A stretch of DNA of 63,849 nt, the filler included, from Aduncisulcus paluster (lineage: Eukaryota), in assembly GCA_024181965.1 (NCBI GenBank). It is 8 parts of 8 records of this genome, joined end to end, with 100 filler letters (N's around TTAATTAATTAA, not from the genome) between each part and the next. Parts side by side here need not be neighbours in the genome. Positions count along the whole stretch, not along the records: positions 1 to 9,993 come from BQXS01011124.1; 7 more parts are not named here. One strand, written 5' to 3'. The stretch's first letter is position 1, and every line of letters begins with the position of its first letter. This document shows positions 1 to 63,849 of this stretch, in pieces. A program made the translations under genes and the position numbers. Below the pieces are notes generated by a model. It had not been told where the DNA came from. It searched no databases and worked only from the letters and a program-made list of their open reading frames with translations.

Positions 1-2
1 CG

Positions 3-1112
3 AAGAAGTCGAAGAAATCTAAAAAATCGAAGAAAGGTGGGCTTGGTTCTGCTCTCGAAGTCCATTCCATTGATATCGCTCTCGATGAGATGACTGTTGC
101 TGGAAAAGATCGCAAACCCTCCTCTTCCTCTTCTTCCTCCTCTTCCTCCTCTTCCTCTTCCTCCAAACGAAAAGTTCAGAAATCGATTGAATATTTCATT
201 GATGACGATGCCCCCGATGACCATGCTTCCCCTCTTGGGCCTGGGACGGACAATCCAAGGTGTTCAGTGTTGTTGCCCACCAAGAAGTCTTCAAAGGGCT
301 GTATTGTGGCGACAGTTAAGTCTGGTTATATTGTTGGTGTGTCTGGGTGCAGCTTTGAGGTATATTTGGATGATCATGGAGAATCTGGATATGTTCCTCA
401 TACATGTGTTCTATTAATGGATACTGAGAAAGATACTGATGATTTTGGAATTGATGACGATGACCCCGATGACCATGCTTCCCCTCTTGGGCCTGGGACG
501 GACAATCCAAGGTGTTCAGTGTTGTTGCCCACCAAGAAGTCTTCAAAGGGCTGTATTGTGGCGACAGTTAAGTCTGGTTATATTGTTGGTGTGTCTGGGT
601 GCAGCTTTGAGGTATATTTGGATGATCATGGAGAATCTGGATATGTTCCTCATACATGTGTTCTATTAATGGATACTGAGAAAGATACTGATGATTTTGG
701 AATTGATGACGATGATTTATCCGTTGAAATCGAACTTCCCAAGATCGGTCGAATTGAACCGGCCGCTTATCCTGACTTGCCTGGGCCCTTGATTGGCTCT
801 GACCTTCCTATCACATCTCCCATGGCTCCTGACCTTGGCGATCTTCCTCCAATTATTCCTCCCCACGATGTCACTGGAGGTGGAGTAGGGGCTATTGTTA
901 GTCCGAGTGCACCTGATTTCGCTGATATTCCTGCCATTGGTGATCCTTCTGGACTTGCCCCTTCTTCGGGTGCCTTTCCAATTGTTGATGGACCGACTTC
1001 AGGAGTATTTGTGGTAGATGAAGGTGTTGACATGTCACTTTTCATGAGAAGTCGTGGATCTGCTGAAACTCCACTTGCTCCGACATTCGATGATCCGACG
1101 ACTCATGAATGA
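3..1112 (+). CDS. 5'-partial protein with two identical SH3-like domains and a Pro-rich C-terminus
   Basis: Frame is open from base 3. The repeated 84-aa unit ends in an SH3-like GESGYVPHTCV motif. The C-terminus has PMAP, PSAP and PLAP motifs. Confidence 0.65.
   Translation, partial: KKSKKSKKSKKGGLGSALEVHSIDIALDEMTVAGKDRKPSSSSSSSSSSSSSSSKRKVQKSIEYFIDDDAPDDHASPLGPGTDNPRCSVLLPTKKSSKGCIVATVKSGYIVGVSGCSFEVYLDDHGESGYVPHTCVLLMDTEKDTDDFGIDDDDPDDHASPLGPGTDNPRCSVLLPTKKSSKGCIVATVKSGYIVGVSGCSFEVYLDDHGESGYVPHTCVLLMDTEKDTDDFGIDDDDLSVEIELPKIGRIEPAAYPDLPGPLIGSDLPITSPMAPDLGDLPPIIPPHDVTGGGVGAIVSPSAPDFADIPAIGDPSGLAPSSGAFPIVDGPTSGVFVVDEGVDMSLFMRSRGSAETPLAPTFDDPTTHE
198..714 (+). repeat. 252-bp near-exact tandem duplication
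   Basis: Unit starts ATTGATGACGATG at 198 and 450, with a partial third start at 702. One substitution seen between copies. Confidence 0.95.
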
Positions 1113-1329
1113 TCTGTATGAGCTTATATATATTGTTTATTCATACCAATCCACACAAAGATAAAATATATCATAATATATTGGCGAGATATTGTTAAAT
1201 TATATATGATTTCTTATATGGCTAACTCTATCGAATAACAACTATTTTTTCCAAGAAATATAATTATAAGTTGAGAAATCTTTTGGTTTATATAGATATA
1301 CAGTATGTGCTTATATGGATGGTTGTTAT

Positions 1330-2030
1330 CATTTTGTTCAAATAAATCAAAATGGTAATTCTCTTCGAGTTCAGCTTCAATATTCTAAGGTTTCAAAGCA
1401 TCACCTCCGACCTGTGACCAATGTGCAATCATGTTGCTTTTGTATGAATTCATTCAAAAAGCAGTTCATCAGAAGTCATAGTATTTCAAAAATGTCGATG
1501 CTCTTGTGATCAATTTCCAGTAGTAAACTTTCTCTCGAGTCTGTCTTGGTATTCATCCTTCTTTTGATATTTTTCTGATATCTGAGATAGAAAGAGAGAG
1601 CTAGTTTGGTTTAGTGCTTCATTGTATAGAATGTATCATAGAGTATTGTGATGTTATGTATGTATGTAGGGTGGGTGGGTGGGCAAGACATACATTCTTA
1701 AAAATCTAACTCAATCGTTGATCCATTCAATTTCTACGACTTTTCGTTCATGTTTATCAACCAAGAAACCTCTGGATCATGCCAGTTCTAGTTTCATATA
1801 CTTCGTAGTGTTCTTTTTCTTTCGAGTCCATTCATTTCCTCCGTGTGCATCTGAATCTTCTCGACTTCACTTATACTTGAAATGAGAACAATCAATTCAC
1901 TCACACAATTTGACCTTGCTAGCTCTTCTTGACAACGGTGGGAGTGGCTCTCAATCGATTCTTTCAATCTCTGAAACCGAGTGGAAAGTCTTGAAATAGA
2001 AATGTATGGCAAAAAAAGATCTGTTTCGCA
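1330..2030 (-). pseudogene. Decayed coiled-coil-like gene with a candidate 112-nt spliceosomal intron (1693-1582)
   Basis: Minus strand reads GTATGT...CTCTCTCTTTCTATCTCAG. Flanks are coding-like (ORF 1794-2012) but have stops in all frames. Boundaries approximate. Confidence 0.45.
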
Positions 2031-2050
2031 TTAAAAATGAAAGAAAATCA

Positions 2051-2992
2051 TTATAGAATTCCAGTTGCCATACTAATACTGGGATTAGATTCTCTCGTAG
2101 TAATAGTACTTTGTACCGTTGAGGCCTTCGAGAAACAATACTGATCGTGCTTACTCTTCACAATATCATCAATGGATTCACTGAGTTTTGGACTGAGGTG
2201 TGGGGTTAGCCCCGATCTCCCGAAATCGGGGTCTTCCTGTGTAATATTGTGGACGCAGCCCAACTCAACCGTGTCACGAAATACTAAACCATCTTGTAGC
2301 AGAATCTCGTCCACCAAACTCAAATCCTCTTTAAGGGCCAGACCAGTTGGCCAGAGTTCCCTTGACGCTTCTTTGTGGCGAGTCACCTACAAGGTTGTAG
2401 ATGGCTCCCAGGATGACGTAGTTGTCAGATATCCATCAAAGAAGCGGGCCTCTTTCTCCAGAATCATGGCAGCAGTACCATCTTTGTCCTTAACACGAGT
2501 CTCGTCTATCATAGCAATTTCGAAAATGCTGCTATCTCTTCTTCTTGCGGATTCGGGCCAGTTGGCCAGAGTACCCTTTATGCAGAGATGTCGCACTCGA
2601 CCACTCACGGAAACGCCATCAACAAAAACAGAAAGTGGGCACCATAACCATGATTTTTCCCAGAGAGCCTCGTCCCAAACCGTCAAAGTCTTTTTGGGTG
2701 AATCCAAAATGGCATTATTTCCACTAATAATCGTCGAGTGGCAGTCCCGCACAAAGTCATCACCTTGAATCAGTCGACTTACTAGAAACAAGCATCGAGA
2801 TGCAGAATCGAATTCACCTATTGTAATCAAACCTTTCAGAAGCGAGATCATAACCGCAGAAATCAAGGAGCGCTGTATCTCTTTTCCTCTCTTCCCCGGT
2901 GTGGTTGGGTTCTTGAAGAGAGGTTGGAGCTTTTCGGCTGGGAGTTGCATCTTCTGGATTCTTCTCGATATCGGATATGATACAACCTCCAC
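2051..2992 (-). pseudogene. Unknown protein interrupted by one in-frame TAG
   Basis: ORFs 2387-2992 and 2051-2386 abut in the same frame, separated only by the TAG at 2389-2387. Confidence 0.6.
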
Positions 2993-3261
2993 AATCGTGC
3001 TTTCTCTCTCAATCGCCTTTTCTCTTCTTCTCTCAATCTCCTTCTGCTTCCTATCAATTTCTCTGATCCTCTAAAAATTTTCTTTGTTAGTGGAAATACA
3101 CGAATATCGTACTCTTCTACGGTTCTTCTCTCAGTTCAGATACATCGGGGGCGCGTGGGACTGTACCTTCTTTTCCCACGAAGACAAAGGTGAAGGCCAA
3201 AGCCTGACGCTTCACACATAGAACAAGGAGTATGCCCGTCTTCCTTCTCTTCGTTCTATCA

Positions 3262-4205
3262 TCATCTCTGTCTCTCATCATCACTCTCAAGGTCATCTTC
3301 AACTTCTTCACCACTTTTTTCATCCAGCCCCGATTCCCAGGAGTTCCATATGCAAGAGGTCTGGAACCTGGTTTGTGGTGGGACTAAACCACAGAGCACT
3401 GTCGTGGAGCGGAGTAGAGGGTAACTCGTGAGGCTCCCAAAAGGTATCTTCACTCCCAAAGAGAAGATCTCGTCCTTCGCCCCGACAAACTGAACATGGG
3501 GTGAGCCCGCCCGATTTTGACCCGGAGTTTTTTCATTGCGGGCTATCGGTAACCATGGAGTTGAGATACACAATGACAATGACCCCATCCACCTCAAGCC
3601 AAGGTATATGATGTCCTTCTTGAGTTCGGTAAAGACATTCATCGTCTCGTCTCTCGCTCTACGCCATTCGTCCATACGGTGGTCTTCTTGTATGGAATGA
3701 TGAGTTTCGTTTTCCAATAGTGGGCTTTGATTGTTAATGAAGAAGATCTGAGGATTAGATCTGGCTCCATATTGTGAAGCAGACTATCTAACACTGCTTG
3801 GAGTGATATGAGGGCTCCAACCTCCACTCCACCAGAATATACACTTGTGTCACTGGTTGTCACCTCTCGGAGGCTTGATAATAGGCTTCGAGTCAAGCCG
3901 ATAATAAGACCGAACACTCCCCAAGGATTTAATCCCCGTGAAATGTTTCAATATCAAACTCAATTGAATTTTTGTGCGACGGTAGCCAATGAAAAGATTT
4001 TATGTTCCAAGCTTACTGTGTTTGTATGGAATCGAAGGTCTTCTCCTGAAGAATGGATGTCTTTTGGTATTTTTACCATCGGCCAGCCACATTTTAAAAG
4101 ATTTAAATCGTTGTATGACTCCAATTCAACCCCATTAAGTGTTAAATTGCCATCTTCTTCAAAGGAAAGTATTCTTTGTGAGGATTGAACATCTGTGTGT
4201 TTCAA
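3262..4205 (-). pseudogene. Fragments of an unknown gene
   Basis: Three successive coding-like minus ORFs without ATG starts (3960-4205, 3639-3917, 3262-3717), broken by a stop and a frameshift, ending in an acidic tail. Confidence 0.45.
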
Positions 4206-4636
4206 TTTTCTTTCTTTTTCTTTGCCAATACTGTCAAAAGAACCAATTGTGAACAGCTCTTCGTTTCAATTCTCTCAATTTAATTTCCTCTAAAATTACA
4301 ATTATTATCGTCGATATAGGATGTCCATTCCAAGTAGTAGAGCAGCTCTCAGTCCTTCTTTCCTCTCCCCTCTCGAATTGCACACGATAAATTCAATAAG
4401 GAGATTGGTCCCAGTCGGCGCTACACTAGTAATTGGGTACAGGATTTGACCACTCCTGATAGTGGAGTATGTTCCTTCAATCAATACGACCAGGAGCAGA
4501 TCGTCATCCAGCATCCACTCAAACTCTACGCTTATGCATTTCATATACCTTGCCTCATTGAAGAGGATCAGGGAGTCAAATTTTCCTTTGCATCCTTGAT
4601 AATAGCTAATTCTCATCTTAATATTAAGCTGTTCTC

Positions 4637-5899
4637 TCAAGTATTTGGCGAAATCTTTCCGATTTGACTCAGTATGGCCTCGAATATCCTTTCTAACATT
4701 TCTTGGATGGGACCAAAGTGCGCGACCATGTCCGACATGAAATTGAGAAGGCCTTTGATCCATTTTCCCAGGAGCTTGAATTTTGCCAAATAGCCAATAT
4801 TAATAGCTGCTGAAATATCTCTGTGGGTCACAGACAGGCACCTTCTCTGGCGCTTTAATTTTGTATTTCCTTTGCGAACCACCGGGTCGTGTTCTGCCCA
4901 GCAACAGAATGATAACGGAAACCCACAGTGTCTCTTCCCGCTGGCCGGGAATTTCCCATCCCCTACACACAGCATTGGGGTACTGCCGGTCATTTTAGAA
5001 AATTTGGCGATTTTCTTCTCGAGTTTTTGTGCTACCTTAAGTTTTTTCGCGTGATTGCCATAAAACTTGATTTTTGAACGTGTACAGTACAGTGACTCCT
5101 TACGGCGTCAACGTTTGGTTGGACTGTATCTTCGTTTGACAGCTCATCGAACTGATCCCTTATGTCGATCACATGGCATATATACACTGGTTCCAATCGA
5201 ATCTCTCGTGTAGTGGTTCTTGCATTTATGCACGGCGTAAGCATCAAACATCACTAAGTCTTTGGGGAGGCACAGTGTCCTCCATCTCTCCCAGTATTTG
5301 CCTATGCATCCTGGACTCCAAGGGGTGAGATGTGGGCTCAGTCTCGCACTCCCGAAAGGAGTCGGGGTCTTCAAGTGTTACTGACTGAGGCGTTTCTCTC
5401 TCCTCGCAAACTGTACCCAAATACTTCTTACCTCCTGAATCTCTTGTAGATTGCTTCCTTGGCAACATTCCCCCCACGAGAGGGGGCTTTCTGCTTCTGG
5501 AGATCAGCAATGAGAGCAGCAAAGGCTATCCTCAGATTCCAATTCTTCAAGCTCTTTGTCAACGACATCCTCTTCTTCTCCATCATCATCTTCTTTCGGA
5601 TTCGTAATCCTACTGTGTCTCTTCGTGAGTTCCGTTGCTTCAACCATATCAGCATTTTCTTGGAGTCTCTTTAAGCATTTGTGGCGCATTTGACTTTCCT
5701 TTTGGGATCCGGTTGGTGAGTATCCCTTTTCAATGTGTCTCAACAGAACATTTCCAGCAATGAGATCAGTGAAGATCTCGGGCAGGTGCAACAGAAAGGC
5801 ATTAATATCACTGGCACTCGGTGAAACTGCAAAGGGAGACTGTATCTTTTTCTCGCCGCAGCGTTCTTCTATCGTTGAGAGCACTTCAAGGTGCATCAT
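4637..5899 (-). pseudogene. Fanzor (eukaryotic TnpB-like RuvC nuclease) pseudogene
   Basis: Motifs in the expected order across frames: DSGGKKYLGTVC (RuvC-I DPG-like, ~5441-5406), basic helix RSKIKFYGNHAKKLKVAQKLEKKI, PMLCVGDGKFP (~4978-4946), Cys remnants, HRDISAAINI (RuvC-III, 4825-4796), then DQRPSQF after a 1-nt shift. In-frame TGAs at 5146-5144 and 5110-5108. The RuvC-II Glu segment is missing. Confidence 0.75.
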
Positions 5900-7400
5900 A
5901 TCATGGGGAAGGTGATATTGGGGGAAGAAATAGAGGGAAAGAGATGAAAGGATCCAATAAATACTTCAGTAATTGAGTCTATTTCGTATACTATTGATAC
6001 CATCGGCAAAACACAAAACATGTCAACTGGTTCTATGTATGAAACTATTGGTTCGGTTTTAGTCGTTTGCATTTCTCCCCCCCTTAACGCACACAATGCA
6101 TCCCTTTCATGTGACGAGAGAGCTGTCAGATCAGTAATAATAAAGGATTTTCCAAGGTAGATGGTGTTGGATTTGGCCTTGTCGAAGGTAAAAATAGATA
6201 AACTGGAATTCTCAGAATTTAAAAATTTTGTTGACAAAACGTCATTGATCAAAAAAAAATCTTCAGGAATCCCATCTTCATTGGTTATTTGGGTCCTTAT
6301 CTATATATTGCCATCCGGCAAGATCTGCCCGTTCTACAACTTCTTTTACCTTCTTAACCAGAGAGGAGGTAATGAATTTCGTTCCTGAGTGATTGAGAAT
6401 ATCACCTAACTGTTGTATGACTATAAGACCTCCCAATAGTGATCTTCTTTGTGATATAAAAACGAGATAGCTGCATGGGTTATTGCTATAAGAGCATGTG
6501 TTTTCGTCTCATGGAAGCGATAAGATGAGGTTTCTGGGGGCGTAAAGAGATTTTCGAGCTCAGAGATGTAATGTGCTTCGTTCCTGAATGATCAAGTATT
6601 TCATTCAACTTCTTAAGGATGGATAACGCATTCCAATGCTGATCTCCCTTTATATAGGTATGATATTGCAGCATGGGTTACTGCTTGGAGAGGGTGTGTC
6701 TTCGTAGGATGAGGTCTCTGGCGGTGCAAATAGATTTTCAAGTTCATCAGTACCTATTCTTTTTCCATGAATGGCCTTGGTAGGGGGGTAATATTGGCAT
6801 TCCCCGTCGGAATGTTGCTCAAGTAACTCTTTTAACTTTTTTGTGGCTCTTTTCAATCATCTCTCTCTCTTCGTAAACTCTTGTCGAGTATACATCTTTC
6901 ATCAAGGGAAGCGATTTCAGTTATTGATTTGACCGATTTTCGGAAACTGAGGGGATAGTTCGCAAACGTAGTTTTTATCGCAAGGGTTTTCACCTTTCCG
7001 TGTATACTATTGACACCATCGGCAAAACACAAAACAAAACAAATCTTGGCGTTCTTTTTAAACAAACCGGCATCGACCCAGTCTGAAGGAGGACCATCCA
7101 CAGCTTCGCATCTCTCGCCTACTTTGATAATTTCAGTTCTTATTTTTCGTAAGTAAGCTGGGGTGATCGAATCGAACAAGTTCGTTCTTAATTTCGACAT
7201 TATATCCACCAGCATAGTTTGCAGTGCTTCTGAATCCCCCCTCCCAAATCCCTCTCTCAACTGCTACATTTTTAGTCCTTATCATAAATTCCAATATCGT
7301 CCTTATTCTTAATTTCACGCATCTACAGCCTTCCATAATCTCATTGGCGTCCTCTCCTCTTCTAAACAAATCAAACTCCTCCTCCTTCCCAACCCCTTTT
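5896..7400 (-). pseudogene. Degenerate ORF fragments including two paralogous segments
   Basis: Minus ORFs 7133-7369, 6853-7260, 6650-6856, 6486-6674 and 5896-6252 in shifting frames, with a shared 35-bp block. Confidence 0.45.
5986..7036. repeat. 35-bp dispersed direct repeat (5986-6020 and 7002-7036)
   Basis: GTATACTATTGAYACCATCGGCAAAACACAAAACA, 34/35 identical. Confidence 0.9.
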
Positions 7401-7811
7401 TCTTGAATAGTACAGTATACAACTTCGATTTGAAAAGATATTGAAGGACATCTTTTAGCTCATTGATAGCCTTTCCCTCTCAATCTCTTTGACAACTTCT
7501 TTTAAATTGTTATTGTGGTTTCTTGCAGCATCATCTATAATAGTGGTTGGTGTGTTTCCACAACACCGTTTGATAGGAGAAGCTTCACTCAATAAAGAGA
7601 GAGGAAGGGGGTGCGGGTCCGGGGTTTCAATAGTAATTACCTCCTCATCCTTTAATAATGTAGTATCGCATACATGTTACGATATTTAGGATAATATTAT
7701 GTCAGAGATTCACTAAAACGAAACAATCACCACACCGTCCACATGTGTGAAGCGGGGTCAATACATGTAGAGAGATCAATATCTCGCACAATTTGCATGA
7801 CTAGATCACTG

Positions 7812-8096
7812 TCATCTGATGTTGGCATCCCGAGGCAGGGATGTTTCTTCTTCATCGTCCTCTTCAAGCAATGCATCAGATAGGTCATCATTCTGACTTC
7901 TCCACTCTCCTGTTGAATCTTCAGATCTCAATTGTGAAGAACTTGTTGAAGATTCATCCTTTTGATTGATTGCATAGTCATCTTCTTCGTCAAAAAGTGG
8001 GTCATCCCCAAACTTGGCGTCTCCATAAGAATCTAATGGGGGGTTGAAAAAGATGGATACTATCCAATCTTTCCTGGTTTGCCTCGGATCTTTCAA
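7812..8096 (-). pseudogene. Acidic ORF remnant
   Basis: 94-aa D/E/S-rich ORF without an ATG start, co-oriented with the island. Confidence 0.35.
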
Positions 8097-8313
8097 TCAT
8101 TTGTCTATCTTCTTGCGTAATATCAAGGTATGAACTGTACCTTCTTCGATTAGTCACCATTTGACACCAAAATACAATTTCAATTTGGAAATGCGCAATT
8201 AATGCATGAAATACTAATATAAGAGGTTAATAAACATTTCAGGTAAAATATTCGATTTCATGCATTAAAATATCATTTTACTTGGGAGTTTCTTCAAAAC
8301 ATATGGAGAAACA

Positions 8314-8412
8314 CCGTCAATCATCACCAACTTGGTGATTGCAAAACCACCTCTCCACAGGTACAGAGTTCCACAATACCTGTGGGAGAGGTTCTCGTCA
8401 AAAATGACGGAA
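8314..8412. other. Multi-hairpin element (possible structured RNA or DNA cruciform)
   Basis: ATCACCAA-C-TTGGTGAT palindrome, CCTCTCCACAGGTA/TACCTGTGGGAGAGG stem, and CCGTCA(8314)/TGACGG(8405) or CGTCA-AAAA-TGACG closing stems. Confidence 0.5.
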
Positions 8413-9005
8413 TTTTATACTTGACCATTCTCGAAAAGGGATCTGTTGCTGCGTGTTATACTTCTTGACCGAATTGGTTGAGGATAGCTGTCATTAATAC
8501 AACATGACAGTAGCAGATAGTGAATGGAATGGTAAATCATCGGAATATTATCCGTTTCGGGATGTAATACTAGGCCAGAGGTTTCTGTTCTTGTGATTGA
8601 TTCGAGCAATTTAATTTAGAGAGGACTTGCCAAGTGTGGCCGGAGTAAATTGTGTCCAGTTTCAAGACACCAAGGACACGGATAATATCCCGAATCTATA
8701 CATCTAAAAATATGTGTTTAACGGTCAATCGACACAATATGTGACATTTATGTCCCTTTTTAACATCCTCCGTTACATTTTGTATATCCTTATATTGATC
8801 ACGGGATCTAAATGAATTCTTTTCATGGTGTCAGCAAATATTCTTCGTAGATGCGATTCGCCTCGGATTTTCTCCGAGCAATGTTTCTCTTTTAAGTTCC
8901 ACTCTCGATACTATATCAATTTCAGGAACAAAATCTTTTACACAATCTTGGATAAAATTCTTTTCAGCACTACTAAGTGACTGATCTTGTAATAGAGCTC
9001 TGGCT

Positions 9006-9452
9006 CTAGTAAATATTACGTGTAGTAGATGGCATCATAATATATCTTTGAGATACCATGGATAATAAAATAACACTTATGGATGGATAACTTGTTCTTA
9101 TTGAAACAAGATCTCCCTGCCTGTGTTTCCCACAGGATAAGGAACTTACTCCACTTGACTCCTGTTGAGCCAAGAAGTCTGCAACAGCCTCTTCAGTTCC
9201 AATATATCCTCTGCATAGAGAAGAACCACAATGACACTCTTGCAGATGTATCTCGTCGATAACACTGTAGTTTGTAGTGATCTTATCCCCTGCATCAATT
9301 ACCTCATCCGCAACAATGTAAACGATAACCTTTGGATTCTCATAACAGATAACAGTCTCCAGATAGCTGCAATTAGGCTCACAACTATGATTGGCAAAGG
9401 CTGCGACACATGCTGATCTGCATGGAGGGATCACGCCGGGGGGGACAACCAA
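9006..9452 (-). pseudogene. SET-domain C-terminal half plus post-SET (lysine methyltransferase fragment)
   Basis: AAFANHSCEPNC, IDAGDKITTNY and CHCGSSLCRGYIG motifs. N-terminal SET half and ATG absent. Candidate intron 9495-9418 (GTAAGT...TGCAG). Confidence 0.8.
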
Positions 9453-9993
9453 GGGGCCAAAAACGGAACATGAACAAATAAATCATAAGACTTACGCTCC
9501 CCCGGGTTGATCAGACCCAGGGGAACTGCTTTTATAATATATTATGTGCCCAAAACCAAAGCCCGCAATCGTGAGATTCACACCGAAAGGTTAATGTGGG
9601 AAATATTAGAATGTAAATTAAGATTAAAGGTATAATAAATAGTTAATAATTTATTTTTGTGCATGAGTTATTGATAATATGCTCATGTTAAGAGATCAGA
9701 AATAAGATCTGGAATGAAGAAGTCAGACGGATATTATAAAACATATTATTAATAAATATTTCTAATATACTTAAATTTATTATTTATTCTTCTTCTGCTA
9801 ATCCTTTTCCCTGACATTGGTGAAATTTGAAAAAGACTGATTTCTCCTTGGTTGTTATAATTAAATTTTTTATTATAGCGTTTTTATTATTTATATTGGA
9901 TTTTATAAAGGTTTTTATTGTTGTTTTTTTAATAAATGCATTTTAATATCTGACCTTGATGACATTTGAAAAATTCTTATATATCGGGTAAAA

Positions 9994-10093
9994 NNNNNNN
10001 NNNNNNNNNNNNNNNNNNNNNNNNNNNNNNNNNNNNNTTAATTAATTAANNNNNNNNNNNNNNNNNNNNNNNNNNNNNNNNNNNNNNNNNNNN
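9994..10093. other. Artificial contig linker (same linker cores at 18029, 27632, 32976, 41879, 49671, 59985)
   Basis: N-run + TTAATTAATTAA (multi-frame stop spacer) + N-run, seen seven times. Confidence 0.98.
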
Positions 10094-12776
10094 TTTGCTT
10101 CCTCTCTTCTTCTTCTCTCTTCTTTCTTTCTTCTTCAAGACGTCTCCGTTCGATGGCTAGTTGTTTCTTACGCTCTTCTTCTTGTCTTCGAAGCTCTTCT
10201 TCTCTTTTCTTCCTCTCCTCTTCTTCTTTCCTTCTTTGCTCCTCTTCTCTCTTCTTCTCTTCTTCTCTACGTTTTCTATCGGCGATTTCCTGGAGTCGTC
10301 TTTCTTCCTCTTTCCTCTTCCTTTCTTCCTCAAGGCGTTTCTTCCTCTCTTCCTCTTCTTTTTCTCGACGGATACGATCTTCTTCTTCTTTCCGCTTCCT
10401 CTCTTCCTCTTGCTTTTTCAGTTCCTCTTGTCGCTGTCTCTCTTCTTCTTCCTTCTTCAGACGTTCTTCCTCTTTTCTCTTTCTCTCGGCTTCGATCCGT
10501 TTTCTAATGGCTTCAAGTTCCCTTTGTTTCTTTTCTTCTTCCCTTTGTCGCCTCTCCTCTTCCTCTTTCCTGTGTTTGGCAACAGCAATACGACGCTCCT
10601 CTTCTAATCTTTCTTGCAACGCCATGGCTTCCTTTCTTTTCCTTTCTTCCTCATCGGCCAAACGTTTGATCTCGGCTTCTTTTCGCTTTCTCTCCTCTTC
10701 TTCTTTTCGCTTCTTCTCCTCTTCTTCTTTTCTCTTCCTTTCCTCTTCCTCCTTTTTCAAACGCGCCTCTTCCTCTTCTTTTCTCTTCCTTTCCTCTTCT
10801 TCTTTTTTCAAACGTTCTTCTTCCTCTTCTTTTCTCTTCCTTTCCTCTTCTTCTTTTTTCAAACGTTCTTCTTCTTCTTCTTTCTTTCTTCTCTCTTCTT
10901 CTTCTTCTTCTTTCTTTCTTCTCTCTTCCTCCTCTTCTTTTCTCTTTCTCTCCTCCTCTTCCTCCTCTTCTTTTCTCTTCCTTTCCGAGTCACTCTTTTC
11001 TTCGCTCTCACTATTTCCGCTATTCTTTTTAAGTAATATAAAAGGAAGGCGAAACAACCTTCGAAGTTGAGCACATTTGGCATATCTCTCTACGGGGTTC
11101 TCAGACACCAGAAGGGATAATTGCTTCTTCAGATACGATGACCAATTTGAAGAGAATAATTGGAAGGTGGAATAATCCTTCGGAGCTTTGACAACCATCG
11201 AGGTCTTGCTCCTCTGCAACTCTGGTACATCTTTCTCAATCTTACCTTCGGCGGAGTTACGGACATGATATTTTCCATCCAACATTTCAAGAACATGGCC
11301 TTCTTCCACCAAACTAAGAATAATGTACACACAACAACAAGCAACAATATCGTCAGTGTAGGATGTCGCACGAAGTTTCTCAGAGGAGGGTATCTGAGCA
11401 AGAGTAAGCGTACGAGACTTTGTAAGCTTTAAAAAACGGCCTAATAACTGGACAAATACACTTCCAAACTTCTCGGAAAGGAGGGATTTCCTGAATTTCC
11501 AAGCAAGCTTGTAACGATCAGCGTTTGGAGGGGGTTGGGTTCGAGAAAAATGAACGTAACTTCCCAAACCAGCACCGACATGAGTGTTTACCAGTGCGGC
11601 ACTGATTTTTGCTGCAAGACGAGCTATATTTAGACTTGCATCGTCAGATCCAGAAAGAGTCTTCACAAGAATAGTCAACATTAGGGATTGTATTCCAAGT
11701 CTTTCCATTTCCTTCAGACAAGTGAGGTCGTTGACGAGGATCATGAGCACTCCAAGAGCATAACGAGCCACTTCTCGGGAGCACTCAGGGTCGTCCAATA
11801 GGGGTTTAATACGGACAATGACACCCTGTTTGGTGGCTTCTTGCGTGACTTTCTTGAAGAAACAGAGGTGAATGAGGACAGATAGAGCATATGAGGTGAA
11901 AATGTCATCAAAATCACCCAAACGGGAAGAAATGATATCTAATCCTTTCAAATCGAGAGATACGAACTCGGCTACTTGTTGGTCATCACTAAATTTATAT
12001 AAAACACGCACAGCAACCATCACAACACGCTGGTCCTCGTGGGATTTTACGAGATTGAGGCATTCCTTCCAGATAGATTCCCTCGCCATCTCTTTCTTAT
12101 GCTGGTCATGGTCAGCGAGGAGAAGAATGCAACTGAGAGCCAAAGTTAGGGTGGCAGGATCTGTGGTCTGTCTAATTCCAAGAGTTAACTTCTTGACAAG
12201 ACGAAGGGATACAGCATACTCTGCGTTGGCTGGAACAGCAAGCATAGAGTGAAGGCCTTTCATACTATCACGAACAGACTTGCCTTCAAAGTTTTTGCTT
12301 GAAATAACATCAGAAAACACATCCATTCCTCCGCTTTCCCGAAGAAGAGATAAGAAACATTTAGATCGAGTAAGATGTGATAATAAGGATATTGAAGAAA
12401 AAAATAAATGTTTCTTCTTTGTTTCTTTCGCTGCTTTCATCAGAGCTTTGAATGATTTGGCTTTTTCTTCAGATGGTTTGGATCTCTTGATATTTTCAAA
12501 AATAAGAGGAAATATTTTTTCTCTCATATCATACACCTCCTCAACGCATGCTTGACTTGAAAGAAGTAACTGAACAAATCTCATATTCAGCGCAGCATAA
12601 GTCACATTATCAGAACTAAAATTATCAACTAATTTGTTAACAAATCCATACTTTACCGCCTCATCGCGGTATTCTTGTGATTCTTTGGCTATTGAAAAAT
12701 GTCTTTGTAAAATTGGAGAGGCTTCATCAGGTGGGCTTAACAAAGCTGCTTTTAATTCTGCAATATCTTCAATCAT
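10094..12776 (-). CDS. Armadillo/HEAT-repeat protein with long E/K/R single-alpha-helix tail (3'-partial)
   Basis: ATG at 12776. Helical ARM-like repeats in the N-terminal ~450 aa, ~300 aa of EEEERKRK-type repeats, then the gap. Confidence 0.75.
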
Positions 12777-12958
12777 TGACTAATTGATGAATAAATCTAT
12801 TAATTTAGTATATTAATATTAAAAAAAATCTAAAAAATTTATACCTAGTTTTAATTTGGAAGCAAAAAATTGTTTGCTTAATTTAAAGAGCAGATTAGGT
12901 TGATTTCAAATAAAAAAATTTATTATCAAAATTTAAAGGGATTTTGTAACCTTGAAAA

Positions 12959-13774
12959 CTAGCCTAATTTCCTTTTTTTTCCGGTAAAGCCAGATTTGTC
13001 AACACTGACGGTTTTCACGACTTTAGCTGGCTTATGGAGTGATTGTATATTACTGGTGGCAGGGCGAGTAGTATGTGGGCGATTTTTATCCATTGATTTT
13101 CTCAATAATTTTCCAATCAGCTGTTGGAATAGATCAATCAATTTACATATTCTTCGTTTGACGCCGGTTAATACGTATTTTTTCTGTGCTGGAAGAATGA
13201 CAAACAAATAACGATAGAGGTGAGATGCGATTATTCCAACAATAACCACCAATACTGAGTTCAATCCTCCACCTCCGATAACACCGAGAAAAATCTTAAC
13301 AAGGGGCAAATATTTCATAGGAAATGAAATAATTCCATACAAAGAGGCGGTGGCATCAGGTTGGAAGCGTGAAATTGTATATGAATGTGCTGCACCGAAT
13401 AATTCGAGGGGGAGTTGGGGTACAAATGGGGTTTCATCGACTGAAAAACAATATGGCAGAAAGACTAAATATAAAAATACAATATAAAATATGAATTCGG
13501 TTCTTTTTTCTCGTCCAAATACCTTGGTTTCAATAGAGTGGTGATTGAAAATGAACATTAAGAAATTTAAGATTTGTTTTGGCGCACCGATTATAAAAAA
13601 GGGTGAAAATAGTCTCCACAACTGGAATTTATGAATTATCATATATCTTGAGAAAAGAATAATCTGGGGAGATAGTAATCCAAGCCACATCACTCCTGAC
13701 AAGAGAAGGCACAATATTGATACAATTCCTGTAACAGGAGGCATATTTTGAATAAAACTTTGTATATCAATCAT
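12959..13774 (-). CDS. Derlin (Der1-like ERAD membrane protein)
   Basis: MPPVT start, QLWRLFSPFF (WR motif), YGIISFPMKYLP, GIIASHLY and multiple TM segments. ATG at 13774. Confidence 0.9.
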   Translation of the reverse strand: MIDIQSFIQNMPPVTGIVSILCLLLSGVMWLGLLSPQIILFSRYMIIHKFQLWRLFSPFFIIGAPKQILNFLMFIFNHHSIETKVFGREKRTEFIFYIVFLYLVFLPYCFSVDETPFVPQLPLELFGAAHSYTISRFQPDATASLYGIISFPMKYLPLVKIFLGVIGGGGLNSVLVVIVGIIASHLYRYLFVILPAQKKYVLTGVKRRICKLIDLFQQLIGKLLRKSMDKNRPHTTRPATSNIQSLHKPAKVVKTVSVDKSGFTGKKRKLG

Positions 13775-14064
13775 TGAAAACAATTGATGTCTTTTTGTGT
13801 TGGCAAAAGATGGTGCAATTTACTTTTTTTTAATAAAAGTTCTGTTCTGAATAATAATCAATTGATTTTTATCACCTTACGTGTGCTGTTTACAACATTT
13901 CTATTGTAGACAATTAATAAAATGAATAAAGCCTCGGCAATAAGCCAATATTAGACTTGATGTATAATCCCTCACAAAAGCCTCTTTTCACAAATTTTTA
14001 TCGGTGAAAATCAACAAACAAAGCATAAAATAAATTGATATTGAGGTTAAAATTTTTATTTCAT

Positions 14065-17000
14065 ATGAATCACACTTCACACGACAAAACAATGCTTGTT
14101 TGCTTCCTAATGAGTAATCCAAACCAATCTTTCATACAATCCAAACATACGGATCCTGATAAGGGTGAGCAATCCCATTCATTATTTTCAGGTATTAAAT
14201 TTGGTGAGTTTGTTTTTCCATCTCATTCTAGAGAGCATCTTCAGTCAAGTTCACAAAAAGTTGCATTTCCTGAGTTAAAACAACTTGATCAAACCATTTT
14301 GAAGCATGAAATAGATGATCAAAGGTTATTTCCCTCTATTCCAGAACTTCCTCCTTCTCAAGGTTCAATTGGAGGGATTCAAGGCTCTTCAATGCCAAAA
14401 CAATATTTTTCTCCATGGATATATCCCAAAGGTCCAAACACTTTGTCATTACCTCCTTCATATGTCTCTGAACAACAATCGTCTGTTAAATTTCCTTATT
14501 TTGGAAAGGATCTTTTTTATAGTCCACTTCTTGATGATTCTGATAAATCAAAAGAAGAAATATTGGCCAAATCTCATCCTTCACTTCCTCATTCATCCCC
14601 CAAAACCCTTGAAACCACTCCTCATCCCCAAACTCAACCACTTTCTTCAATTGAGCTTTCTCCCATTGATAAATCAACAATTCCCACTGAAAACCCTGAT
14701 TTTTTACCCCCCTTTGATTCTTTTGTTCCACCCTCTTTCCAACCACATCAATATACATCCATCCCAATATCAGATGGTCGTCCACCTCAATCCACGTCCA
14801 AAACTATGACACCATCTTCTATTCCAATGTATTCTGGGGCCTATCTCTCAGGCACTCTTCCTCCTCTCGAACCTTTGCCCGCTGCTTCACACCAACCACC
14901 AATAGTGCCTCCTTCTTCAACTTTTGCCCCAAGTGCTTCCACTCTTCATTCAAGTGGCCCAGGAGTTGTTCCTATGTTAGAAGAATTCCCTCTTCACATG
15001 GGCTCGATGGGAAGAAAGAACATTCCTCTCCCTGAAGTGACCGTGTTCAAACCTGACAGAGTGCCTGAAGAGCGCAGTTCATACCTTGATGCTGGTGACA
15101 ACATGTCATTGAAGGGAAAAGGCCTTGTTGTTGGTCCTGATGTACAACTTATGAGTGATCTTCCTGCTGATACCCTCAGGAGGAATTCTAGTCCAGACGG
15201 TCGAACTAAGGGATCTATTGGTAGTGCTCCGGCTAAATGTGATCAGATGGTGCCAATGATTCAGCCTCTCAAGGGAACAGATTCTGTTCAAATTGCTCCA
15301 CTCTTCTCTTCTTCTTCCTCTTCTTCTTCTTCCTCTTCCTCTTCCTCTTCGATTCCATCCCATTCTCCTTTCTCTGCCTTTGGAGCTGCTGTCCAGGCAG
15401 AGCGTAGGCAGAAGAAGAAAGAGAAGAAAGAACGTGAGAAGAGAGAGAAAGATGCTGTGAAACGTTCCAAGCGTTCGATTGTACATAAGATCAGAGGCGC
15501 GTCCACTGACGGTTCAGCCAAACCGATTACACACATTCCTTTGCATATTCTTTCACAGCTTGAACTACAAGAAGAGAGAGAAAGAGAGAAGCAGAAAGTG
15601 CAAGAGAAAGCAAAAAAGCGTGTTAAAGAGGAGAAAGAGAGAGAACTGAATGTTAAGCGGGAACAATGGGTGAGAGAGAGGGAAATTGCACGGAAAGAGA
15701 AAGAGAAGAGAGAGAAAGAGAAGAGAGACTTGAAGGCTAGAAAAGATGAATCAAGAACATTAAGGGAGAAAAAGAACAAAAATGTTAAAATTGGTAAGAA
15801 AATCGACACCGATCTTGGTATTCGTGCTATTTCTGATAAAACTGGGGTTTCTTCTTCTTCTTCTTCGAAACAAAAGGTTTCCTCTAAACAAGTACTTACA
15901 AACACTGAACAACAACAATCAAGACCCGATAAAACTTCGCTTTGTCCTGATGGTACGCATCGACTTCATTCCCAAGGAATTGGTGCATCCACTCAAGTGT
16001 CTAGTCAGATCGGTGTAGGATCTCATTCAGAACAATCAATATCCTCTGTTTCTACTCTCTCTCCTCCCACACGTGCATCATCTAATGAAGAGATTGAGCA
16101 TGGAGAATCTTGTGACCCCTCCCAGAAAGAAGTCTTCAGCGATGCCAGCAATTCTCTGGGATCTTCTCCTCCTCCTTCTTTCACCTCTCTGCCCCCATCT
16201 CCTCCCACGGATCCCTCTCCAACTCCTCTTCTACTTGACGATGAGAAATGTTCACCAATCGCAAGAGGAACAAAACAGAATCGATCAAGGAAACGGGGGA
16301 GAAGTGGAACTAATAATAATACTCACGTTAGAACGCCTGACAACTTCTCCATTTCATCATCGTCAACAGACTTTGTGCTTGTGTGTGCAAGATGTGGAGG
16401 GATCTGTGGAGGCGTGTGTGAGGGAGATTGGAGCTGTTTAACGATGAGTGAAGATATCGCTGATCGAGTTAGTTTGAGAGATTCCGATGGACTGGTGTTC
16501 AAGGATGGGAAGTTGCTCCCTGGTGGAAACCCTCGTATGAAATACATTGACGAGAGTGTATCCGATGATGATCGTTCTGCCCTGTTATTTGAGACAATGG
16601 ATGAGTCTCTGATTGAAAACGCCGACAGTGAAAGCACATTCATTGTGGAGCATCTTAGTAGCGAAATGTATAGTGTTGGAAGCACTGTGGGCACCAGGGA
16701 TGATACTATGGTCACCATGGACAGCAGTGTTTTTAATGGTGCAAGTATTCATGCCATCCGTGAAGGCGAAGAAGACGAAGAAGAAGACGATGGAATGGGG
16801 CACTCAACTAATCCATCACATCAACACACTCCAACGCCATCTCGCCGAGGATCTGTTGAGACTCGGGAGACTATATCAGCTTATTTCGATAAAAGACAAG
16901 ATAAGCCTCTGTATTCACGTGATGGATCATCTCAAAGATCTCCTGAACTTGATATTCAGCATTTGGAGGATTCTGGAATCTTTATTGATCGGAGTATTGC

Positions 17001-17984
17001 TGGTTGTGAGTCTTATGATAGAAAGTCCAGCTATGATTCTAGCCCTGACATTAGTGCTTACTCCATGATTGCTGGTCGAAAAAAATCTGTTGGTGGACGT
17101 GGGAATAACGTTCACGTCAATTCTTCTTCCTCACAAGCCATCACTCGTCCCATGGTTGACAGTGCAGCCTCACCTGTGCGAAAGAAGAAGAGTCCTAATC
17201 ATCAATCAGCCCCTAGTGTCACTCACTCTGGGGGTCATCATGGCTCTGTAGGCAAAAAACATCCATCTGTACGCAATGTTTCGATTCATACGAGTGGATC
17301 AGCATCATCCCCAAGTTCTGTTGCTGTCACAGTAGGCACCTCAGGATCCTCCGGTAGTAAGAAAGGAAAGAACAAGTCAGGTAAAGGTTCCAAGACAGGC
17401 AACAAATATGATGAAGAGTGGGTGGCCCAGCGTGCCTTGGAAATACAGAAAGAGCGGGAAGAGCAGAAAAGGAGAGAAGAATTGAAACGGCAGAAACGGA
17501 GAGAAGAGAAGATAAAAGCCAAGTCTTCACATGAAAAGGCCTCCAGTAAGATTTCATGGTGGAAGTCTTTATTCAAGATCGATGAATCCAATCGCTCAAA
17601 TTCTCACAAAACCGATGGGTCCAGCTTTTCAGGACAGTCGAGAAAAGGGAGAAAATTAGGTCATAGTATGTCAGGTGGTGGAAACCATCATTCATTTGTT
17701 TCTCTTCATGATTCTAAGAAAAAGAAAAAATCTTCTTCCCTTGTCAGCGTCAATATAGAATCGTTCTATATTCTTCGAGAAAAAATGAGGCACTTGCAAC
17801 AACGGTATGCACAAATATTGTCATCAAAAAGGAAAGGGAAACAATTGGGATTCATTCCAAAAATCCTTGTAGGACTGTATTTTGTCGTGTTTTCTTTGTT
17901 CTGCTTAATATATGATCTCTTTTTGGGCTTTATTGATGTCATTGGCATTCTCTCTCGTAAAATTGAGTCTTCTAGCATTGTTCA
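14065..17984 (+). CDS. Large low-complexity Ser/Pro/Lys-rich protein with a C-terminal hydrophobic segment (3'-partial)
   Basis: Uninterrupted ~1300-codon ORF, first ATG 14065, possible TM near 17865-17950. Confidence 0.7.
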
Positions 17985-19419
17985 NNNNNNNNNNNNNNNN
18001 NNNNNNNNNNNNNNNNNNNNNNNNNNNNTTAATTAATTAANNNNNNNNNNNNNNNNNNNNNNNNNNNNNNNNNNNNNNNNNNNNCCACACAGTTGATGAG
18101 TTTCCATCAATATAGTACTAAAATTAAACGAAATTTTTGGTAGAGGTTCCCCCACTTTTCTCAGCCACCGCCGGTGGAAAGTTTGTATTTTTTTTGTTTG
18201 TTTTTTTGGAAAAAAATATAATAAAGAAATGTACAGTGCAACCACCGTACAGGGGGGACCCCCACGGATGGGGGTAAAAGGGGGGGATTTTACTCATAGA
18301 TGGGAGATTGGTGAAATCAATAATAAAAAGAATAGACCAGTTCTAGTAGTTCTCTTCTTATGGTCAAGGAGAAGAGAAAAGCTTGAATTCGGCAAAAGAG
18401 GGAACCAACGAACGGAAGCAAAAGGAAATATCACGAATCATCATCCAAAATATAAGATATAAGATGTGACATAGATTGGTTCGACTGGTTCAATTGATAT
18501 GTTATTCGAGATTCAAATGAGTTAAGCGAGGGGCAGTTGGGTCAATTTGTCAGTTATTTTCAGAGACAATGGGTGTAAACCAGGATCAACGAAAAGAACC
18601 AGAAAGTTGAGTGTTTTAAATTCATAGCAGTATTATAGGGAGTAGTATGGCAAATATCCAACGTTTAAGTTCAGTTTTATGTCAATAAAAAGAACAAGAA
18701 TGTGTCAAAAAGTTCGAGATCCAAACAGATATCATTGACCCACAATAACAAGCAGTAGAGGGAATAACGACATGAACTTCGAATTGCAATTAGTTTAAAC
18801 TAAGTTTGTATCGTGATATTCCAGGAATATTGGAAAAAATATTATTAAGAAGTTGCCACAATGAAGAAGAAATGAAAGAACAGAATAAAGAGTTGAATCC
18901 AAACAATAAAATCACGACATTTGCTCCACGAGATGTTTTTGGCATGAAATTCTATCTTTTATCATGTTTTATACTCTTATTCTCATTGATAAAATATTCA
19001 CTCCAAGAAAGAGCATAAAACATCGGAATTCGTTGTTTGGGATGTAATATTTCAGGAAGCAACGATCAGCAACAATGCATTTGGTGGGAATCACTTTCAA
19101 TAGGATTGTATGTCTGTCAAAACAAAAAAAAAAGTTGACAGGATCCGATCTTCGTGTATCTGGATCATTGGTGAAATTAAAATTTTATGGTCATTAATAA
19201 AGAATAAAATTGGTTTGAAGATATTTATTTCAAAAATCTCATTATTAGAGCACGGAAAGAATAGGCACGAAAAGAGGGAATATTCTTGAAAGGTGAGTGA
19301 CTTAGTAATCAATTTACGATAAAAATCATTATGCCAATAAGGTAATGCTCATTTTGCTGGGAACTATTCCCAAATGTGCTCAAAAAATGTGAAAATGGTA
19401 TTAACAATTTTGCTTACAA

Positions 19420-20424
19420 ATGGACTCTGACATTTCATTCAAAGAGTTGGAATTAATCAAAACTATTGGAACTGGAACAGTCGGACGTGTTAGGCTCTGC
19501 CGTCATACGAAAACAAATGATTTTCTTGCTCTGAAGTCTGTTCACAAGAAATCCTTGATAGCTTTATCTCAAGTTGACCATATTATTGATGAATTACGAG
19601 TATTAAAGGAAGTCTCCTCACATCCCTTTATTGTTTCCCTTAAAGGTTCCTATCACGATAAAGACTATGTTCACATGTTGTTTGAATTCGTTCCGGGCGG
19701 TGAGCTCTTTACATATTTAAGAAAAGCTGGGAAATTTCCCCTTGAAGTTGCTAAATTTTATGCTGCAGAGCTTGCCACAGTTTTGGAGTTTCTTCACTCC
19801 AAACGAATTGTATATCGAGACCTAAAACCTGAAAATGTATTAATTGACAAACAAGGACATATTAAGCTTGCAGATTATGGTTTTGCTAAGAGAATTAAAG
19901 ATCAAACATATACTTTGTGTGGGACTCCTGAATATCTTGCTCCAGAGATTATCCGAGGAAGTGGGCATAGTTTTGCAGTAGATTGGTGGGCATTTGGTGT
20001 TCTAATATATGAAATGCTTGCCGGAGTCCCTCCTTTTTATGGGCAAACAACGAAACAAACTTATGAGAAAGTTCTACGCGGTAGCATCACTTTCCCTCCT
20101 TCTTGGGACAAAACAACAGTGTCATTCCTGAAAGCTTTGCTTAATCCGAATAAGGCGGAACGTTTGGGCAGTGTGCGTGCATCAGAGGTTCTGAAACATC
20201 CCTGGTTCAAAGGAGTCGAATGGAGATGGCTGAGAATACGGTTAGTGAGACCTCCAATCATTCCAAGGGTTAAAAGTGCCGGAGATACGTCCAATTTCGA
20301 TGATTTTGCTGAGGATGATTCTGCCCTTTTGATTCATTCTCTCCCAAAGTCAGCTCTTAAAGGTCGCAAATGTCCCTATTCAAAAGAGACCTTGGAGAAG
20401 ATATGGGGCGAATTCGACATGTAA
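19420..20424 (+). CDS. cAMP-dependent protein kinase catalytic subunit-like AGC kinase
   Basis: GTGTVG, YRDLKPEN, DYG, TYTLCGTPEYLAPE, VDWWAFG and AGC tail GDTSNFDDF. Confidence 0.92.
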   Translation: MDSDISFKELELIKTIGTGTVGRVRLCRHTKTNDFLALKSVHKKSLIALSQVDHIIDELRVLKEVSSHPFIVSLKGSYHDKDYVHMLFEFVPGGELFTYLRKAGKFPLEVAKFYAAELATVLEFLHSKRIVYRDLKPENVLIDKQGHIKLADYGFAKRIKDQTYTLCGTPEYLAPEIIRGSGHSFAVDWWAFGVLIYEMLAGVPPFYGQTTKQTYEKVLRGSITFPPSWDKTTVSFLKALLNPNKAERLGSVRASEVLKHPWFKGVEWRWLRIRLVRPPIIPRVKSAGDTSNFDDFAEDDSALLIHSLPKSALKGRKCPYSKETLEKIWGEFDM

Positions 20425-20753
20425 AATATATTATATTTGTTTAAATTTTATTTATTAATTGTCAGTATTGTCTTATTAATCAATGTATCTCATCTCCTTC
20501 TCAATGACATGACGATTGCTCTCATCTTTTCTTCAACTATGAAATTTCAATCAAAAATTCTTGGCATGATTTATCTGTAAATTATATTGCATCAAGTTAC
20601 CTGTTTATCAATGAATAGGAATTTCAACTGATATGGGTTTGTTACATCACATTACAATAAACTCTGGTTAGATTCTAACCGTTTACGAAATCATCCTTTA
20701 TGAACGACATTTTCTTCTCCTTGCGACTTTTTGGACCGGACACACACACCGTG

Positions 20754-20848
20754 AACTGTGACAGTTGTTAGTTTGTCCTACAAAAACGGAGTTTGTAGGT
20801 TTTAAGGTTTTCAACCACGCGACCAACTTGGTCAAGGGTTGAACCCTT
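20754..20848. other. Cluster of intergenic hairpins
   Basis: AACTGT-G-ACAGTT, CCTACAAA...TTTGTAGG, and TTCAACC..GACCAA-C-TTGGTC..GGTTGAA. Confidence 0.45.
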
Positions 20849-21175
20849 ATTTCAAAGGTTGATCGATAATCGAGTCGATTGAGACATGATGTCTCTGCGA
20901 CATAATGTTTTCAATTTCATATTGGATTCTGTATATTTTAAAAATAAATCGGTAAAATATTTGAATGGATGCGGCAAAAAAACTTTTTTTAGTCGTTGAA
21001 CGACTTTTTAATATTGCGGCAAATTGCACTGTGTAAATTCTTTGTGAATAAATAATAAATTAATATTATGATATTTATATTTATTTTTATGCACATTTTT
21101 TTGTTTTTTTTGATAAATTGTGACTATTGAAAATTTTGAATCAAATCCTGCATTTTCTGCAGCTATATTAAAGAA

Positions 21176-23062
21176 ATGGAATTCCCTCCGCAGCCAGAAA
21201 AAAGAAGATCTAGTAGTGCAAGGGTTTTTAGGAATCAGGAAACAATTGCAAGAAGGAGAAGTCGCCGTATGAGTGTGGGTGCTGGGAGAAGGCTCAGTAT
21301 GTCAAGTAATCCACCAGATGTTAAAATACCAAGACAAGATACGCAAAAAAGTCGGAGAATGAGCACAAAACGGCGATCTTCTTGCCATATTCAGACTTCA
21401 AAAACAATGGATACAAATTTTCCTTTGTTGACAAAACAAAGGTCAATTTTGGATTTAAGAATTAAACTTGATGATTTAAAAACATATAAAGAAAAAGTAA
21501 TATTGTTTTTGACTCTAAATGAGTATCCGAGGACCCACACACTTCCTACAGGAGCTTTATCACCAAAATCCCTTTCAAAAATCTCAATCATGAACTTCTT
21601 TGACCTATTTTATTTTATCTTGGAGAAATCATTCCTTTCTCTTTCTCAACCTTCGAAAAAAATACCTTCTCTCAGTGAATCCGTTGTAATAATCCTTACA
21701 TTCCTTCGTTTTCCTTATTTCGTCACTAAAATTCATTTCAAATCTTCAAAAAGTTCTCTTTCCTCCACAAAAGATTATCATATCTTCATTTTATTCTGGC
21801 TTATCGACAATTTGCTCGCATTTGATACGACTAAACGGAAGCTCTTTGAAGAATTCCACCAAGGAATTGAAAAACGCAAGAAAGAATTGCTGTCTGATGA
21901 GTCAAAAATAACTGAAGATTTGGATTTTACGGTGGAAACATATGCATATTTACGAAACGTTGTGTATAGATTGCAGGAAATGAGTGGTCCAATCAAATCC
22001 AAAGGTTCGTATGATCAAATTGCATCAATCATTGCCGAATTGCCAAAAGGAGATTATGACAGATTCCAAGAAGAGTATACAAAAGTTATATTTCGCAGTC
22101 AACAAATGGATATGGTTGAAAACGCTGGTGATGGCGAGATTAGAGAGGAAAATGAAGCCGAAAGGCATAAAACGGAACTTTCTGTGAAATTTGAATCCGG
22201 AAAGGCTGAATTGGATGCGATTGTCCGTGAGATTGAATTTGTTAGATCCAAGCAAGTTGAAGCCGACGAAAGGCTAGCTTCTATCCATAAAAATGAAGAA
22301 ATGGTCAGAGCTCGAGACGAGATTGATTTTGAAAAAAGGAGAGAGTATCAAGATAAGCTTCAACAGCTGAAAGAAGAAATTGAGGCTGAAAAGGAGCATA
22401 AAGATCGCGAATCTATTGAATTATCTCGACTCATCAACGAAATGAAAGGGTTTCAAGAAAAATACAACGACAAAATTAGAAGTCTGAAACAAACAAAGGA
22501 TCATTTGATTGAATTAACCATAAATGACAAGGGAACATCAGTTAAAACCATTCTTGGCTCTCGATATTATGAATGTTTAGACCAAATAACAGCCCTCAAA
22601 ACTGCTACTCGAGCTCAAACCATGTTTCAGAAATCTGTATTCTATCGAACGAAAGACCTTAAAAAGACACTTACCAAGATGATGCCAGCCATTGAATCTC
22701 GAACTCGTAAACTCCAAGACAGTGTATCCATGGTGCAATTACCTTTCAAATTAGACCTTTGTGATGAAGAAGACAAGGTGAAGGAGCTTCAAAACATTAT
22801 TGAGCAAACGGAAAGCAAATTAAAATCGGCCAAGATAGAGAAAGAAGCTCTTGTGGAGGAATTAGAATTTCAAAAGGAGCAAAAAAAGAGAAAATCTAGA
22901 GAAAATCTAGAGAAAATACAAAGATTGGAAAAGAAAAGGGTTGATTTGGAAGTTGAAAAGGCAGAAAAGAGGAGAGAAATGATGATTATTAGAGAAAAGG
23001 CCAAGAAACTATGTTCAAGTATTGACAAAATCATCCAGAAGAGGAAACATGATGGAAAGTAA
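21176..23062 (+). CDS. NDC80: Divergent kinetochore protein Ndc80/HEC1
   Basis: Basic N-tail with many RRxS sites. CH-like block FLTLNEY..SPKSL..NFFDLFYFI..LRFPY..LFWLID resembles the Ndc80 FLxxxxY..KSL..DFxxIF..LGYPF..LxWLID pattern. Long coiled coil; 628 aa. Confidence 0.7.
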   Translation: MEFPPQPEKRRSSSARVFRNQETIARRRSRRMSVGAGRRLSMSSNPPDVKIPRQDTQKSRRMSTKRRSSCHIQTSKTMDTNFPLLTKQRSILDLRIKLDDLKTYKEKVILFLTLNEYPRTHTLPTGALSPKSLSKISIMNFFDLFYFILEKSFLSLSQPSKKIPSLSESVVIILTFLRFPYFVTKIHFKSSKSSLSSTKDYHIFILFWLIDNLLAFDTTKRKLFEEFHQGIEKRKKELLSDESKITEDLDFTVETYAYLRNVVYRLQEMSGPIKSKGSYDQIASIIAELPKGDYDRFQEEYTKVIFRSQQMDMVENAGDGEIREENEAERHKTELSVKFESGKAELDAIVREIEFVRSKQVEADERLASIHKNEEMVRARDEIDFEKRREYQDKLQQLKEEIEAEKEHKDRESIELSRLINEMKGFQEKYNDKIRSLKQTKDHLIELTINDKGTSVKTILGSRYYECLDQITALKTATRAQTMFQKSVFYRTKDLKKTLTKMMPAIESRTRKLQDSVSMVQLPFKLDLCDEEDKVKELQNIIEQTESKLKSAKIEKEALVEELEFQKEQKKRKSRENLEKIQRLEKKRVDLEVEKAEKRREMMIIREKAKKLCSSIDKIIQKRKHDGK

Positions 23063-23619
23063 AAATATATGTTAATATTACTAATAGTACTACTATTCTA
23101 GTAGGATAAAATATATTTTTAAAATGTTTATTAACAGATTTTCCCATATTATTTATTAATATTCCTACAAGAAATTTTTCAGTGCACTTTCAGCCACTCG
23201 TGTCCAACACGAGAGTCTCTGTTCCCCAACAGAAAATCACCCACACAACAAAATCTCTGTTTGATGGGGAGTATAATCATAATGAATACAAGAATGCCCC
23301 AAAGAAGATTTTTATGGACAATGTAAATAATATTCCCAATCTTTTTTGATTATATTGTCAATTGAACCGATATTCTTTGAATTCTTTTTTATTGAGCCGA
23401 CTATTCAGAGAAAGACGTATACTTAAATTAAATTTTCGTTTAAAATATTATAGGAGGTTTTCAATAATGTTTATAAAGGTTTCATTTTATGAGAAGCTAC
23501 TATACATATGACATCGCCTGTTTGGCCCCAATGTCCCTACAAGATATATATCAACAACTCCTAAAATGTTACTTGACTTATTATTCCACTCAAATTGTTT
23601 CCAAAGTGTCCAAAAAACT

Positions 23620-24300
23620 TGATAAAACCAAGTCTGAAAATTTCTCCATTTGAAGACGGTTTCAAAGGATTTGCGACAAATATCAACCATTATTCGAGAA
23701 TTTCGAACTCGAATTGAAACTTTGGAAGATAGAGTTGATGAAATATCTAAACAACTTCCTCTCATTCATTGGTTCTGATCTCAGATCTGAGATAGGTGTC
23801 TCTCAAAGATGTCATGGCCGAGTGTAGCAAGATCCGTAAATTACCGAACTATTTATTCTAAAATTGGAGAAAATCGCTCACTCTGCAGCTATTATCCTTT
23901 GGATCAACATTGAAAGAAGAATACGATTTGATGATGAAATCGATGATTCTGTGGAAAAAAATTCGAAACCCCGATCTCAACGGGAGCAACAAAGCCAAAG
24001 AAGCAGAAAAGAAAACGACAATTTACTGCTTTGAAAGAAAGAATAGTTCAAACTGAGATTCGAGCAAATCCAACCTTTCGGAAACTTTTGAAGCGTATGG
24101 AACTGCCGAAGAAGAAATAATTCAACAAATAAGGAAATAGCTCCCAAATATAAGACAAACATTAACTCAATGCAAGCATGAGACTTTGAAAAAAACATTC
24201 AGATCTGTTCGTACTTCTCTCTTGTAGAAAGAAAGCTTTGGGATCTCATTTTTGACAAAACACTATCTGAAAGGAAGAAAAGCCCTTTGATATGACTTTT
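23620..24300 (+). pseudogene. Possible decayed coiled-coil gene remnant
   Basis: Short coding-like frames (e.g. REFRTRIETLEDRVDEISKQLP at 23695-23760) broken by stops. Boundaries approximate. Confidence 0.3.
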
Positions 24301-24906
24301 TCTTTTCATTGACATCCCTCAGTACATATCCTTCGTTGAGACCTTATACTGTATAGTACTTAGATCCTGATAATGTCAACGATAAGTCTGATATCTCCTC
24401 CTTCTGAAATGAACCCTTGAGACAGATACTCGTTAGCTTGATTCTTTTATCTCGTCAACAATTTGGAATTCGATTTTCTTCATTAAATTGGATTTTATCA
24501 ATTGTGAATTGGTTTATTTTAACCTGATCTATTGATCTACGTTGACATACCGAACTGTCCAACGAAATGAATCCTTTGAAAAGTTAAGAGTTAAAAGGAC
24601 AAAATATATAAAGATCTGATGGAGTGAAAATTTGTAGAAAATACAAAGTTTAAAGTTTGATCGGTTGAAGTAGAATCAGAAAATAATAGATCTTGTAAAA
24701 TCATTAAGAATTTGAAAGAATCAAGTCAAGTAATTATGAATATATAATAAAATGAGATCCCAAAATCTCAGAATTTATAACAAAAATAAAACAAAGTGAA
24801 AAACGGACCGTCCAAAAAATAACAAATAAATAAGACAAAAATCTAAAAAAAGCCATTATAAGATAGGTTGAAAATAAATGAAGAATTAATTAAAAGAAAC
24901 TCTCAG

Positions 24907-27587
24907 TTAAAAGAAACTATATGGCCTCTGTGAACCCGAATATCTCCTCTCACAAGCTCTTCCGTACCATCCTTCCTTACATTTACAAGCTCTGGACCCA
25001 TCACTGATTGTGGCACATCCATACGAAGACTCAGGGTCACACAAACAAATGTCACGTTCACAGAACATTCCACCCCAACCTACCTTACACGAACAGTAGA
25101 ATGGAGGCTCATTCTTGGAGGAATCACCAGCAACACACGAACCATGGTCGAAACATTCGGAGTCATACCCATACTCACCGTATCCAATGGCACACATGTT
25201 CCACTGACATGCATCTCCACTGAATCCCCATGCACACAGACACGAGTGAGTGAGAGGGTTGCACACACCAAGACCGGAACAAAGAACGTCACTTGAAGGG
25301 TGTGATGGGCATTCATCAGTGCATGATTCACCATACCATCCTTCGATACATTTGATGAGCTCTGGACCCATCACTGATTGTGGCACATCCATACGAAGAC
25401 TCAGGGTCACACAAACAAATGTCACGTTCACAGAACATTCCACCCCAACCTACCTTACACGAACAGTAGAATGGAGGCTCATTCTTGGAGGAATCACCAG
25501 CAACACACGAACCATGGTCGAAACATTCGGAGTCATACCCATACTCACCGTATCCAATGGCACACATGTTCCACTGACATGCATCTCCACTGAATCCCCA
25601 TGCACACAGACACGAGTGAGTGAGAGGGTTGCACACACCAAGACCGGAACAAAGAACGTCACTTGAAGGGTCTCTCACAAGCTCTTCCGTACCATCCTTC
25701 CTTACATTTACAAGCTCTGGACCCATCACTGATTGTGGCACATCCATACGAAGACTCAGGGTCACACAAACAAATGTCACGTTCACAGAACATTCCACCC
25801 CAACCTACCTTACACGAACAGTAGAATGGAGGCTCATTCTTGGAGGAATCACCAGCAACACACGAACCATGGTCGAAACATTCGGAGTCATACCCATACT
25901 CACCGTATCCAATGGCACACATGTTCCACTGACATGCATCTCCACTGAATCCCCATGCACACAGACACGAGTGAGTGAGAGGGTTGCACACACCAAGACC
26001 GGAACAAAGAACGTCACTTGAAGGGTGTGATGGGCATTCATCAGTGCATGATTCACCATACCATCCTTCGATACATTTGATGACAATTCCACCTTGATCG
26101 TCAGATACACACTGTTTCAATGTAGTGAGATTGATACACATTTCGAGATCTGAAGGGTCTGTTATTGTTTCACAGTAAAATCCATCAGTGGCAACTTCAT
26201 TGTAGGCTTTCAAGGATCCATAGCTACACGAAACCATCCAAATATCTTCGAATATCTCAAGACATATCTTATTGTCGTTTGAAAGTGCTAGATCAGATAA
26301 TGTTGGACACAAGGAACAATTATCGGTATTTTGAGGAGAAACTGCAAGATTCTCTAGTTGAGAAAATATATTTGAATCGAAATATGATTCGTCAATTCCA
26401 CAAATCATATTATTCGTCAAATCAATGGATTTAAGGGTTGACTGGGAAAGGAAGAGAGGAGATGGGTCAATAATTGAATTGTTTGACACATTAACATGTT
26501 CCAAGAAAGGTGAGTGGCCACACAGACCAGAAATATCCTCAATGTCACAAGAAGAAGCATAAAAGGAAGTTAAATTTGGAACATGACTGAGAAATTGATT
26601 GTTAGAAGAGGCAAACAAAGTATTTGAAATATCTAGATAAATCAGATATTCAAGATCAATAACAGAAGAGCTGCTATCAGTGACTAAATCAGGGAAAATC
26701 GAGGAAATATCAGAAATGGAAGTTCTATTAATATCAAAATGAGAAAGTTGAGGATATCCAAGATTATTAATACCGTCATAGGTCGAGCTCAAGAACAAAC
26801 CGGTAAGATCTGAATTATTGCTAAAGTCAAGATAATAGATAGAATCATGAGATAATGTCATAAATGGGAAATACCCTTCAAGACTATTATTAGACATATT
26901 GAGAAACTCTACATTGCTCAAATTAGAAACAAAATCACCTTGAACGATATTGTTGAAGGATAAATCAATATAAACAAGTTCCGAAAGGGTAGAAAGTGGT
27001 GATGCATCGACCAGATTATAATGATTCGACAATATTAGAGTGGAAAGACTTCTGATGTGCTCAATTCCAGCAATATTAGACAATCCAGAAACCTCATCAG
27101 AATCTTCCCAAGTGAAAGATAAGGTTATAGGTGGAGAAATATTCTTCAGCGAAGCCACACTAAACAGCCCAGAACCATCTTCCTTGTATTCAGCCGGAAC
27201 CAATTCACTGACAACTGCCCTCAATCCGGCATCTACGATCACATCTGCACAGAATGACATTCCTGCACTCGCACTCTCAGTTGATACTCTGCACTCTTGC
27301 CCATAAGCGCATCCACCATCACATGACACGGAAACTTCATCCAGCACAGAGGTGCATGTGAACCCAAGTGGGGCCATGGAAGAGTCATCGGGCATGTATG
27401 TCGTATAACTATGACTGGAACACACGGCAGTCCACGGACCATCGGAACGGTTGGGAACGGGACGAGCACACACAATATCCTCGGAAATGGCATCAATGGT
27501 TGAGAACTCATCATCACAGCCACAAATCTGAGAATCAGCAACAATGGATATTGACGGGGAGTTGACAAATTTGGGGACAATTCCACC
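24907..27587 (-). CDS. LRR + Cys-rich/EGF-like extracellular protein (5'-partial), EGF block triplicated with frame breaks
   Basis: LxxLxLSxN repeats and EGF motifs CSGLGVC..CLCAWGFSGDAC and CSCKVGWGGMFC. Frame open to the gap at 27587. Confidence 0.85.
24947..26082. repeat. Three essentially identical copies of the EGF-coding block (offsets 370 and 355 bp)
   Basis: Identical plus-strand ORFs at 25008, 25378 and 25733. Confidence 0.92.
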
Positions 27588-27687
27588 NNNNNNNNNNNNN
27601 NNNNNNNNNNNNNNNNNNNNNNNNNNNNNNNTTAATTAATTAANNNNNNNNNNNNNNNNNNNNNNNNNNNNNNNNNNNNNNNNNNNN

Positions 27688-28320
27688 CACATCACGACTT
27701 CTCCGCCACAAGTTCCCGAAGAAGTGAAAGAGATGGAAAGAAGAGAGGAAGAGTTGAGAAAGAAGCGTGAAAGGAGAGAAAGACGGCGTCAGAGAGAAGA
27801 AGAAGGTTGGTACGATGAAGAGGAAGAGGAAGAGGAAGAAGAAGAGGAAGAGGAGGAAGAGGAGGAAGAGGAAGAAGCCACAGTCGAATCTGGAGTTTCC
27901 TCCATGTCTGTCTGTGTAGATGCTCTTTGTGCAGAGGCTGTACATGCCGTCTTGATCCCTAAGGTTGATCTCGTGAAGAAATTAGGTGTCTTTGTCCGTG
28001 AGCAGGCCAGAATCACTGCCACAGAGGCTAGACAAGCTGCGCGACAGGCTGAGGTCCAGGCTAGACGCGATGAAGCACAATTCTGGGACGATTTAGGGTC
28101 TGTAATCCCCGATGGAAAAGTGAGAGTGTGGAAATCACTTGAATCTGGACTACAAAAACATTTATTGACTCTCCAGGCTCGTGCTAAGCTTGTTGAAGAA
28201 AATGAGAGCATTAAGGAGCAGAATAGAGCTCTAAGAGAGTTAATTAGTGAAAAGGTTAGTTCAGATTCAAGGATTCCTCTACAGCAACCAGTGGGACAAG
28301 TTGTGAAATTAGAAGAGTAA
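27688..28320 (+). CDS. DRC1: Dynein regulatory complex subunit 1 C-terminus (5'-partial)
   Basis: FWDDLGSVIPDGKVRVWKSLESGLQKHLLTLQARAKLVEENESIKEQNRALRELI..QQPVGQV matches the DRC1/CCDC164 C-terminal pattern. Confidence 0.85.
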   Translation, partial: HITTSPPQVPEEVKEMERREEELRKKRERRERRRQREEEGWYDEEEEEEEEEEEEEEEEEEEEATVESGVSSMSVCVDALCAEAVHAVLIPKVDLVKKLGVFVREQARITATEARQAARQAEVQARRDEAQFWDDLGSVIPDGKVRVWKSLESGLQKHLLTLQARAKLVEENESIKEQNRALRELISEKVSSDSRIPLQQPVGQVVKLEE

Positions 28321-28826
28321 ATTTTACTTATTTATTCAATAAATTCAAAATATTGACCTATCCACTTATTTATTTGTAGAAATTAAACGGTTTAGAGTTT
28401 TGAATCAATTCCATGCTGATTTTGATCCCAATAATATTTTATATGGAAAGAAAGTCCGGATTTCCGATCAAAACAAATCGAGAGAAAGCTGTTGATGATA
28501 GTAGTTACTTATATGACGGCAAAACTCTGCTTTGTGCGAAAAGAAATAAACAAAAACTACATAAACATCATAAAGACTTCCTTTTGATAAGTATTATTTT
28601 GCTATATAAATTTTTCTTTCAGAAAAACTTCAGATTTTGGTTTTAAAACAGAGGTCCAGACAAACCGTCACGTTGAGTACTCTGAGAGTTGAGCAAAAAA
28701 AAAATTGTTCAATGAATTATCTTTTCAATTGGAATTGTCGTTTCGTCTTTTTCCCCTGGGGCCCAGTTGGGATCTCATGAGATAATTGCAGTGGATCGGT
28801 TGTGGATCATTTTGATTTTGATTACA

Positions 28827-29630
28827 ATGCCCGGAGAAAATCCTAATTATAGATCACCACTCAGTATAGATGGTAGAAGAATTTTACTTGAAGAAAAATT
28901 TACGAAGGATTCAAGTGGAAGGGATTATACTGATCCATCTGACATCATGACACAAATAATGACGCAATCAAAAGTGTCTAACCCTGAGTTTTGCCACATT
29001 TTGGCAGTGGAAACCATCGAAGATTGTCATGATCGTCGATTTAGTGATGATACAGTGGAAGCCTACAAAAATCTTCTTGCCCTGCCAATTAATTTTGAAT
29101 TGGGAAACAAAGGTATCAACTCTTTTCATAAGAGAGTTGAGCACTTGCTAAAGCTTGCAAAATCAAGTACAATCGCTAAGATTGATGCGTATATTGCCTC
29201 AATTAGAGATGATGGATTTAGTTGGTATGATATCTCTGATCGTTTGGAAGATATCGATCAAATTATACAATTGTTCAGAGCTCCTGAACGAGGTGTAAAA
29301 AAGAACCGAATATGTAAAGATATTAAGGAGAAGTCTAAAGAAAAGAAGAAATACGGTGCTGCTGATTCAATATGGAAGGGTTTCCCTGTCTGTACCCGGA
29401 GAGATAAAGCCACCGAGAAATTCCAGGAATGTACAATGACTGAGAGAGGTACAAGATGGTTACTTCCAATCACCTACAAAATCCTATTAAGAATTATCCG
29501 GAAGGCTAAGGAAAGAGTTTGTAAGTGTAAGGAAGCTAAGGAAAGAGTTTGTAAGTGTAAGGAAGCTAAGGAAATAGAAGCTTGTGAAAAAGAACTCTCG
29601 GCCTTAGAGGTTACACTAAAAAAGAAATAA
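28827..29630 (+). CDS. Hypothetical protein with a 10-aa tandem repeat (AKERVCKCKE)
   Basis: ATG at 28827; 30-bp tandem repeat at ~29505-29573. Confidence 0.6.
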   Translation: MPGENPNYRSPLSIDGRRILLEEKFTKDSSGRDYTDPSDIMTQIMTQSKVSNPEFCHILAVETIEDCHDRRFSDDTVEAYKNLLALPINFELGNKGINSFHKRVEHLLKLAKSSTIAKIDAYIASIRDDGFSWYDISDRLEDIDQIIQLFRAPERGVKKNRICKDIKEKSKEKKKYGAADSIWKGFPVCTRRDKATEKFQECTMTERGTRWLLPITYKILLRIIRKAKERVCKCKEAKERVCKCKEAKEIEACEKELSALEVTLKKK

Positions 29631-29744
29631 TTTATTTGAATTTCAACTATCTTGTCAGGATTTCTGACGAAAAGGTAGATATTAATACTTAGCTCGTACA
29701 GATAATTTATTTTTTTTCTCTTGTGTTATTTTATAACCCTTGTA

Positions 29745-32700
29745 TTATTTCTTCATAAATTTGTATATGGATTTCCATCTTTCTGTTCGTGAACTTGCAT
29801 CAAATTCTAGGACAACAACCGTATCTCCTTTCCTCAGCTGTGTTTCAGTTGGTGGATGGAGTACAGAATGTCCGATTCCATCCCTAACTATGTAAATTCC
29901 TAGTGCAAACCTTCCTTCACACATCAGATCAACAACAACATCACAGTAAACTTTTAAATCCTGTGTTATAATATGTTTTCCTATCTTGGCTCTTCCTCTC
30001 AAGATCTCTTCAAGGAAGTTACACGGATTGTAATACAACGCAGCGATATAGGCGTATACTTCACTTTTCACAACAACATTTCCCTTCAAAAAAGAAGGAG
30101 AGAAGAGATGTGAGTGTTGGTGCTGAGTGTTCAAGATACGAGTTTGCAATGTACTGGCGATATCTTCACGTTCTTTCTCCTTCAACGTCTTCTCTTTGCT
30201 CTTGGAATGAATACCTTCTGTGAGATGGGTTGATATTTTCCCATCGAGTCCAAGGTTGAAATCCAATAGTTTAACTGTTGTACGTGTATCAAGGGTGACA
30301 ATCACACGTGTGGATGGATGGACAACACTCTGAACGACACGGTATATAACAGTGCCTTCCTGATCGTTCTGAATATGGGGTAAATGGGGAACAATAGCAA
30401 CTGCAAGACATTTACATTTGTTACTTTCCATGGATCTTGCCATTCCTTCAAATATCCTATCCTTTTCTTGTTGAGGGACTCCTGTACCCATGACTGGGAA
30501 CTCTACTTTCCTAATCTGATCGTGGTGTCTGCCCCAACAACATCTCAACCAAGCAACTCGAGTGAATGGATTGTCAGTGAATATTGTAATGTTAACAGAT
30601 GGGAACTGAGCATTCAGAGTCTCAATCTGGTCAGAGTAAGACACATCTCCAGAGGGGGCAAAGAACACGTAATTGCACCTTTCAAAACGATGACGCATTC
30701 TGATCTTCACGAACTTGTAGAAAGAATCAACTGGACCATAAAACACAATGAAATTGTCAGGCTTTGCATCTTCCTTGAGTGAGGCGCTTTCTTTGAGAGA
30801 TTTCTTCAGAGCACGTTTCCACAATGTTGAGTCAGTTCTCTTGGGAATATCTGCATCATCTCTGTCCACTTCAGTGGTGGTAGATATAGTATGGTAGGAC
30901 TGTTCATCATCCTTGGATCTGTCTGGATGTTCACAGTGCTCACTTGATACATGGGAATGATCTTCACCTTTGCTGACAGAAGACACTGAATCACTGTCAA
31001 TTGAAGAGGAAAAATCACTCACGGTGCCCACATCTGGGTACAATAGATGTTTCTCCCGTCTTGCTTCCTGTTTCTTCCTGCGAAGCTCTCTCCTCTTTTC
31101 CCGGCGTTCCTCTTTCTCTTTCTCCAGAGCAAGTCTTTTCTCTCTTCTTTCTCTCATCAATGTTCCTTTACGTCCTTTCCACTCAGGTTGGAGGAGAAGA
31201 TCAAGCATGCCATGACCGATTCGAGGTCTTTGGGACCAGTCAGCTCCCTCACGCAGAATATTATCGATCTTTTGAAGAATAACAGTGTGATGTTTGAACA
31301 CACCATGGCCTATATCAGTAGCAACAGCTTGAGTCGGGATGGGTAACTTACGAGGGTATTGTTGCAGTGTAGGGGGGAGATATAAGGCTTCCCGAGCACC
31401 TTTAGATAAGGATCGAGTGTGTACAGGGGAGTATGATGTTGGGGGAACGAATGAAGCAACCACAGCTGCTCGTGCCCAATCCCTTGAGATGACATATATG
31501 AGACATCCAGGTTTGAGGATCAAAGTGGACGGAGGAGCGAATATAAAGTGTCTCCGTTTCATGTAAGCCACAGCAGCGGTCGTAGGTTTCCCCATAGTTA
31601 CGACAGACATGGGTTCATCCCGAGTGTTATCTCTGTCTCGGTCAGCATGGAAGGTCTGTGTCGCATCATCGATATCCCAAGTACGACCTGATCCTTTCCC
31701 ATTGGCTGAGACAGTCGTGCGTGCAGAGGATGGACCAGCCATAGGGAACACACCATACTCGTTATCGTAGTCATCTCGAGCACCCTCATCCTCCTCGCTC
31801 ATCTCAACATCCTGGTCTTCACCGTCACCTCCACGTACACGGAGTTTCTGAAGGTGTTGTTCAATAGCTATTCCTAGAATTGGAGCACTGGGCGTAGCGT
31901 GGGAACTATCTGGACAAGTGGCTGCATCCATTGAGAATGACTTGTCAAACTCTGGGGCTTCCCCAGAGAGCATCGATAACCGTTCCTCTTCTTGCTTCTT
32001 GCGTACTTTTCCATACATTCTCACTTCCTCAGCCTCTCGAAGACACTCAACTCCTTCAACAGCAAGGAGAACAATGCCCAGTTCTTCATAGAGACAAGTG
32101 GCCACATCAGCAACACACATCCCAGCCAAAGTTGAAGATATCTTTGTTCTAAAAATAGAACTTGAGAGACCAGCTGCATAGTTCAAAGGGAATGTTAGAC
32201 GAGAGAGGAACAATTCTTCATCATCCATGGCATTTGAGTTTACATGTGCGATTGAGTGTGGACTTATAGCATCAGATATCACTCCAGTGGGTTGATCAGG
32301 AGTCAAGAGAATAGGTCTGTGTACATGAATATCTCTTTTCCCATCCACAGTAATGGGGTGTTTGGCGTTATCAATGGCACTGCTCTGTTGTTGTAGTGAA
32401 CGAGGAGGTATAACCACAGGGCTCTTTGTTTTGATTAGACCAGCGATAGTGTGTATCAGATCTTGCTGAGGAGAAAGGATTTCTTTGATTCTAGATGTGG
32501 ACTCTGATGTTGAGGAAGAGGAGGATGAAGACTCTTCTCCTTCTTGTTCTTGTTCTTGTTCTTGTTCTTGTTCTTCAGAAGCTGTGTGTTTGTGTGGATA
32601 TTGATCAGACAATGGGATGTTCTGTTTGATATGATGATGATGAGAATGTTTGCTATGTTCAGAGTCCGATTTTGATACATCTTCTCCTCGAGATGAATGG

Positions 32701-32930
32701 GGCAGAAACAAAGACATAATACCTTGAGGAGGTGCAGAATGTTCAGGAGATCCGAAAGCAATTCCTCCTTCCTCAACAAGGCCTATCTCTCCACTCTCTC
32801 TCTTTCCTCCATTCTTCCCCTTCTCCTCTTCTTCCTCTCCCTCTTCCTCTTCCTCTCCCTCTCCCTCTCCCTCTTCTTCTTCTTCTTCCCCATCTTCCTG
32901 GTCATCATCATCATTCTCCAGAGTGATCAT
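29745..32930 (-). CDS. Slo/BK-family potassium channel cytosolic RCK region (5'-partial)
   Basis: GMCVADVATCLYEELGIVLLAVE, FAPPSTLILKPGCLIYVIS, FSPSFLKGNVV, YCDVVVDL..ALGIY and VLHPPTETQLRKGDTVVVL resemble BK RCK1/RCK2 blocks in order. Confidence 0.75.
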   Translation of the reverse strand: MITLENDDDDQEDGEEEEEEGEGEGEEEEEGEEEEEKGKNGGKRESGEIGLVEEGGIAFGSPEHSAPPQGIMSLFLPHSSRGEDVSKSDSEHSKHSHHHHIKQNIPLSDQYPHKHTASEEQEQEQEQEQEGEESSSSSSSTSESTSRIKEILSPQQDLIHTIAGLIKTKSPVVIPPRSLQQQSSAIDNAKHPITVDGKRDIHVHRPILLTPDQPTGVISDAISPHSIAHVNSNAMDDEELFLSRLTFPLNYAAGLSSSIFRTKISSTLAGMCVADVATCLYEELGIVLLAVEGVECLREAEEVRMYGKVRKKQEEERLSMLSGEAPEFDKSFSMDAATCPDSSHATPSAPILGIAIEQHLQKLRVRGGDGEDQDVEMSEEDEGARDDYDNEYGVFPMAGPSSARTTVSANGKGSGRTWDIDDATQTFHADRDRDNTRDEPMSVVTMGKPTTAAVAYMKRRHFIFAPPSTLILKPGCLIYVISRDWARAAVVASFVPPTSYSPVHTRSLSKGAREALYLPPTLQQYPRKLPIPTQAVATDIGHGVFKHHTVILQKIDNILREGADWSQRPRIGHGMLDLLLQPEWKGRKGTLMRERREKRLALEKEKEERREKRRELRRKKQEARREKHLLYPDVGTVSDFSSSIDSDSVSSVSKGEDHSHVSSEHCEHPDRSKDDEQSYHTISTTTEVDRDDADIPKRTDSTLWKRALKKSLKESASLKEDAKPDNFIVFYGPVDSFYKFVKIRMRHRFERCNYVFFAPSGDVSYSDQIETLNAQFPSVNITIFTDNPFTRVAWLRCCWGRHHDQIRKVEFPVMGTGVPQQEKDRIFEGMARSMESNKCKCLAVAIVPHLPHIQNDQEGTVIYRVVQSVVHPSTRVIVTLDTRTTVKLLDFNLGLDGKISTHLTEGIHSKSKEKTLKEKEREDIASTLQTRILNTQHQHSHLFSPSFLKGNVVVKSEVYAYIAALYYNPCNFLEEILRGRAKIGKHIITQDLKVYCDVVVDLMCEGRFALGIYIVRDGIGHSVLHPPTETQLRKGDTVVVLEFDASSRTERWKSIYKFMKK

Positions 32931-33373
32931 ANNNNNNNNNNNNNNNNNNNNNNNNNNNNNNNNNNNNNNNNNNNNTTAATTAATTAANNNNNNNNNNNNN
33001 NNNNNNNNNNNNNNNNNNNNNNNNNNNNNNNAATAACATGATGAAGAAAAACAGAAATGCAAATACACAAAACTATTGAAAGGATTGAATGCACCGAGTT
33101 CTCGAAAGTAACAGCAAAACCACGTCGTTCTATTGCCACAAAACAGTAAAATATAATGATATTAGACATGACAAAACCCATCGGAAGTCCGAAAGGCGTA
33201 ATTCTTCAGTGAAAAGGTGGAATATGAAGAGGACATCCATAGAGAAAAATTAAGTCATGTACAGTACGTTTAAAATGATTATTTTTAAAAAATATGAGAC
33301 GAGAAACAGGATAAGGATCTCAAAAACATTTAAAACTGTAACAAATTGAATCGAGAAGATTATTAAAAAGTGA

Positions 33374-33877
33374 TCAGGAACCATAAGCAAACTTAGCCTC
33401 AGAAGTAGAATAAAACCCATGAAATTCTGGTGAACATATGGTTTCGAGCGGAGCATATCTGTATTTCTCTTTCTCAACAAAGAAACCAGATTGAGTTAAA
33501 ACAACTCTCGGAAAAAATTGGCAAACACGTTGGAAAGATTTCAAAAATGAAAAGGAATCACGCGGCTTGTACAATATTTGAATTTCATCCCTTTCTTCCC
33601 ACATAACGTCTTTAGAAATCATCAAATCAGGATAATAATCACAAAGAGCATGTAAGGCCTCTAGTTCTTCTTTCCTAGAAATAGAAACATTTAAATGCCC
33701 AATGAATTGTTTTTTGCTATCATAACTTCGATGAAAACCAGTAATTAGTCGCCCATTAGAGAATTCTTTAATTATTGTTTCATCGATTGATCGCAAAAAA
33801 TCACAGAGCTCTTCATCATATAAACATTTCAATAAAGGAATTGGGAGAACAATTTCTTGCATTTGAATGTTTGGCAT
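33374..33877 (-). CDS. Hypothetical protein
   Basis: Globular-looking ORF in AT-rich flanks; start uncertain (33925, 33877 or 33862). Confidence 0.5.
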   Translation of the reverse strand: MPNIQMQEIVLPIPLLKCLYDEELCDFLRSIDETIIKEFSNGRLITGFHRSYDSKKQFIGHLNVSISRKEELEALHALCDYYPDLMISKDVMWEERDEIQILYKPRDSFSFLKSFQRVCQFFPRVVLTQSGFFVEKEKYRYAPLETICSPEFHGFYSTSEAKFAYGS

Positions 33878-34312
33878 TTGTTCAAGAGAGAAAAATGAGC
33901 AGAACTTTATCACATAGAAATGCAAATAAGGAATATCAACGAAAAAATATTAGAATATAGTATGTGATAGTGAAAATTAAATTATTAATTTTATGAGGGT
34001 AGAAATCATCTGCAAAATTAATTTCGCAAATCTCACGTAATCCTAGATAATTCTGGAAGACCCAAGCGAAATATAAAGTTGCTGTACAATATTATACAAA
34101 AATATCATATAAACCGGGGAATATTATTGAAAATAGCACTTTAGACGTTAGAAAAATTTATTTCGAAAAAAATCAAGGTAAAAATGACATTTTAGCTCAT
34201 ATTTAAAATTAAAATATTGTAAAAATATTCAATTATTGTATTAAATTTGACAATACGCATGAGATAGCTTTATACACAAAAAAGAGAAACAATAGTTGGT
34301 TCGGTGGTCCAA

Positions 34313-35335
34313 TTAAATTTTTAAACTGTTCTTATCACCAGATGAACAATATAGTTTATGCCCAAGTTCATTCTCGATCAATGAAGCTTCATGATCCCGA
34401 ATAAAAGAAGTTTGGAGGCCAGATGGATTTGAATCAACGATCGTCGGAGCTATCGAAGAAAGAGATGAAATGCATGAGGAATGTCCACTTACATCTCCAC
34501 TTTTCATTGATTTCAAGGTCGGAGGGAAATATAAACGGGACATTGATGGAATACCAGACAGGGCGGGGAGAAGATGTGTCATATGAGGAATAGCAGCAAC
34601 AAGACCAGTCGATAAGGGAGCTATATGATCGTATGGACCATCAATATCACTAAAATCAGAATCAATTCCACATAGATCTTCCTCTTCTTTTGGATCGTCC
34701 TCGTTCACAGTGTCATCTGTAGAAATCTCATCCAGTTTCCCAGTAGGATCATAAATTTCTTCATCCTTAGCATCAACAACACCAGATTCAGTAACAACAT
34801 CATAGTCATGTACTATTCCAGTTCCTTCAATCTCATCCCCTTCCAATTCCCCCATTCCAGAAGCATTAGGCATACGATGATCCACTGGATCTAGCAATAG
34901 GGAATCATCAACATTTCTCTCCCTCATGAACGTGGAAGACAATTTTAAAATCGGGGTTCTTACAGGGCTAGATGTAATAGAGGCCAAATAGGGGAGTGGT
35001 TCATATCCAACATCAAGGGATGTTATTGGCCACAATATTTGATCTGGAAAGGCTATGTTTCCTTGGATTCGTTTTGATTTAAGGTGTTTTGGTTTCTTCA
35101 CACCTTTCTTTAGAGAAAGAGTATGAATTCGATGTTTAAAAATACCAGATATGGCTCTTTTATAGGCGATGCTTTGAGATAATCGTTTTCGATGTTTCAA
35201 TTGACTTATTGATTTTGAAAATGCATATTGTAGGGACGTTGTTAGCTGTTTGGTAAAATCTTTAGTTTTATGGTCGATAGATGGAGAAACACTCCTAGAT
35301 ACTTCAACAAATAAATCATATGATGATAATTCCAT
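34313..35335 (-). CDS. Hypothetical protein (basic N-terminus, acidic middle)
   Basis: 340-aa ATG-initiated ORF bounded by AT-rich intergenic DNA. Confidence 0.7.
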   Translation of the reverse strand: MELSSYDLFVEVSRSVSPSIDHKTKDFTKQLTTSLQYAFSKSISQLKHRKRLSQSIAYKRAISGIFKHRIHTLSLKKGVKKPKHLKSKRIQGNIAFPDQILWPITSLDVGYEPLPYLASITSSPVRTPILKLSSTFMRERNVDDSLLLDPVDHRMPNASGMGELEGDEIEGTGIVHDYDVVTESGVVDAKDEEIYDPTGKLDEISTDDTVNEDDPKEEEDLCGIDSDFSDIDGPYDHIAPLSTGLVAAIPHMTHLLPALSGIPSMSRLYFPPTLKSMKSGDVSGHSSCISSLSSIAPTIVDSNPSGLQTSFIRDHEASLIENELGHKLYCSSGDKNSLKI

Positions 35336-35708
35336 TCAAATTATAGAAAACAATGATAAAGTTGTTGTTTCAAGATCCAGAAATGAACAAATTGAACTCC
35401 CCGAAAAACGAAAGTTCATAACCTGAAAATATACGAATTTCAACAAAATTTTCCCCAAAATATTCTAGAAAAATCCCATAATTTATTTAATCTAGGAAAA
35501 TAAGAACAAATAATGCAGAATATTTTGATGCTTAGACGAGCCGGAGCTCGCTGAAAATAAGTAGCATCAGCTCATATCCGATTAAATATCAATTTCAAAT
35601 ATAAAATACGCGACATTAAAATAAATTTCCCTCTAAAAATAATTTATTAAATGGTGTGAGATGACAGAAACCAAATGACAATCTCTCCCAATTTTGCCCA
35701 ACTATTGG

Positions 35709-36278
35709 ATGAACAAATTCTTTTCTTTGATTATTTTAGCTTTAATAGCTTTGACTCTTGCTTCAAAGGTTCAAATTACTGACAGAGTTTATTTTGACAT
35801 CGAAATTGGTGGAGAGTATCAAGGAAGAATTGTTATTGGATTATTCGGCGATGTCTGTCCCAAAACAGTCGAAAACTTTAAACAGTTGGCTCTTGGTGGA
35901 ACTGAAAACGCCCCTGGTTACAAGGGATCCATTTTCCACCGCGTTATCGACAACTTCATGATTCAAGGAGGAGATACCACAAATCGTAACGGTACCGGAG
36001 GAATGTCTATTTATGGATCCACTTTCCCCGATGAGAATTTTAAGATCCGTCATTTCGAGGGTTGTTTGTCTATGGCCAACAGAGGTAAAAACACCAACAG
36101 TAGCCAATTTTTCATCACCGTCGCCAACACATCTCATCTCAATGGTCGTCATGTTGTTTTTGGAGCTGTTACTGAAAATTATGAGCTTGTTAAATCTATT
36201 GCCAAGACCCAAACCGGTCGTAATGATAAGCCAGTGAAACCTGTTGTTATTGCTGATTGTGGTATTCTTGAGGAATAG
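35709..36278 (+). CDS. Secretory-pathway cyclophilin (cyclophilin B-like PPIase)
   Basis: Signal peptide [18 protein letters not shown], then [37 protein letters not shown] and HVVFG. Confidence 0.96.
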
Positions 36279-36522
36279 ATTTGTCAATATTAATTAGATT
36301 AATACCGTGTTGTTTGTGAGAACAAATCTCGAAGTCATTGATTATCTCCTCTGGATATGTGATGACATATGAAAAGAAATAAATGAAAATGGTATTATTA
36401 TGAACAACAATTCATATTTTCATTGAATTCTTTTTTGATTTCGTGATAGAAAACCTTCAAGGTGAATTTTTGCTCTATTGCCCAACATATAACCAAAAAA
36501 GGCATTTTCTTGGGGAAATAGA

Positions 36523-39500
36523 ATGGTTAAATTGAACCATAAAGCATTTTCATTCGCCTCATTTGAGAGAATTGCAAAACAACTCGCACTTCTGAAAAAT
36601 AGCTTAACTATCCTTAATAATGAAGAATCATCAAAGGATATAATACATTTCCAAAAATATATGGATCTTTTTTATGCAAATGCTGGACTATTTGATATAG
36701 AAATGGGAGATTTTTATTGTAATAATGCTGAGTCTGCTAGAGACTTTTCTCGATCAATTTGGCATTTTTTTAACGCCAAATTATACAAACAAATTGGGTT
36801 AGAAGTTTTTGGAAGTCCTCTTCAACCGAGAAATGGGAATATTCTCGTCCTATTAAAAGANNNNNNNNNNNNNNNNNNNNTTTCCAAAAATATATGGATC
36901 TTTTTTATGCAAATGCTGGACTATTTGATATAGAAATGGGAGATTTTTATTGTAATAATGCTGAGTCTGCTAGAGACTTTTCTCGATCAATTTGGCATTT
37001 TTTTAACGCCAAATTATACAAACAAATTGGGTTAGAAGTTTTTGGAAGTCCTCTTCAACCGAGAAATGGGAATATTCTCGTCCTATTAAAAGATGTTATT
37101 GAAGCCCATCGAGAGAATCCCCAAGTGACAAGACCCGGAATCCGTGCTGTTTTAGAGTTATCAAAACAACCTTGCGCCCGTGGAAAACTTGTATCGTTGG
37201 GATTATGCAAATTAATCTTTAGTTTGTTTGATGACGATTCTTCTCAGAAATGGATTTTATTATGCCTCTCCACTCTCTCAAATCTATCATTTTCCGTCTC
37301 TCTTCTCTCTCATTCCAACCTTTTCCACCGACTCATGTGTAAATTCATGCGGAATACTTCCATTGTTTGTTGTATTATCACCATTTTGAAGAATTCAGTG
37401 ATTCTTCCGCTTGTTTATTCGCATTCACACATGCAGATAGCTATTCAAAGTGTTGTTCAAGCCCTTCTGACCCATCATCAAGATCGGATTGTATCTTGGT
37501 TATGCCTTTCTTTTATAACACATACTGTCCGAGATCTCCAACTCCAAAAAATCCAACATCGGAGAGGATCCCATCTCGGCAGAAAGATCGATGGTGTTGG
37601 TGGAGCAATATCTGATGAAGAGAGACATTCCCCTGGCTCTGGCTCTTCATCCACCACCGATTGTCCCTCCACTTCCTCATGCTCGATCTCTTTCTCATCC
37701 TTATCCTCATCATCAAAGACCCCCAGTGCATTTATTCCCTCCCCACACCTGAAAACTCTCATCCCTTTGCTTCTCACACAAGGGTTTGGCCTGCCTATAA
37801 AAAAGAATCGGCCTCGTTCCATTGTATCCCGTAAGTCTTTCTATTCACAACATATCCCGCCAAACTTCGTAGCCCGTGAACCAGGCATGATCCAGTCTGT
37901 CATGACCTTGAGCAACATCTGGAGTATCTTCCCCGAAGATATCATCAGAGATAACATCCCCTTGTGGTGCATTGCTCTAGTGTCCACCATGATTGGTGCT
38001 GATGACACTGACCTCTCGAGCGCAGGAATATTCTCCCTATTCCCGAGTCCTCCGCTAGGGTCAGTCGGAGTAACCACATCAAGTGACATTCCCGCAGGCG
38101 CCTCCATAACAGACATTACTGGCATGTCCTCATTCTCTTCCTCATCGGGAACAGGCAAAGGAACGATGCCTTCCTCATCCATAGCTGTAGATCTGTGCCA
38201 TGTTTCCTCCTCTCCCTCTCTTCTTCCTTTCTTCCATTATTTACTGTCGCTTCCAGTCATTCCAGGTTCATTGTTGCCACCCATCGTAGAGTGTGTTGGG
38301 AGAATGTTCAACTGTGCACACATGTCCGTGACAGACTCTGATGTTTTATTGTCTAACGGGAAAAAACTCTCTTCAGTGTCAGGGCAGAGAAGATACTCGG
38401 AATCAGCATCGATGGAGTCAACCACACCATTCACAGTGTCTTCAATGTCGTTATCTGGATATCCATCTGGTTCTAATGGTTCTCATGGTACCTCTAATTT
38501 ATCATGTGATGTTCCCACAGGTATTCTTCTGTCTCCCCTTGAGATACTTGCTTACCTCTCCTTATTAAGAAGATGCATTTGCGTGTCCGAAGTGGAATCC
38601 TTGATCCCTCTGGGCTCTCTATCTCGTTGTCTTCGTGTGATGTGGCATTTACTTAAAGGTAATTCGCTTCTCAGTGTGGGTTCCATCGAGGCTGTTGAGA
38701 TCGTTGTTGATATTTTGCTTCGNNNNNNNNNNNNNNNNNNNNCTCTTCAGTGTCAGGGCAGAGAAGATACTCGGAATCAGCATCGATGGAGTCAACCACA
38801 CCATTCACAGTGTCTTCAATGTCGTTATCTGGATATCCATCTGGTTCTAATGGTTCTCATGGTACCTCTAATTTATCATGTGATGTTCCCACAGGTATTC
38901 TTCTGTCTCCCCTTGAGATACTTGCTTACCTCTCCTTATTAAGAAGATGCATTTGCGTGTCCGAAGTGGAATCCTTGATCCCTCTGGGCTCTCTATCTCG
39001 TTGTCTTCGTGTGATGTGGCATTTACTTAAAGGTAATTCGCTTCTCAGTGTGGGTTCCATCGAGGCTGTTGAGATCGTTGTTGATATTTTGCTTCGAACT
39101 GTTGAAGTTCTGCGACAAGGCGTGATCATCCCTCTGCTTCCTATCATTGTCCGAAATGAGATGGCCGAGATTATGTCAGCCATCAAACCTTTTGTTCCAA
39201 TGGTCATCGAGGAAGTCGGAATTAGTAATATCAGTCACTCATCCTCAAAGTACCCGTCTGATGATTCAAAGTTACATTGTTCAGATGATCGTGGGGACTC
39301 AGGTCAACCCTCTAGGCCTCGTTCTGTATCCTCATCTGCCGTTGAACGGAGCTCAGTATCATCATGGATAAAGCCAGAGAAGAAATGTGTTAAATATATT
39401 GATCTCCTCAACCTTTTCCTGCACCCATCCACATCCCCTTCTGCATTATCTCCCCTCTTCTCCTTAACACTTCCCATTTGTCTCTCTCTCCATCATGGCA

Positions 39501-41834
39501 TAGCCCAATGCAACTGTATATCCTGTGTTAGGTGCCTTATAAAGGTTATGATGGAGTGGCATCAACAAGAGGTTGTTGCGCACGAACAAGGAGAGGAACA
39601 GATCATCCCTGATATAGCTTCTGTAGACACCCACCCTTCACCCTCCCACCCTCATTCTCCTCCCACTCTCATCCCCATTCTTTCTGCCTTACTCTGTTCA
39701 CTGACAGAACCTTCAATCTCTATGTTCCTCCATCCATCTCTCTTTCCCTTGAGAAAGTCCTTCGTTGACTGCATATGCATGTGTGACCACGAAGGAATGG
39801 AGATGGCATGTGAAATAATATCCAAAATTGTTAGATATTTGCTTCAAGTAGAACGTAATATGCTTGTGCAATATGAGAGAGAGAAAATGATTCGTAAACA
39901 ACATGAAGATGAGAGAAAAGAAGCCATGGTTGCCCTCGCTTCAATGAATCTCTCTTCAACAGTCCAATCCACTCTTCTCGGTGCTTATTCAGACACTGTT
40001 TCCATCGAAACTAATGAAGATCCTGAGAAAGCACTGCCAACTGATAATGACATTCATGTTCATGTTCAAAAACATCATGAAAGATCTTCCGCGGAACAAT
40101 CCGACACTCTATCAGATTCCCTCTCTTCCATACGCTCCACTCTCCATCCGTTTTTGTTTGGAGATGAATGTGGCATTGTGTCTTGGCTATGTGGATTCAT
40201 CGAGAGTGGATACCTATGTGGCAGAGCTGTGGAACTATTGTGTACATTCATGGATGCCGAGTCTTCTGTATGTGACATTGTTGTGACTCGCGAAACTCCT
40301 TATGTTCTCGCCAAATATCTGGCCAAATATTCCACTTACCAGAGCTCTTGCATAACAACAAAACCACACAAAGAAGGCGGAGAAGGCGAGGAAGAAGGTA
40401 TTCCGCAAGAGGAAGAGGAACCCTCTATTCCTGTGTATAGAAGTGATCCTCAAAATGGAGCTTTCTTCTCTTCAGAGGCCGAGATGGTTGTAAAATTCTT
40501 CTTGACCCTGGCTCAGACAGAACGAGGCTGTGTGTGTGTATGAATGCGTTGGTGATTTATTATCAAGCGTATGCAGTGCCAGTGTAAGTGATGAGGTTGC
40601 CGTAAGAGTCTGTGAGATATATACACGTATTTTGAGCCTTGCTCCATCCTTGGCCATGACAAGTTCATTGCACCCTTTTCAAATTGGGTTGATGGAATCC
40701 AAGCTTTCTTCCCCTCCCCATCCTTCATCTGGAACTCCCCATTCCACTGGTGGTGTCAATCCTATGGAATCAACTCCCTCTGTCGACTCTAGATCTCATC
40801 ATCATTCCCATCATCACACAACACAACCCTCAATATCCTCTGGTGTATGTGAGAATGTTTTGGGTCACATTGGTACTTCTCTGGGCTGTGTTTGGGCAAG
40901 GAGAAGAGAAAGAGAACGGAAGAACAAAATGGCAAGACAATCGAGTGGGCTTGGTCGACGTCAGAATAGCAATATATTGAGAGTATCCAGACTTCAATCC
41001 ATTTCCATCCAGTCCACCCAGTCCCTCCCTTCTCTCCACCTTCAACCCTCAGCATCCATCAACAATTCTTCGGATCCTTTCTCCTACACTTCTTCTTCCT
41101 CCTCTTCTTCATCCGCTCTTTCCTCTTCTCGAGGTAGCTATCATTGTTCGCTGTATGATGTTAGAGTGAATGATGTGTATGTTAATGTGATGAAAGTTGT
41201 GTGCGACTGTTGTCTAATATTCAGCCATGTTCCCTCAGTGATCGTTCGTGCTCTGAACATATTCTCCAGTCTTCCACTCGATATATTCTCCTCGATACTA
41301 TTATGTTATCCGGCCCTTTTCTCGCTTTTCATGGCCGTGTGTTCAGCTATAACCAAGAGAAACCTCAAAGATAAACGTCCCAAGTTGCTCATGTGTGAAT
41401 TACTGCTCTCTCTGCCGAAATGTGTGCTTGCTGTGCTGATTGCTGATGATACCACACGTATCACTGCAGAAAAAGAGATAGGTTTGACGAGAGTTATTGA
41501 TTCAACTTCCATTCCTTCCTCTTCCTCATCATCATTGCCTTCAAAGGTGACTTTCTCAACCTCTCAGAATGCCGGAAAAGGAGATACCCAGCCGAGCGAG
41601 ATGAGTGTAAAAAAAGGAAAAGACAAAGCCATGTCTCTCAGAGACATTGACGGCATGCATCACTCAGTGGATCATGAAGCAACTCACAAGGGTAAGGAAG
41701 ATGAACTGAAACTCTCAGATATTAAAACATTAAAGAAGTCAGATCAACCAACAACTATCAAAGGCAAAGATGAGAAAAAAATTACTAGACCTCTCACAAG
41801 ACAACAGAAGAAAGAACTCAAAAAAGAACTCAAA
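36523..41834 (+). CDS. Very large hypothetical helical/Ser-rich protein (3'-partial), split by two gap duplications and one frame change at ~40530
   Basis: ORFs 36523, 36894 and 38750 overlap through duplicated flanks of the 20-N gaps. ORF 40530-41834 continues after a (TG)5 run. Confidence 0.7.
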
Positions 41835-42101
41835 NNNNNNNNNNNNNNNNNNNNNNNNNNNNNNNNNNNNNNNNNNNNTTAATTAATTAANNNNNNNNNN
41901 NNNNNNNNNNNNNNNNNNNNNNNNNNNNNNNNNNCCCTTAAATTGGAGGTTTTTATTCTATCTTAAAGATAGAACTTTTCCTCCTTCCATTGGTAGTTAA
42001 CAGGTAGGCTTTTTTTGGGGCAACTGACATGCCATGTCTACTATGATAGTATGATCTAAGGTAATTGGCTTTTTTTTTTAATTTATTATTACTTGGGGCG
42101 A

Positions 42102-42200
42102 CTGATTTGATATCAAACTCAGCTCAGCATGGAGCACTTCAATTACCTCCGTGCTGAGCAGGTCACGATGCTCGGTCTCTCTCTGCCAGAGCCGTGCTCA
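42102..42200. other. Strong hairpin cluster
   Basis: 13-bp stem GCTCAGCATGGAG(42122-42134)/CTCCGTGCTGAGC(42147-42159) with one G-U pair, preceded by CTGA-TTTGATATCAAA-C-TCAG. Confidence 0.45.
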
Positions 42201-42905
42201 GGTAGGGAGATGATGGAGAGATGTGTTCGTCGACATAGGGAGGCCCTGGATTCATTATTCCCTCGATTAATGTTGAGGCCAATCTATGAACAGCAGTGTT
42301 GTTTTGGACAGTATCTTCTTTTCGAGGGGAAGAGTATATGCGATTTATTCGTTTCCTGTCCAAATAGCACATGGCTAGTAAATCGGAAGAAGAAACAAAA
42401 ATAATTCAAAGTGGTTAAACAAGACTTCTGAATATATCAATTGGATATAATGGGCATATAAGCTTATTTTATGCAAAGATCTTAATACAATCATTAATTT
42501 TCTATACAATATAAAGCTGTAGAGACATTTCCAGTTTCTGAGGGAAAATATAAATTAACCATCAATATAATAAAGGCTCATGCATTAAAACCCTCTCTAG
42601 AACAATAAAATCCCCTGGACAATAAAATCAATGTAACTTTCAGATTTTTTGCAAAAACTTTTGGTTAGAAACCGAGTCAAATCAAGGAATATATTTTATT
42701 TTTAAATATAAGCACAAAACATATTGTTTATACTGATTTATATTGTATTATATCAATATATTTTCTCCAATTCTATACAATAACAATTCAGCGTTGTTAT
42801 CAACATGAAGAAGCAGAGAGGAGAGATAGAGAGATGAATAAGATAACTATGAGAAAAAATGAATAAATATTTAATAAAATATAAAATATCATCAAAAAAA
42901 TAGAA

Positions 42906-44123
42906 TTATTGAATCACAAATACCTGAAATACAGCGGCAATTGCAGACAAAACAGTGGCAATTCCCACAATAATTCTACACCATCCTTCACTCAGCTTCA
43001 TGGCAAATTTAGCTGATATAATGGCACCCCCGATAGCCAATACTGGCATCATAATCATATATGGCCATATTTCATGGTAATTGCTCCTTGTCAGTCTGAA
43101 TGAATGACTAACAACACACACAAATGTCATCACGACAACTTGAGCATTGCTGGTGGCAGTGGCTTGAAGCATCTCGAACTTAAAGGCGAATACAAGGACG
43201 ACAGCCATCAACATACCACCGCTAAAGCCCAATATTCCAACATATATGCAACTGGCGGCCAACAAGAGACAATATTTCACAACTCGTTTCTTTTCATGTT
43301 TAACTTCATTCCAAGCGGTAACAGTATTGCGCATCTCGGCTATCTTGGCTTTCCTGCGTACTTTCCTCGCAGCTCTCCTCGCTTTTCTCAGAGCTACTCT
43401 TTCTTCATGGGTTTCACCTTTCGTGGAAGAAGGGGAGGAAGAACGGGTATGGGTGGAGTCATCAAGGAGTAAAGAACCACCAGATGTGTCGAGAGCCACG
43501 CCAACTAATGGCTCGAGACACTGAGGTTCAACGGGAGCAGAGTCAGCCATAATAATCTCTTTGGCATCAACAGACTGACTTTGAGTTGGACAAACAGACT
43601 CACTCATTGACGGTAAAGCACCTGTGCCGATTTTATCGATTTTATCCTCATTATCATAGCTGATAGATTCATACGAATCAATATCAGCATAATCCTTGGT
43701 TACTTCACCAATAAGGGCGACTCCATCCTCATCTTTGGGAGCTTTAAGTAGTTTATAGCCAGATATAAGGAAAGGAATACCCAAAATGGCAGCGAATGGA
43801 CCAATAAGATTGAATAGAAGAGTTTGGTATTTTTCGAGGAACCAGGCACTAAAAAAGGTCATCCCAAAGACAATTGGAACGATAATACAGGCTCCAATCA
43901 CGACAAGTTCCCAACAAACTCGTTTACGGTAAACAACAGTAAGAGCAAGATTTGTGGAAAAATCAACAAGTAAAGAGAGATAAACTGACTCAAGAATATC
44001 ATATTTAAACACACAAAACGACAAAGGTACGACTAAATTCCAAGCTGTAAGACTGATTAGACTGGCTCCCACCCCTATCAAAACACTTATGGGGAGGAAT
44101 ATAAGGATATGAATAAGTTCCAT
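42906..44123 (-). CDS. TauE/SafE (TSUP) family membrane transporter
   Basis: Two hydrophobic halves separated by a soluble insert, with GGMLMAVVLVFAFKFEMLQATATS and AIGGAIISAKFA motifs. ATG at 44123. Confidence 0.75.
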   Translation of the reverse strand: MELIHILIFLPISVLIGVGASLISLTAWNLVVPLSFCVFKYDILESVYLSLLVDFSTNLALTVVYRKRVCWELVVIGACIIVPIVFGMTFFSAWFLEKYQTLLFNLIGPFAAILGIPFLISGYKLLKAPKDEDGVALIGEVTKDYADIDSYESISYDNEDKIDKIGTGALPSMSESVCPTQSQSVDAKEIIMADSAPVEPQCLEPLVGVALDTSGGSLLLDDSTHTRSSSPSSTKGETHEERVALRKARRAARKVRRKAKIAEMRNTVTAWNEVKHEKKRVVKYCLLLAASCIYVGILGFSGGMLMAVVLVFAFKFEMLQATATSNAQVVVMTFVCVVSHSFRLTRSNYHEIWPYMIMMPVLAIGGAIISAKFAMKLSEGWCRIIVGIATVLSAIAAVFQVFVIQ

Positions 44124-44653
44124 TTTAGAATACCAACAATACAATAATTAAATAATGATTGAATTTAAAAATAATATTGGCTTCAAAAGGTAGAAGATAT
44201 GGATTGGGAAAAAAGACTCTGTTTGCCCAAAATCATTCAATAATTCGCCCGTAATCCACTTAAAAAAACATTCCAAGACCTTCAAAATAATGGATAACTT
44301 GGTTCGTCGTCATAAAATAAAATAAATTCGATTTATGGACGGGAAAAGAGCAATTAGGATTTTTGTTGATTTTCTGAATCTCCCAGTGAGAAGTTATCGA
44401 GGAATCAATTGTTAACTATTATGGAAGAAACAATATTTTCAAACCGATTACACATAAATTCCCTCCTAAATGTGACTTTATTTCACACGTTTGGTTATCT
44501 CGTGAAATCAATTTGTTGATACAATTCTATAATTTTCTTTAGATATTAAAATATATTTTATTCCATTTTCCATCATTTAGATACTGATATTACCTTGAAT
44601 ACTGGATCCAACCCTGAGATCATCGATTTCTCGGCTCCACGAGAAGAACAGTT

Positions 44654-47600
44654 ATGAAAGTTTGTCTCGTCATTGCAGAAAAACCCAGTATAGCAAATAC
44701 TTTTGCTAAATTCATTGCTGATGGTGATATATCCACAAAAACAGGTGGAGGTACTCCTGTCCACATGTTCACCTCTAAAATAACTGGTCAAGCGTGGCAA
44801 TACAAAGTTACTAGTGTTGCAGGTCACTTATTTGATGCCAATTTTACATCAGGTTATGAAAACTGGCAAGATGATCCAGCTCGTCTTTTCGATGCTGGAA
44901 TTAAGAAACAATCTTGTAGTGGACGTATTATTCATCATCTAGAACGTGAATCTAAAGGATGTGATGCCATTATCCTAGCTTTAGACAATGATAGAGAGGG
45001 TGAGAATATCGGTCTTGAAGTACTTAGTCTTGTTGGCAAAAACTTTAACAAATTCCACGAATGGGATAATATTAAAGATATTGTTAAAAATGGTGGCTCT
45101 TCAGGTGCCAAACCTCATCATAAATCTCACGGCAAAGGTTCTTCCAAACATCCATCTTCCTCCTCTTCCTCGACTCTAAACTCTGAAAAACAACAAATAT
45201 ACAGAATCATCTTTTCATCTCTTACTCGTGTCGATATCAGGAAAGCCATGCACAGTTTAACAAATCTCAATATTAATGCGGCACTTGCTGTTGAAGCCAG
45301 ACAAGAACTTGATCTCAAAGTCGGTGCAGCCTTCACTCGGTCACTTACTGTTCGTTTGAGAGGAAGATATGAAGGATTTGAAGAAGGAGTTGTGTCATAC
45401 GGTCCCTGCCAAACCCCTACCCTTAATTTTGTTGTAAAGAGGGATGATTTGCGTAAAGCATTCGTTCCAAAAGAATATTGGACGGTAGCTGTTAGTGTTT
45501 CGAGCATNNNNNNNNNNNNNNNNNNNNCATCTTTTCATCTCTTACTCGTGTCGATATCAGGAAAGCCATGCACAGTTTAACAAATCTCAATATTAATGCG
45601 GCACTTGCTGTTGAAGCCAGACAAGAACTTGATCTCAAAGTCGGTGCAGCCTTCACTCGGTCACTTACTGTTCGTTTGAGAGGAAGATATGAAGGATTTG
45701 AAGAAGGAGTTGTGTCATACGGTCCCTGCCAAACCCCTACCCTTAATTTTGTTGTAAAGAGGGATGATTTGCGTAAAGCATTCGTTCCAAAAGAATATTG
45801 GACGGTAGCTGTTAGTGTTTCGAGCATCGGAAAGGATTCAGGAACGATGGTAGATTCGTTAGCCTCTAATATTACAATGAAAAGTTGTGGAGGGCGTTTA
45901 TTTGATCGCAACGAGGCTCAAAAAGTATGTAAAGAGATTTCTCGATGCGGTTCCTTGATAGTACAGGCCGTGACAAACTCCTGTTCAAAGAGATCTCCCC
46001 CGCTTCCTTTGAACACTATTAATATGCTTGAATTGGCCTCTATCGAACTCTCCATGGCTCCCAAACACACAATGCACGTCGCTGAGTCGCTATATCTGGC
46101 CGGATATATTACTTATCCACGGACAGAAACCACAAGTTACTCGAAGAATGTCAATTGGAAGTCAATCATTTCCAAATTTGTAGAAAAGAATGTTTACAAC
46201 TCAAGTTCTATTTTGGGAGATGCTCCCTCCCTCTCAAGAGCTATAATTAGAACCCATACCGGTGTCGATGCAGGTGACCACCCTCCCATCACCCCGACCG
46301 GTGTGGCTATAAATATCTCTGAAGTTTCTCACCTTGGAAGTGATGCCTGTGAATTATTTGATCTTATATGTCGTCATTTCCTCGCCACCATGGCCCCTGT
46401 TTGTATTTGTGAGACCAAAAGTGTTGTTTTCCAGGTCGAAGGCAAAGAAAAGGAAATATCTGCTTTAGCAATGCGAACTTCCAAGGAAAAAAAGAGAGGA
46501 AGAAAGGAACAACCCGAAGGAAAAAAAATGAAGAAAGAAGCGGATGAAAGTCAACTTGAGGAATATATTGATGAGAAAACTCTAAATGAACAGGAGGAAA
46601 TGTTCGGGGAGCAAAGAAAACGTCACGATGCTTCATTTTATAAGTTTAAAACTTCATCTCTCTCAATAATTTCTCCTGGATTCACTGAGTTCGCATACTG
46701 GAAAAAACCTATTGCGTCCTCCTCCTCTTCCTCCTCTTCCTCCTCTCCCTCTTCCTCTTCTTACAAAGTAGGAAATAAGTTCAAAGTAATTAGTACAAGC
46801 ACTCCTAATGATTTTACGACCCCTCCTCCCCTTCTTTCCGAAGCAGATCTTATCAAACTTATGGAAAAGAACGGAATTGGAACTGATGCTTCAATAGCCA
46901 CCCACATAAATACTATTCAAACAAGGGAATATGTTACTCTTGTCCATGGAAGGAAATTACAGCCGACTACATTAGGTGTATTATTGTGCCATTCCCTCTG
47001 TGAGGTTGACAAGTGGTTAGTTGAAAGCAAGGCAAGATCGAGGACAGAAAAAGATTTGTTATCTATAGAAAAGGGAAGTAACAACGTTGGAACCGTTGTT
47101 TCCTGTACTTTAGATGCTTACAAATCCATGTTTTCTCGTTTTGTCCAATATTTCTCGAAGATTGAAGCTCTTTTCTGTTCCCATTTCCAACCTACTGAAA
47201 TGTCGCAAGGGAAATTATTATCGAAATGTTCGTGTGGATGTTATCTAAGACACATTACTTTCAGACCACAGCACCTCCACTGCGAAAAATGTCTATTGTC
47301 ATATCCATTGCCTCCTCAATGCTCTTCAGTGAAGTGTTTCAAGGGTGATAAATGCGTCAGATGTGGATTTGAAGTTATCATGGTTGATATTCCAGGTAGA
47401 AGAACTATTTTGCTTTGCCCAAAATGCTACAATGATTCAGAAGTCTCTTGTGGAAGGGAAAAAATGATGATAAATGAAAAGAAAGAAGAAGAGGAGAGAG
47501 AGAGAGAGGAAGAGAAAGAGAAAGAGAAAGAAGCAAAAGGAAGAGGAAGAGGAAGAGGAAGAGGAAGAGGAAGAGGGAGAGGGAGAGGACGGGGAAATTA

Positions 47601-59561: not shown

Positions 59562-59939
59562 TCACTCAATAACCTTCAAGAACATTGTTTTGATTTCATC
59601 AATAACTCCAAACATCTCTGCACAATGGGGAAGGAATGGTTTCCTCTCTTCGACATGTTGAATAGCATGAGACAAGGATACACGTGCACTGTTCTCCATG
59701 TGCATCAGTTCATGGTGCAACTTATCACACACGAGGACACACACAGTCTCACGAGTGTCAACTTGAACAAGGGCAACATGACTGGACAGGATCAGAGGTT
59801 TCGAAAGAATGCCGTTGGGGATGGCTTTACCAGAATCTTTAATCCCACCAACATCCACAATGGTATTATCAATCCCCCAGATAGAAGAAAAAGAAACAGA
59901 ATCAAAGTAAGTTTGACGTGGATTATGTGGTTGTGTATT
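59562..59939 (-). CDS. 3' end of a hypothetical gene (5'-partial)
   Basis: Frame open from the contig end at 59939 to the stop at 59562. Confidence 0.55.
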   Translation of the reverse strand, partial: NTQPHNPRQTYFDSVSFSSIWGIDNTIVDVGGIKDSGKAIPNGILSKPLILSSHVALVQVDTRETVCVLVCDKLHHELMHMENSARVSLSHAIQHVEERKPFLPHCAEMFGVIDEIKTMFLKVIE

Positions 59940-60040
59940 CNNNNNNNNNNNNNNNNNNNNNNNNNNNNNNNNNNNNNNNNNNNNTTAATTAATTAANNNN
60001 NNNNNNNNNNNNNNNNNNNNNNNNNNNNNNNNNNNNNNNN

Positions 60041-63000
60041 CATCCTCATTCCAGAGCTCGAAGAGAGGAGATTTGTGATAATCTAAGCGCATCTACGGGC
60101 GTTTCTAGAGTACTAGAGATTGTTCAGGAGGGAAAGAGTGTTGGGGGTGGCGTAAAGAATGCCATTGATGTGCTTCAGAGAGTTAAGGGTGGTCCATTTG
60201 ATATTCACTCACACACCTCTACGTTCCTCAGTGGATCTGTCGCATCATCAACAAACAGTAAGAACAAAAGACATCCACTCGGAGTTGCTCGTAAAGATGG
60301 AAGGCTAAATTTAGAAACTGAGAATAAGAGTGAGCACACTGATGATGCTGGAGGGGTTTCTATAACTGTAGGAAGCCAGACTGTGCTTGTTACTGAGAAA
60401 GATAGGGCTGTGGATCTGGTTCCTGATGAAGATATCATCAATGGCACAGTGTCTCAACACTCTCTCCACTATTGGGGCACATCTCCCTTTTGTTCATTAA
60501 CTGTCGCATCAGGTGGTGATGTAACACTCCAAGGACAGCGTGTTTTGTTTGAAGAGACCGTAGAAACGATGGAAAATGTTATCGAGCATGTGGCAAGTGT
60601 TGTTGAAATGGAAACTGCCCGTCGTGATGTCATGATGTCAAAGAAACGTCAGGTTGTGGCTCACATTGAGAGAGAAAAGAAGCTTCGTTCCATGCGGGAT
60701 TGTCGTCTTGCAGATGTGTCTGACTCTGAGAGTTCTGATGATGCTGATGGACTGAGTGATGAAGAGAGACATAAATTGGACGTCGAACAGGATGACGATG
60801 TTATCCAAACAATTCTTAAGATGCTATTCTTTTGTTTCCAGCAAGAAGAGGCCTCATGGTGCTCCAAGTCGAAGGCCTGCCAATCGTTTTATAATTGTTC
60901 TGCTGGATGTATTGATCATCGTAATATTTCTCAACTCGAGCAAGAGTGTGTGAGGGTGTGTGACCTTCAATCATCGTTCGGTTGTAGCCTTCAACGTAGC
61001 TATGTCCACACACATTCAATCTTGAATTCTAAAAATAGCATTTTGAGTGAGATTCTGTCTCGTGATTCTCATAGTATTAGATCTTACTTATCGGCAGATA
61101 TCGACGGACTTGAGATCTCCAAGGATGACTCCTCCTTTGTTGATGGGGAACATGAAATTGAGCTCAAATGCAATCCAGAAATTGGTGCTGGTGTATGTTC
61201 CGTCATGGATTCAATTCGTGTGTGTGAGGAATATTTACTCGAACAAGTTGTTCCTTCCCCAATTCCAGAATTAGCCATCGGTGTGACTCCAGAATTCGGA
61301 TCTATGGCTCTTCGAGCCTGTGTGAGTGATTTTGTATGGAAAGGAGCTTGTGGAACTAAAATGCCAGTCCATCGAAACGAATTATCTAAGACCTGCCATT
61401 CATGTTCTTCTTCTTCTCGTGCCAAGAGTCAATCGACTGAAGAGCTATTTTGTATTCCAGATAGCATTCCCTTTGAAATTCCTCTGTCGTTTTGTCTTGA
61501 TCATATGCCCGAGACGTCCTCTTCTGCTTCAGTGAGGGATGAGATTGAGACTCATAAAATGCGAAAGGAACGGGAAGACCGAGTTTCATCTCAAGATTCG
61601 TCGGATAAGCTGATGAACAAGGTGCAAGAAAAACAACAACAATTATCAGACTCTTCTTCATCTTCAAGCAGTCCTCAAAATCCTCGATCAAGTTCCTCTT
61701 CCTCTTCTTCTTCCACAAGTGTTGCTGCAGGTGCCGCATCAACTCCTCGAGTCCACGTTAATCAATGGGATGGATCTGAAAAAGAACTTCCGATCCACAT
61801 CTCTGTTTGGATGCATTGTCTTAACTTCATTCATGCTCAGAGCTCTTTGTTCCTTGACAATGCACTGATTCGTCAGATGTATGAGTGGCTCGAACGATTG
61901 CATTTGGTGCTTGGTTATCCTCTTGTTTCCATTGATACTTTTAATATATGTGGATTTATATATGATTTCGTGGAGGAAAAGCTTTCGAAGAGTTCAGGGT
62001 CGTATGGAAGGAAAATAACATCAACGCGAAGAGGTGACGGTGAGAAAGTTTTGCCTCTATTTTGGGATTTCTCTGAGAAACTTCTTTCGCACACTGCAAC
62101 TGGTTCTTTGTTACTCCACACACATATTCTCTCTGCCTACCTTGCTCGAGCTGTGTGTGAGTGTGTGAGTGGTTCATTACGAATTGCTTCTCTTTCTGTG
62201 AATGAATTCTATCACACTCTTGTTTCAACTCAGTCAACGAATGTCCTTTCTCACATTGATGTTACAAAGCTCCAAAAGCGCTATCAAAGATCAAATCCAA
62301 ACCTTGAAGTCATCTTGAAGGAAGCCATGGCGACTGCCCTTGCCACATTCAATATCGCTGCCGAGGGTGCATCTCCCGTTGAAATTGTCTCACGAACCAT
62401 TCACAGTTCTGTCGCTGTTCTTAGTGATAGTGCTCGAGTATTCGCTCAGAAATGTGTGTATGCTCGTGTTTGCAGAAGGCTTGGGAGGTTTGTATGCAGT
62501 GGTTCAAGTACTAAACTCACAGTAACACCTATTACACCACATACAGCACCCCTCTCAGAGCTTATGTCAGAGTTGTCAACTCTTCCTGTGTCACCGAGTG
62601 GAGAATTACTGAAACCTCTCGCAGTTCCCTCCCTGTTAGCCATTCTAAGCTACGATATTGGGGAGGATACAGAGACAATGCTTGAATTATTCCTTGAAAT
62701 CCACACAACATTGCTTAGTATTGTAGAACTCAATGCCATCAAAACCCTCTCCCTGCTTCATTTAAAAATACGACGCCATGTTCCAAATGTTAATGATATC
62801 GACTCGGAATGGCAAGATGAGCATTTACGAGAGGTTGAGCTGGATAATCAGATGAAGAGAAACCACAGAATGCTAATTCGAAGTGATGTTGAGTTTGCAA
62901 CATATGCAACTGCTAGAGCCTCGAACAAGGATGGAAGTGCCTCTACGATTGCAGGGTCCACTTCTAGATCACCCACCTTATCCATGCCAAGTTCCATTGT

Positions 63001-63849
63001 TCCCAAATTCACTGTGGGTTCATCCAATGCTTCCTTATGCATGTGGGGTGAATTGACACATGCAAGAAGCAATCCAGATCCCACCATACTTGTACCCACA
63101 CTTGATCACGAATTGTCAAAATTATTCCCGATATCTGCACACAGCAAACCAACTCTGACCACACTTTTGACCACTATTCATGATACTCTCCAGAAGGAGT
63201 GCATGAGATTCTTTGTAATTCTCCAGAACACTCACAAACACATGCTTGATCGTGGAAGCGGGGACGTCATTGTACCTTTGGCTTTGAGATTCTCACACAC
63301 TTTGTTTTTGAACAGACATAATTGTACGCACACACACTGTGTCGCAACGTGGTGTGCATAACTCCCATCTTAGTGAAGCCTCTGGTCTCGTTCGTTCATG
63401 GAGGCGAGGTCTACATGGAAAGAAAGGGGGTCTCCATATCGGTCGTTGTGTTCGAGATCGGTTACCCGTTGGTCACCCATATTCTATCTCCCGTATTTTA
63501 CCCTCTTCCTTGAGTATTGGCGTCTGTGAGAATATTTTAGGATATCACTATGATCCTTTCTGCATATTCTCTCATTTACTGGAGCATTCATTGTTGCTCC
63601 CACCTCATTGCTTGCAGGCTTTGTCATCGTGCGCAACTTTATGTGAACTCACAGACCATGTTGAGGAAAGATCAGGTCTTGAGAAACTTCAAATGTGTGT
63701 CGATTTTGAGGAGAGTACAAAGACTTGGCTAAGATGGTGGGTTCATGGTGCTCAAGAACTAGACTCCGCTGAATTGAGTTCAAGGGCGCAATCCAAAGAT
63801 CGAGCAGATGAGAGAAAGGAGAGAGATCTTGAAAGGGAAGACTTTAGTC
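60041..63849 (+). CDS. Large hypothetical protein (partial both ends) with a frame change at ~63330
   Basis: Open 60041-63361. A second frame (TVSQRGVHNSHLSEASG...) is open from the CA run to the window end. Confidence 0.7.

Follow-up and report, generated by a model that had tools for sequence, protein, structure and literature searches.

The stretch at positions 1330 to 9600 of the window is probably a nonfunctional mosaic of decayed, mostly repeated DNA that fills one short contig of Aduncisulcus paluster. The window (the whole stretch of DNA analyzed, 63,849 nucleotides) consists of joined contigs, with spacers of 44N+TTAATTAATTAA+44N between the pieces, and the island takes up nearly all of the 9993-bp contig at window positions 1 to 9993. 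Since that contig ends at 9993, the DNA past this position is not the island's neighborhood. Because the window is made of joined contigs, its remainder represents other contigs and no neighbors of the island, and neighborhood readings across the spacers are invalid.

The island as an observation is real and confirmed. The initial annotation had reported no intact long ORF in 1330 to 9600, and this was borne out: stop-free frames extend to 227 aa at most (2390–3070, minus strand), and the second and last frame of at least 180 aa (207 aa; 2145–2765, plus) runs antisense to this one. All 11 remaining contig pieces of the window hold a frame of 340 to 1318 aa. The described difference from the rest of the window thus stands for frame length, but the pieces compared are other contigs, not neighbors. 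On the minus strand, 12 stop-free stretches reach at least 100 aa, whereas 300 shuffles averaged 0.64 such stretches and never gave more than 4 (0 of 300 reached 12); the plus strand has 4 versus 1.24 expected, a number reached by 2.7% of the 300 shuffles. The placement of all coding-like fragments on the minus strand was likewise upheld for the fragments with homology support (6/6). Six independent insertions in one orientation would be a coincidence of about 1 in 32, and therefore some of these fragments are likely to share an origin in a single colinear or tandem structure.

A. paluster is a free-living fornicate metamonad and a free-living relative of Giardia. Its assembly is a draft built from Illumina short reads only (N50 of 4.6 kb; 25,863 contigs) and is fragmented at repeats. 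We compared positions 1 to 9993 with independent contigs from a DNA run (X1) and from a second run guessed to be RNA (X2). The 10 kb is matched by 656 X1 contig pieces (420 at a level of at least 99%, 188 at 95–99%, 39 at 90–95%, and 9 below 90%). Summed X1 contig depth per bin, which is no copy number, ranges from about 1,155 to 68,910, that is, from blocks at about 1x to blocks at about 60x single-copy depth; single-copy contigs lie at about 1,150 to 1,280, and the long identical X1 contigs at 1,155 to 1,276. Repeat boundaries or loose ends occur at about 4309–4382, 5247–5329, 7421–7479, 7665, 9438, and 9540. The many variant contigs on the stretch, together with relatives that are A. paluster paralogues only, support a mostly repeat-derived origin of the fragments.

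The island contig might instead be a chimeric or collapsed consensus sequence of several repeat copies, with the apparent breaks arising from copy mixing. The short-read assembly speaks for such an artifact, as does the recovery of just 0.82 of the words sampled from the stretch in X1. At several repeated stretches (for example, 1370–1471, 3404–3435, and 4159–4274), the sole X1 contig differs in letters from the window, and there the contig may blend several copies. However, independent contigs reproduced the single-copy blocks 5300–6104, 6540–7477, and 7808–9246 with 0 differences and 0 gaps, and these blocks likewise lack long frames. The breakage by frameshifts and deletions that had been proposed was verified against other copies at two sites. 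X1 contigs totaling 1,280.7 of 7,532.1 depth carry 7 additional nt behind 2435, and the short form of the window is backed by separate contigs (6,251 of 7,532); 10 nt are inserted behind 4686 in contigs totaling 2,323.6 of 3,427.3, and the short form there has 1,104 of 3,427. Because both forms occur in independent contigs, these two breaks are not consensus errors, and we consider an assembly artifact very unlikely as the explanation of the island.

A Fanzor had been reported in the stretch, and a TnpB/Fanzor-type tail is indeed present, but as a C-terminal remnant only and with scores below cutoff. The remnant (4799–5107, minus) carries the RuvC-III motif HRDISAAINIGY, in which the RD is found (RDISAAIN; 4799–4822, minus). 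It matched NCBIfam guided_TnpB at E 5.4e-4 (19.4 bits, cutoff 100) over model positions 349 to 386 of 389, and Pfam Cas12f1-like_TNB at E 0.12 (13 bits, cutoff 26.3). In the Atlas, 21 of its 30 matches fall in PF07282-bearing clusters (score 0.94), and its neighbors are for the most part giant-virus clusters. The Fanzor1/TnpB signature, as set out by Bao and Jurka 2013 (PMC3627910), is D-X(125,275)-[TS][TS]-X-X-[C4 zinc finger]-X(5,50)-RD. A regular-expression search of all six frames of 1 to 9993 for the C4 zinc finger, 5 to 50 residues before RD and after [TS][TS]-x-x, returned no [TS][TS]..C..C; the sole CxxC...CxxC in these frames (7723–7797) is unrelated to the tail. For the RuvC-I aspartate, no G[IVL]D.G was present in any frame of 1 to 9993 (GxDxG absent), and 14 pieces up- and downstream of the tail gave no TnpB profile match at E up to 10. 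A 164-aa frame (4308–4799, minus), which in other copies prolongs the TnpB-like frame, is split off here by the 10-nt deletion at 4686; with the 10 nt restored, 5107–4308 becomes a single open frame of about 266 aa. In the other copies, the TnpB-like frame extends about 150 aa beyond the RD motif, a length unusual for TnpB.

An orphan "DGVSVSG" domain occurs twice. Copy A, together with the following "ILGAIYNLVGDSPQR" segment (2337–2851, minus), is split by the 7-nt deletion at 2435. Restoring the 7 nt places domain and segment in one frame, colinear with paralogue P0003, whose residues 55–136 and 144–168 match the copy A region in two different frames. Copy A and P0002 share 76% identity across 135 aa (E 1e-67). 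Copy B is diverged (FADGVNSIHGKVKTLAIKTTFANYP...; 6883–7134, minus) and lies in the single-copy block 6540–7477, spanned by an identical X1 contig of depth 1,270; it is 45% identical to copy A (E 2e-11) and in tblastn matched P0004 (E 6e-13, 34%) and P0002 (E 8e-8, 47%). Two smaller fragments are shared with paralogue P0005: the "LYFFPQYHLPHDMMHLEVL" (YHLPHD) fragment (5879–5935, minus; 74% identity over 19 aa, E 8e-5), and a fragment at 1803–1988 (minus; 94% identity over 62 aa to P0005 residues 225–286, E 9e-31). The latter lies in a block of about 10x, the summed depth of bins 1337–2004 being about 11,500 to 12,500. The order in the island is YHLPHD, DGV copy A, and the 1803–1988 fragment, and that in P0005 is YHLPHD, the 1803–1988 counterpart, and DGV.

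Residues 169–214 of P0003 matched DDE_3 (E 1.1e-5, 25.8 bits, cutoff 28.6) and IS630 (E 7.8e-6, 25.5 bits, cutoff 100). For its residues 40–170, 26 of 30 Atlas matches fall in DDE_3 clusters, with low numbers of shared features (124 of 256). The window's own DGV-related pieces (2390–3070, 2334–2435, 2054–2386, and 6856–7263) matched 0 families in a search for a DDE profile at E up to 10, and AlphaFold modeled the DGV piece poorly (pLDDT 46.8). The orphan DGVSVSG protein may be an IS630/Tc1-type DDE transposase that has diverged very far. A CACTA/CMC transposase, considered for a motif resemblance, was dropped after the window pieces and P0001–P0005 gave no match to Transposase_21 or related Pfam families at E up to 10.

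The public gene model ADUPG1_009068 (2054–5468, minus; 655 aa) is judged a chimeric prediction across pseudogene pieces. Its eight exons (5468–5250, 5151–5101, 5032–4844, 3887–3786, 3681–3487, 3383–3120, 3067–2393, and 2308–2054) are separated by seven introns, and its protein maps back to the island contig in eight pieces. If the annotation were correct, this gene and perhaps others would be real and intron-rich, with exons that only resemble broken frames; the model was predicted by BRAKER2 with RNA-seq hints, and X2 contains 0.78 of the words sampled from the stretch. Against this, the seven introns compare with a genome mean of 0.77 per protein, and the only conserved TnpB motif, the RD motif, is cut out by a 956-nt "intron". 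An X2 contig (3708–4309) is unspliced over both edges of exon 4, none of the six listed contig joints coincides with any predicted intron, and four of the six occur in the DNA run too. The model also crosses the site at which other copies have 7 extra nucleotides. A phmmer search of the protein against 1,835,955,588 representatives returned four matches; each is an A. paluster protein of another contig, and each is restricted to the DGV domain, a domain thus seen in A. paluster alone. We give almost no credence to a real intron-rich gene; ADUPG1_009068 looks like a prediction artifact stitched from pseudogene pieces.

The report of a SET domain held for the C-terminal half with post-SET, but the N-terminal half is missing. 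The Set2/SETD2/NSD-like remnant (9009–9482, minus; NHSCEPNC ... CHCGSSLCRGY) matched Pfam SET at E 7.6e-7 over profile positions 61 to 104 of 105 only; homology starts near 9434–9414, and positions 1–60 are absent. Its nearest solved relatives are SETD2 (E 9e-9), NSD2, ASH1L, and KMT2, always in the C-terminal SET/post-SET part. The frames upstream carry stops and sit in an AT-rich, noncoding high-copy repeat (9439–9993), which deprives the SET remnant of its 5′ half and reaches the contig end. X1 depth of this repeat is 40,981 at 9353–9686 and 68,910 at 9687–9993; the loose ends before 9438 and 9540 are points where other copies continue into different DNA, and 9439–9993 gave no Pfam match. 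A short repeated block with raised X2 depth lies at 7421–7665 (loose ends 7421, 7479, and 7665): bin 7349–7682 has depths of 8,362 in X1 and 500 in X2, versus 11 to 20 in adjacent X2 bins. This block probably belongs to a multicopy sequence expressed elsewhere, the RNA nature of X2 being a guess.

The initial annotation had interpreted the whole 8 kb as one large, decaying transposon or viral insert that carries cargo, with Fanzor and SET as passengers; the DGV protein could then be the transposase. This interpretation is partly supported. The six recognizable fragments are co-oriented, the paralogous contig also joins DGV, YHLPHD, the 1803–1988 counterpart, and an IS630-like piece, and the mostly giant-virus clusters among the Atlas neighbors of the TnpB tail would fit as well. 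Mariner, Helitron, Sola, IS4, and MuDR elements are known to carry Fanzor1 genes as passengers (PMC3627910). Block depths from about 1x to 60x with repeat junctions inside the island speak against a single element, however, as does the different fragment order in the paralogous contig. No terminal repeats of the island were found, nor terminal inverted repeats with a TA duplication; inverted pairs are just 16 to 27 nt at 74 to 94% complementarity, and about nine exact 11-nt inverted matches are expected by chance in 8.8 kb. The SET piece, of cellular Set2/SETD2/NSD type, lies in a block of depth about 1,155 to 2,352 (1–2x) cut by the high-copy repeat, with no sign of cargo status. A viral origin found no backing in a profile scan of minus-strand pieces of at least 30 aa (73/73) and plus-strand pieces of at least 45 aa (53/53): none of the 126 matched the capsid, polB, packaging ATPase, integrase, or Rep/Hel hallmarks of giant viruses, Polintons, or Helitrons, and the sole significant match was SET. 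An Rfam scan of the window returned nothing. The earlier statement that transposase, capsid, and termini could not be identified agrees with these searches, in which no transposase rose above threshold. We regard the single-element interpretation as unlikely.

The mosaic of decayed repeats, by comparison, holds what is left of two or more lineage-specific genes carried on repeats, namely, a TnpB/Fanzor-like nuclease recognizable by its RuvC-III tail alone and the orphan DGVSVSG protein in two copies of putatively different ages. It also includes small fragments that recur in a second contig rich in repeats, spacer DNA at single copy, and a Set2/SETD2-like SET gene of cellular type reduced to its 3′ half, with the high-copy repeat in place of the 5′ half. 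The fragments may have arrived by transposition or segmental duplication and decayed later through point mutations and small deletions. Transcription would come chiefly from more intact copies elsewhere, and BRAKER presumably merged the open pieces into a spurious eight-exon gene.

As a more speculative and rather unlikely extension, A. paluster could harbor a still-transcribed, lineage-specific composite transposon family that pairs a TnpB/Fanzor-type nuclease, whose C terminus carries an unusual extra stretch of about 150 aa, with the DGVSVSG protein as a DDE (IS630/Tc1-like) transposase of extreme divergence. The window would then hold a dead copy, with more intact copies elsewhere in which both frames are open. 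The additional 7 nt and 10 nt of other contigs hint at such copies. If true, the composite family would represent a Fanzor lineage in Metamonada; a search of a limited set of papers found no account of Fanzor in metamonads and no meaningful one for Trichomonas. Intact copies, if any, would take eukaryotic RNA-guided nucleases beyond the range known so far and offer a handle on the transposon content of a poorly assembled genome. The modest lead is that Giardia's free-living relative holds both a relic of TnpB/Fanzor type and an orphan family of repeat-borne proteins. The island itself is real but ordinary genomic debris, and its main value is the correction of public annotation: ADUPG1_009068, and probably its relatives too, appear to be pseudogene pieces stitched together and are unfit as fornicate genes in comparative work.

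Compared with the Fanzor1/TnpB genes of eukaryotic DNA transposons, including the Tc1/mariner-Fanzor1 two-gene elements (PMC3627910), the tail shares the C-terminal RuvC-III "RD.xAA.NI" and weak but specific profile matches. Like those elements, it is embedded in repeated DNA and shares its strand with a possible DDE-type gene, and a paralogous A. paluster contig has an IS630/DDE_3-like piece. Unlike them, it keeps only the last signature element (RD), and the island has no guide-RNA region, termini, or intact transposase that we found. The likeness to IS630/Tc1/mariner (DDE_3) lies in P0003, which runs from the DGV domain into the segment matching DDE_3 and IS630, whereas those matches are under curated cutoffs and outside the part common to the window, and no terminal inverted repeats were found. 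With Set2/SETD2/NSD/ASH1L histone lysine methyltransferases, the SET remnant shares NHSCEPNC, the C-terminal part of SET, and the CxCx4C of post-SET, but it lacks the N-terminal SET half and any AWS domain, and its frame begins at a repeat boundary. Unlike the nested or fragmented transposon clusters ("TE graveyards") of repeat-rich protists, the island has recognizable fragments that are all co-oriented, from undescribed families confined to A. paluster; it resembles them in its blocks of differing copy number and age, its frameshifts and truncations, its low-level read-through coverage, and a contig end that falls in a high-copy repeat.

The island of broken coding sequence at 1330-9600 lies in the window's first contig (1-9993), from a highly fragmented genome assembly. 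Aduncisulcus paluster, a free-living fornicate metamonad, has an Illumina-only MaSuRCA assembly that spans 29.4 Mb in 25,863 contigs, with an N50 of 4.6 kb (PMC9933649). The window is divided into separate contigs by seven spacers (44 N, TTAATTAATTAA and 44 N; 9994-10093, 17985-18084, 27588-27687, 32932-33031, 41835-41934, 49627-49726, and 59941-60040) and four 20-N scaffold gaps (36861, 38723, 45508, and 54915). Since these are contig breaks, neighborhood readings across them are unsafe, and sequence past 9993 is not part of the island's surroundings; a warning about such concatenated contigs is one useful outcome of this work.

The longest stop-free frame within the island is 227 aa (2390-3070, minus strand), and the sole other frame of at least 180 aa is its 207-aa antisense. 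Each of the 11 other contig pieces of the window contains a frame of 340 to 1318 aa, several of them being typical genes of eukaryotes that encode kinases, topoisomerase III, one WD40 protein, and one LRR-EGF protein. The initial annotation was thus right that the island has no intact long ORF; the difference it drew from the remainder of the window holds for frame length, but is one between separate contigs. The island sequence is not random: 12 minus-strand frames of at least 100 aa were observed, versus a mean of 0.64 and a maximum of 4 in 300 shuffles, and four plus-strand frames versus a mean of 1.24. All six fragments with homology support are on the minus strand, as had been claimed for the coding-like fragments. 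On the next contig, an 895-aa minus-strand frame (10095-12779) includes an armadillo region resembling ARMC5 (E = 5e-11, below the cut-off) and a purine/pyrimidine-skewed low-complexity stretch of ~900 nt that gives E/K-rich repeats.

Independently assembled contigs of a DNA run, X1, and of a run guessed to be RNA, X2, were aligned to 1-9993 at 80% likeness; the two runs come from one sample, and the fraction of words of this stretch that they contain is 0.82 for X1 and 0.78 for X2. X1 contributed 656 pieces (420 at ≥99% identity, 188 at 95-99%, 39 at 90-95%, and 9 at <90%), many more variants than expected of 10 kb of single-copy DNA. Three blocks (5300-6104, 6540-7477, and 7808-9246) show the assembly to be reproducible, with no differences to X1 contigs at a depth of 1,155 to 1,276. 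Relative to that depth, the summed depth, a rough guide rather than a copy number, is 2- to 10-fold at 1337-2004, 4343-4676, 6013-6346, and 7349-7682, and 35- to 60-fold at 9353-9993. Contigs with 1,280.7 of a total depth of 7,532.1 carry 7 extra letters behind 2435; restoring these places the orphan DGV domain and the ILGAIYNLVGDSPQR segment in one frame, colinear with the paralog P0003, an A. paluster protein encoded on another contig. Likewise, contigs with 2,323.6 of 3,427.3 carry 10 extra letters behind 4686, which join the TnpB-like frame and a 164-aa frame (4308-4799) into one frame of ~266 aa. Because the shorter forms in the window have contig support of their own, both are true frameshifting deletions relative to other copies. 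These two breaks are accordingly not consensus errors, and the description of fragments broken by frameshifts and deletions is borne out at 2435 and 4686.

Smaller repeats occur in the same contig. A block of ~250 nt (7421-7665), with ~7-fold DNA depth and X2 depth ~30-fold above its neighbors, matched no family and is probably part of an expressed multicopy sequence elsewhere in the genome. A 35-nt patch at 7002-7036, inside the second DGV copy, recurs 1 kb downstream at 5986-6020 with 97% identity in another frame. The segments 6366-6562 and 6565-6746 form a tandem duplication of ~200 nt (66% identity). A stretch of 184 nt at 6569-6754 is missing from one contig of the DNA run and from one of X2, indicating that copies differ by this unit.

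The public gene model ADUPG1_009068 (655 aa, minus strand) maps as eight pieces between 5468 and 2054. Its seven introns are ~9 times the genome mean, the BRAKER2 models having 11,743 introns in 15,316 proteins, or 0.77 per protein (PMC9933649), and a predicted intron of 956 nt takes out the RD motif of the TnpB-like piece. None of the six contig joints listed matches a predicted intron. Four of the six are also found in the DNA run, which makes them indel differences between copies; the remaining two are exclusive to the DNA run. One contig of X2 crosses both edges of exon 4 (3708-4309) unspliced. Correction of this model is itself a useful outcome. X2 contigs carry neither strand nor level information, and their RNA identity is a guess, although a >1000-fold variation in the X2/X1 ratio along the contig suggests that X2 is not simply DNA. 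If X2 is RNA, the island has low coverage (4 to 94 versus 520 to 1,190 for the plus-strand gene that flanks it at 1-1112), and at the two frameshift sites this coverage is mostly of the longer forms (60.4/60.4 at 2435 and 43.3/66.7 at 4686). In the flanking sequence, the contig starts with an open-ended frame of 369 aa (3-1109, plus strand) with a perfect 252-nt tandem duplication at 198-701 (2.1 copies, 99%) and no significant Pfam family. With by far the highest X2 depth (520 to 1,190) and a DNA-run depth 3 to 14 times single-copy, it is probably an expressed, repeat-containing, multicopy gene.

The Fanzor reported in the island is present as a tail only. The minus-strand piece at 4799-5107 matches the NCBIfam model guided_TnpB (E = 5.4e-4) over positions 349 to 386 of 389, scoring 19.4 bits where the cut-off is 100, and Pfam Cas12f1-like_TNB at E = 0.12. 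Its nearest ESM-Atlas clusters, mostly from giant viruses (score 0.94), belong in 21 of 30 cases to the set carrying Cas12f1-like_TNB. Bao & Jurka (PMC3627910) give the Fanzor/TnpB signature as D-X(125,275)-[TS][TS]-X-X-[C4 zinc finger]-X(5,50)-RD; the RD element is the only part of it present here, and a motif check of every frame detected neither a zinc finger nor a TS motif nor GxDxG. Sequence searches with the piece gave no PDB match at E up to 10 and no relatives in IMG/VR, and its flanking pieces had no TnpB matches. Among proteins, the minus-strand frame at 4640-5107 had the locus's own model, ADUPG1_009068, as its only longer match, and none was of similar length. The piece is the relic of the last part of a TnpB/Fanzor-like gene, not a Fanzor gene. 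Among the papers searched, we found no joint mention of Fanzor and metamonads.

The SET piece (9009-9482, minus strand; Pfam SET E = 7.6e-7) is likewise partial, with its match confined to profile positions 61 to 104 of 105. The best matches among solved structures are SETD2 (E = 9e-9), NSD2, ASH1L, and KMT2, always aligned over the C-terminal SET and post-SET segment. The homology starts at the boundary of AT-rich, non-coding, high-copy DNA (9439-9993, from X1 depth), and the frames upstream are closed. Summed X1 depth in this repeat is 41,000 to 69,000, versus ~1,150 to 1,280 in long contigs that agree fully with the window, and X1 contigs place junctions of other repeat copies with different DNA at 9438 and 9540; the block holding the SET piece has a depth of 1- to 2-fold. 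The piece represents the 3′ half of a Set2-class gene of cellular type and is not a minimal SET of the viral type; the nine matches to viral contigs are generic and uninformative (26-41% identity). The reported SET is thus present as a C-terminal half, with profile positions 1 to 60 absent, and we found no sign supporting its status as cargo.

The remaining homology is to proteins of the same species. A phmmer search of ADUPG1_009068 against 1.84 billion representatives found four proteins, all from A. paluster contigs elsewhere and all matching the DGV or "DGVSVSG" domain, in which D-G-V-S is invariant. Homology to these paralogs defines two minus-strand copies in the island. Copy A (2337-2851) is 76% identical to the paralog P0002; copy B (6883-7134) is older, as its 33 to 47% identity to the paralogs and its position in single-copy DNA indicate. 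Two further minus-strand fragments match segments of the paralog P0005: the YHLPHD fragment at 5879-5935 (74% identity) and one at 1803-1988 (94%). A six-sequence DGV profile found nothing at E up to 10 among proteins of 990 to 2825 aa, and a single-protein metagenome scan gave no relatives among 179 pattern matches. A CACTA/CMC transposase, proposed from motif resemblance, was dropped for lack of profile support. In P0003, the DGV domain leads into a segment with matches to DDE_3 (E = 1.1e-5) and to IS630 (E = 7.8e-6), each below its cut-off, and residues 40 to 170 of this paralog have DDE_3 clusters as neighbors in 26 of 30 Atlas matches, with few shared features. From these likenesses, IS630/Tc1/mariner appears a better, if tentative, lead for the DGV protein; against it, the window's own DGV pieces gave no matches to this family. 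The segment following the domain resembles the domain itself, in the manner of an internal repeat. AlphaFold gave a poor model (pLDDT 46.8), whose strand-strand-strand-helix around the invariant aspartate is too weak to use. P0003 and P0005 are adjacent annotated genes on a 9866-bp contig, the one with ADUPG1_012408 and ADUPG1_012409, and combine DGV, YHLPHD, and LSARF-type fragments, the last being the counterpart of 1803-1988. An IS630/DDE_3-like piece and a "GIDPG" motif are present in them as well, and they look like further stitched gene models over repeat debris.

A Pfam scan of all 73 minus-strand pieces of at least 30 aa and all 53 plus-strand pieces of at least 45 aa gave SET as the only significant match. 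In keeping with the initial annotation, which identified no transposase or capsid, neither was found in these 126 pieces; integrase, Rep/Hel, tyrosine recombinase, and above-threshold DDE are also lacking among them. The absence of capsid, polymerase, and packaging ATPase counts against a viral insert. Searches for Rfam families and tRNAs gave no matches. The proposal that the whole island is one large cargo-bearing element in decay draws on the shared strand of the six fragments, a coincidence with a chance of ~1 in 32 for independent insertions and ~1 in 8 if there are four independent units, which argues for at least a partial common origin. Against a single element are the strongly different depths of its blocks, junctions or loose ends inside it (~4309-4382, 5247-5329, 7421-7479, 7665, 9438, and 9540), a fragment order unlike that of P0005, the lack of terminal repeats, in keeping with the earlier report that termini could not be identified, and the absence of island copies from the window's other contigs. 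We therefore favor a mosaic in which some neighbors, for example the pair of DGV copies, or DGV copy A together with the TnpB tail, may share one parent structure.

The families in the island are undescribed and species-restricted, and offer a lead for which intact copies should be sought in a better assembly. Fanzor-type relics amid decayed transposon debris are, as such, already known.

Follow-up and report, generated by a model that had tools for sequence, protein, structure and literature searches.

A probable dead, partial Fanzor1 gene fragment in transposon debris of the fornicate metamonad Aduncisulcus paluster

The locus lies on the minus strand of a 63.8-kb stretch of Aduncisulcus paluster DNA (the window, by which we mean the whole stretch that was analysed) and consists of three neighbouring parts: a series of upstream coding-like frames (5110–5965), a shorter part that resembles the C-terminal end of a Fanzor1 protein (4740–5095), and a probable fragment of an OTU-MULE transposase gene (4308–4679). 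The frame in phase with position 5965, which we call F2, is interrupted by only four stops over the 442 codons of 5965–4640 (TGA at 5506, TAA at 5380, TGA at 5146 and TGA at 5110), whereas the other two minus frames contain 27 and 35 over 667 codons. An earlier note on this DNA had stitched peptides together across broken minus frames, and all of the peptides that it quoted are indeed present on that strand in the implied frames: FAVSP..AFLL, FDAY, RSKIKFY..PMLCVGDGKFPASGKRHCGFP and HRDISAAINI in F2, and DSGGKKYLGTVC, MEDTVP and RPSQF in F1. We scored codon usage along 5950–4310, with the score trained on 9595 codons from ten long ORFs of the window, and found that the best frame changes from F2 to F1 to F0, then back to F2 and on to F1. 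Because the best frame switches in this order, the frame changes across which the peptides had been stitched are real.

Among the RNA-guided RuvC nucleases of the TnpB/Cas12 type, which are carried by transposons, Fanzor1 forms the branch of eukaryotes and giant viruses. The 3′ part of the locus, which runs from LYCTRSKIKFY at 5095 to RPSQF at 4740, is, as judged from its sequence, homologous to the C-terminal module of Fanzor1 and retains the RuvC-II-equivalent strand, RuvC-III and the RPxxF tail. Most of it lies in a single ORF, 4640–5107, and three surviving elements can be placed on a Fanzor1 C-terminal HMM (described below). First, at 4913–5071 (ORF residues 13–65, HMM positions 31–81), a helix is followed by the RuvC-II-equivalent β-strand (PMLCVGDGKFPASGKRHCGFP), in which PMLCVGDGKF (VGDGKF at 4949–4966) has Gly in place of the catalytic Glu; the reference sequences show h-h-h-[GA]-x-G-x-x-F here, and Fanzors have Gly or Pro at the position of the canonical RuvC-II Glu (Jiang 2023, PMC10530073). 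Second, at 4772–4843 (residues 89–112, HMM 144–167), a remnant of the second half of the zinc finger (RRC) precedes RuvC-III, whose RD.NAA.NI is present as HRDISAAINI (4796–4825). Ser replaces the Asn of most TnpBs at this site, at which the solved Fanzor1s also vary (RDQAAVLNF, RDMLSTCNM). Third, RPSQF (4740–4754), the C-terminal RPxxF of Fanzor1, is found in F1 and aligns to HMM positions 171–177 (pRPeyl). It is separated from the rest by a 1-nt frameshift site at 4757–4762, where F2 (..LLGKW) gives way to F1 (DQRPSQF..), and it lies 14 residues past the NI of RuvC-III, in the +1 frame, compared to about 12 residues past NI for the RPxxF of the reference ORFs and of the solved PpFz1 and SpuFz1.

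Between the strand and RuvC-III, the relic has only a short linker (LSFCCWAEHDPVVRKGNTKLKRQ, 4844–4912) in place of the block that in Fanzor1 has the alternative catalytic Glu some 45 residues further on, then [TS][TS]xxC, and the first CxxC. HMM positions 82–143 (62 states) are unaligned, with just 23 ORF residues (66–88) at that place, and the linker is about 39 residues too short. ORF 4640–5107 is absent from the top six matches of an HMM for this block alone (Hmid), with LSFCC as the only vestige, and no CxxC pair of the C4 zinc finger is present between GDG and RD, where the only Cys residues are those at ORF positions 61, 68, 69 and 90. The family motif of Bao and Jurka, D...[TS][TS]xxC4...RD, is mostly missing from the relic. 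Nor is there an intact ORF of about 400–1000 aa, given the four stops in F2, the frame switches and only about 120 recognisable codons. The relic is incapable of DNA cleavage or guide-RNA binding, since the catalytic block is gone, no RuvC-I is recognisable and the frame is broken. We infer that the gap between the RuvC-II strand and RuvC-III arose by deletion, and that the lost block, as in other Fanzors, would have held the relocated catalytic Glu, [TS][TS]xxC and the first Cys pair. The ancestor would presumably have been a working omegaRNA-guided nuclease carried on a transposon, and its gene would have decayed to about 120 codons that specify the RuvC-II helix and strand, a zinc-finger stump, the RuvC-III helix and a frameshifted RPSQF.

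The reference profile that supports this assignment is an HMM of 27 giant-virus and metagenome ORFs, chosen from 168 ORFs brought in by pattern scans; the ORFs were fetched with the DNA pattern RD.NAA.NI-x12-RP and then filtered by hand on family motifs. GxGxF and RPxxF are present in the 27 reference ORFs, and the solved Fanzor1 tails read RPPLFSR in PpFz1 and RPEVFSR in SpuFz1. A ten-sequence profile (A1), which came from the same scan as part of the references, matches the solved structures of PpFz1 (9cf0, 5.3e-20), SpuFz1 (8gkh, 1.5e-14) and GtFz1 (9cer, 2.8e-7), and thus the reference family is genuine Fanzor1.

With this HMM, ORF 4640–5107 is the top of the 1765 six-frame ORFs in the window (E 2.8e-6, 24.0 bits). 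The next-best ORF has an E of only 0.17, so the 63.8-kb window holds no second Fanzor-like ORF, and no paralogue of any ORF of the locus was found inside it. When the ORF was shuffled 3000 times (2864 of the shuffles were scored), the maximum was 11.2 bits versus the 24.0 observed. Reading through the frameshift with an X raises the score by 5.5 bits, to 29.5 (E 5.8e-8), and gains RPSQF. Similar results are obtained with hhalign, which aligns the ORF to the 27-sequence alignment over 73 columns with a Prob of 94.8% (E 4.9e-8) and a score of 48.6, whereas none of the 143 other ORFs of at least 80 aa in the window exceeds 24.1; against the ten-sequence alignment, Prob is 70% and E 4e-5. Moreover, two non-overlapping block HMMs, Hup (helix and GxGxF; E 9.6e-4, next 0.57 among the 1765 window ORFs) and Hdown (zinc-finger remnant and RuvC-III; E 0.0016, next 1.8), both rank ORF 4640–5107 first, and the two blocks align in the correct order. 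The block before RuvC-III, on which Hup is built, played no role in the selection of references; the references were fetched by the RD.NAA.NI-x12-RP pattern, which leaves the test of the downstream block partly dependent on the motif noticed first.

In the ESM Atlas, PF07282 occurs in 20 of the 30 nearest clusters, on 30–50% of their members; the clusters are mostly from Nucleocytoviricota and the score is 0.94, with 161–166 of 256 features shared, which is under the 170 reached by nine in ten same-family hits. AlphaFold2, run without an alignment on the 156-codon frame, gave two helices only (pLDDT 52.5, pTM 0.27). We conclude that 5095–4740 is very probably a dead, partial fragment of a Fanzor1 gene. 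In this the earlier note was borne out on several points, having taken GxGxF and a terminal RPxxF as Fanzor1 signatures, reached RPSQF by a 1-nt shift, called the copy dead and its catalytic Glu block missing, and placed it in an anaerobic-type protist; A. paluster, a free-living fornicate metamonad, is indeed anaerobic or microaerophilic.

The above-chance signal in these comparisons is limited to approximately 5095–4740, the 3′ third of the locus. The reading of the whole locus as a Fanzor gene stands for this C-terminal part, but the N-terminal two thirds are unrecognisable as such. This concerns the upstream coding-like frames (F2 at 5965–5507, F1 at 5525–5247 and F0 at 5250–5035), which had been read as a Fanzor N-terminus with RuvC-I. 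It is possible, if doubtful, that all of 5899–4637 is one decayed Fanzor gene, in which a WED-like FAVSP block, a DSG RuvC-I and a helical FDAY block can be traced across F2, F1, F0 and F2. The coding-like frames are contiguous and on the same strand throughout, and the 159 codons from DSG to GDG fall inside the D-X(125,275) span of the motif given by Bao and Jurka (2013, PMC3627910), which places the RuvC-I Asp 125–275 residues ahead of the [TS][TS] motif. In addition, against each of the two Fanzor1 C-terminal alignments ORF 5507–5965 takes second place among the 144 window ORFs (scores of 22.6 and 24.1), but its score sits on a zinc-finger-like stretch, which would be misplaced in an N-terminus.

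Direct comparisons with Fanzor1 N-termini also argue against one full-length gene. An N-terminal HMM of 16 full-length Fanzor1 ORFs (339 states) gives every ORF of the locus an E of 29 or worse, and a four-family full-length HMM gives no signal. The DSG (Ser codon TCA) had been proposed as a RuvC-I one step from DPG; however, its frame (5247–5525, with DSGGKKYLGTVC) ranks only 1044th of 1462 against a block HMM for RuvC-I (h-h-D-P-G) from the 16 Fanzor1 ORFs (915th of 1454 for the TDGV block), and 204th of 227 by hhalign against the N-terminal alignment. By the latter measure ORF 5507–5965 is eighth of 227, at a Prob of 0.7%. Pfam finds noise only in the upstream frames (5110–5965), and neither FAVSP..AFLL nor MEDTVP..FDAY, both put forward as Fanzor motifs, stands out from other window ORFs by two profile methods. 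Since Fanzor N-termini are highly variable, these N-terminal tests have low power.

The one lead upstream is the tail of ORF 5507–5965 (SQMRHKC...SLCCSHC), which is weakly zinc-finger-like (4 bits, E 3.8). The best ESM Atlas matches of this ORF are hAT-transposase-type clusters at 0.75–0.78, below the level that a third of shuffled proteins reach.

If the locus combined two incomplete Fanzor copies, whether tandem or rearranged, ORF 5965–5507 could have kept the alternative-Glu and zinc-finger block (..IEKGYS..SQMRHKC...SLCCSHC) and F0 a decayed RuvC-III (RGGNVAKEAI). Residues 91–153 of ORF 5507–5965 do align to HMM positions 103–143, the part that is absent downstream; in BLASTP against the 168 ORFs its best matches are to the zinc-finger region of Fanzor1 ORFs (E 0.42 for L163, 1.5 for L134 and 1.9 for L225); and hhalign twice ranks it second among 144 ORFs of the window. 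We nevertheless consider two copies improbable: the HMM match is not significant (4.0 bits, E 3.8, rank 7 of 1224) and, stitched with the F0 piece, reaches 6.1 bits (E 0.89), Hup and Hmid give nothing, and the hhalign Prob is 16%.

Returning to the single C-terminal relic, no significant match to it was found in any public profile or database searched. The earlier note had named a significant match to a public TnpB profile as its own test, and formally this failed, so that a purpose-built Fanzor1 profile was needed: the relic scores E 0.12 with Pfam PF07282 (13 versus a cut-off of 26.3 bits, profile positions 41–60 of 60) and E 0.085 with NCBIfam NF040570 (12.1 versus 100 bits, positions 349–386 of 389). 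These public profile matches are the best or only ones and are at the right place, though weak. An intact 671-aa reference ORF (L087) scores 22.5 bits with PF07282 and a fragment with a canonical RuvC-III 11.7 bits, and 13 bits is therefore the score expected for such a stump. A family-specific profile is needed because relics of this sort escape the public TnpB profiles, which hardly detect even intact divergent Fanzor1s, as the 22.5 bits of the 671-aa ORF indicate.

Other searches were similarly without a confirmed homologue. With phmmer against the PDB there was no match for the 156-aa frame, one irrelevant match (E 0.99) for the read-through, and none for L087, whose tblastn against the window gave noise (E 1.2); PHROGs gave 0 matches, and the two pattern matches from IMG/VR for the relic frame were not confirmed. 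The word-indexed protein match of the 164-aa frame is a MULE protein, ADUPG1_010109. Two candidates were rejected. P0001, the one phmmer match of the 156-aa frame among 1.84 billion representatives, is a repetitive protein with no Pfam domain that was matched in four stretches, and a phage contig with an exact RDISAAINI-type pattern in IMG/VR has no ORF there and was dismissed as chance.

Given that every public-library match is at noise level, and that these motifs were what singled the region out, by eye, among very many windows, one might suppose that an unrelated decayed ORF happens to carry RD..AA.NI and GDG.F. We find this very improbable in view of the window-wide E of 2.8e-6, the separate matches of two blocks in their proper order (the upstream one unused in fetching references), the shuffles that do not exceed 11.2 bits versus 24.0, the hhalign Prob of 94.8%, and a third signature, RPxxF, that lies one frameshift away at near the family spacing (14 versus 12 residues).

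The annotation at the locus is ADUPG1_009068, a 655-aa Braker2 model (‘hypothetical protein’) that includes residues VAQKLEKK...KRQR of the relic frame. The model hops between three frames, continues into unrelated ORFs down to 2054, omits RuvC-III and the MULE piece, and has no Pfam domain. A search for homologues of the read-through protein, both whole and in its region 290–400, returned only this model, from 2772 and 22 candidates. No splice joints are listed in 3000–8000 for the contigs of run X2, which may be an RNA run, although contigs cannot show an absence of splicing; the A. paluster genome has 11,743 introns in 15,316 genes (PMC9933649). ADUPG1_009068 is a chimera, stitched across TE relics by the gene finder. 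That it is a live spliced host gene with the Fanzor-like piece as an exapted exon is hardly credible, for although the model covers part of the frame, the genome has introns and the 156-codon frame is itself without a stop, the model changes frame repeatedly, runs into unrelated ORFs, skips RuvC-III and the MULE piece, lacks a Pfam domain and any homologue but itself, and joins pieces that are TE relics.

The probable MULE fragment (4308–4679, minus strand) lies outside the Fanzor1 relic and is reached about 45 nt beyond RPSQF. By tblastn, residues 342–375 of ADUPG1_010109 (P0004, 954 aa) match 4679–4575 (60%) and residues 526–616 match 4574–4308 (65%); the fragment is thus internally deleted and truncated at both ends. 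ADUPG1_010109 has an OTU domain (PF02338, E 8.5e-8) and a weak match to MULE PF10551 (E 0.016, 16.1 bits versus a cut-off of 27.6, residues 557–649), and Pfam finds no MULE match in the fragment itself. No convincing inverted repeats were found in 3000–8000, and Rfam has no relevant match at the locus. Since the sequence 3′ of approximately 4697 has been replaced by the MULE fragment, the stretch expected to hold an omegaRNA is gone from the relic copy.

Near-identical variant contigs with other flanks are present in the DNA run and diverge from the window at 4697 and at 4309/4311. The adjacency of Fanzor and MULE sequence may therefore be secondary, as the junction at approximately 4697 is a breakpoint where another genomic version diverges. 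One contig of the DNA run is in two pieces that meet at 4916/4917, inside codon 64, in the region of the short linker. By our own reading, one contig of run X2 has an extra base behind 4759 that puts GKW-DQ.PSQF in one frame; the same variant turns the Arg of RP into Met and is not a cleaner copy. Summed contig depth is uneven along the locus and is no measure of copy number. The locus as a whole is transposon debris in the A. paluster genome.

We compared the relic with solved Fanzor1s from Parasitella parasitica (PpFz1), Spizellomyces punctatus (SpuFz1) and Guillardia theta (GtFz1) and with the family as described by Bao and Jurka (PMC3627910). The C-terminal module is homologous, sharing the hydrophobic strand that ends in G-x-G-x-F, RD..AA.NI, and RPxxF 12–14 residues later. 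The relic differs in that only about 120 of 600–1000 residues remain, RuvC-I, the alternative Glu, [TS][TS]xxC and the C4 zinc finger are missing, its reading frame is disrupted, and searches at the locus revealed neither element ends nor an omegaRNA. The RuvC-III end also aligns at the right positions with prokaryotic TnpB (IS200/IS605, IS607) and the Cas12f TNB (PF07282, NF040570), but the Gly for Glu in the RuvC-II strand and the RPxxF tail are both of Fanzor type. Like CMe-1A of Cyanidioschyzon merolae (Bao and Jurka 2013), the locus has a decayed Fanzor1 tail next to what is left of the transposase gene of a DNA transposon; the transposase is probably of MULE type here and of Tc1/mariner type there, the host is a fornicate metamonad, and one copy was read. 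Mutator-associated Fanzor1 elements similarly link Fanzor1 sequence with Mutator-type transposon sequence, but these have MuDR-like TIRs and 9-bp TSDs without a MuDR transposase, whereas here there is a transposase fragment and no TIRs.

The Fanzor1 relic is real but dead and partial, and a known kind of thing; on its own it is of little weight, as a dead Fanzor1 relic of one-third length is ordinary transposon debris. Metamonada are missing from the seven groups of eukaryotes in Table 1 of Bao and Jurka (2013, PMC3627910), and in the literature searched, where one unrelated review came up, no paper connects metamonads with Fanzor or TnpB. The relic provides sequence-level evidence of Fanzor1 elements reaching a fornicate metamonad. 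It is a further and rather unlikely proposition that A. paluster has, or had until recently, a live Fanzor1 family, and that the near-identical second version (with the frame restored at 4759/4760, pieces meeting at 4916/4917 and other sequence past 4697) is a more complete copy. If true, this would mean that omegaRNA-guided nucleases occur in Metamonada, possibly partnered with OTU-MULE transposons.

The minus-strand frame 4640-5107 (156 aa, read 5107-4640), which carries VGDGKF and HRDISAAINI, was compared with reference sequences of Fanzor1, the eukaryotic and giant-virus branch of the TnpB RNA-guided RuvC nucleases. A scan of IMG/VR with the degenerate DNA pattern HRD.NAA.NI gave at least 110 stretches, and the matches listed were mostly canonical TnpBs; a second pattern, RD.NAA.N[IM] followed by 12 codons and RP, gave 48 stretches in IMG/VR, many on GVMAG-labelled contigs, and at least 120 in metagenome contigs. 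Many of the RP-pattern ORFs share an architecture: a hydrophobic strand ending in [GA]-x-G-x-x-F, K-G..P.P, l-V-d-E-x-x-T-S-x-x-C-x-x-C, a second C..C, W-x-RD.NAA.NI and RPxx[FL]. The references have a GxGxF strand because Fanzors replace the canonical RuvC-II Glu by Gly or Pro, with an alternative Glu ∼45 residues away, as described by Jiang et al. 2023 (PMC10530073). When a profile was built from ten of the ORFs (A1), it matched the solved Fanzor1 proteins of Parasitella parasitica (9cf0, E 5.3e-20), Spizellomyces punctatus (8gkh, E 1.5e-14) and Guillardia theta (9cer, E 2.8e-7), and matched Fanzor2, Cas12f and TnpB more weakly, so the reference set is genuine Fanzor1. In the A1 alignments, solved Fanzor1 proteins have the tails RPPLFSR and RPEVFSR and the RuvC-III sequences RDQAAVLNF and RDMLSTCNM; thus, the RPxxF tail, given in the earlier note as Fanzor1-like, and a residue other than Asn at the ‘N’ position of RuvC-III are both normal for this family. 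Long Fanzor1 ORFs (671 and 976-986 aa; loci L087/L094/L112/L113 and L116/L121/L124/L175) also occur on giant-virus-MAG and metagenome contigs; the long form contains an insertion of more than 100 residues within the zinc-finger region.

We retained 27 diverse Fanzor1-type C-terminal modules from 168 ORFs among the RP-pattern matches listed, excluding canonical TnpBs (E-x-L RuvC-II), fragments without the GxG strand and near-duplicates, and searched the HMM built from them (186 states, filters off) against all 1765 six-frame stop-to-stop ORFs of at least 20 aa in the whole window. The whole module (Hall) found frame 4640-5107 with E 2.8e-6 and 24.0 bits, compared to 0.17 for the next-best ORF. 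The frame was likewise found by the helix and GxGxF strand only (Hup; E 9.6e-4, 16.1 bits, next-best ORF 0.57), a region that was not used in fetching the references, by the part from the second zinc-finger half to the RP tail (Hdown; E 0.0016, 15.0 bits, next-best 1.8) and by everything before the RD motif (HnoRD; E 0.0037, 14.1 bits, next-best 0.084). It was absent from the top six matches to the part with the alternative Glu, TS and CxxC (Hmid). HMM positions 31-81 align to frame residues 13-65 and positions 144-167 to residues 89-112, with just 23 frame residues opposite positions 82-143. Shuffling the frame (3000 made, 2864 scored) gave a maximum of 11.2 bits, and an earlier 13-sequence HMM had given the frame E 0.0043 (next 0.43). 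With hhalign, the frame matched the 27-sequence alignment over 73 columns (Prob 94.8%, E 4.9e-8, score 48.6), compared to a best score of 24.1, and at most 21.7 for the remainder, among the other 143 window ORFs of at least 80 aa; against A1 it reached Prob 70% and E 4e-5 (next score 22.6).

Public profiles gave no significant match, and with these alone the reading would have fallen by the criterion set in the earlier note, a significant match to Fanzor/TnpB profiles. The Pfam profile PF07282 (Cas12f1-like TNB) matched the frame at E 0.12 (13 bits, cut-off 26.3), with residues 85-104 opposite profile positions 41-60 of 60, and the sole NCBIfam match of the stitched read-through of the locus was NF040570 (guided_TnpB; E 0.085, residues 354-390 opposite positions 349-386 of 389). 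For calibration, L087, an apparently intact reference ORF of 671 aa, scores just 22.5 bits on PF07282, and a fragment with a canonical RuvC-III scores 11.7 bits; L087 itself had no PDB match by phmmer. The PHROGs search gave no match, phmmer against the PDB gave nothing relevant, and phmmer against 1.84 billion representatives gave a single repetitive protein, which we rejected as spurious. In the ESM Atlas feature search, the frame neighbours clusters of 190-229-aa proteins, mainly from Nucleocytoviricota, 30-50% of which carry PF07282; 20 of the 30 best matches listed were of this type (score 0.94, 161-166 shared features), which is borderline.

All of the peptides quoted in the earlier note are found on the minus strand. 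F2, the frame in register with 5965, has just 4 stops in 442 codons from 5965 to 4640, and the other two minus-strand frames have 27 and 35 in 667 codons. Codon usage was scored as log-odds after training on 9595 codons from ten long window ORFs; by this score, the best of the frames F0, F1 and F2 changes along the locus (F2 at 5950-5470, F1 at 5500-5250, F0 at 5230-5050, F2 at 5110-4900 and F1 at 4780-4310), and therefore stitching across frames, as had been done, follows real coding-like segments. DQRPSQF lies in F1, 14 codons past NI; when F2 up to ..LLGK was joined through an X to F1, the HMM gave 29.5 bits (E 5.8e-8 at Z = 1765) and hhalign a Prob of 95.6%, both higher than for F2 alone.

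We aligned contigs of two public sequencing runs, X1 (DNA) and X2, to 3000-8000. One X2 contig has an extra base behind 4759, which by our reading would put ..GKW-DQ.PSQF.. into a single frame. This contig also differs at 4753 and 4794, and since the difference at 4753 would replace the Arg of RP by Met, this version is not pristine either. Position 4794 is read both ways by X1 contigs of similar depth (1171.7 of 2271.7), and 45 of 142 aligned records are only 95-99% alike; therefore, this stretch exists in at least one further, near-identical version. One X1 contig aligned in two pieces that meet at 4916|4917, inside codon 64 and within two codons of the missing block as placed by the profile, which is a lead, not proof, for deletion of the catalytic block. 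At 5247 and 5329, too, contigs of both runs are interrupted or diverge and leave loose ends to either side, a pattern suggestive of a short repeat within the locus.

The earlier reading of a dead copy agrees with these results, as the locus has neither the relocated catalytic Glu nor the zinc finger and its frame is broken. RuvC-I is absent or unrecognisable, and the 3' region in which a Fanzor omegaRNA would be encoded has been replaced, so nothing at the locus can function. Searches of the locus for TIRs and known RNA families were negative.

The N-terminal assignments of the earlier note found no statistical support. Every locus ORF had E of at least 29 against a Fanzor1 N-terminal HMM (16 full-length ORFs, 339 states), and a 4-family full-length HMM gave no signal. 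The DSGGKKYLGTVC frame, in which RuvC-I had been placed, ranked 1044 of 1462 against a RuvC-I block HMM, 915 of 1454 against a TDGV block and 204 of 227 by hhalign. Thus, these tests give no evidence of an N-terminus; a decayed one would be compatible with them because the N-termini of Fanzors are highly variable (Bao & Jurka 2013, PMC3627910). ORF 5965-5507 was the second-best window ORF against both C-terminal alignments by hhalign. The tail of this ORF, SQMRHKC...SLCCSHC, is matched by HMM 103-143, the block missing downstream (4 bits, E 3.8). The best BLASTP matches of the ORF are to three Fanzor1 ORFs, each in the zinc-finger region (E 0.42-1.9), and with a possible decayed RuvC-III stitched on it scored 6.1 bits (E 0.89). 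None of these results is significant. This minus-strand ORF, open for 153 codons, has a strongly host-like codon usage and contains an acidic run, with SLCCSHC at its C-terminus; the ESM Atlas includes it from residue 23, and the nearest feature clusters there are hAT-transposase types at just 0.75-0.78.

Downstream, a 164-aa F1 frame (4799-4308) matches A. paluster ADUPG1_010109 (954 aa), a protein with an OTU protease domain (E 8.5e-8) that also matches MULE transposase weakly (residues 557-649, E 0.016). The match is split, with residues 342-375 at 4679-4575 (60% identity) and residues 526-616 at 4574-4308 (65% identity), both on the minus strand; thus, the window piece lacks ∼150 internal codons and both ends of that gene. 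Contigs that carry different flanks part at 4697 and 4309/4311, which marks these positions as repeat boundaries. Certain fungi have Fanzor1 sequences within MuDr-superfamily elements (Bao & Jurka 2013, PMC3627910), but here a breakpoint joins the Fanzor tail to the middle of the transposase gene, so the two may have become neighbours secondarily.

A word-indexed protein search (2772 candidates) returned one match to the read-through of the locus, the A. paluster ‘hypothetical protein’ ADUPG1_009068 (655 aa), encoded on a 9,993-nt contig. It maps by tblastn to 5468-2054 in eight collinear pieces (63-100% identity) and is therefore the published gene model for this locus; a weaker ninth match (7074-6880, 45% identity) is a related repeat. 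The model has no Pfam domain and no homologue except itself. Its ‘exons’ coincide with the frame segments that had been stitched, and it combines pieces from three frames of the region around the Fanzor relic with unrelated downstream ORFs; this minus-strand model (2054-5468) is a gene-finder chimera. The A. paluster annotation consists of Braker2 models (15,316 genes, 11,743 introns) on an Illumina/MaSuRCA assembly with an N50 of 4.6 kb and a GC content of 39.1% (PMC9933649); the GC content of the window is 39.5%. The host is Aduncisulcus paluster, and the earlier note was right in calling it an anaerobic-type protist (PMC9933649).

The first 9.99 kb of the window are a single contig of the concatenated draft assembly, followed at 9991-10096 by filler (an N run and TTAATTAATTAA linker). 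On this contig, a 35-nt direct repeat encodes ..VLCFADG(I/V)NSI.., its two copies (5986-6020 and 7002-7036) being 97% identical at a distance of 1016 nt. It belongs to a small ORF family (..FVDGVSVSGRVRHLCIKGTLANWP.. / ..CFADGVNSIHGKVKTLAIKTTFANYP..), which may represent a further repeat or a family of host genes; a related protein motif occurs on the minus strand at ∼2350-2580 and 6880-7074, the latter matching ADUPG1_009068 residues 473-536 at 45% identity. A perfect 252-nt tandem duplication at 198-701 doubles an 84-aa protein segment within the 5'-open ORF 3-1112. Elsewhere, adjacent long plus-strand ORFs overlap in different frames by 13 to ∼190 nt (36894-38942 / 38750-40543 / 40530-41882 and 44654-45580 / 45568-48636, the last being topoisomerase III; PF01131, E 3.7e-93), which suggests introns or frameshifts in these genes.

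By family homology rather than from this DNA, the ancestor would have been an omegaRNA-guided RuvC endonuclease on a DNA transposon, an activity described in the Fanzor literature (Jiang 2023, PMC10530073; Saito 2023, PMC10432273). Table 1 of Bao & Jurka 2013 (PMC3627910) gives Fanzor hosts in seven eukaryotic groups, with no metamonad. Our searches found no literature joining Fanzor with Metamonada or Giardia, or TnpB with metamonad, and Fanzor with Trichomonas only in an unrelated review; metamonads are likewise absent from the main texts of the NAR and Science Advances papers of 2023, which have their taxon tables in supplements. A dead Fanzor1 stump amid transposase debris is a known kind of object, and the host lineage may be new for Fanzor1.
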